Shown: positions 1 through 32,000 of the stretch, one piece after another | Position numbering within the stretch: position 1 is the stretch's first letter | Layout of the letters: the number at the start of each line of letters is the position of its first letter | Source: Candidatus Hermodarchaeota archaeon | GTDB lineage: Archaea > Asgardarchaeota > Heimdallarchaeia > Hodarchaeales > Hodarchaeaceae | NCBI GenBank assembly: GCA_048886185.1 | Contig: JBHLKY010000007.1 | Location: forward strand, 60,001 to 92,000 | Reading direction: 5' to 3' | DNA: 32,000 nucleotides | Made by a program: the position numbers and the translations under genes | The notes under the pieces: model-generated | What the model was told of the DNA's origin: nothing | The model's input: only the letters and a program-made list of their open reading frames with translations | Database searches by the model: none

Positions 1-579
1 GCATTCGCAAGGGATCCTGAACTTGTGTGGGAATGGTACAAATGGCGTTTAAAGGTTGTTTTAAATGCAGCTCCCAATCCTGCGCATTTAATTCTAGCTG
101 AAGTTGAGAAAAAAGGTTTTGATATAGTTATTTTAACTCAGAATGTAGATGATCTTCATGAAAGAGCGGGTTCTGGTAATGTTATTCATTTTCATGGAGA
201 GATCCGTGAAGCAAGATGTGTCAGTTGTGGGAGAATGTTTACATGGACAATAGAACTCCTTTCTACTGTTGGTGATATCCCAAAATGTGAGACCTGTGGT
301 TCATTCTATCGTCCTAATGTTGTGTGGTTTGGAGAGGGATTGGACAGAAAAGTAATTCAAACAAGTATTGATCGATTGTCTTCAACAGATATATTAATAG
401 TAGCTGGGACATCAGGAGTGGTATATCCAGTAGCTGAGTTTCCATTCCTTGCTAAAAGCCAAAATCCCTTGGTAAAAATCTTTGAATTCAATCTCGATTA
501 TACTCCAATTTCCAGTATCGCATCCCAAATATTTCTAGGTCCAGTAGAAAAAACACTTCCTAATTACTTTTCAAGCTGA
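1..579 (+). CDS. cobB: NAD-dependent protein deacylase, Sir2/CobB family (5'-truncated by window edge)
   Basis: Frame is open from base 1 (AFARDPELVWEWY...), so the listed start at 25 is internal. Sirtuin motifs TQNVDDLHERAG, HFHG, Zn-binding CxxC...CxxC (CVSC/CETC), RPNVVWFGE and GTSGVVYP. Confidence 0.93.
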   Translation, partial: AFARDPELVWEWYKWRLKVVLNAAPNPAHLILAEVEKKGFDIVILTQNVDDLHERAGSGNVIHFHGEIREARCVSCGRMFTWTIELLSTVGDIPKCETCGSFYRPNVVWFGEGLDRKVIQTSIDRLSSTDILIVAGTSGVVYPVAEFPFLAKSQNPLVKIFEFNLDYTPISSIASQIFLGPVEKTLPNYFSS

Positions 580-618
580 CAACTCTGTATTTCAAATCAA
601 AAAAAAAGGTAGAATGAA

Positions 619-1254
619 ATGGAGACTCTAAAAATCACCTAACTTGGCCAAGCAGGTTTTCTTTTACAAGAAAATACATCTTCTTTACTAGTTGATCCTG
701 GTAACAAAAAATCTGGTGATATTCCTGGTGATTCTGTTTTTGTGACTCATAATCATTTTGATCATACAAGGGGAGTAGACCCTTTTTTGAAACGCAATCC
801 CGAAGCTGCGCTTATTTGTAATGAGCAAGTAGCTAAGAGTTTTAAGAAATGGAGTGATCAGATAGTTCTTGTAGAACCAGGTGAAGAGATTCAGCATAAA
901 ACTTGGAAACTGAAGTTTATAAAAGGACGTCACGGATTATTTTCTAGCGTTAAAAACACGGGAGTGATTGTTCGCACTTCAACTATAAGTTTTGGACATG
1001 CAGGGGATTCAGTTGATTTTAGCGGGGTTTCTCAAGAAAAATTGGATTATTTTGCAATCCCAATATGTGGAATCTTTGCTGCTTCTCCTAAGAAGGCTTT
1101 GAAGGAACTTGAACGATTTAAACAACCTTTACCTACCATAATTCCAATGCATTGGATTTGGAGAAATCCCCATGGTTTCTGTCATCAGTTTTCAACAGTT
1201 TTCCCTGAAGGTCAATGTGTTGTTCCAAAAAATGGTAATACTGTTCCTATATAG
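619..1254 (+). pseudogene. Metallo-beta-lactamase-fold hydrolase interrupted by an in-frame TAA at 640-642 (pseudogene, sequencing error or readthrough)
   Basis: ATG at 619 is in frame with ORF 742..1254 and reads METLKIT*LGQAGFLL...LLVDPG...VFVTHNHFDH. This matches the usual MBL N-terminus (KITxLGxxGF...lvDP) and the HxHxDH motif; later GRHG, HAGDS and IPMHW are also present. Confidence 0.75.
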
Positions 1255-2070
1255 TCACAGGTTTGTAGTCCAGAGTTTTTCTATAAATTCATTAAATTTT
1301 GTTAAATCTCCCTCTAGCGCAAGGGTAACTGCTTCAGCTTCCTTCTCAAAATAATATGCTATATTTGATAACAGAAATCTGTTTAATAGAGCTTTAATTG
1401 GTATGAGAACTGCTTGAGGTTTCTCGACTAGATTTTGGCAAAAGTCGAGCGTGACCTGTTCAAGATCATCGATGGCACAACGCTGTGAAACAAGTCCAAA
1501 TTGTTCAGCCTTATCGATTGAAATCCTCTCGGGTATCATAGTAATTTTTTTAGCTTGTCTTAAGCCAAAGTTAAACAAAGCTAGGGTTAATGCACCAGTT
1601 GCAGGAACGATCCCAAGATCTATTTCGTTGAGAGAGAAGAAAGTTTTTGGATTTTCTCCAGCTATCACAAAATCCGCAGCTAAGCATAAAATTGTCCCCC
1701 AAGCCACCGCTGGGCCTTGAACTTGAACAACAATTGGTTTTTTTGAACGCAACATTGTCAAAACGGTGTTATTTCCATATTGTAGTAATTTAGGAACTTC
1801 TTCAGGATTAAGTTGTGTTAACATGTTTAGATCCAATCCTCCTGTGAACGCTCGATCCCCAGAGGAATTTATTCGAATTACATTAACTTCAGGATCATCA
1901 TCAGCGGTTTTTACATATTTAATCAGGAGATTAAATTCCTTCATACGTAACGCGTTCATCTTTTTAGGGCGATTAATAGTTAATGTTGCAATATGTTCTT
2001 TTTTGCTGAACAAAACAGTATCATGAGATTTTTGATTATTAGTATTGTTTTTATCGTTCATATTAAACAC
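1255..2070 (-). CDS. Enoyl-CoA hydratase/isomerase (crotonase) family protein
   Basis: ATLTINRPKKMNAL, AFTGGLDL oxyanion motif, KKPIVVQVQGPA, NEIDLGIVP and AEQFGLV. The true start may be the ATG at 2061. Confidence 0.92.
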   Translation of the reverse strand: MFNMNDKNNTNNQKSHDTVLFSKKEHIATLTINRPKKMNALRMKEFNLLIKYVKTADDDPEVNVIRINSSGDRAFTGGLDLNMLTQLNPEEVPKLLQYGNNTVLTMLRSKKPIVVQVQGPAVAWGTILCLAADFVIAGENPKTFFSLNEIDLGIVPATGALTLALFNFGLRQAKKITMIPERISIDKAEQFGLVSQRCAIDDLEQVTLDFCQNLVEKPQAVLIPIKALLNRFLLSNIAYYFEKEAEAVTLALEGDLTKFNEFIEKLWTTNL

Positions 2071-2149
2071 CAGTAAAATCCAGATATAGCAACACCACTT
2101 AAGTAGTTATAAGAAATTATCTATTATTCAAAATAGAACTGTCAAAGAG

Positions 2150-3637
2150 ATGATAAAGATGGAAACTCCACAAGAATTTAATGAGAAAACTCATAAAAGA
2201 ACATCCCAGGATTATCGTGAAACTTTGATTCAAATGAAACCAAATATCTACATTAATGGGGAAAAAATTGGAAGGGATGATGAAAGGCTGGAAGGAGCTA
2301 TTAATATCATTTCACTTACCTTTGATAAAATTGATGATCCCGAATTTAAGGATTTGTTAAGTGCAGAGTCTCATATTGATGAAGTTGGGCGAATTAACAG
2401 GTTTACCCATATCCACCAAACAGTAGATGACCTCCTGAAAAAACAAGAGCTTACAAGGAGGATATGCCGTTATGCAGGAGGATGTATACTACGTTGTATG
2501 GGTATTGATGCGATGAATGGCTTATCAATTGTAACACATCGAGCTGAGATGATGACTGGACGACCATATAATCAAAGATGGCAAGATTATCTTAAATATT
2601 TCCAGAAAAACAACATAGTTGGATGTTGTGCCCAAACTGATGTAAAAGGTGATAGATCATTAAGACCTCACCAACAAGCTGATCCTGATCTCTATCTTCG
2701 TGTCGTTGAACATCGTGATGATGGAATTGTGGTACGTGGAGCTAAGAACCATATCACGGTTGCAGCTGTTGCTGAAGAGATTATTGTTACTCCTACTCGG
2801 TTTTTAACTCCAGAAGAGGATGAATATGCGGTAGCTTTTTCAATACCAGCAGATTGGGACAAAGTCTATTTAGTTACTCGGGCTGAAAACGTCAGGAAGC
2901 GTGATCACACCCCCTGCCCCTATGCTGAACATGGGGATGTTGAAAATTTCATCATTTTCGATGATACTTTTATCCCGAATGATAGAGTATTTTTAGGAGG
3001 ATATGAAGGAGAACATCAATTCGGTGGATGGTTAGCGTTATTGTTTGCACTCTATCACCGTCATAGCTATACTGGATGCAAAGCTGCCTCTACAGATATC
3101 AAAATGGGTTTTGCAGCTCTAGTATCCGAATATAATGGAGTCGAAGATAAAAAGCATGTTCAATCCAAACTAGCTGGTATGATAAGTAATGCTGAATTAG
3201 TCAATGCAGCAGGCATAGCAGCAGCCCATAAGGCTACAAAAGATGAATCTGGGACAATGATTCCTGACCCAGTATTTTGTAATGTCGGTCGAAAACATGC
3301 TGGTTTAAATTTTTATCATGAGGCTGAAGTTTTAGCTGATTTAGCAGGAGGGCTACCTGCTACCCTCCCTTATGAGAAGGACTTTTTTGACGAGAAAATT
3401 GGGCCTTTTCTCCAGAAATATATTAAAAGAAAGGCTGATGTTCCAGCAGAGAACGTATATAAGCTATTCAGAACAATTTCTGATGCTCTTTGCTCCTCAC
3501 TTGGAGGTGTGGTTGCTGTCGCTGGAGTCCACGGTGGGGGTAGTCCTGCAATGGAGGACATTGCAATCCTTAAGCAATATGATATTGATGAAAGGAAGAG
3601 AATTGCGAAGTACTTAGCTGGGATCTCAGACGATTAA
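2150..3637 (+). CDS. abfD: 4-hydroxybutyryl-CoA dehydratase / vinylacetyl-CoA isomerase-like FAD, [4Fe-4S] enzyme (AbfD/HpaB family)
   Basis: CILRCMGIDA and HRHSYTGCK supply the Cys, Cys, His, Cys cluster ligands of AbfD. Also QTDVKGDRS, GAKNHIT, FDDTFIPNDRVFL and HGGGSP. Confidence 0.82.
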   Translation: MIKMETPQEFNEKTHKRTSQDYRETLIQMKPNIYINGEKIGRDDERLEGAINIISLTFDKIDDPEFKDLLSAESHIDEVGRINRFTHIHQTVDDLLKKQELTRRICRYAGGCILRCMGIDAMNGLSIVTHRAEMMTGRPYNQRWQDYLKYFQKNNIVGCCAQTDVKGDRSLRPHQQADPDLYLRVVEHRDDGIVVRGAKNHITVAAVAEEIIVTPTRFLTPEEDEYAVAFSIPADWDKVYLVTRAENVRKRDHTPCPYAEHGDVENFIIFDDTFIPNDRVFLGGYEGEHQFGGWLALLFALYHRHSYTGCKAASTDIKMGFAALVSEYNGVEDKKHVQSKLAGMISNAELVNAAGIAAAHKATKDESGTMIPDPVFCNVGRKHAGLNFYHEAEVLADLAGGLPATLPYEKDFFDEKIGPFLQKYIKRKADVPAENVYKLFRTISDALCSSLGGVVAVAGVHGGGSPAMEDIAILKQYDIDERKRIAKYLAGISDD

Positions 3638-3659
3638 TCTGAATAATGAAAATAAACCG

Positions 3660-5312
3660 TTAGATTTTCTCTGATAACCTCTTGTCTATCTGAATAGTTA
3701 CTAAGGGGCCAAAAATCTCCTCAGCATCATTAATGGCATCCTTAAATGCATTCATATCCCCCTTCCACGATGGGATTATGTCCTTAAATTTCTCCTCAAA
3801 TGTCTTCAAGAATCTCTGAAGAAGACCGTGTAACTCTGGATCATTTTTGTTTGCAAAAATTGCAGCTGAAAGTCCCATTCTACCATCATCTGAGATGATG
3901 AAATGCGTTCCATGACGTACAAGACTGAGACTCGCTCCTTCCTCTCCAGTTGCCTCAAGCATGAATGAACCTACAGCTGAGAGAGCACCAGAAATTAATG
4001 GTAAATCTACTTGGAGTTCCTTTTCTTTCCTGAAATCATAATGAAAAATAGGCATTCCGGCGTCATTTATCACTAATAATAGGAAAAATTCAAGTGGGGG
4101 AAATGAATCCCCAATCCAAAATAACGGTGCACTAGCAAGGATAGCTATTCCTAGTAGGATAAAAACATTCATAATCAATGTAATGTCTAATATTTGCTCT
4201 GAGACAAACAAGTAACTTACTGGAAAGCCAATGTAAATCCCTAAACCAAGTGATTGAAAATTAAGGGACGAATATTTTCCAATAGAATCCCTAGGAGTCA
4301 AATCCACCCATAAACTGCCATCTAAAGCTGGATGGATAAGCGCGAATGACACTCCAATTATTAAAGCGGAAAGAAGATATGAAGTAGAAGTTTCAGGTAA
4401 CAAACCAACTATTAATGAAGCAAATACTATTCCATATAAAGCTAAAATGATTGACGTTTTCCTTCCCCAACGATCAGTAAGGAACCCCGAGGGAAGACTG
4501 AATAAACAGCTTCCAATAAGTACTGCAAGCCAGAAGGATTTGTACCAATTATGAAATATTGAACCAAACCCCAGAATTATTCCAGCTTGAGCTAAGGATC
4601 CTATAATTAACCCTAGCATCAGATAAATCAAAGTATGTGTCCAATAATACGCTTCAACAGATTGTCGTTTAAGAATTCGAATAAGTGAGGTTGGCCAAGG
4701 ATCGTTTGTCCAGAAGGGCCAATTTTGAGTATTATAATAGAAAATAATGCCAAAAATAATTCCAAAGAAGGCAATAAAAGAAAATATAAAGAAGAAATCT
4801 AAATCAAAGATATTAGTTACGAGAAGCAGAATAATACAGGTAAAGGTTCCTCCAAATATCGCCCAAGAGTACCCTCTCCCACGATGAGTCCATTTTATTG
4901 AAGCACCATATAAACTATGAGCTGTAATCGTTAGGATCCCCATGAAACTACCGAGACAGAAAACTGAAATCACCAATAAGAAACCATTAACTAATTGTAA
5001 CGCAAGCATATCCAAAGCAAGAAAAGATGAACTTCCGATCAATCCAAGTGTCGTGAATCTCCCCAGATGTTTTGGGTATCTATCTATGACCATGCCAGAG
5101 AAAGACCCAGTAATTCCAGCTGGAACCGCCCAGACAATCATAATAAAGAAATCATGGGCCCCAGGAAAGATGTTATTTACATTGATATAATCTATCATGT
5201 CAAAAGAGAATATCAAAACAAAGGCAATGAGTAATACCCATGTAAAAAGCGAGGGCACTAGAACAATTATATAATAAACGAATTTATCATTTTTCAGGCC
5301 ATTATTTGGCAA
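3660..5312 (-). CDS. MFS transporter fused to a C-terminal longin-like domain
   Basis: About 12 hydrophobic segments with MFS motif A in both halves (GMVIDRYPK; GFLTDRWGRK). A ~145-aa soluble tail follows: LLVINDAGMPIFHYDF...LISGALSAVGSFMLE...FEEKFKDIIPSWKGDMNAF. Confidence 0.8.
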   Translation of the reverse strand: MPNNGLKNDKFVYYIIVLVPSLFTWVLLIAFVLIFSFDMIDYINVNNIFPGAHDFFIMIVWAVPAGITGSFSGMVIDRYPKHLGRFTTLGLIGSSSFLALDMLALQLVNGFLLVISVFCLGSFMGILTITAHSLYGASIKWTHRGRGYSWAIFGGTFTCIILLLVTNIFDLDFFFIFSFIAFFGIIFGIIFYYNTQNWPFWTNDPWPTSLIRILKRQSVEAYYWTHTLIYLMLGLIIGSLAQAGIILGFGSIFHNWYKSFWLAVLIGSCLFSLPSGFLTDRWGRKTSIILALYGIVFASLIVGLLPETSTSYLLSALIIGVSFALIHPALDGSLWVDLTPRDSIGKYSSLNFQSLGLGIYIGFPVSYLFVSEQILDITLIMNVFILLGIAILASAPLFWIGDSFPPLEFFLLLVINDAGMPIFHYDFRKEKELQVDLPLISGALSAVGSFMLEATGEEGASLSLVRHGTHFIISDDGRMGLSAAIFANKNDPELHGLLQRFLKTFEEKFKDIIPSWKGDMNAFKDAINDAEEIFGPLVTIQIDKRLSEKI

Positions 5313-5412
5313 TTCCTTCCTTATCCTGATTAATTTATTTCAAGCCACTCTGTAAATACTACTATTTTACAGCTAATGTTCTTATGCAAGTACAAGTTGT
5401 GTTAAAAATGCA

Positions 5413-7224
5413 TTATCGCAATGAAAAAATTGGTTGATTAACCAAATACATTTTAGCCCCTTTAATGTTAAAATTTGATTCATATATTCGCTCTACAGCC
5501 TCATCGAATGGTGTATGGCGTCGTGCTGCCAACAATTGGCTAGTTCTCATCTGCAGAGATCTTCGTTGTAATGGTTCTACTTCTTTTTCACGTGATTGCC
5601 AATCAAGAATTTTATCCACATCTGTTATTGCAATAGCACCAACTACTCGTTCTTGATTCCCATTTACACTGATAATCATTTGTTGTCCATCTTCTGCCAT
5701 GAAAAACAGCTCTTCTATCAATACTTGATTATCACCAAAACAATTACTATACAGCGTCGATATTTCATGATCTAAACCGTTGAAAAATGAAACAACTTTA
5801 CTAGGTAAATCATTTATTGGTTTTGAGTAAAATTTAGTAGTTGTTTCTTCAAAGTCAGTCTCAAAAGTTCCAGCTATGAAATAATTCTTCTCTCGGACGG
5901 TATCAAAAAGCTCAAAAAGATTTATGTCACTAACCGCATCAACGGTGATACCTTGAGCTATAAAAGCGCTTTGAGTCATGAATGGATCTATTCTAACCTG
6001 TTTTTTATCTTCTTTCATCTTAATAGATACTCTAGGCTTTATATGCTTGGGAGTTGGTTTATCATCAATAATTACTTCGGGTTTTTTACCAAATATTACT
6101 CGCTTGATTTTAGCAAAGAAACCTTCTTTTACTGGAGGGATTTCTCCTTTTTTTACTTCTCCAACATCAACAGTCTCTTTTGGTTCTGTAACTGGTACTT
6201 TTATTGGCTTAATCACTGGTTCTTCTTTCACAGTAAATAATGATTTCCAACCATCTTGTTCTAATCCGCGAAGATGAAGAATAGTTAAAACTCGGGAAAG
6301 ATTAAGTTCATCTGCAGGAGTTTGAAGAATAAAGATCGGTTTAGAAGTTGTAAATGGATCTCGAACGATGAAAAAGTGTTCCATTGTATTTAATATACTC
6401 CCCCTTAGAAGTATTAATTGTTTTCCCTCAATATTTTGAGTTAAAAATTGCGAAAGAGAGGGTAATTCAGTCTTGAACTTCAAAATATTTGCTGGTATTG
6501 TGTTCCATAATGAAACTAAAGCTGTTTTTTGAGTATCAAAGAGTAATATGCTTTTACTCTCTTCTATGTTTGGTATAATAGGAGTTGGATTTGTTTCAAT
6601 GATTTGTTTTTGCTCATAATGGACTAAAAGATTCCAGATGTATTCAGTTAATATCTTATAAGCAGTATATTCAGGAACTTCTTTAAATTGTTGAATTTCA
6701 TTATCTGGATACATTCGTTTTAGTGCAGCGGATAAAATTCCAAGCTCCCATCCACATGGGCCTTTTCCAAGAATTTCTGAAGCAATAGCTAAATAAGGTG
6801 TAATATAGCTATCTTTTAGACGAATTAATGCTGCTTTACGTGATAGTCCTCGGCCAGCCATAAATAGGTCTTGGCGCCGAATGGTGGTAGCAATTTTATA
6901 TGCAAGGTAGAAAATTCGCATTAATGAATCTGATGATGAACATCGAGAACGACCTTGCATGAATGAACGTATGATTGAGCTATATCGTTCATTATCCGTT
7001 CCTCCAGAGGGAAGTTCTGAAACTGTAACGATAAAATCGGCAACAAAAAGGGCACGGACAGCATCATCAATCTCAGTTAATCCTTGATTAGAAGCAAAGG
7101 CGATTAATTCAGATTGACTTTTATAGCGATTTAATCTATTTAGAAGATCATATTCCTCTTCTATTTTGTGAAGTATGTTCTTGAGAACTTTTTCATTGGG
7201 TATATTCGGCATCATGACCCTCAC
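5413..7224 (-). CDS. Hypothetical multidomain protein (helical N-terminus, Pro/Lys-rich linker, possible longin/roadblock-like domains)
   Basis: 603-aa uninterrupted ORF, co-oriented with its neighbours and with protein-like composition. No family recognised with certainty. Confidence 0.8.
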   Translation of the reverse strand: MRVMMPNIPNEKVLKNILHKIEEEYDLLNRLNRYKSQSELIAFASNQGLTEIDDAVRALFVADFIVTVSELPSGGTDNERYSSIIRSFMQGRSRCSSSDSLMRIFYLAYKIATTIRRQDLFMAGRGLSRKAALIRLKDSYITPYLAIASEILGKGPCGWELGILSAALKRMYPDNEIQQFKEVPEYTAYKILTEYIWNLLVHYEQKQIIETNPTPIIPNIEESKSILLFDTQKTALVSLWNTIPANILKFKTELPSLSQFLTQNIEGKQLILLRGSILNTMEHFFIVRDPFTTSKPIFILQTPADELNLSRVLTILHLRGLEQDGWKSLFTVKEEPVIKPIKVPVTEPKETVDVGEVKKGEIPPVKEGFFAKIKRVIFGKKPEVIIDDKPTPKHIKPRVSIKMKEDKKQVRIDPFMTQSAFIAQGITVDAVSDINLFELFDTVREKNYFIAGTFETDFEETTTKFYSKPINDLPSKVVSFFNGLDHEISTLYSNCFGDNQVLIEELFFMAEDGQQMIISVNGNQERVVGAIAITDVDKILDWQSREKEVEPLQRRSLQMRTSQLLAARRHTPFDEAVERIYESNFNIKGAKMYLVNQPIFSLR

Positions 7225-7369
7225 GGCTGAAACCTGTAATTAGCTGTTGAGCAAAAAAAACTGATGTTATTGAAATAAATGAAATCTTTTGAAATTTATA
7301 AATGCTGTTGAAAATAACAATAGTGGTTTAATTTACGTCTTATTTTTACCATCTAATTTGGCTTCAATA

Positions 7370-8128
7370 TTAATTTCCATAGTCTGATTCATGAGGAAAA
7401 TTCAACAGCTTTTTGAGGTGATTGTACACTTCTATTGAGTCGGGATTACATTTATCAATTGATTTAAGAAAATTATAGACATCTCTAGTATCTATATTGA
7501 GGTTAGTTAATGTTTCTATGTTATTTTCCATCCAATTTTTAGCTCGATTATGAATTTTTTGATCATTTTCTACAATAGAATTAAAAACTCCTTGAATTGC
7601 TTTTACAGTCAAATCAGGATTAAAATGTTGAAATAATGAGATGAAATTAAGATACATTGAATTATCAGGAAGTTTTCCCATCCATAGAAAAAGTCGAGCT
7701 GTTCTTCCATAAAAATGAGTAATCTGACGTCCTTTTTTAATGCTAGTAACAATTTGGATGTGATCTTTTTCCTTTAACTTATTTAGATGGAAATATACAT
7801 TAGAAATCTTGATTTGAATAGAGATTCTCTCTTTGATTAATTGAAGCAGCTCTTTGGCAGAGAAAACGTGTCTGACCACGATGAGATCTCTCTCTTCATC
7901 GTATTCTTCTATTCCTTCTCTTAATATATCAAGGATGGCTGATCTCACTTCTTGCTGAATTAAAGTCTCTGGCATTGGTTCTGGTATTTCTTTTATCATA
8001 GCGATTTTTTTCCAATGCTCAATAATCGTTTTCCTGAGATCAGGATCAGAAAAATATTTAGGAAATTTTCTTAATCGTTCCTTCTTTGTTAAGGAATTTT
8101 TAGAATGGGAGGATTTCATTATAATCAA
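7370..8128 (-). CDS. Winged-helix (ArsR-like) transcriptional regulator
   Basis: RSAILDIL...FSAKELL...ISNVYFHLNKLKEKDHIQIV...KKGRQITHFYGRTA is an HTH followed by a beta-wing. The start may be the ATG at 8119. Confidence 0.8.
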   Translation of the reverse strand: MIIMKSSHSKNSLTKKERLRKFPKYFSDPDLRKTIIEHWKKIAMIKEIPEPMPETLIQQEVRSAILDILREGIEEYDEERDLIVVRHVFSAKELLQLIKERISIQIKISNVYFHLNKLKEKDHIQIVTSIKKGRQITHFYGRTARLFLWMGKLPDNSMYLNFISLFQHFNPDLTVKAIQGVFNSIVENDQKIHNRAKNWMENNIETLTNLNIDTRDVYNFLKSIDKCNPDSIEVYNHLKKLLNFPHESDYGN

Positions 8129-8278
8129 CCTAATTACGTTTTAGTATTTTGCTAAATTGTTAATGACTTGGAATAAGTGATTAAATTACTTGATGGCGCC
8201 TTATAGATGCTAACATTTTAGATTTTCTATTATCCAATATATAGGAAATGTTATTTTTTAATACTAATTGCCAGATCA

Positions 8279-8292
8279 CGAAAGTATTTAAA
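8279..8292 (+). promoter_or_regulatory. Candidate archaeal BRE + TATA box for the MFS gene
   Basis: CGAAAG followed by TATTTAAA, ending 30 bp upstream of the TTG at 8323. Confidence 0.5.
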
Positions 8293-8322
8293 CTAACGGT
8301 TTAGTATTATGCTGAATCGTAC

Positions 8323-9660
8323 TTGGAGAAAATAATTTTGATTGAAAGTAATAAGGCATCAATAGAGAATAGAAACCATATTGAACTAAAATACAATCTT
8401 CGGGGATACATTTTTTTTTGGATTGGACAACTAATTTCTTTATTGGGATCAAGTGTTGTTCAATTTTCTATTATTTGGTGGATCACCGTTGAAACTGGGA
8501 GTGAATTCATCTTAGCTTTATCAACATTCTTAGGTTTTGGGCCTACAATGCTTATTACTCCGATAGCTGGTGTTTTTGTCGATAGATGGTCACGAAAGAA
8601 ATTAATAGCTACTGTAGATTTTTTCCAAGCAATAGCAACAGTTGGTTTAATTCTTACCTTTATAATTGGAATTGCAGACATATGGTTTGTTTTAGCAATA
8701 ATAACTTTAAGAGGCGTTTTTCAAGCGTTTCATGCCCCAGCTGTCCAGGCAATTATCCCTTTATTAGTACCTAAGGATAAATTAAGTCGAATGAACGGGA
8801 TAGATTATTTGTTCAATGGCGTAATTCTAATGGTAGGGCCTCTTGTTGGTGCACTACTACTAAATTATTTTATACTTCAAGAAGTTTTGTGGTTGGACGC
8901 TATTACCTTCATGATTGCTATAATTCCCACTATTTTTATTTCTATTCCTTCTATTAAAACATCAACTTTAATAAAAGAAAAGACACCTTTCTTTAATGAG
9001 ATATCTGAAGGATTTAGTTTTATCAAGAATCAACAAGGTTTATTAGCCTTATTGGCTGTTTTTACTGCAGCTAACTTTTTTATGCGCCCCCTCTACGTTT
9101 TATTACCCCTTTTTGTAAAGGATTTTCATCTTGGTGGGCCAGAGGAATTAGCACTGCTTTTTGCAGGAGCACAAGCAGGGATTATTGGTGCTTCAATGAT
9201 CATGTCATCTTGGAAAGGATTCGAGAATAATGCCTATGGAGTAGCTTTAGGTATTTTCATAATGTATTTCGGGTTTGTTATCTGTAGTATAACACCCCAA
9301 GGGGTATATCCTTTACTTATTCTTGGAATATTCTTAAACGGGTTTGGTCTTCCAATTGCAAATGTGTCTTCTCAAACTATTTGGCAAAAAATTGTTCCAC
9401 CAGAGAAATTAGGTCGTGTATATTCAGTACGTTTGACTATTGCACAAGGATCTGGGCCAATAGCCATCATTCTTTCAGGAATTCTTGGGGAGCTACTCGG
9501 AATTACTCCAGTCTTGGTTACTGCAAGCTTGTTTGGAATGGTATTTTTAGGCTATTCGTGGTTTTTTACAAGGTTCCGATATGTTGAGAAAACAGTTACA
9601 ACTATTGAAGCGGTTTCTGGTTTCCCTGTTCCTGATGAACCACTTCCCATATCAGATTAA
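8323..9660 (+). CDS. MFS efflux transporter, DHA3/MefA-like
   Basis: FFWIGQLISLLGSSVVQFSIIWWITVETGS, AGVFVDRWSRKK, PAVQAIIPLLVP and IWQKIVPPEKLGRV; about 12 TM segments. Confidence 0.9.
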   Translation: MEKIILIESNKASIENRNHIELKYNLRGYIFFWIGQLISLLGSSVVQFSIIWWITVETGSEFILALSTFLGFGPTMLITPIAGVFVDRWSRKKLIATVDFFQAIATVGLILTFIIGIADIWFVLAIITLRGVFQAFHAPAVQAIIPLLVPKDKLSRMNGIDYLFNGVILMVGPLVGALLLNYFILQEVLWLDAITFMIAIIPTIFISIPSIKTSTLIKEKTPFFNEISEGFSFIKNQQGLLALLAVFTAANFFMRPLYVLLPLFVKDFHLGGPEELALLFAGAQAGIIGASMIMSSWKGFENNAYGVALGIFIMYFGFVICSITPQGVYPLLILGIFLNGFGLPIANVSSQTIWQKIVPPEKLGRVYSVRLTIAQGSGPIAIILSGILGELLGITPVLVTASLFGMVFLGYSWFFTRFRYVEKTVTTIEAVSGFPVPDEPLPISD

Positions 9661-9851
9661 AATTTGATGCGAATAATATAAGAATAGTAATCATCCCTTT
9701 AAGGATCATTTTTACAGAGTAGTAATGAATACTAAAAGGATTTGATAGAAGAAATTGGGGAGAAAAACACAATTTTTTAAATCACACCCCTTCCAAGGAA
9801 ATTACGGGATTATTCATAAAAGAATACATTCCAAATTGAGGAAATGTCAAA

Positions 9852-10325
9852 ATGTCACGAAGAGTTTATGTTAAAGGAAAGAGGACATACGCAAAGGGCC
9901 AAGCCCCTGATTTATCAAAATCTAATCGTTTTCAAAACATTATCAGCCTCATGTCTATCCGAGTAGAAAATGTTCATGAAGCTAGTCCAATTGATAGAAT
10001 AGGAGAATATTATTTTGAGGTTGGAGGTAAAGGAGCCTTAAAACATGATTATCGGGTTCCCCATCAAGGAACGATTAATATAAAAGAGAATATGACCTAT
10101 AGCACAAAACAGGACTTTACACTATGGCTTGAATTCGATGAGTCTGATGAAGCAAAAACAAAACAGATTCCAATTAAACTTAAAGAACGAGATGCTACTA
10201 GAGACGATGTTGTTATTAAATCCGAGATTCCAATAGTTTATGGAAGTGGGACTAAATACGAGGTCTTAAAGGGAGAAGGCATAGCTGTGAAGATCAAAGT
10301 CAGTTCACATAAAACTCGCTTTTAA
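9852..10325 (+). CDS. Hypothetical beta-rich protein, possibly C2-domain-like
   Basis: 157-aa ORF with an alternating beta-strand pattern and acidic loops (PIDRIGEYY; IKLKERDATRDD). Confidence 0.7.
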   Translation: MSRRVYVKGKRTYAKGQAPDLSKSNRFQNIISLMSIRVENVHEASPIDRIGEYYFEVGGKGALKHDYRVPHQGTINIKENMTYSTKQDFTLWLEFDESDEAKTKQIPIKLKERDATRDDVVIKSEIPIVYGSGTKYEVLKGEGIAVKIKVSSHKTRF

Positions 10326-10370
10326 AAGTAGCAAATACCATTCTTTAGTAAAAATGGTGGTGCGTAAAAT

Positions 10371-10943
10371 ATGTCTAAGGATGAAAGATCAAGAAAATCT
10401 CGTAAATTTTTAGATAAAATTAAAGAATCTGGAAAAGATTTTGTTGATGGCGTAAAAGAAGAAATCCAGACGGCTCAAACTACTACAAAAGCAAAGGCAA
10501 AGGAATATTCTACTCAAAAAACACAAGAAATAAGAACAACCGTCAAAAAAAGAGCAGCTGATACTAGTACTGCCGAAGAAATATATTTTTCTACCTGGGC
10601 TTGGTTCTGGGCAATGATTTTCAGCTTTTTTGTCTGCCTTTCAATATTCATGTTCAGTATTGTCAATCCACGCTTCATCTTGGTAGGATTTTTAGCACTA
10701 ATTGCCCTTCCCTTTATAACCGTCTGGTGCCTAATACATATGGTTCCTACAATTAAGATCTTTGGATTCACAATTTTTGATAGACGTAGATTGTCATTAC
10801 GCCGACAGTTGAGTTTAGGTAAAGAAATTGCACGTTTGTTTTCCCGTGAATTCTTACAGGAATCTCCTATCATAGCATTTTTCATTTTTGCATTTCTCGT
10901 TATATTTCTCTTATCACTTCTCTTTGCGTTTATCTCTGCTTGA
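10371..10943 (+). CDS. Hypothetical membrane protein (charged N-terminus, long hydrophobic hairpin, C-terminal TM helix)
   Basis: Hydropathy pattern of the translation; 45 bp downstream of the previous ORF and on the same strand. Confidence 0.75.
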   Translation: MSKDERSRKSRKFLDKIKESGKDFVDGVKEEIQTAQTTTKAKAKEYSTQKTQEIRTTVKKRAADTSTAEEIYFSTWAWFWAMIFSFFVCLSIFMFSIVNPRFILVGFLALIALPFITVWCLIHMVPTIKIFGFTIFDRRRLSLRRQLSLGKEIARLFSREFLQESPIIAFFIFAFLVIFLLSLLFAFISA

Positions 10944-10958
10944 ATCTGATCATCTTGA

Positions 10959-11936
10959 ATGAATTATGGGTCCATTTCAATGGAAGTATTCAAAGTATCA
11001 AATATGGAGCCACCCCTCCCTTCAACGAACTTTGTATATAAGAAAGGATCTTTAGCACGGTTGGGTGAGACATTAAAAGAAAATAGTAGAAAACAAAATA
11101 GTTCTTTTAAGCAAAATACCAATTTTTTCTTGGACTCCAATCTCCTAACTCAGTTGAGTATTAATGATTTTCAAATTCTCTCACAGAATGGTTTAATTGA
11201 ACTCACAAAAAAGGGGTATATCTGGAATTTCATGCCAGTATTTAGCGATAATCTCCTATTTTATTGTGATTTACCAAAATTCAAGACATTTAATAACTAT
11301 GTTTGGCTTTCAGATAAATTCAGTGGAGGAAGTTGGACTTTTGCTCGGTCTTTACCTGTGAATAAGGGAGATCGTGTTTTAGATCTAGGTACTGGGACTG
11401 GTTTACTAGCGTTGATGTCCAGATTAAAAAAAGGAACGGTTTATGGAGTGGATATAAACCCTCGAGCTGTTCAGCTAGCTCAATTTAATCGAGATTTAAA
11501 TGGTTTAAATTCAGTTGAATTTCAGGTACGTAATTGGAATTCTGTAGATAAATATCACTTTGACATTGTTGTTTCACAACCCCCATTCGGTTTTTCATTG
11601 GGTCAGTTAGGTTTAGCCTTCAATGGTGGAGGAGACACTGGACTAGAAGCTACGAAAGATATAATTAGGCGCTTCTGTCCTCAGGATGATCAGATTCTCT
11701 GTCTTTTCGTACACGCTTTGGAAAATGATACACATTCTCGTTTTTTACACCTATTACAGGAGTGGATCGATGATAAATCTGTTCTAATAGATCTTCAGCC
11801 ACAAAACAGCTACTCAAGCAGAATATGGTGGGAAAGATTATTAAAAAAGCAGTGTTTAAATCCCTCCTATCCTTTCCCTTCCGAGTTTCAGTCTTATAAG
11901 GAAGTAGTTTCTTATTTTGTATATTTATCAAGGTAA
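10959..11936 (+). CDS. Class I SAM-dependent methyltransferase, HemK/MTS-like, with N-terminal extension
   Basis: VLDLGTGTGLLAL, VYGVDINPRAV, DIVVSQPPF (variant of NPPF/Y) and GGGDTGL. The start may be the ATG at 10980. Confidence 0.88.
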   Translation: MNYGSISMEVFKVSNMEPPLPSTNFVYKKGSLARLGETLKENSRKQNSSFKQNTNFFLDSNLLTQLSINDFQILSQNGLIELTKKGYIWNFMPVFSDNLLFYCDLPKFKTFNNYVWLSDKFSGGSWTFARSLPVNKGDRVLDLGTGTGLLALMSRLKKGTVYGVDINPRAVQLAQFNRDLNGLNSVEFQVRNWNSVDKYHFDIVVSQPPFGFSLGQLGLAFNGGGDTGLEATKDIIRRFCPQDDQILCLFVHALENDTHSRFLHLLQEWIDDKSVLIDLQPQNSYSSRIWWERLLKKQCLNPSYPFPSEFQSYKEVVSYFVYLSR

Positions 11937-11996
11937 TATTCATTAAATGTATAGATAACAACAGATACAAATAAAGACCGATGAAATTTTTTTGAA

Positions 11997-12620
11997 GTGA
12001 TTAAGTTGCAGCCATTTGATTTATTTCCTTCTTTAATCCAAAAAAATCTGATTAGGCTAGAGAAACGAGACAGAAAAGAGCGTGAAGAAGGTTTGGATCG
12101 TCTACACAGACTTAGACAGATTCCTCGTGAGACTGGTGAATTTCTCTTTCAGTTTCTAATAACATTCATCCCCCAATTCCCAGAGTTTTGGGGACTCGAA
12201 ATAGGAACATCAGGAGGGTATTCCACATTATGGCAAGGGATGGCTTTAGTAAACTGTGGTCAGGGAAATCTAATTTCTTTAGATCACGACCCTAAAAAGT
12301 TTCAACTAGCATCTGCAAATATTGCATCAACAGAGGTTGATAAATATGTCACTTTGGTTCATGAAGACGCACGAAAGTATCTTAAAACATCCCAAAACAG
12401 ATTTAATTACGTTTTCATGGACTGTGAAAAGGAGGATTACCTCTGCTTCTTTAATCTTCTTGTTAGTCGGTTGAAACTTGGGACAGTGTTAATCGCTGAC
12501 AATGTAGTTAGTCACGCGGATGATATGGAAGAATTTCTTAACCAAATCAAAATTGATACACGAATATCAAGTGCGATATTGCCAATTGGGAGAGGTTTGG
12601 CTTTAATTCGATGGATTTAA
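11997..12620 (+). CDS. SAM-dependent O-methyltransferase (caffeoyl-CoA OMT / YrrM-like family)
   Basis: LEIGTSGGYSTLW, VFMDCEKEDY, ADNVVSH and LPIGRGL. Confidence 0.9.
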   Translation: MIKLQPFDLFPSLIQKNLIRLEKRDRKEREEGLDRLHRLRQIPRETGEFLFQFLITFIPQFPEFWGLEIGTSGGYSTLWQGMALVNCGQGNLISLDHDPKKFQLASANIASTEVDKYVTLVHEDARKYLKTSQNRFNYVFMDCEKEDYLCFFNLLVSRLKLGTVLIADNVVSHADDMEEFLNQIKIDTRISSAILPIGRGLALIRWI

Positions 12621-12706
12621 CGTTTATTCAAGAGTGGGTGTAAATTCATGGGATTACGCAGCATTTTATTAATTTTGTGCTTAGTGATACCCAAAAATGT
12701 GATTAT

Positions 12707-13567
12707 TCAGAGTACATTATGCCTACTTTCAGTTTTTTCTTGTTTAGCTAACGCTTTCTGAAATCTTCTACCTCCACGGATCATCTTTAATATGGAGAAA
12801 CCCCTGAAAACCTTACCATTTACATTACAACTAGGTAATCCATAAAGGATAACTTTCTTACAACTATCTTCGATATTTGTGCCAATATATTTCATAGCTA
12901 AAGATCTATCAGATTGGAAAATTTCTGGTGTTTTCCACCCTTCTATCACCTTAACATTTGTGTGTAAATTTGTTTGAATCATCCCTGGTTGAAAAATGTT
13001 AATTTTTATGTCATCTTCTCTTTCTTTTAATTCAGTTGCTAAACATTTGGAAAAAGCAATTACCCCACCTTTTGTTGCGGAATAAAGCGTCATATAGGGG
13101 ACAGGCCGATCGCCCCCTCCACCTCCTAAAACTATTATTCTTCCATATCCCTGATTAATCATGTAAGGTAATATAGTAGAAACTGAGTTTATTACTCCAA
13201 TTAAATTGGTTGCAAGCATCACCTGAATATCAGAAACTATTTCTTCCGGATTGTTAATCATGTGTTCAAATGGACCATAAGATAAATTTATTCCAGCATT
13301 TGCCACGAGAATACGAATGGATCCAAAATTATTGATAGTTTGTTCTACCACTTTCTTCATCGATGTGACATCAGAAACATCACACACACTACCAAATACT
13401 GAGTCACCATATACTTCCTGAAACTTGTTAACGGTTTTGTTCACATTTTGTTCAATTCGTGAGCAAATGGTTACTTTACATCCTTCTTTTAGAAATAGTT
13501 CAGAGATTTTTCTCCCAATACCGCTTGTTGAACCTGTTACAATAGCTGTTTCTCCTTTCATTCTCAT
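12707..13567 (-). CDS. Short-chain dehydrogenase/reductase (classical SDR)
   Basis: TGSTSGIG nucleotide-binding motif, LVANAG, catalytic YSATK and FQPGMIQT. Confidence 0.93.
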   Translation of the reverse strand: MRMKGETAIVTGSTSGIGRKISELFLKEGCKVTICSRIEQNVNKTVNKFQEVYGDSVFGSVCDVSDVTSMKKVVEQTINNFGSIRILVANAGINLSYGPFEHMINNPEEIVSDIQVMLATNLIGVINSVSTILPYMINQGYGRIIVLGGGGGDRPVPYMTLYSATKGGVIAFSKCLATELKEREDDIKINIFQPGMIQTNLHTNVKVIEGWKTPEIFQSDRSLAMKYIGTNIEDSCKKVILYGLPSCNVNGKVFRGFSILKMIRGGRRFQKALAKQEKTESRHNVL

Positions 13568-13666
13568 TAGATAAGTCTCCTGTTATATGAGATGGTTATT
13601 CTTTGGATAAACATCTAACAAAATGTTTTTCCTAAATCATTATGTGCAAAATACTGATATGATTTC

Positions 13667-13685
13667 ATTTAAGGAGTCCTTAAAT
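13667..13685 (+). promoter_or_regulatory. Perfect inverted repeat covering the ribosome-binding site of Mo-hydroxylase operon 1
   Basis: ATTTAAGGA-G-TCCTTAAAT (9-1-9). It contains AGGAG at 13672-13676 and ends on the first base of the TTG start. Confidence 0.45.
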
Positions 13686-15991
13686 TGACAGTAGGCAAAC
13701 CTCTTATCCGAAAGGATGCATGTGTCAAGGTGAGGGGAGAAGCGCGATATATTTTTGATCTGAGTTTCCCTGATGAACATTATCTTGCAGTTGTACGCAG
13801 TCCTTATGCTCATGCTCGAGTAAGAAAAATAACAATAGACAGTGATAAGATAGGAGGCGTCACAGTTGGAACAGCGAAGGATATCCCTGGAAAAAATATT
13901 GTTCATGTTGTTCAAGATGATTGGCCTTTATTAGCTGAAAATGTGGTTCGTCATGTTGGTGAACCAGTAGCAATCGTAATCGCTAAGACTCAAGAAAAAG
14001 CGTACACTGCCGCTTCCGCAGTTAATGTTGAGTATGAAAAACTCCCAGCATTATTTACTCCTGATGAGGCTAAAGACCATCCGAGTATTCATATCCATGG
14101 AGACAATAATATCATATCTTATTGGCAACAAAAAAAGGGAGACGTGAATAAAGGACTTAAAGAATCAGATATCATTGTTGAAGGAGAATATCGAACACCA
14201 GCACAAGAACACGCATATATTGAACCTCAAGGGTGTATTGCTGTTCCCTTGGGACATGATGAGATGACTGTATACGGTTCAATGCAATGTCCCTTTTATG
14301 TTCAACGGGCAGTATCTGATGTACTTGGTTATCCTTGGTCGAAGGTAACAATAATCCAAACTACCACTGGGGGAGCCTTCGGTGGGAAAGAGGATCAACC
14401 AAATCAGCTTGCTAGTCTTGTTGCTCTGGGCGCCTATCTTACTAGAAAACCTGTCAAATATGTATTATCTCGAGAAGAAGATATCGAAAATACTTCAAAA
14501 CGTCATCCTGCAGTTATTCGGGTGAAAACGGGTGCATCCAAAGAAGGTGTACTGACAGCAGTTCAGGTGGAGCATCTTATGAATTCAGGGGCATATGCAA
14601 CTTTAACACCAGCTGTTCTTTATCGTGGATGTTTGCATGCTGTTGGCCCTTACCGTTGTCCAAATGTTGATGTCCAATCTTATGCTATTGCTACGAATCT
14701 TGTTCCATTTGGAGCTTTTAGAGGATTTGGATCCCCTCAAGTCCTCTTTGCCTGTGAGGAGCAGATGGATAGAATCGCTGCACAATTGGGTTTAGATCCT
14801 ACTGCGTTTCGTGAGAAAAATCTTCTGAAAAAAGGTGATACCACTTCATTTGGGCAAACACTGAATCAATCGGTTGGAATGTTAGAAACATTGAAACAGG
14901 CCAAGGAGAAAAGCAATTGGAAGGAAAAATGGAAACCAGCACCTAATTTTACTGATGTAATGGAAGAATCTAAGAGGGGGAAATATTTAAGGAATGGAAT
15001 CGGTGTTTCTACAATTTTTTATGGAGTAGGTTTAGGTTCAGCAGGAAAACAGTTATCACGGACAGGAGCATATGTTCAGCTAGAACCTGATGGGAGCGCA
15101 CTGTTTGCAGTTGGAACGACAGAGATAGGTCAAGGAATGATTACGGTTCTTTCACAGATTGTTTCGGAAGAATTAGGATTAGAATATGAGAAAGTCAGGA
15201 TGGCGCCTGTTGATACAAGTCGTGTACCTGATTCAGGGCCTACTGTTGCTTCTCGATCGACGACATTTTCTGGACGAGCATTACAGAATGCATGCCAGCA
15301 TATTAAATCATTAATGTTCCAAATAATTGCCCCACATTTAGACACTAAAGCTTCAAATCTGCAAATAGAGGAGAATTACATTATATCTGTCTCTAGCGGT
15401 AGGAGGATGTTGGTAGAGGACGCTATAAAAATTATGTATGAAGAACGAGAACAAGTAGCATTTGCAGGATGGGATGTAGCTCCACCAACAGATTTTGATA
15501 ATGAAAAAGGCCAAGGAAATCCATATGTCGCATATGCCTGGTGTACAAATATTGCTGAAGTGGAGGTTGATGTACAAACTGGAACTGTTTATGTCAAAAA
15601 TATTTGGGCAGCTCATGACGTAGGGCGAGCTATCAACCCTCAGACTCTCGAAGGTCAGATAGAAGGGGGTTCATTACAGGGAATGGGTTATGGCCGTTAT
15701 GAGGAGATTTTATTTACTCCAACAGGAGAGGTTTTATCAAATAATTTAGGAACATTCCTCGTTCCAACAACAAAAGATACTCCTAAGATTCACCCTATTA
15801 TTGTTGAGGATCCTTGGGATGGAGGTCCTTATGGTGCAAAAGGTTTCGGTGAGCAACCTCTGATGGGGATAGCGCCTGCAATTACAAATGCTATATTCAA
15901 TGCAATCGGTGTAAGAATATCAGAAATCCCTGCTACACCAGAACGAGTTTGGCGGGCCATTCAAGACAAAATTAAGGAGGAGTCACAATGA
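13685..15991 (+). CDS. Xanthine dehydrogenase family, molybdopterin-binding subunit (module 1)
   Basis: HAYIEPQG, TTGGAFGGKE, GAFRGFGSPQ, GTTEIGQG, GPTVASRS, EGQIEGGSLQGMG and AKGFGE. Confidence 0.95.
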   Translation: MTVGKPLIRKDACVKVRGEARYIFDLSFPDEHYLAVVRSPYAHARVRKITIDSDKIGGVTVGTAKDIPGKNIVHVVQDDWPLLAENVVRHVGEPVAIVIAKTQEKAYTAASAVNVEYEKLPALFTPDEAKDHPSIHIHGDNNIISYWQQKKGDVNKGLKESDIIVEGEYRTPAQEHAYIEPQGCIAVPLGHDEMTVYGSMQCPFYVQRAVSDVLGYPWSKVTIIQTTTGGAFGGKEDQPNQLASLVALGAYLTRKPVKYVLSREEDIENTSKRHPAVIRVKTGASKEGVLTAVQVEHLMNSGAYATLTPAVLYRGCLHAVGPYRCPNVDVQSYAIATNLVPFGAFRGFGSPQVLFACEEQMDRIAAQLGLDPTAFREKNLLKKGDTTSFGQTLNQSVGMLETLKQAKEKSNWKEKWKPAPNFTDVMEESKRGKYLRNGIGVSTIFYGVGLGSAGKQLSRTGAYVQLEPDGSALFAVGTTEIGQGMITVLSQIVSEELGLEYEKVRMAPVDTSRVPDSGPTVASRSTTFSGRALQNACQHIKSLMFQIIAPHLDTKASNLQIEENYIISVSSGRRMLVEDAIKIMYEEREQVAFAGWDVAPPTDFDNEKGQGNPYVAYAWCTNIAEVEVDVQTGTVYVKNIWAAHDVGRAINPQTLEGQIEGGSLQGMGYGRYEEILFTPTGEVLSNNLGTFLVPTTKDTPKIHPIIVEDPWDGGPYGAKGFGEQPLMGIAPAITNAIFNAIGVRISEIPATPERVWRAIQDKIKEESQ

Positions 15992-16449
15992 TTATTGAAA
16001 TCTTTGTCAATGGAGAACTCTACAAAGAAAAAACTTCTCCTGATCAAAGACTTCTTGATTTCTTACGTGATGATTTGGGGCTGAAAGGAACAAAAAAGGG
16101 GTGTGATCAAGGCGAATGTGGCGCCTGTACCGTTATTATGAATGGAAAGATGATCAATTCTTGTTTAGTATTGATGGTTCAAATTCCAAAACGTAGTGAA
16201 ATAGAAACTATTGAGTCCAAGGACTCGCTCGTTTTATCCCTCCAAGATTCGTTCATGGAAAGTGGAGCAATCCAGTGTGGGGCCTGTACTCCTGGGATGA
16301 TTATGGCATCAGCAGCACTCTTGAAAGAAAAACCCAATGCCGATATTCGTGAAATTCGAGAGGGATTAAGTGGGGTAATTTGTCGTTGTACTGGGTATCA
16401 GAAGATATTCGACGCTATAACAATTACTCAGCAGAGGATGCAGGAGTGA
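15988..16449 (+). CDS. Xanthine dehydrogenase family, 2x[2Fe-2S] subunit (module 1)
   Basis: GTKKGCDQGECGACTV...NSC and QCGACTPG...CRCTGY; ATGA overlap with the upstream gene; AGGAGG at 15975-15980. Confidence 0.95.
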   Translation: MIIEIFVNGELYKEKTSPDQRLLDFLRDDLGLKGTKKGCDQGECGACTVIMNGKMINSCLVLMVQIPKRSEIETIESKDSLVLSLQDSFMESGAIQCGACTPGMIMASAALLKEKPNADIREIREGLSGVICRCTGYQKIFDAITITQQRMQE

Positions 16450-16454
16450 TAAGG

Positions 16455-17258
16455 ATGCGGAATGACTTCATTAATAATTTAGCTAATCAATATCAAAAAG
16501 GAGGGATTTTTGCTCTTGTTACTGTAGTTGATGTTAGAGGGTCAGCTCCTCAACAAGTGGGAGCTAAAATGCTTGTTTCTTCTTTAGGGGAATTAATTTG
16601 GGGAACTGTTGGGGGCGGAGCGATTGAAAAAATTGCTCTTAAGGATGCGCAAGTTCAAATTGAAAAAAAAATATCTCTTTTGAAAGAATATGAATTACAA
16701 GAAGAGGGAGAGAATTCTACAGGTATGCTTTGTGGAGGATCAATGAGTCTTTTTTATGATATACTAGGAGTGAATTCTAAAGCATATATTTTCGGAGGAG
16801 GTCATATTTGCCAAAGATTAGTTCCGCAGTTAGTTACATTAGGTTTTCATACAATAGTTATTGATGATAGGAAAGAATACCTAGAAGAACATTTTAATCA
16901 TTCTAAAGCAGTTGAAACACTCGCAGGTCCATTACCTCAGATTATTGAGACAATAGAATTTGAAGAAGATAGTTACATAATTATCTTGACCTACTCTCAT
17001 GACTTAGATGAAAAAATTCTGAAATATCTCTGTACAAAAAGACGTCAAGAACTAGATACCTGGAAATATATTGGGATGATTGGGAGTAAAAGAAAAGTAA
17101 AAGAGATTTTTTCTCGTTTAAAAACTCAACAAATTGATTCGAATATCTTGACAAAAATTCATGCCCCTATTGGGATACCAATCGGAAGTCAAAACCCCGA
17201 GGAGATCGCAATCTCCATTGCAGCTGAAATTATTAAAGTAAAGAACTTGAAGGAGTAA
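16455..17258 (+). CDS. xdhC: XdhC family Moco sulfuration/insertion chaperone
   Basis: ALVTVVDVRGSAPQ, GTVGGGAIE, GMLCGG, FGGGHI, YIGMIGSKRK and PIGIPIGSQNPEEIAISIAAEII. Start placed at ATG 16455, in frame with the listed 16380 and just after the Fe-S gene stop. Confidence 0.93.
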   Translation: MRNDFINNLANQYQKGGIFALVTVVDVRGSAPQQVGAKMLVSSLGELIWGTVGGGAIEKIALKDAQVQIEKKISLLKEYELQEEGENSTGMLCGGSMSLFYDILGVNSKAYIFGGGHICQRLVPQLVTLGFHTIVIDDRKEYLEEHFNHSKAVETLAGPLPQIIETIEFEEDSYIIILTYSHDLDEKILKYLCTKRRQELDTWKYIGMIGSKRKVKEIFSRLKTQQIDSNILTKIHAPIGIPIGSQNPEEIAISIAAEIIKVKNLKE

Positions 17259-17266
17259 AGACAAAT

Positions 17267-18136
17267 ATGTACGATTTCAATATTCATTCACCTTCAACCT
17301 TGAATGAAGCGCTGGAATTAAAAGCTACTCATGGAGTAGATATACATCCTTTTGCTGGAGGAACTGATGTCCTTGTTAGTCTGAGAAACAATCGGGTCGA
17401 TTGGGGTGAACGTCCCTCTCTTTTAAACCTGAATAAAATTCAATCACTTCGCTTTATCAAAGAGTCCTCTAAAACTGTTGAGATTGGTCCTCTTATGACT
17501 CATAGTGAGATATCTAAAAATCCGCTTATTCAAAAACATATTCCTGCTTTAGCCAAAGCAGTTTCATTTATTGGATCACCTCAAATTCGCAATCGAGGTA
17601 CTATTGCAGGTAACATATGTCATGGAAGTCCTGCTGCAGACTCGTTACCTATTTTATATTGTCGTGGTGCTGAAATTGAAGTTCAAACCCAGACCAACAT
17701 CACTTTGACTCCTATCGATGAATTTCATATTGGCCCAGGTGATATTAATATTGATGAATACGGATTAGTAACAAAAATAATTGTCCCTAAGCTTCCTTAT
17801 TACGTAAGTGATTATCTTACTCTTCGCCAACGTCAAGCTCTATCCTGCAATGTGGTATCAGTTGGAGTTGAAGCTCTTATATCTGACAATGGAAAAAAAA
17901 CTGAGGATATACGAATAGCTCTTGGTGCTGTTTCTCCTACAGTCGTTCGTGGAAAGAAGACTGAGAATCTTTTAACAAGCAAAATATTAACTGAAAGTTT
18001 GATTAATGTGGCTTCTAATCTAATTAAAACTGAATGTATTCCTATTGATGATGTTAGATCTAATAAAAATTATCGTCAAGCTATGACAGGGGTTTTATTG
18101 AATAGATTTCTTCACAATCTTCTAAGAAATACTTAA
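17267..18136 (+). CDS. Xanthine dehydrogenase family, FAD-binding subunit (module 1)
   Basis: PFAGGTDV, IGSPQIRNRGTIAGNICHGSPAADS, RIALGAVSPT and PIDDVRSNKNYR. Confidence 0.95.
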   Translation: MYDFNIHSPSTLNEALELKATHGVDIHPFAGGTDVLVSLRNNRVDWGERPSLLNLNKIQSLRFIKESSKTVEIGPLMTHSEISKNPLIQKHIPALAKAVSFIGSPQIRNRGTIAGNICHGSPAADSLPILYCRGAEIEVQTQTNITLTPIDEFHIGPGDINIDEYGLVTKIIVPKLPYYVSDYLTLRQRQALSCNVVSVGVEALISDNGKKTEDIRIALGAVSPTVVRGKKTENLLTSKILTESLINVASNLIKTECIPIDDVRSNKNYRQAMTGVLLNRFLHNLLRNT

Positions 18137-19956
18137 ACATCACTCTTTTTATTTTTCTCGGTTATGGGTAATTTAAAAACAAACTTGGCTCCGTGAGGTT
18201 TGATATCTTCTATCCAAATCTTGCTTTTATACGATTGAAGAATTTCTAGGCTTATTGAAAGGCCTAATCCGCTACCTACTTTATCCTCTGAGCCAATACT
18301 AACGAATGGTTTGAAAATTTCATCCTTGATTTCCTCGGGTACTCCAGGTCCATGATCACTGATACTACATACCCAAAAATGATCCTCCTTATTCACAGAG
18401 ATCTCAATTGCATCATCTGGAGGACTCCATTTTAAAGCGTTGTCTAAGAGATTATTAAAAACACTACGAAGACGGAGATCTGCAAGGGTGTAAATTTCGG
18501 GGTCTGAAGGCCAATTAACATTAAGATTCAAATTCTTGGCTTTAATTGCACTCTTAAAACTGGATATTACCTCGCTAATGGTTTCTTTCAAATTTATTAA
18601 GGACAGATCCTTAGGTTCCCCGAAAGTTCCCATTGTTTTCAGGTAGCTACGAACATCTGTTATGATTTCTTGCATTTGGTTTGCCTTGGCATCAATTCCA
18701 TCCAAAAATTCCTTTAATTCATCATATTTCTGAACCAGTGTTAATTCTTTTCTTAAAACATCAGTAAACCCTTGAATAACCATTAATTGATTTTTCATAT
18801 CATGAGAGATGACAGTTAATAGAGAATTTTTAAACTCAATACTCTTCCTAAGAAGCGTTTCAATTTCCTTTTCTAAAGAAATATTTTGCACAATGTAAAT
18901 GAAACCAATGGTTTCACCTTTATCGCGTAATGCTTGGAGTGTTATCCGAAAAAATTGATTTCGTGGTCGGGGTAGTTCAAATTCCATCTCAAATTGAATG
19001 GGTTCCTCAAGGATTTCTGTTAACGAATGTTCAATATGACGTATTCCATCGTGATATGGTTCCAACCTTTTTTCTGAATAGAGAATTGAGAACAGATCGC
19101 TTCCAATGATATTAGGACATTCTCTTTCAAATATGTACTGACAAGCTGGTTGATTTATCTCGATGATTCGATTATCTTTAGTTGTTGTAATTATACCAAT
19201 TTCTGCGAGATTAGTAATAATGAATTGATGTGCAAAAGGTACTATATCAAGAAAACTTATTTCGAATATAGCATATGTAAACACAATATAGGCAATTACA
19301 AATGATATAGGTGTTAGATCTATATCTATGGTTGGAATTAAATAGAATATTCGGATGATATTGCCTATAATAGGAGCCGTTGAACCAATTATTAAAACTA
19401 GAAGTTGTTTTTGGTATAGTGGGTTGGATTCTGATGATTTTATATATGTCTGAACTAGTAGATAATATCCAAATGCGAGAAGTAAGTATGAATAAACAAC
19501 ATTTGTGTAGAAGAGTAGTCCATAGGTTAAATCTAAGCTTGAACCAAAACTTGAAGATTGTACTCCAACTGATACATAAAAAAGGGAATGAGATTCGTTT
19601 GTTAGCAAGAAAAAATAGTGGACAAGAGAGGGGAAGAAGAGGAAGGCTAAAATTGGTTTGGATATAATTTCATGCCGATGGGTAAATGCCAGAATAAATA
19701 AAAGAAAAAAAGGAGGAAGAGTTAGAATCCCCAAGTATTGGATGAAATTCCAAAACATCATTGTCGCTTCATCAGTAGCAGCCAGCTCAAGAAAGTATCC
19801 AATACACCATAATACTGTACTTGCAACCATTGCCAAGAAATAAATGGCAACTCGAGATTTTTGGCGGTAATAAAGAGGGTAAAATAACAAAAATAGTGCA
19901 AGAATCGAAATTGTTCCCATTAATAACGCATATGGAGATAGTTCATAAGCCATCAA
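18133..19956 (-). CDS. Sensor histidine kinase: N-terminal 7TM domain, PAS-like domain, HisKA and HATPase
   Basis: About 7 TM helices with HisKA_7TM-like motifs (LWCIGYFLEL; DLTYGLLF; DLTPISF). H-box SHDMKNQL, N-box NNLLDNALKW, G1 DHGPGV, F-box IFKPF and G2 GSGLGL. Confidence 0.93.
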   Translation of the reverse strand: MMAYELSPYALLMGTISILALFLLFYPLYYRQKSRVAIYFLAMVASTVLWCIGYFLELAATDEATMMFWNFIQYLGILTLPPFFLLFILAFTHRHEIISKPILAFLFFPSLVHYFFLLTNESHSLFYVSVGVQSSSFGSSLDLTYGLLFYTNVVYSYLLLAFGYYLLVQTYIKSSESNPLYQKQLLVLIIGSTAPIIGNIIRIFYLIPTIDIDLTPISFVIAYIVFTYAIFEISFLDIVPFAHQFIITNLAEIGIITTTKDNRIIEINQPACQYIFERECPNIIGSDLFSILYSEKRLEPYHDGIRHIEHSLTEILEEPIQFEMEFELPRPRNQFFRITLQALRDKGETIGFIYIVQNISLEKEIETLLRKSIEFKNSLLTVISHDMKNQLMVIQGFTDVLRKELTLVQKYDELKEFLDGIDAKANQMQEIITDVRSYLKTMGTFGEPKDLSLINLKETISEVISSFKSAIKAKNLNLNVNWPSDPEIYTLADLRLRSVFNNLLDNALKWSPPDDAIEISVNKEDHFWVCSISDHGPGVPEEIKDEIFKPFVSIGSEDKVGSGLGLSISLEILQSYKSKIWIEDIKPHGAKFVFKLPITEKNKKSDV

Positions 19957-20193
19957 AGATACTCCTTTTTTTGGATATTATGGATTTTGGCAGAATTTTC
20001 TATTGGTAAATAAGTCTATTGAAGTAATATCAAATACTTTGCAAAATATTAATACTTCTAAATTGTTATTACTCTCTGTTATTAATCTTCCTCACATCTA
20101 AGACCATGATTTAAAAATTCCTCTAAGAATTATAATTTGGGGTGCAATATCGATTTTCTTGATTCAGGCAGTAATACCTTATTCTGTGTTATG

Positions 20194-22533
20194 TTAGTGC
20201 TTGTGTTCTTGGATTGATTTTAATACTCTATCAGGAGTATAAGGAGGTTCAGTTATACGAATACCAATTGCGTCATAAATAGCATTAGAAAGACATGGTA
20301 AAGGACCGCTAATATTTGGTTCTGCAATTGATTTTGCACCAAATGGCCCTGATGGCTCGTAAGTCTTTACAATAATGGTTTTTATTTCAGGTAAATCAAC
20401 TGTTGTCATAATCTTATAATTCCCGAATGAAGGATTTAACATCCTTCCCTGAGAATTAAAGTAATAACGTTCGCTTAAAGCATAGCCCAATCCGTTTACC
20501 AATGCGCCTTCAGTTTGGCCAATGACTAGTTTAGGATTTATTGGCGTTCCACAATCTATTGCTGCAACATATCTCAAAACTTTCACTTTTCCAGTCTCAA
20601 GGTCTACCTCTACTTCAGCAAAATGAGCGCAAAATGGGGGAGGTGATTTTCGTGCTAGTTCTGAAGCGATTGCACCAATCTGTTGTTGATTTTCAGTATA
20701 GAAGGCTTTTGTGCCTATTTCAGTAAAACTCAATGATGCTTTAGTTTTAGAGTGAAATACAGTCTTATTTCTTAGTTCAAGTTCATTAACGGGAAGATTC
20801 ATTAGTACTGCAGCATAATCAAGAATTTGTTGCTTTATCTTTTCAGCTACATTCTTAACAGCCATCCCAGATAGATAAGTCGTAGATGAGGCGTAAGCTC
20901 CTTTATCGAAAGGTGTAATATCAGTATCCGAAGAAAGAACAACGATATCCGTTCCAACATCAAGGTTTAAGACTTCTGCAAAAATTTGAGCTAAAACAGT
21001 ATCACTTCCAGTTCCAATATCTGTTGCTCCAACCATAAGATTGAATGAACCATCGTCATTCATTTTTGCGTAAGCGCCTGCCATGTCAATATAAGGGATC
21101 GCAGAGCCTTGCATAAGGCATATTAACCCAAAACCTCGTTTTTTCGTTTGAGTATTGTATTTTTTCTTATGTTCTTCACGAGACCACCATCCAATGGCAT
21201 CCGCCCCTTGTTTTATACAATCAGAAAGCCCACAAGAATCAATTGTTTGCGCATGGCCTTCAGTACCTTCACCAAGAGCTTTGAAAATGGGGGAGGTCTC
21301 ACCAGGTTTGATATGGTTCAATAACCTAAACTTGGCTGGATCCATACCAATTTTTCTAGCAAGTTCATCCATAACAATTTCTATTGCGAAAGCAGCTTGT
21401 GTTCCCCCATATCCTCTGTAGGCTCCTGCTACAGGTAAATTTGTGTAGACAGTATCACCAACAAAGCGGATGTTGTCACAGTGATATAATGGTAAGGTCT
21501 TGCCTCCAGTATTACTTAATACTGTTAATCCATGAGTTCCATATGCACCAGTATTACTAAGTACTTTCATATCTATAGCAGTAATTGTGCCATCTTTCTT
21601 GACCCCAGCCATCAATCTTATTGTCATTGGGTGACGTGTTCGGGCGGAAATAAATTCTTCTTTTCTTGTGTACTCTAATTTTACTGGTCTCTTTAATTGA
21701 AGTGTAAAGGAAGCAGCAATTATTTCTGTAATGATTTCTTGTTTTGCACCGAAACCTCCTCCTATTCGGGGCTTTATTACCCTTACCTTAGCAATTGGGA
21801 GATTCAAAACTTGAGCTATTATTCTTCTTGCATGGTATGGAACTTGAGTAGCTGACCGTACAACCAACCGATCATGTTCATCTAAATATGTAATTGAAAT
21901 ATGAGGTTCTAAAGGACATTGTTGGCCATAATGATTCCTAACTATACGATCTACAATATAATCAGCTTCAGTAAAACCTTGGGTAATATCCCCTACCTCG
22001 GCGTCTATGTGAGCTACATGATTGTTGGATGAATCATAAAAAACGGGAATAAGGTATTTAGAATCACCTTCATCATGAATCACAATTTTATTACCTAAGG
22101 CTTGATCCCAATCGAGAATAGGTTCTAATACTTTATATTTCACTTGAATGAGCTTTATAGCTTCTTCAGCTATCTTTAGTGATTCAGCCGCAACTGCAGC
22201 TACTCGATCTCCTACATATTTCACTTTTTTGTTGAATAAACGTGTATCATATGGACTTGGTTCGGGATATCCTTGGCCTGCAGTTGTGTGAAGGATCTGA
22301 GAGCAATTTTTGTGGGAGATTATTCCTAATACTCCTGGGTATTTTTCTGCTTCACTAGTGTCAATATCAGTAATTATAGCGTGAGCGTGCGGACTATATA
22401 GTAGTTTTACATGAACAACATCCTTAAAGTCCATATCATCCGTAAATAATGGTTTTCCCATCGCCAAACTGAGAGCATCAACTTTAGGAACGCTCTTGCC
22501 AATTATATTACCTTCAAAAATCTTTGGATCCAC
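20194..22533 (-). CDS. Xanthine dehydrogenase family, molybdopterin-binding subunit (module 2; E. coli XdhD/YgfN-like)
   Basis: TAGQGYPEPSPYD, QCPLEPH, IGGGFGAKQE, GAYRGYGGTQ, GATDIGTGSDT, AYASSTTY and GPFGAKSIAE. Confidence 0.94.
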   Translation of the reverse strand: MDPKIFEGNIIGKSVPKVDALSLAMGKPLFTDDMDFKDVVHVKLLYSPHAHAIITDIDTSEAEKYPGVLGIISHKNCSQILHTTAGQGYPEPSPYDTRLFNKKVKYVGDRVAAVAAESLKIAEEAIKLIQVKYKVLEPILDWDQALGNKIVIHDEGDSKYLIPVFYDSSNNHVAHIDAEVGDITQGFTEADYIVDRIVRNHYGQQCPLEPHISITYLDEHDRLVVRSATQVPYHARRIIAQVLNLPIAKVRVIKPRIGGGFGAKQEIITEIIAASFTLQLKRPVKLEYTRKEEFISARTRHPMTIRLMAGVKKDGTITAIDMKVLSNTGAYGTHGLTVLSNTGGKTLPLYHCDNIRFVGDTVYTNLPVAGAYRGYGGTQAAFAIEIVMDELARKIGMDPAKFRLLNHIKPGETSPIFKALGEGTEGHAQTIDSCGLSDCIKQGADAIGWWSREEHKKKYNTQTKKRGFGLICLMQGSAIPYIDMAGAYAKMNDDGSFNLMVGATDIGTGSDTVLAQIFAEVLNLDVGTDIVVLSSDTDITPFDKGAYASSTTYLSGMAVKNVAEKIKQQILDYAAVLMNLPVNELELRNKTVFHSKTKASLSFTEIGTKAFYTENQQQIGAIASELARKSPPPFCAHFAEVEVDLETGKVKVLRYVAAIDCGTPINPKLVIGQTEGALVNGLGYALSERYYFNSQGRMLNPSFGNYKIMTTVDLPEIKTIIVKTYEPSGPFGAKSIAEPNISGPLPCLSNAIYDAIGIRITEPPYTPDRVLKSIQEHKH

Positions 22534-23000
22534 TATTTTTCACCTCTCATAATTGCAGCAGCGTTAAGAACTGCTTTAAGTTGGCCAGAATATCCAGTGC
22601 ATCGACAAAGATTTCCATCTAGTGCTTGTTTCACTTCATCTTTGGTTGGGGAAGGATTTCTATCCAAAAGCGCTTTAGCACTAATTAAAATCCCAGGAAT
22701 ACAAAATCCACACTGTACTACTCCCTCATTAACAAAGGCTTGTTGAAGTGGATGGGGATTTTCACGAGTACCAATTCCTTCAATTGTAGTTATTGAACCT
22801 TCATGGGCTTGAGCCGCAAATAATATACATGATTTTACAGCTCTTCCGTTCAAAATAATGGTACAAGCTCCACATTCTCCTTCTGCACATCCTCTTTTTA
22901 CCCCTTTATATCCCTCTTTTCGTAAAACATCTATTAGGAGGTCATCTGATTCAATTACCAGAGTTTTGGTTTCACCATTAATAGTTATATTAATTTCCAT
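22533..23000 (-). CDS. Xanthine dehydrogenase family, 2x[2Fe-2S] subunit (module 2)
   Basis: GVKRGCAEGECGACT...KSC and QCGFCIPG...NLCRCTGY. Its TAG stop shares base 22533 with the GTG start of the next gene. Confidence 0.95.
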   Translation of the reverse strand: MEINITINGETKTLVIESDDLLIDVLRKEGYKGVKRGCAEGECGACTIILNGRAVKSCILFAAQAHEGSITTIEGIGTRENPHPLQQAFVNEGVVQCGFCIPGILISAKALLDRNPSPTKDEVKQALDGNLCRCTGYSGQLKAVLNAAAIMRGEK

Positions 23001-23009
23001 TGTTTTTTT

Positions 23010-23828
23010 TCAACCTTCTATCATTTCTTTCAGCATTCGCTTAAAAAACACACCTAAAAGATGTTCTCGATAAGCTTTTGAACACCTATAATCCGCTACT
23101 ATTTTTACTGATTTCCTTAAGGTTTTAACGGCGGCATCTGTATCCAAATTAGAAAGTAATTTCCCCTCAAGAAATTCCTCTACCTGACTCACTCTTTGAG
23201 CTTTAGTTATTCGAGAAACTGCAAGGTGAGGATCAATAATTCTTCCTTTTTCATTCTTTGCTGAAAAAGCCATTGTTAGCCATGAATAATCTACTTTAGT
23301 TGATGAAAACTTTTCATATCGACAAAAATAATCGTTTTGATAAGGAAAAATAACTTCTGTTATGATTTCTCCTTTCTTTAATTTATTGATCATAAAATAA
23401 TCGTTCGCAGTAACTTTTTTAGTTCCTTCTAGAGTTTTTATTTCAATTTCTGCATCTAACACAAGTAAAACGATTGGTAGACCCACCCAAGGAAAAGTTC
23501 CTGCAATATTCCCCCCGAAAGTGATAACATTACGAAGAGGAGTGTCTCCAATGAATTGGCATGCTTTCGTCAATATTCCATTACCAATTTCAGCTATTAT
23601 AGGTGATTCAATCATTTCAGTAATTGTAGTTGTACTACCCACTCGTATAAATTCTTGGTCTTTTTTTATATAATTCAGTCCTAATCGTGTAATATCAACA
23701 AAATTCGATATAGTTCGATTTTTTGAAGTAGTTAGATGAGTTCCACCTGCAACAATGACTGTAGACTCTTTTGAAAGCAGATTAAGTGCCTCTTCTAAGC
23801 TAGAAGGATAATAATATTCTTGGGTCAT
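23010..23828 (-). CDS. Xanthine dehydrogenase family, FAD-binding subunit (module 2; YgfM-like)
   Basis: YYYPSSLEEAL, IVAGGTHL, LRNVITFGGNI and ADYRCSKAYR. Confidence 0.9.
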   Translation of the reverse strand: MTQEYYYPSSLEEALNLLSKESTVIVAGGTHLTTSKNRTISNFVDITRLGLNYIKKDQEFIRVGSTTTITEMIESPIIAEIGNGILTKACQFIGDTPLRNVITFGGNIAGTFPWVGLPIVLLVLDAEIEIKTLEGTKKVTANDYFMINKLKKGEIITEVIFPYQNDYFCRYEKFSSTKVDYSWLTMAFSAKNEKGRIIDPHLAVSRITKAQRVSQVEEFLEGKLLSNLDTDAAVKTLRKSVKIVADYRCSKAYREHLLGVFFKRMLKEMIEG

Positions 23829-23831
23829 ATT

Positions 23832-24080
23832 CTATAAACCTCCGCCGAGCGGAATGGTAATCCAGAGATGATCACCATCTTGAAGCTCATAATCCATCGA
23901 TGTTCTTCTTCCATTAACAATGGGAATTAAATGATTCAATTCTTCCTTAAGGAAACCACTTTTTATAAGTAATAGCCTCACTGATAGCTCAGGATTAAGC
24001 TCAGTGAGTTTAATTTTTCGTTTTTTGCTCGGAAATGGATTTCGAACCGCAGCCATCAGTTCTATGGTTATTGAGATCAT
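23832..24080 (-). CDS. moaD: MoaD/ThiS/SAMP ubiquitin-like sulfur carrier, ending GGG-L
   Basis: 82 aa; IVNGRR...ELQDGDHLWITIPLGGGL; first gene of Mo-enzyme module 2. Confidence 0.82.
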   Translation of the reverse strand: MISITIELMAAVRNPFPSKKRKIKLTELNPELSVRLLLIKSGFLKEELNHLIPIVNGRRTSMDYELQDGDHLWITIPLGGGL

Positions 24081-24102
24081 GTTACATCGTTTTTACTTTA
24101 AT

Positions 24103-24129
24103 TTATGAAAGAGATAGCTTGTTTCATAA
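24103..24129. promoter_or_regulatory. Inverted repeat upstream of module 2 (candidate operator or leader hairpin)
   Basis: TTATGAAA-N11-TTTCATAA, 22 bp upstream of the moaD-like start. Confidence 0.35.
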
Positions 24130-24357
24130 GAAATTTTTTAATTTCTTTGCATCTTTATCACTCTGCCAAACTCTCTATATAAGTATAGTTTGCACCAAAA
24201 ATGAGAAATAATTTGTAAAAGGAGCGAAGAAGTAATTTTCGCGGCTTTTTGTAAAGAGTTTTTCATTAATAATTCCCAATTTTGGATGCAAGGTTAGTTA
24301 TATAAGAAACACTCTATTTCGTAAAGAATTTCTGGAGAATTTGATAAGATTCTTTTT

Positions 24358-24963
24358 TTATGTCTCTAAAAAAGATTTTAGCTTGATTAAATCTTCATGC
24401 TTGTCCACATCAAGAAGAATTTCTGGTGAATTAGTAGAGAGAAAGACTATATCATCTATAAACCTAGTAAGGATTTCTTTCATTCCTCTTTTTTCTTCTG
24501 AAATATTTTTAACATCTTCAAAAAGCTCTGAACTGATTAAAATAGGATGACCTTTTTGGTTCTGAAAGGTGGGGATAATTATACGAGAGATATGAGAATA
24601 AAAATAATCAATAAGTTGGTTAAAGACCTTAGAAGGGATTAAAGGTATATCAGCAGGAGTAATCAGAAGTGCATGGCTATCTAACGATAATTCTAACCCT
24701 CGACGGATGGAGGATGACATACCACCTTTTCTATAATCAGGATTAATCACAATATGAAGTGATTCATTAGATAGACCTTGAACTTTCTTACTGAAAAAAC
24801 CTGCTTCATGACCTAAAACTACTACTGTACGATCTACTCTTGAGGCCGTAATAGACTTTAGAAGAAATTCTAATATTGTGATATTCGGTTTGATTTCAAA
24901 TAGTAATTTATTTCCTTGGAATCGTTGAGATTCACCAGCAGCTAGTACAATACAGGTAATCAT
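24358..24963 (-). CDS. mocA: Molybdenum cofactor cytidylyltransferase (MocA-like nucleotidyltransferase)
   Basis: IVLAAGESQRFQGNKLL, NPDYRKGGMSSSI, LITPADIP, GHPILIS and LLDVD; adjacent to XDH-family genes, which use the MCD cofactor. Confidence 0.88.
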   Translation of the reverse strand: MITCIVLAAGESQRFQGNKLLFEIKPNITILEFLLKSITASRVDRTVVVLGHEAGFFSKKVQGLSNESLHIVINPDYRKGGMSSSIRRGLELSLDSHALLITPADIPLIPSKVFNQLIDYFYSHISRIIIPTFQNQKGHPILISSELFEDVKNISEEKRGMKEILTRFIDDIVFLSTNSPEILLDVDKHEDLIKLKSFLET

Positions 24964-25245
24964 GATAATAAAGTCTCCAGATATTTAACTTCTAGAAAAA
25001 TTAATTGTATTTTTTCCAAAGAAATTACATTTATAAACATTAGAAGTGTTAAAGATAGGTTTTAGAGTTATATTTGGTCACAAATTAACTAAATCAGCTG
25101 TTTCATTTAGATCAAATCAGGTAAGAGGAATTAAGATATTGAAGGCTATATGACTCTCTTCTCTCTTTTCTCTCTTTATAATTAGTATTTCATGATTCAC
25201 ATATTTTAATATTCAGAGTGATGTTTTTGTTGTTCTTCTTGTTGG

Positions 25246-26412
25246 TCATTCATTTTTTGATCCAAACGCGAGTGAAAGGATTTCTGTGATGTTTTCCCAT
25301 TCTTCGTCAATTTTTTCCCATGTTCGAAATTCTCTAAATAGTCGTTTACGAAAAGGAAGGATCATTTGAGACATTAATGAAAGTTTCTCGTGAGTTGGAT
25401 GCGCTAGGATTTCCCTTTCGATATTCTGAAGCGATTTTTCATCCCAATCTGGATATAATTTTCCAAGTTGTTCACCTAAAAATAAACCAAGCTCTAATCC
25501 CGTTAGAATCCCAGAACCACCTGAGGGGTTAACTTGTCCTGCAGCCTCACCAATAATAAAGCAATACTCTGAATAGATTTTCGATACTGGTCCACCCATG
25601 GGTATTGTTGTCTGAATTACGTCATAGAATCTCCAAATATGTATCTTTTTCTTGATTATAGGGCTTTTTAATACTACATTCCAGACTTCCCAATAATTTG
25701 GTAAGGGATCAATAGACACTTCTGGGAAAATAATAAACCCAAATTCAGCATTTTGTTGTCCGTGAGGAAAAATAAAACTTGTACCTGCTACATCTAAATT
25801 ATTATCAGAGAAAAACAGAAATTCCATATCATTTTCATCATATTCTCCAAAAAAGTGTCCTCTAATAATTGGACAAAGTGGAGTTGGTTGTGGTAAGTGC
25901 AGGAGCTGAGCTGTAATACTTTTTGCTCCTTCTGCTCCTACAATTACTCGTGAGGTTAAAGTGATTGATTTATTTTTTAACAGATCATTAATTACTAATT
26001 GTATTCGTCCATTTGGTAACGGTTCCAAGTTTATTACCTTAGAGTTTACTCTAAGAAATACATTATTCAAGACCACTTGTTTTGCTAGTTCATTTAGAAA
26101 AAGCCGGAAATCTATCCAAACTCTATTAATATCATCTTCTAGATGGAATGATTTATTTCCTGATGGAGAGTAATAATTTCTCCCAAAAGGCTTTATTTCA
26201 GTAACAAAAGCTTTTTTAGCTTGATCTTTGGGAAAGATTTTTGATAAAATTTCTGGCCGATAATGAATTGATTGTCCTTTTAGTTGATTCCCAAGAGTAG
26301 ATTGCTGTTCTACAATTAGGACTTTTTCTAGACCATTTCTTTTCGCTCCTAGTGCTGTTGCCAAACCAGCAGGACCAGCACCGATTATGATTAAATCAAA
26401 GTCATTAACCAT
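25246..26412 (-). CDS. Geranylgeranyl-reductase-family FAD-dependent oxidoreductase
   Basis: DLIIIGAGPAG, VIVGAEGAKS, FIFP and IIGEAAGQVNPSGGSGI. Confidence 0.82.
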   Translation of the reverse strand: MVNDFDLIIIGAGPAGLATALGAKRNGLEKVLIVEQQSTLGNQLKGQSIHYRPEILSKIFPKDQAKKAFVTEIKPFGRNYYSPSGNKSFHLEDDINRVWIDFRLFLNELAKQVVLNNVFLRVNSKVINLEPLPNGRIQLVINDLLKNKSITLTSRVIVGAEGAKSITAQLLHLPQPTPLCPIIRGHFFGEYDENDMEFLFFSDNNLDVAGTSFIFPHGQQNAEFGFIIFPEVSIDPLPNYWEVWNVVLKSPIIKKKIHIWRFYDVIQTTIPMGGPVSKIYSEYCFIIGEAAGQVNPSGGSGILTGLELGLFLGEQLGKLYPDWDEKSLQNIEREILAHPTHEKLSLMSQMILPFRKRLFREFRTWEKIDEEWENITEILSLAFGSKNE

Positions 26413-26686
26413 TTGTGATCGCTCATTTACTTGAAATTTTTATTGGATTTCTACAATTCTTAAAGGATTCTTAAGATCAAAGAAAGTTCTTTATTCTTCA
26501 ATGATCTTTCTGTATTTTATGTTATTAAAATGCTGTTATTTATACTTAAACTGGAATTTAATAGTTTTGTTCCAGTAGGAACTCTTCATTTTCAACAGAT
26601 AAACTGTTGGGAATAGAAAATAATATTAAATAAGAGTACTGATTGAGCGTATTACTATAAGATTTTTCATTAAAGGAGTTACCTTT

Positions 26687-29600
26687 ATGGCAACAATTGA
26701 GTTAGATAAGGTCAAATCCCCCGCTATTAGTGGTCATTCAATTGAGTTGAATAAACTTGTTTCCGATTTGGATTCAAATTTGGAGAAGGGCATTTCTCAA
26801 GAGGATGCTACAAAAAGACTTTTAAAATATGGTCCGAACGTAATTCCCAAACCTAAACAGAGTTTCTGGCAAGTATATCTCGCTCCATTATTAAACACAT
26901 TAATAGTCATATATTTAGTCATGACTGGTTTTATACTTATTCTTGCACTCATTTATTTACTCATAAATCCAAGTGATCCTTCTATATGGTTTACAGCAAT
27001 CCAATGGATAATAATTGTAGGGGTGAACTTTCTAATTGCAATTGTTCAACAAGCACGTGCTCAAAAAAAGATAGAAGCACTGCATAAGCTAGCGGCACCC
27101 GAAGCACGTGTTATTCGCGATGGATCAGAATTCGAAATACCTACTGAGGAAGTAGTCCCTGGTGATATCATCAGAATCGCTCAGGGGGACAAAATTCCTG
27201 CTGATGCCCGTGTTGTAAAATCCAGCTCGTTACAAGTTAATGAATCATCTTTAACTGGAGAGAGTGTTCCTACTACCAAAGTAGAAACGGGTGAAATCAT
27301 CTTTGATGCTGATACTCCCATTGGAGATCGAAAAAACATGTTATTCAATGGAACTTTTGCGACTATGGGTTCTGGATTGGCACTAGTTGTGAATACGGCT
27401 GGAAACACAGAATTTGGAAAAATTAGTCTTGAATTGGAAGAATTGAACACTGGAGACATTCCTATAAGGCAAAAAGTTAATGTTATCGGCAATTATCTGG
27501 CATTTGGGATGTTAGTCGTCTTTAGTATGTTAATAATCTATCAAGGAGCAAGAATTCTTGATAAATTAGAGCAAGGATATCTTAGCTTTAATGAACCAAT
27601 CAGATTGCTTGGAGAAATTATTTTCGAATTAAGTAATATCATTATCAAAGCGATGAGCGTTGTTCCCATTAATATCCCCTTATTGACAACAATCATCTTA
27701 ATTACAGGCGTTCTTGCCATGGCTAAGCATAAAGTAATTATTAGGAACTTAGCTTCAATTGAAAGCTTGGGTAGAATCTCCATTCTGTGCTCTGATAAAA
27801 CAGGCACCATTACTGCTGGTCAAATGACAGTTAAAAGGATTTGGGATGCCACCACAGATAAACATTATTTTGTTACTGGCTTAGGATACTCTCCAGAAGG
27901 AAAAATTGTTGAATTAAGAGAAAACTTTGAAAAGATAAAAGAAAATGAGGCAAGAGATCTTACTGCGAAGTCAGTTGAGTTAGACTCCTCTTTGGGAATG
28001 TTGATTACATCAGGCATGTTGAATAATGATAGTGAGATTATTGAAGAGTATATTGAAGCCACAAAGAAGTATGCTTACACTGGAACAGGAAGTCCAACTG
28101 AAAGTGCACTATTGGCTTTATTTAACAAAACCCAGATAGAAAAAGGAAAGGTCAAAGAGAAATTTGAAACATTACGAGAATATCCTTTTGATTCATCATT
28201 GAAACGAATGAGCAAGGTTTTCAAAACCAATGATTCTAAAATTATCGTTTTTACCAAAGGGGCTACTGAAGTTCTCTTACCGATGTGTGAGAGGATAGGA
28301 TACGATAAAAAGGGAGGAAAACAGTTATCCAAAAATGATAAACAGAAAATATTAGACTCCACAGAGAAGTTCGCAGGCCAAGGTTATCGAATTCTATCTC
28401 TTGCCTATAAGACTGTTGACAAACTTCCTGAAAAGGGAGACGAAGAACGAGACGAAATTGAATCTCATCTCTCATATCTTGGTTTTGTTGCAGTTTTAGA
28501 TCCTCCTAGAGACCTCGTTGACAAATCCGTTGATGAAACAATAAAAGCTGGAATTGTGCCAATAATGATTACAGGAGATTCTCCTGTAACAGCTTCCTCC
28601 ATCGCTAATAGTATTGGAATGGTTTATCAAAAGGAACATCAAACACATGAAGGAAAGATGGCTTCAGAGCTAGCTGATAAAGATTTTGAAAATACACGTG
28701 TTTTTGCGCGTGTTGCGCCTCAAGATAAACAGATTATTGTTGCACGTTATCAAAATAGAGATCGTGTGGTTGCAATGACTGGTGATGGAGTAAATGATGC
28801 TCTTGCACTGAGTATGGCTGATGCAGGCATTGCTATGGGGATTGCTGGAACAGAAGTGAGTAAGCAAGCAGCTGATCTTGTTATTGCAGATGATTCCTTT
28901 AACTCCATTGTAACAGGTATCAGAGAAGGTCGGGCGTTATTTCAACGAATCAGAGTGATAATATTCTTTTACGTATGTGTAAATTTAGCTGAAGCAGGTT
29001 GTTACATAGGTGCTTCATTCATTTCTGGTTTCATTCCAGGTTTTGAACTCATGGATCATTTGCAACGGGCTTATATTTTTGGTATTGCACACACATTTCC
29101 TCCACTTGCATTGATCATTGATGGAATCCCCAAAGATATTATGGATCGTAGTCCGATTGATACTGCTGGAATATTTAATAAAAGGTTAGGTTTAACGTTA
29201 CTAATTACTTCGATTAGTCTTGCGGTCGTTATTTATGTAGTTTATTTTTCAACATATTTTGGTTTCTTCTTTCCTGTAAATTTGGAATTTGTTAATAATT
29301 ACTACATCCCAATTTTTCATGACGATCCCTCTGTTGCGGAAAATAATCTTAGACCGCTTTCTTGGAACCACGCTAAAGCTCGAACGTATATGCATACTAT
29401 CTTATACCTTGCTATCCCTCTGATTATTCTATCAATTCGTCGCATAGATAAAAGTCTCTTTAAAGCAATTAAAGAGGATTCGTACTGGTTCACATATGTC
29501 CTTGCGTTCTCAATAATTCCCATACATTTGGTTTTAATGTACATTCCACTCTTTCAAAATTTGATAGCAAATTTTGGGCTTTATGTAGATATTATTGCAC

Positions 29601-29704
29601 TCGAGGTTAACGATTGGATCTTATGTATTATCGCTGCATTAATACCTCTATTTGTGCTTGAGTCACTAAAATGGTTTAACAGAATAAGAGGGCAGTATTA
29701 TTAG
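26687..29704 (+). CDS. P-type ATPase with P2-like scaffold and atypical transport site
   Basis: LQVNESSLTGES, CSDKTGT phosphorylation site, KGATE, DPPR, MITGD, FARVAP, MTGDGVNDA, about 10 TM helices; AGGAG at 26674-26678. Confidence 0.95.
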   Translation: MATIELDKVKSPAISGHSIELNKLVSDLDSNLEKGISQEDATKRLLKYGPNVIPKPKQSFWQVYLAPLLNTLIVIYLVMTGFILILALIYLLINPSDPSIWFTAIQWIIIVGVNFLIAIVQQARAQKKIEALHKLAAPEARVIRDGSEFEIPTEEVVPGDIIRIAQGDKIPADARVVKSSSLQVNESSLTGESVPTTKVETGEIIFDADTPIGDRKNMLFNGTFATMGSGLALVVNTAGNTEFGKISLELEELNTGDIPIRQKVNVIGNYLAFGMLVVFSMLIIYQGARILDKLEQGYLSFNEPIRLLGEIIFELSNIIIKAMSVVPINIPLLTTIILITGVLAMAKHKVIIRNLASIESLGRISILCSDKTGTITAGQMTVKRIWDATTDKHYFVTGLGYSPEGKIVELRENFEKIKENEARDLTAKSVELDSSLGMLITSGMLNNDSEIIEEYIEATKKYAYTGTGSPTESALLALFNKTQIEKGKVKEKFETLREYPFDSSLKRMSKVFKTNDSKIIVFTKGATEVLLPMCERIGYDKKGGKQLSKNDKQKILDSTEKFAGQGYRILSLAYKTVDKLPEKGDEERDEIESHLSYLGFVAVLDPPRDLVDKSVDETIKAGIVPIMITGDSPVTASSIANSIGMVYQKEHQTHEGKMASELADKDFENTRVFARVAPQDKQIIVARYQNRDRVVAMTGDGVNDALALSMADAGIAMGIAGTEVSKQAADLVIADDSFNSIVTGIREGRALFQRIRVIIFFYVCVNLAEAGCYIGASFISGFIPGFELMDHLQRAYIFGIAHTFPPLALIIDGIPKDIMDRSPIDTAGIFNKRLGLTLLITSISLAVVIYVVYFSTYFGFFFPVNLEFVNNYYIPIFHDDPSVAENNLRPLSWNHAKARTYMHTILYLAIPLIILSIRRIDKSLFKAIKEDSYWFTYVLAFSIIPIHLVLMYIPLFQNLIANFGLYVDIIALEVNDWILCIIAALIPLFVLESLKWFNRIRGQYY

Positions 29705-29721
29705 TTTGAAATGACTAGAAA

Positions 29722-30909
29722 TCAAGAACTAAAATTTGTTTTTTGATCGATTTCTCTAATCAGTTTTTTTACAAATTCTTCGACATTACTGAGGGTATCT
29801 TTGTCTATATTTTCAATAGTATCTGTTTCCCAGTGCCAATTCGGAGGCACATCATTTTCATTAAGAGCTAAGAATGATAAAACTTTATATCCCCTAATGA
29901 TTGCAACAGTTCCATCAGTATAACCTGCGCGGAATGATCTTTCTTCAACATTTAATTCAGGATGATTAATTTGTATCTCACGAGCTATCTGAAGCATCTC
30001 GGGATCAGCTTTACGAGAAAAGATCATTCCTTCTATCGGGGCGAAAATTGGAGTACCAGCTCCAATATTATCCAAATTAATGAAATATGCCTCACGAAGA
30101 TCCTTCCCAAATTTCTTAAGGAATTCGATCATACCCGTACAAAATGCCTCCTCACAACCCGTAAAGACCGAAATAATCTCAGTTTCTTGTAATGGTTCCT
30201 TTATAAAAGATTTTACTAGTTCTAGGGCAATAGCGACTCCAGAAGCATTATCATTTGCGCCAGGTACTAATTCATTTCGCCATTCCCTTAAAATTAGTAA
30301 CAGACTTGAATAGAGAGATGGAATAACTAGAATTAATGAAATTGGCCAGATTATTGAAGGAATGAGTGGAACCTCAATAAATTCAAATAATGCTCCTACA
30401 CTATAGAGCCCAAAAATCAAGAATAATATAACTAGATTCATAAGCGCAAGTTTTCTAAAGGATGCAACTCTTTTGGGATGATGTGTAAAATCAGCTTTCG
30501 ATGAATCATAGTGAGCAATTAAAACAACCTTTTTTACTGGTAGTTGTTTTGTTTTTATCTTTCCAATCACGTTTTGACTCATACGAGTGTAAAATAGCCG
30601 TGAAATATTAGGCCGATTATCAGTTTCAAATAAAAAAGCAAATACCCCTATTCCTGCAACGATTGCAGCTAAAGTAGGCGAAATAAGAAAGATCAATATA
30701 GCTATCTGGGGGAATAACCACGAAAAAATGTTTGGCCAGGACCAAGTTGAAGTTCCACGAAAAGATTGCACAGAAACCTGTACATCTGAGCCTAAAGATT
30801 CAAGATAGTTCTCTAGATACTTTGCAGCTGTCTTTTCTCCGCCACTAGTGGGAGCCCGAGGGCCTATATCCTCTGCAAGATACTTAATGTGTGTTAATGC
30901 GTTGGTCAA
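29722..30909 (-). CDS. M28 family Zn-peptidase with inserted transmembrane helices
   Basis: IAHYDS, GANDNASGV, GCEE, NLDNIG and PNWHWETD; two hydrophobic insertions. Confidence 0.88.
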   Translation of the reverse strand: MTNALTHIKYLAEDIGPRAPTSGGEKTAAKYLENYLESLGSDVQVSVQSFRGTSTWSWPNIFSWLFPQIAILIFLISPTLAAIVAGIGVFAFLFETDNRPNISRLFYTRMSQNVIGKIKTKQLPVKKVVLIAHYDSSKADFTHHPKRVASFRKLALMNLVILFLIFGLYSVGALFEFIEVPLIPSIIWPISLILVIPSLYSSLLLILREWRNELVPGANDNASGVAIALELVKSFIKEPLQETEIISVFTGCEEAFCTGMIEFLKKFGKDLREAYFINLDNIGAGTPIFAPIEGMIFSRKADPEMLQIAREIQINHPELNVEERSFRAGYTDGTVAIIRGYKVLSFLALNENDVPPNWHWETDTIENIDKDTLSNVEEFVKKLIREIDQKTNFSS

Positions 30910-31035
30910 AGAGTATCACCACTTATCATCACTTTAATGTTGTTTTAATTTAGGTTTTGACAATAGAGTATTTATAGAATCCAATCCTGTTCATTATCTT
31001 ATTCTGAGTTACTATTTATTTTAACATGAAACAAC

Positions 31036-31043
31036 TATAAAAA
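31036..31043 (+). promoter_or_regulatory. Candidate TATA box for the M20 peptidase gene
   Basis: TATAAAAA ends 25 bp upstream of the ATG at 31069 and is preceded by the purine-rich GAAACAAC. Confidence 0.4.
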
Positions 31044-31068
31044 CACTAATTTGAACAAGGCGCTTAAG

Positions 31069-32000
31069 ATGGAGATAAAAGAGACAATTTCATTACTTTC
31101 TGAACTCATACAAAATAAATGCGTAAATCCTCCCGGAAATGAGCTGAAATCGATCCAAACAATTCAGCGTTTCTTGCAAGAGCGAAATATCCAATGCCAA
31201 GTATTTGAGTCGGCTCCAAATAGGGGAAATTTAGTTACAAAGATCTCTGGAACAGATAACGGGCCAAAAATGATGTTCGGGCCTGCTCATGTCGATGTAG
31301 TACCAGTAGAAAATCCAAATGAATGGGAAGTTGGTCCATTTTCAGGAACTGTTAAGGATGGATATGTATGGGGTCGTGGTGCGTTGGATATGCTTTATAT
31401 CGTAGTAACGCAAGTGCAAGCTTTTGTTAAACTTCATCAAGAGAAATTCCAACCAAAAGGAGATTTAATCTTATTAATAGTTGCGGATGAAGAAGCTGGG
31501 GGCCTCTATGGTGCTGAGTGGATGTTGAAAAATCATCCTGATTTAGTAAAGACAGATTATCTTGTTACAGAGGCAGGAGGGATTTCAATTGCTCCAGGAA
31601 AAGTAGCTTTCATAATTGGAGAGAAAGGAGGAACTTGGAAACGAATTTCCTTCAAAGGAACCCCTGGTCATGGTTCAATGCCATATGGCAGTGATAATGC
31701 CGCTGTGAAAGCTGCAGAAGCGATTAAACGCATAACTGAATACACTCCTCCTGTCACAAATGAATATCTGAGCTATCTAGCACATGGATTGGATCTTGGA
31801 ATTGTGCAGCGCATTATGTTGACTAATACACATGTTCTCTCATTTACTCTTAAAAATCTTCAAAAAAGTGATCCTATGATGGCCCGTATGGTTCATGGTT
31901 TAAGTAGGATGACAATGTCACCAAACATTGTTAAAGGAGGAATAAAAGTTAATATGATCCCAGCTTTTGCTTACATTGATGTAGACATACGAACATTGCC
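31069..32000 (+). CDS. M20/ArgE/DapE family metallopeptidase (3'-truncated; absent from the ORF track)
   Basis: Own translation from ATG 31069 gives MEIKETISLLSELIQNKCVNPPGNE...GPAHVDVVP...VWGRGALDM...ADEEAGG...GEKG...GTPGHGSMP. The frame stays open to the window end. Confidence 0.92.
   Translation, partial: MEIKETISLLSELIQNKCVNPPGNELKSIQTIQRFLQERNIQCQVFESAPNRGNLVTKISGTDNGPKMMFGPAHVDVVPVENPNEWEVGPFSGTVKDGYVWGRGALDMLYIVVTQVQAFVKLHQEKFQPKGDLILLIVADEEAGGLYGAEWMLKNHPDLVKTDYLVTEAGGISIAPGKVAFIIGEKGGTWKRISFKGTPGHGSMPYGSDNAAVKAAEAIKRITEYTPPVTNEYLSYLAHGLDLGIVQRIMLTNTHVLSFTLKNLQKSDPMMARMVHGLSRMTMSPNIVKGGIKVNMIPAFAYIDVDIRTL

Follow-up and report, generated by a model that had tools for sequence, protein, structure and literature searches.

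A predicted MFS permease with a C-terminal longin-fold domain and its probable two-longin neighbor in an Asgard archaeon

The window analyzed here, a stretch of 32,000 nucleotides from a Candidatus Hermodarchaeota archaeon, carries a gene (P0001; 3660..5312, (-)) in which an MFS permease is followed by a C-terminal domain assigned to the longin fold. According to the open reading frame list and its translation, the protein has 550 residues; its frame begins with a TTG start, ends with the stop codon at 3660-3662 and contains no internal stop. An identical 550-aa protein was retrieved from the database by the homolog search, together with 80 further homologs of like architecture. The source labels of the homologs indicate that the organism belongs to the Hodarchaeales, within the Asgard archaea. 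The sequence-only reading of this DNA had described an MFS body and a soluble tail joined in one reading frame, and this description is borne out by the uninterrupted 550-aa frame and by the MFS_1 score given below. The public sequencing runs that contain the sequence are DNA only, and come from sediment and estuary metagenomes.

The transmembrane (TM) body extends over residues ~15-392 (4137..5270, (-)), with 12 TM helices expected from the Pfam match and from hydropathy. Pfam family PF07690 (MFS_1) matches residues 56-362 (nt 4227-5147) with an E-value of 1.7e-11 and a score of 44.1 bits, above the gathering cut-off of 33.4 bits, which places the protein within this family. The hydropathy profile displays 11 clear TM peaks and a weaker eleventh helix (~residues 345-368), arranged in the 6+6 layout of MFS proteins on either side of a long loop in the middle of the body (residues 192-227). 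The loops predicted to face inward contain ~16 lysines and arginines, those facing outward a single one. Taken from hydropathy, the predicted topology is that of a 12-TM, 6+6 MFS protein with both termini in the cytoplasm. No NCBIfam subfamily match to P0001 was found, no homologous solved structure was found by sequence search, and no model of it was found in the ESM Atlas.

MFS transporters have a motif A, G-x-x-x-D-R/K-x-G-R-R/K, located in loops 2-3 and/or 8-9. In P0001, a motif-A-like sequence, DRWGRK, is present in the TM8-TM9 cytoplasmic loop of the C-terminal half (4458..4475, (-)), where D280, G283 and R284 are invariant in 35 homologs (alignment A1). The TM2-TM3 cytoplasmic loop GMVIDRYPKHLGR (5058..5096, (-)) holds a degenerate form of the motif, with G73, D77 and P80 invariant in the same alignment. 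The MFS identity of the body, its topology and the position of the motif-A loops predict together that the tail is cytoplasmic. Neighboring genes were also considered as a guide to the transported substrate and were rejected as such because they are inconsistent across related loci, where the HpaB-family, SIR2, metallo-beta-lactamase and Mo-hydroxylase genes vary from one locus to another.

A body of this kind might have ceased to transport altogether, so that it would only sense a ligand or anchor the protein in the membrane while the longin domain passes on the signal. The weak MFS_1 match (44 bits) and the degenerate motif A of the TM2-3 loop are consistent with such a pure receptor, as are a body that evolves faster than the tail and the occurrence of the same output domain on 7TM and single-pass receptor-like proteins, both described below. 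This explanation is nevertheless unlikely. Within the TM regions R144, W335, D342 and Y347, which are charged or aromatic, are invariant in alignment A1, and so is the DRWGRK loop, as expected of a protein that still cycles between conformations, and all 12 helices are kept across the family according to both the alignment and hydropathy.

The whole tail corresponds to residues 396-550 (nt 3660-4127), so that its first nucleotide, 4127, lies close to the position of about 4100 proposed beforehand by eye. The passage from TM12 to the first longin strand is made by the almost invariant junction PLFWIGDSFPPLEFF (residues 396-410; 4083..4127, (-)), in which P396, L397, D402, S403, P405, P406, L407, F409 and F410 are invariant in alignment A1. 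With a mean column identity of 84%, the linker (15 residues, 393-407) is the best-conserved part of P0001. Identity to the query reaches 68% in the tail versus 48% in the MFS body, and is higher in the tail for 34/34 homologs. As judged from these alignments, the tail is under stronger constraint than the transporter to which it is attached.

The apparent fusion could result from a missed stop or a frameshift, or from the chimeric assembly of an MFS gene and a separate longin gene. Homologs were searched with the tail alone as query, limited to proteins of similar total length. This search returned 81 proteins of ~540-580 aa, or fragments, all of which contain MFS_1; they originate from NCBI, JGI, ENA and Logan assemblies, and those that are labeled belong to Hodarchaeales, Promethearchaeota or other Asgard MAGs. 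In the phylum's species genomes held by GTDB, the fusion is present at full length in 21/21 genomes of the window's genus, single-contig genomes included, and in 2/2 genomes of a sister family, typically as 2-5 MFS-longin paralogs per genome. Three of them are encoded in the window's own genome, namely P0001 and two that lie in tandem on contig C19. Reciprocally, in a search with the MFS body only, conducted at word-index sensitivity, every homolog detected also has the tail. The presence of the fusion in 81 homologs from independent assemblies demonstrates therefore that P0001 is not a chimera. The continuous frame, the architecture common to four independent data sources, its occurrence in every genome of the genus and a junction more strongly conserved than any other part of P0001 all speak against an artefact, the probability of which is close to nil; chimerism and a missed stop were ruled out on the basis of the homologs, the genomes and the conservation of the junction. 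The survey of Asgard genomes that the sequence-only reading had suggested thus confirms the MFS-longin architecture in the genus and in the sister family.

The longin-fold domain proper covers 135 residues, ~408-542 (3687..4091, (-)), as delimited with AlphaFold2, Foldseek and VIA-align. Its signature residues, located in columns conserved family-wide, are G419, L439, G442, F505, W516, G518 and F523. The two strings picked out earlier by eye are indeed present, LISGALSAVGSF at residues 439-450 (nt 3963-3998) and FEEKF...W.GD...F from residue 505 (nt 3786-3800). The longin fold is built around a five-stranded sheet flanked by a single helix on one side and by two helices on the opposite side. 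An AlphaFold2 model of the tail, built on 35 homologous tails (pLDDT 78, pTM 0.74), has the corresponding beta-beta-alpha-beta-beta-beta-alpha-alpha topology, in the order E14-20, E26-31, H42-60, E69-72, E75-81, E87-92, H97-113 and H131-147, and reproduces the succession that had been guessed from the sequence.

Two independent aligners lead to the same fold. Compared with the PDB by Foldseek, the tail model gives 41 matches at E <= 1e-3 (best E 1.7e-5), and those listed are all TRAPP Bet5/Trs23, AP sigma, Ykt6, Mon1-Ccz1, Fuzzy-Inturned, LAMTOR or roadblock proteins. VIA-align, an exhaustive structure aligner independent of Foldseek, ranks first the longin domains of Sec22 (Z 13.0 over 124 residues, rmsd 3.0) and VAMP7 (Z 12.8), with alignments to these two proteins spanning 120-128 residues of the tail. 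Its best 50 matches, from Z 13.0 down to Z 8.5, are all of the longin, roadblock or profilin type and cover the whole domain. The solved Asgard roadblock and longin homodimers 9jq8, 9jue and 8yqg are among the structural matches, and a structure search of the ESM Atlas retrieved eukaryotic Sybindin/Sedlin clusters (TM 0.72/0.77) together with several Asgard clusters. At the sequence level, identity to the solved longin structures is 6-17%; the tail has no match in Pfam or NCBIfam even at E <= 10, and a search of the PDB sequences returned nothing meaningful. The tail falls in none of the curated longin families (Longin, Sybindin, Sedlin_N, Clat_adaptor_s, Fuz_longin_1 and others). Since no curated profile matches it, the tail is classified, from its predicted structure, as a longin-fold domain that lies outside every curated longin sequence family. 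The two outcomes that the earlier reading had named as fatal to it, a tail of another fold and a junction due to a missed stop or a chimera, are thus contradicted, the former by the longin fold and the latter by the relatives. Considered separately from any mechanism, these structural statements can be held with high confidence.

The tail can also be placed in a much wider group of proteins. When 1.84 billion cluster representatives were scanned in full with HMMER, 344 proteins with the tail domain were identified at E <= 1e-3, and in most of the best 147 of these 344 representatives the domain comes directly after TM segments. Several architectures can be distinguished. Proteins of ~370 aa associate the domain with 7TM, as confirmed in three genomes; further MFS fusions of 515-540 aa match MFS_1 with E-values of 1e-19 to 1e-28; proteins of 710-1020 aa precede the domain by 9-14 TM helices that match no Pfam family; and proteins of 1400-1650 aa have a signal peptide, expose a large region on the outside and cross the membrane by one TM helix immediately ahead of the domain. 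Stand-alone copies and soluble fusions, for example to KaiC-like or ParA-like ATPases, exist too. Members of the domain family with a taxonomic label are all Asgard (Odin, Loki, Thor and Hodarchaeales), and, according to genome searches, most Lokiarchaeia-type genomes encode the domain within frames of ~750 aa. Sub-threshold Pfam matches occur in 21/105 distant family members and are distributed between Fuz_longin_1 (10), Intu_longin_1 (6) and Robl_LC7 (5). From these profile searches, the tail is assigned to a large, unannotated and mostly membrane-attached domain family.

The gene upstream of P0001 encodes a protein of 603 aa, P0083 (5413..7224, (-)), separated from it by a spacer of 100 nt (5313..5412, (-)); the gene tables give spacers of 22-154 nt in relatives, and the database copy of P0083 starts 4 residues later. 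This protein has no match in Pfam. Its family includes 71 homologs, all labeled as Heimdall- or Hodarchaeales-type hypothetical proteins. The AlphaFold2 model (pLDDT 82.6, pTM 0.81) is divided into a helical domain at residues 11-206 (nt 6607-7194, (-)), a longin-like domain A at residues ~217-330 (nt 6235-6576, (-)), a disordered linker at residues 333-409 (-) and a longin-like domain B at residues ~447-588 (nt 5461-5886, (-)). Residues 224-330 adopt in this model a beta-beta-alpha-beta-beta-beta-alpha succession, and residues 448-581 form the second alpha/beta domain. By VIA-align, residues 445-586 match the longin domains of VAMP7 (Z 7.7) and Sec22 (Z 7.1), and residues ~217-430 match those of Mon1-Ccz1, CPLANE and FNIP2 (Z 6.4-5.6, with residues 217-428 aligned to Mon1 at Z 6.4); nearly all of the matches listed belong to the longin/roadblock superfamily. 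Foldseek gave no match at E <= 1e-3 for the whole 603-residue model, and the ESM Atlas model of P0083 is poor (pLDDT 0.32). The description of P0083 as a helical domain followed by two longin-like domains is probable and not firm, because the Z scores are middling and derive from a long model. Profile-profile comparison of the tail with each of the P0083 domains detected no relationship in sequence. A complex prediction combining P0083 (alignment A3) and the tail (alignment A2) scored 0.00 in two runs without controls, a result that counts neither way.

The pairing of these two genes is found repeatedly. Coordinates place a gene of the P0083 family immediately upstream of the MFS-longin gene, on the same strand, in the window and in six other genomes of the genus, and the gene tables reveal the same arrangement in three further loci and in that of P0029. 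The paired MFS-longin proteins of these further loci are just 46-56% identical to P0001. Judged from shared contigs, P0003, P0016, P0018, P0020, P0025 and P0059 would be paired with the P0083 family as well. In a maximum-likelihood tree, paired genes occur in both halves of the MFS-longin family, with the unpaired paralogs nested among them. The pairing may thus be ancestral, as suggested by the presence of paired genes on both sides of this tree. It is not obligatory: the MFS-longin paralogs P0022, P0068, P0031, P0075 and P0080 have no P0083 neighbor, and eleven P0083 homologs have no MFS-longin neighbor, including all those of families f5 and f6, from which the fusion is absent altogether. 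From its presence in f5, f6 and, distantly, f4, the P0083 family is deduced to be older than the fusion. At higher coordinates of the window, on the opposite strand, two genes encode P0304 (157 aa, beta-rich) and P0305 (190 aa, a small membrane protein) (9852..10943, (+)). According to phmmer (E 1e-71 to 1e-101), they accompany the P0083 family in 8 other loci, with or without an MFS-longin gene. P0304 matches no Pfam family and P0305 has a sub-threshold match to Mlp (E 0.006). The P0083 family keeps company with these two genes more faithfully than with the MFS-longin gene.

In eukaryotes, the TRAPP, Mon1-Ccz1 and FLCN-FNIP longin complexes act on small GTPases, and the sequence-only reading had proposed a transporter wired to GTPase signaling. 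The window's genome encodes ~60-70 Ras/Arf-type small GTPases, roughly one per 70 kb. None is found in the window, and the nearest is located ~70 kb away on contig C7. A GTPase gene lies within ~8 kb in 3/9 related loci, versus ~2 expected from the genome density, so that GTPases are not enriched near the MFS-longin relatives. A GTPase neighbor was consequently rejected for P0001 and is unsupported for its relatives. The structural half of the earlier proposal is upheld by the fold and by the conserved fusion; its GTPase half is not, given the distance of the nearest GTPase gene and the lack of enrichment. Apart from the two-longin neighbor P0083, the one context in favor of a GTPase link is indirect and concerns a paralogous member of the domain family, P0307, in which a ParA-like ATPase precedes the longin domain. 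In the same genome as P0001, P0307 is followed by two Roadblock/LC7 genes, and a Ras-family GTPase gene comes after it in 9/10 loci of the genus. On the analogy of the solved eukaryotic complexes and of this P0307 context, a regulation of GTPases by the platform discussed below is somewhere between unlikely and possible.

Solved eukaryotic longin and roadblock domains are dimeric platforms. The longin tail may act as a docking module that lies against the transporter on its cytoplasmic side. Because its eukaryotic counterparts work as dimers, the most likely partner of the tail would be the soluble two-longin protein of the P0083 family. Together, the tail and P0083 would constitute a membrane-anchored multi-longin platform, and the conformation or substrate state of the transporter could be coupled to the assembly or activity of this platform, or the platform could regulate the transporter. 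More speculatively, it might act on one of the small GTPases of the genome. As a whole, this chain, in which a transporter-anchored docking module pairs with a co-encoded two-longin protein, is the best-supported reading, held tentatively and at slightly less than an even chance.

Its main rival, possible and on balance rather unlikely, dispenses with any external longin partner or GTPase: the tail would be a self-contained regulatory or oligomerization domain of a working transporter, which might homodimerize two MFS protomers, or gate or plug the carrier from the cytoplasm. Homodimers are common among longin and roadblock domains, as in the Asgard proteins 9jq8, 9jue and 8yqg cited above, and the very short invariant linker implies a tight mechanical coupling to TM12. 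The paralogs that retain the tail without a P0083 neighbor and the absence of a GTPase from the neighborhood are equally in keeping with a self-sufficient tail. Such a domain would however leave unexplained an apparently ancestral and repeatedly kept pairing with a two-longin protein, as well as the Ras/roadblock context of P0307. Nor would it account for the attachment of the same domain to unrelated membrane proteins, some of them single-pass and receptor-like, for which a gate would be meaningless.

The proposed docking of P0083 on the tail can be compared with known longin systems. The tail has the same fold and topology as TRAPP Bet5/TRAPPC1 and Trs23/TRAPPC4 (PDB 3cue, 2j3t, 7b6d) and as the first longin domains of Mon1-Ccz1 and Fuzzy-Inturned (5ldd, 9rs7, 7q3d), with a Foldseek TM of 0.64-0.67 and a VIA-align Z of 10.5-12.8 against these eukaryotic GEF-type longin subunits. 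The locus resembles the multi-longin platforms in totaling three longin-type domains, one on the transporter and two predicted in P0083. The eukaryotic GEF longin subunits are, however, soluble members of multi-protein complexes, whereas the domain described here is covalently joined to a 12-TM transporter. Each subunit of Mon1-Ccz1, Fuzzy-Inturned and HPS1-HPS4 is made of three tandem longin domains; this is not the composition of a locus where the transporter has one longin domain and P0083 a helical domain and two longin-like ones. The TRAPP core associates small stand-alone Sybindin/Sedlin-type longin subunits with Bet3/TRAPPC3 (V4R-like) subunits. It differs from the present domain, which is fused to an MFS protein and has no Sybindin/Sedlin Pfam match, and no V4R/Bet3 gene was found among the ORFs of the window.

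The best structural matches to the tail are the SNARE longins Sec22, VAMP7 and Ykt6 (3egd, 4afi, 2dmw, 3bw6), which likewise are part of membrane-anchored proteins. In SNAREs, the longin domain stands at the N terminus, ahead of the SNARE motif and the tail anchor, whereas the domain of P0001 is C-terminal to a polytopic transporter and comes without a SNARE motif. Eukaryotic solute carriers provide a functional parallel: SLC38A9 works with Ragulator-Rag, and PQLC2 recruits the longin-DENN complex C9orf72-SMCR8-WDR41. The shared logic is that of a solute carrier physically coupled to a longin/roadblock platform, an analogy that does not imply homology. The eukaryotic links are non-covalent and lysosomal, and the carriers are of the amino-acid/polyamine and PQ-loop types rather than MFS.

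Expansions of longin and roadblock domains in Asgard archaea, with extensive domain shuffling, have been reported by Liu et al. 2020 (10.1101/2020.10.19.343400) and Tran et al. 2024 (PMC10933270). The longin fusions published there associate the domain with GTPases, TRAPPC3/V4R and two-component domains, and concern the same superfamily and the same phylum as the tail of P0001. A fusion of longin to an MFS protein, or to any other transmembrane protein, is not mentioned in the main texts of these two papers (10.1101/2020.10.19.343400, PMC10933270). Among the papers covered by full-text searches, none was found that describes such a combination.

Proteins with longin and roadblock domains count among the eukaryote-like signatures of the Asgard archaea, and longin is the fold by which eukaryotes control small GTPases. 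A longin domain carried by a transporter, together with a soluble two-longin protein, offers a small, concrete and testable system to approach the function of Asgard longins. In its most ambitious form, the MFS-longin protein and P0083 would act as a transceptor in which the substrate-dependent conformation of the carrier controls a three-longin GEF or GAP platform for a Ras/Arf/Rag-like GTPase, and the membrane-tethered longin family would represent a coupling of Asgard receptors and carriers to GTPases. This extension is unlikely; if true, it would describe a possible forerunner of eukaryotic membrane nutrient sensing of the SLC38A9-Ragulator and PQLC2-C9orf72 type. In several Asgard lineages, the same domain follows membrane proteins of the 7TM, MFS, multi-TM and single-pass types. 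On this basis, the arrangement could prove, if confirmed, to be a general membrane-to-cytoplasm signaling device in the archaea most closely related to eukaryotes.

Between the gene of P0083, the 603-aa protein modelled with a helical domain and two longin-like domains, and a pair of small genes on the forward strand lie two further genes: one for a 252-aa winged-helix-like protein (window 7370-8128, reverse strand), homologues of which occupy the equivalent position in loci L003 and L005, and one for a 445-aa MFS_3-type permease (window 8323-9660, forward strand). The small genes encode P0304, a 157-aa beta-rich protein (window 9852-10325), and P0305, a 190-aa small membrane protein with a charged N-terminus and 3-4 TM helices (window 10371-10943), and no credible Pfam family was found for either product. 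In 8 other loci the two are likewise kept as a pair adjoining a P0083-family gene, usually in divergent transcription, whether or not the locus also contains the MFS-longin gene. In three related genomes (G058:C49, G064:C143 and G057:C251), the P0083 homologue carries one in-frame TAG or TAA, which could reflect a sequencing error, pseudogenisation or another cause.

The domain typified by the MFS-longin tail recurs elsewhere in the genome from which the window comes. Two MFS-longin paralogues of 548 and 558 aa are found in tandem on the forward strand at G000:C19:76400-80000 (L027 4468-7973), and most genomes of the genus possess this same pair. The region about 2.3 kb upstream encodes a Ras-family GTPase of 273 aa that is extended at its N-terminus, together with an amino-acid-kinase/metallo-beta-lactamase fusion protein. 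At G000:C6:106000-108700 (L026 1488-5697, reverse strand), the domain is internal to a 567-aa ParA/MinD-like protein, whose gene is followed by those of a 178-aa Ras-family GTPase and, beyond a divergent HTH gene, of two Roadblock/LC7 proteins. Within the genus, the ParA/MinD-longin and Ras-family GTPase genes are direct neighbours in 9 of 10 loci. One more distant copy is present in each of two long, divergently oriented ORFs (open frames of 894 and 873 aa) at G000:C8:118869-120411.

The same type of domain is found at or near the C-terminus of 7TM proteins of 370-490 aa, which look like receptors whose output domain is a longin. Their genes occur in L022, L023, L025 and L024 (G016:C1:589000-593500), the last from a complete genome in which two are arranged in tandem (1786-2904 and 3127-4233). 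In the ESM Atlas, large bacterial clusters (6862 and 84 members) annotated as OmpA family proteins of 760-802 aa contain a region matching the tail model with a TM of 0.79-0.81 by query. On the basis of this match, bacterial envelope proteins may likewise carry a longin/roadblock-like module.

Follow-up and report, generated by a model that had tools for sequence, protein, structure and literature searches.

P-type ATPases are sorted by the signatures of their transport sites, and to our knowledge no described subclass combines the PINIP of TM4, the NxxE of TM5 and the TM6 His that occur together in a pump encoded by this Hodarchaeales locus. The question it raises is what such a site carries. 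Occupying positions 26687..29704 (+ strand, as are all features below) of the window, the 32,000-nucleotide stretch of DNA analysed, is a single open reading frame for a P-type ATPase of 1005 amino acids plus stop (protein P0001; ORF listing, translation, Pfam and homologue alignment). The frame is open along its entire length, homologue alignments span the protein from residue 1 to the end, and the Pfam domains are Cation_ATPase_N, E1-E2_ATPase, Cation_ATPase, Hydrolase and Cation_ATPase_C. A Shine–Dalgarno-like GGAG (26675..26678), read from the sequence, lies 8 nt 5′ of the ATG; a scan of the 5′ region (26300–26800) for Rfam riboswitches returned nothing near any gathering score.

Three motifs show a standard catalytic machinery. 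The dephosphorylation motif of the A domain, TGES (T190–S193; 27254..27265), has G191 and E192 invariant in the family and T190 and S193 at least 90% conserved; DKTGT (residues 370–374; 27794..27808), with the phosphorylated Asp370, is invariant; and GDGVND (residues 699–704; 28781..28798) forms the P-domain hinge and Mg2+ site, as read from the translation and the family alignment. Together with the A, P and N domains and a score of 249 bits on the superfamily profile TIGR01494 (cut-off 62), these features place the protein in the P-type (HAD-IC) superfamily. The positions that the initial annotation had assigned to DKTGT, and to the PINIP, NLAE and His discussed next, are all exact on this frame, and the TGES and GDGVND that it named are present.

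SERCA-type pumps have PEGLP (E309), N768/E771 and N796/T799/D800. Mapped onto these residues by HMMER alignment to Listeria LMCA1 and by alignments to canonical P2A proteins, the transport site of P0001 is rewritten in TM4 and TM6. The unwound segment of TM4 reads V326-P327-I328-N329-I330-P331 (27662..27679; PINIP, residues 327–331, at 27665–27679), with Ile328 aligned to the Glu of PEGL (E309). In TM5, NLAE (residues 766–769; 28982..28993) provides Asn766 and Glu769, the equivalents of N768 and E771. TM6 reads F798-G-I-A801-H802-T-F-P805 (29078..29101; His802 codon at 29090–29092): Phe798 aligns with the first TM6 Asn and Ala801-His802 with (T/N)D, so that N796 becomes F798, T799 becomes A801 and D800 becomes H802. 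The initial mapping by eye (E309I, N796F, T799A, D800H) is thereby upheld by both sets of alignments. Ca2+ site II is erased by the changes to Ile328, Phe798 and His802, and what is kept is a site-I-like pocket of TM5 Asn766 and Glu769, TM6 His802 and TM4 Asn329, to which the carbonyls of unwound TM4 presumably also contribute. By homology to the SERCA sites, Glu769 and His802 would be in contact. The canonical entry path carries neutral residues family-wide, with Asn rather than Asp at position 70 and Gln rather than Glu at position 122.

In TM8, the SERCA E908 position is taken by Ile910 (29414..29416; family-representative alignment). This position is Glu in most family representatives and Ile only in the Hodarchaeales subclade of P0001 (78 Glu, 37 Ile and 2 Leu in the homologue search set). 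With the TM8 Glu replaced in that subclade, a single carboxylate therefore remains, and in P0001 it is Glu769.

The predicted structure agrees with this arrangement at the level of helix boundaries. In the AlphaFold2 model (pLDDT 88.2, pTM 0.82), the TM4 helix breaks at residues 324–328, that is, at PINIP, and TM6 is split into helices 791–801 and 804–810, leaving a gap at 802–803 with His802 at the helix break. The fold is P2-type with ten TM helices: every one of the best 50 Foldseek matches is P2A or P2C (SERCA, SPCA1, LMCA1, Na,K-ATPase and H,K-ATPase; TM-scores 0.6–0.8), no P4 or P5 structure appears among them, and the model has none of the extra N-terminal TM helices that are a P5 trait.

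In an alignment of 67 family sequences (mean column identity 40%), no variation is seen at Pro327, Glu769 or His802, and at least 90% of the sequences keep Asn766; Asn329 is conserved in about 93% of the family. The pattern P-I-[NSTA]-I-[PT] is kept in 120 of the 120 closest homologues, and the 35 sequences of the Hodarchaeales subclade, at 64–82% identity, keep the same site. Judged from these alignments, conservation of the site residues is far beyond chance. Decay of the site, which the initial annotation had named as one of the findings that would refute its proposal, is not what is seen, and the substitutions are conserved features. More variable is the residue before the TM4 Pro, where P0001 has Val326 and the rest of the family usually has Met: Met is present in 91% of the crown group outside the Hodarchaeales and is not conserved in the deep branches.

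We define the clade by P-[hydrophobic]-N-x-P in TM4, NxxE in TM5, a TM6 His at the D800 position and monophyletic placement, and P0001 agrees in all four. The TM6-His sequences are monophyletic at 100 SH-aLRT (38 His rows, one secondary loss) and therefore of single origin; P0137 is a clade member that has lost the His. Homologues, for which the initial annotation had suggested a search, are widespread in the Asgard archaea: at E <= 1e-150, a threshold that shuts out the canonical paralogues of the same genome, 291 of the 400 Asgard genomes have a match, as do 72 of the 90 that are of high quality; at the genus level the figure is 63 of 85. All named family members but one are Asgard, and those of the deep branches with source names are Promethearchaeota or Helarchaeota. 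The host lineage of P0001 is likewise Asgard. Large, diverse and ancient, the clade is close to universal among Asgard archaea, and its spread is housekeeping-like. Databases label the family as Ca2+-transporting ATPase. Literature searches on PINIP, and on Asgard with P-type ATPase, turned up no description of the clade; in a transportome paper, the only mention for Asgard proteomes is an entry for ‘orthologs of a putative Ca2+ ATPase’ (PMC7997004). The genome of P0001 also encodes P1B pumps for Cu and Zn/Cd, two or three canonical PEGLP/NxxE/NxxTD pumps and a proton pump of true P3A type, with 1013 bits on TIGR01647. Across the Asgard archaea, such true P3A pumps occur unevenly, in 67 of 400 genomes and, within the same genus, in 2 of 21, so an H+ role for the clade would usually not be redundant.

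All NCBIfam equivalog scores of P0001 are far under cut-off, in keeping with its earlier placement outside the standard subclasses, and it is an active-looking pump outside every curated one. Its nearest likeness is to P2A (LMCA1, SERCA, SPCA1/PMR1), with LMCA1 the best sequence match (373 bits), the best fold matches (about 1000 aligned columns), ten-TM architecture, a long N-terminal Cation_ATPase_N domain and NxxE kept in TM5. P0001 nevertheless reaches only about half the equivalog cut-offs (TIGR01522, 404 bits against 798; TIGR01116, 379 against 703), has PINIP for PEGLP and F..AH for N..(T/N)D, has Ile for the TM8 Glu in its subclade and neutral residues for the acidic ones of TM1 and TM2, and belongs to a separate, monophyletic clade. 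Membership of the P2A Ca2+-ATPases was rejected on the replaced TM4 Glu and TM6 ligands and the missed cut-offs.

Relation to P4, P5 and P2D was judged by profile scores and fold ranking. P4 flippases are marked by an A-domain DGET, a TM4 PISL, a Lys in TM5 and an obligate Cdc50-type beta subunit. P0001 resembles them in the Ile right after the TM4 Pro and in the loss of TM4 and TM6 ligand carboxylates, but it has TGES and PINIP, no TM5 Lys and 103 bits on TIGR01652 (cut-off 431), and P4 membership was rejected on these differences. P5 ATPases have PP(E/D/A/V)LP in TM4 and extra N-terminal TM helices; this assignment was likewise rejected, P0001 having VPINIP, no such helices and 251 bits on TIGR01657 (cut-off 618). 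Family members score 86–147 bits on the P4 model and 205–251 on the P5 model, and a canonical P2A paralogue encoded in the same genome, used as control, scores 117 and 272. The relevance to the origin of P4 and P5 pumps that had been suggested for this locus finds no footing: P4 and P5 scores are not above the P2A paralogue, the top 50 folds are P2A or P2C, and no universal partner gene was found among the linked genes.

In TM4, P0001 shares with P3A pumps two Pro, the first of them followed by a hydrophobic residue (the P3A pump of the same genome reads PVALP), and P3A pumps likewise work with one site, whose carboxylate has a charged partner within the protein. The charges are placed differently, with TM6 Asp and TM5 Arg in P3A and TM6 His and TM5 Glu here; His802 aligns with the Asp and Ala768 with the Arg of that P3A pump, the TIGR01647 cut-off is missed (312 bits against 615.5), and P3A membership was rejected.

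Compared by published motifs and profile score, and with no specific kinship implied, the fungal and bryophyte ENA (P2D) Na+/K+ pumps are P2-type and, with IPASL in TM4 and TSGLPD in TM6, are also without equivalents of E309 and D800 (PMC10779151). With 398 bits (cut-off 645), their profile, TIGR01523, ranks second for P0001, and among the top-ranking P2 profiles it alone matches in one stretch (residues 29–860). ENA pumps differ in that Gln aligns with E771 and TM6 has Thr-Ser, against Glu and Ala-His in the P0001 family, and membership was rejected on the missed cut-off and the differing TM5 ENIAQ and TM6 TSGLPD motifs (PMC10779151). In the P1B-4 pumps sCoaT, CtpD and PfeT, the M6 His is invariant, essential and beside a Glu, stoichiometry is one, and the His has been proposed as a built-in counter-ion and possibly a ligand (PMC8880997). 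The likeness of the TM6 His is one of principle, not descent: P1B-4 is another scaffold, with 8 TM helices, SPC in M4 and HEGxT in M6, and membership was rejected on the absence of these motifs from P0001 and the missed TIGR01525 cut-off (208 bits against 346). The TM8 Ile910, the ENA precedent and the P1B-4 M6 His had escaped the initial annotation.

Among 65 plus 17 loci of the family, no neighbour is common to different subclades and synteny is confined within subclades; no Cdc50-like neighbour was found among the linked genes of these loci, and an unlinked partner is possible. An ‘ABC ATPase’ that seemed common to Hodarchaeales and Heimdall loci was traced to the generic ABC_tran domain, an artefact of the clustering, and rejected; in Hodarchaeales loci this gene accompanies a gene of about 1000 amino acids, not ZnuABC. 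Genes for ZnuABC, a DtxR-type repressor or Ni-SOD lie near family members in some lineages: ZnuA/ABC-3/ABC_tran in a Heimdall synteny block, and Ni-SOD with a Fe_dep_repr_C regulator adjoining P0033. Each is limited to one synteny block. A YhhN-family gene lies directly upstream and co-directional in about 7–10 Hodarchaeales loci, and a VTT/DedA gene lies between tandem family copies in one locus.

P0001 probably works as a P-type ATPase with the P2 fold, and its clade is Asgard-wide. As is standard for such machinery, ATP phosphorylates Asp370, and the TGES loop, through Glu192, dephosphorylates it; in each cycle one small cation would be bound from the cytoplasm in E1 and released outside in E2P. 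Since the site holds one negative charge, the likeliest cargo would be H+, moved through a Glu–His proton relay, or, on the model of ENA pumps, a monovalent cation. We tentatively favour this reading, in which a single site serves H+ or a monovalent cation, at a little under an even chance and with the ion deduced only from site chemistry. As a ligand of Na+ or K+, His would be unusual, and the true P3A pump already present in the genome speaks against H+. In support, the entry path is neutral family-wide, the subclade keeps one site carboxylate, cation pumps without the TM4 Glu exist (ENA, IPASL/TSGLPD, PMC10779151; the P3A of the same genome, PVALP), P0001 has no metal-binding N-terminal domain in Pfam, and Cu, Zn/Cd and canonical Ca2+-type pumps are already in the genome.

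The main rival, which we consider rather doubtful, is a transition-metal pump (Mn2+, Fe2+, Co2+, Ni2+ or Zn2+) in which His802, Glu769 and two Asn, joined in most of the family by the TM8 Glu and TM4 Met, would form a borderline-metal site on the P2 scaffold. The invariant His802 argues for it, as does a family consensus with two Glu, a single His, a pair of Asn and, ahead of the TM4 Pro, a Met, and in most of the family two carboxylates and a His, often with the Met, would suit a divalent transition metal as well, a point against the H+ or monovalent reading, as are the metal-related neighbours of some lineages. A precedent is given by P1B-4 Zn/Co pumps, which use an M6 His–Glu (HEGxT) with an essential His (PMC8880997). 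The subclade of P0001 itself, however, is without TM8 Glu and TM4 Met and would face a 2+ ion with one carboxylate; the Met is unconserved in the deep branches, no metal-related neighbour is common across subclades, and the missing N-terminal metal domain and existing P1B pumps weigh here too. A Ca2+ (or Mg2+) pump working through the site-I-like pocket is very unlikely, although Ca2+-ATPases are the best profile and structure matches, the N768 and E771 equivalents are kept (that of E908 in most of the family) and databases label the family accordingly. We know of no single-site Ca2+ pump that does not use site II (E309, N796, D800), which is erased in P0001, where one carboxylate and a His are left; canonical pumps are retained in the same genome, and scores are far under the equivalog cut-offs.

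A non-cation substrate, be it a lipid, polyamine or other organic molecule, is unlikely, as is the scheme in which Glu769–His802 would neutralise the canonical site like the P4 Lys and cargo would take another path gated by Ile328. Ile at the E309 position recalls P4 PISL, most cation ligands are lost, and the lipid-related YhhN and VTT/DedA genes lie beside some family members; yet Ile or Val at this position is also found in P3A proton pumps, YhhN is absent from the window, TGES stands in place of DGET, TM5 (FFYVCVNLAEAGCYIG) is without Lys and TM4 without a double Pro, P4 and P5 profile scores and fold matches fall as described, and no conserved partner subunit occurs among linked genes. 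The loss of Ca2+ ligands noted in the initial annotation stands, and its step to a non-cation substrate is not supported, given the ENA and P1B-4 His precedents and the P4/P5 scores. By analogy with the P4 Lys and P3A Arg, Glu769–His802 might be a self-neutralising plug in a clade whose cargo is no simple metal ion but could be a lipid or an organic cation, or which serves as the main electrogenic P-type energiser of the Asgard cell membrane, a speculation we hold to be distinctly unlikely. Hardly credible is a decaying or non-transporting paralogue, a pseudo-pump or pure regulator: the stepwise ligand loss, of site II in the clade and then of the TM8 Glu in the subclade, and the His-less P0137 would fit it, but the frame is full-length and open, all catalytic motifs are invariant, the subclade keeps its site across 35 sequences, and the clade is both ancient and near-universal.

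The clade occurs in some three quarters of the Asgard genomes sampled, where it is much commoner than true P3A pumps, and it is probably core to the homeostasis of ions or of the membrane in the archaea most closely related to eukaryotes. Identifying its substrate would correct a widespread ‘Ca2+-transporting ATPase’ annotation, add a specificity class to a textbook family and reveal whether P-type pumps energise or maintain the Asgard membrane in a eukaryote-like manner; were the plug or energiser reading true, a P2 scaffold would have departed from classical cation pumping in a prokaryote. For structure–function work, the ligands lost step by step form a natural series, in which P0001 departs from the clade norm at TM8, with Ile910 for Glu.

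One long ORF at 26687–29704 (+) encodes a P-type ATPase of 1,005 residues, with a GGAG sequence 8 nt 5′ of its ATG and no riboswitch found upstream. Its Pfam matches make up the complete P2/P3-type set (Cation_ATPase_N, E1-E2_ATPase, Cation_ATPase, Hydrolase and Cation_ATPase_C). The catalytic motifs are TGES (residues 190–193), DKTGT (residues 370–374; 27794–27808) and GDGVND (residues 699–704); TM4 carries PINIP (residues 327–331; 27665–27679), TM5 NLAE (residues 766–769; 28982–28993), TM6 His802 (29090–29092) and TM8, at the position of SERCA E908, Ile910 (29414–29416). Translation of the ORF reproduces exactly every motif coordinate of the initial annotation, and its mapping of SERCA E309 to Ile328, N796 to Phe798, T799 to Ala801 and D800 to His802 is the one obtained both with HMMER against Listeria LMCA1 and with MAFFT against canonical P2A pumps.

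Among the 120 closest homologues (43–82% identity), DKTGT is present in 120/120, TGES in 117/120 and GDG[VI]ND in 119/120, and P-I-[NSTA]-I-[PT], NxxE and the TM6 His are kept in every one that covers those sites. When 1.8 billion cluster representatives were searched exhaustively, 47 of the 150 best matches bore the clade signature (TM4 P-[IFWLV]-N-x-[PVI], TM5 NxxE, TM6 His), beyond which the list changes to canonical PEGLP, NxxE and NxxTD. A family alignment of 67 sequences (mean column identity 40%) shows no variation at Pro327, Glu769 or His802, and Asn329 is kept in 93% of family representatives. In a quick IQ-TREE phylogeny of 88 rows, all 38 His-bearing rows and one secondary loss (P0137) form a single clade (100 SH-aLRT) on a stem of length 0.43, with the query inside the derived crown group. 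Decay as the source of the unusual residues is contradicted by this deep monophyletic clade, with its conserved site and intact catalytic motifs; a dead or regulatory protein is hardly probable, and sequence and model together show that the ATPase is an intact, selected, P2-fold pump. P0137, a clade member from the representative search, has lost the TM6 His as well as the TM5 Asn (TM4 PVSIP, TM5 SIAE). Its branch within the clade is fairly long (0.96; median 0.68), and this protein may represent a second functional change or decay.

The family is widespread in Asgard archaea. A family-specific peptide pattern (QR[AIV]YIF[SGA][ITF][AI]H), scanned across 185,579 species genomes, yields 65 loci, and those whose titles name a lineage are all Asgard (Heimdall-, Hod-, Thor- or Promethearchaeota), the remainder being 'uncultured archaeon'. 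At E ≤ 1e-150, a threshold that in the query's own genome passes only the ATPase gene itself, family matches occur in 291/400 Asgard genomes, 72/90 high-quality genomes and 63/85 genera, and many Asgard genomes hold two copies. Where members on the deepest branches carry a name, it is Promethearchaeota or Helarchaeota, and one hit is labelled Bathyarchaeia. Two orthologues from other Asgard genomes (G041:C131:1714-4668 and G021:C111:2046-4700) each have one stop codon in frame (TAG and TAA) and may be pseudogenes or assembly errors. Our literature search found no paper on this PINIP/TM6-His clade.

Every NCBIfam P-type subclass model scores the query far under its cut-off: PMR1 (404 bits; cut-off 798), ENA (398; 645), SERCA (379; 703), PMCA (352; 507), P3A (312; 615.5), P5 (251; 618) and P4 (103; 431). 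Four further family members give the same ranking, with 86–147 bits for P4 and 205–240 bits for P5, and an ordinary P2A paralogue from the query's own genome, used as a control, scores 117 and 272 bits, so the clade shows no particular affinity with P4 or P5. In the AF2 model (pLDDT 88.2, pTM 0.82) there are ten TM helices; TM4 unwinds at 324–328 and TM6 is interrupted at 802–803. The model's 50 best PDB matches are only SERCA, SPCA1, LMCA1, Na,K-ATPase and H,K-ATPase. Neither the controlled profile scores nor the fold matches, nor any other test, supports the initial annotation's step from these substitutions to a role other than cation transport and to the origins of P4 and P5. A recent review describes P4 and P5 pumps as without resemblance to prokaryotic P-types (PMC10654040).

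The ligand substitutions first described stand, but the change in TM8 had been overlooked. Glu at the E908 position is the family norm (93% of representatives; 78 sequences among the closest homologues), and it is Ile in the Hodarchaeales subclade to which the query belongs (35 full-length sequences, 64–82% identical), where the residue before the TM4 Pro is also changed, being Val326 instead of the Met found in 91% of other close homologues. As no compensating acidic residue was seen elsewhere, the candidate site of the query, made up of Asn329, Asn766, Glu769 and His802, carries a single negative charge. Entry acids of TM1 and TM2 are neutralised throughout the family (Asn for Asp at position 70, Gln for Glu at position 122). 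The alignments show Ca2+ site II erased and a site-I-like pocket remodelled on the Glu769–His802 pair; a Ca2+ or Mg2+ pump is very unlikely. Precedents exist for such departures: ENA (P2D) Na+/K+ pumps (TM4 IPASL, TM5 ENIAQ, TM6 TSGLPD) have cation transport proven by mutagenesis despite lacking an E309 or D800 equivalent (PMC10779151), and in P1B-4 pumps, which move one ion per cycle, an invariant and essential M6 His adjoining Glu (HEGxT) is proposed to serve as an internal counter-ion and perhaps also as a ligand (PMC8880997).

The ATPase is probably a single-site small-cation pump. Owing to the one carboxylate in its site, H+ or a monovalent cation is the favoured cargo of the query, with a chance approaching even. 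Transition-metal transport is possible, with a lower probability, and fits the family consensus better than it does the Hodarchaeales subclade. A non-cation cargo is unlikely: the only hints are the YhhN and VTT genes that neighbour the ATPase in certain lineages, and none of the tests supports it.

The ATPase gene is solitary and flanked by divergent neighbours, an FAD oxidoreductase upstream and M28 and M20 peptidases downstream. Farther upstream, all on the minus strand, are a xanthine-dehydrogenase-family molybdoenzyme operon and MobA-like region (20194–24963; large subunit 20194–22533, 2Fe-2S subunit 22533–23000, FAD subunit 23010–23828, adjoining MobA-like NTP transferase 24358–24963) and a histidine kinase bearing an N-terminal 7TM region (HisKA_7TM, PAS, HisKA, HATPase_c; 18133–19956). 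Across 82 loci, synteny is kept inside subclades only and no universal partner gene was found. Hodarchaeales loci share the molybdoenzyme–MobA block throughout and frequently have a YhhN gene immediately upstream; Heimdall loci have ZnuABC, KaiC-like and nucleotidyltransferase genes on one flank and FAD/Fe-S genes on the opposite flank; Thor loci have an S8 peptidase and PanB; and loci of f20, one large Asgard family of genomes, have tandem ATPase copies bordered by TFIIB-like and GNAT genes. The co-directional YhhN-family (lysoplasmalogenase-like) membrane protein gene occurs at ~7–10 Hodarchaeales loci (for example L014:5207-5908, 92 bp from the ATPase, and L017:1588-2298) and is absent from the 32,000-nt window. 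Locus L014, that of orthologue P0033, also has two 7TM-type histidine kinases upstream and a metal-related cluster (L014:10025-11968) of Ni-superoxide dismutase, its S26-type peptidase and a DtxR-type (Fe_dep_repr_C) regulator, seen in this one lineage only. The f20 tandem paralogues (L088–L092, for example L089:7989-14549, and L065 and L098) pair a copy with PINIP-type TM4 and N[IV]FEG in TM5 with one of PINLP type and N[IL]ME[AS]; in L090 a VTT/DedA-domain gene lies between them.

The query's own genome (4.84 Mb, 96% complete) encodes seven P-type ATPases. Besides the query there are two P1B pumps, one for Cu and one for Zn/Cd, a genuine P3A H+ pump and two or three canonical P2 pumps of the PEGL type. 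The P3A plasma-membrane-type H+-ATPase (L010, G000:C2:249578-252094; TIGR01647, 1013 bits) has PVALP in TM4 and ND in TM6; true P3A pumps are patchy across Asgard (67/400 genomes) and rare in the genus (2/21 other genomes). Five canonical PEGL-type P2 ATPases from the representative search (P0162, P0164, P0172, P0230 and P0244; ~1600–1700 aa) carry a ~650–780-residue extension ahead of the pump domain and are apparent fusions.
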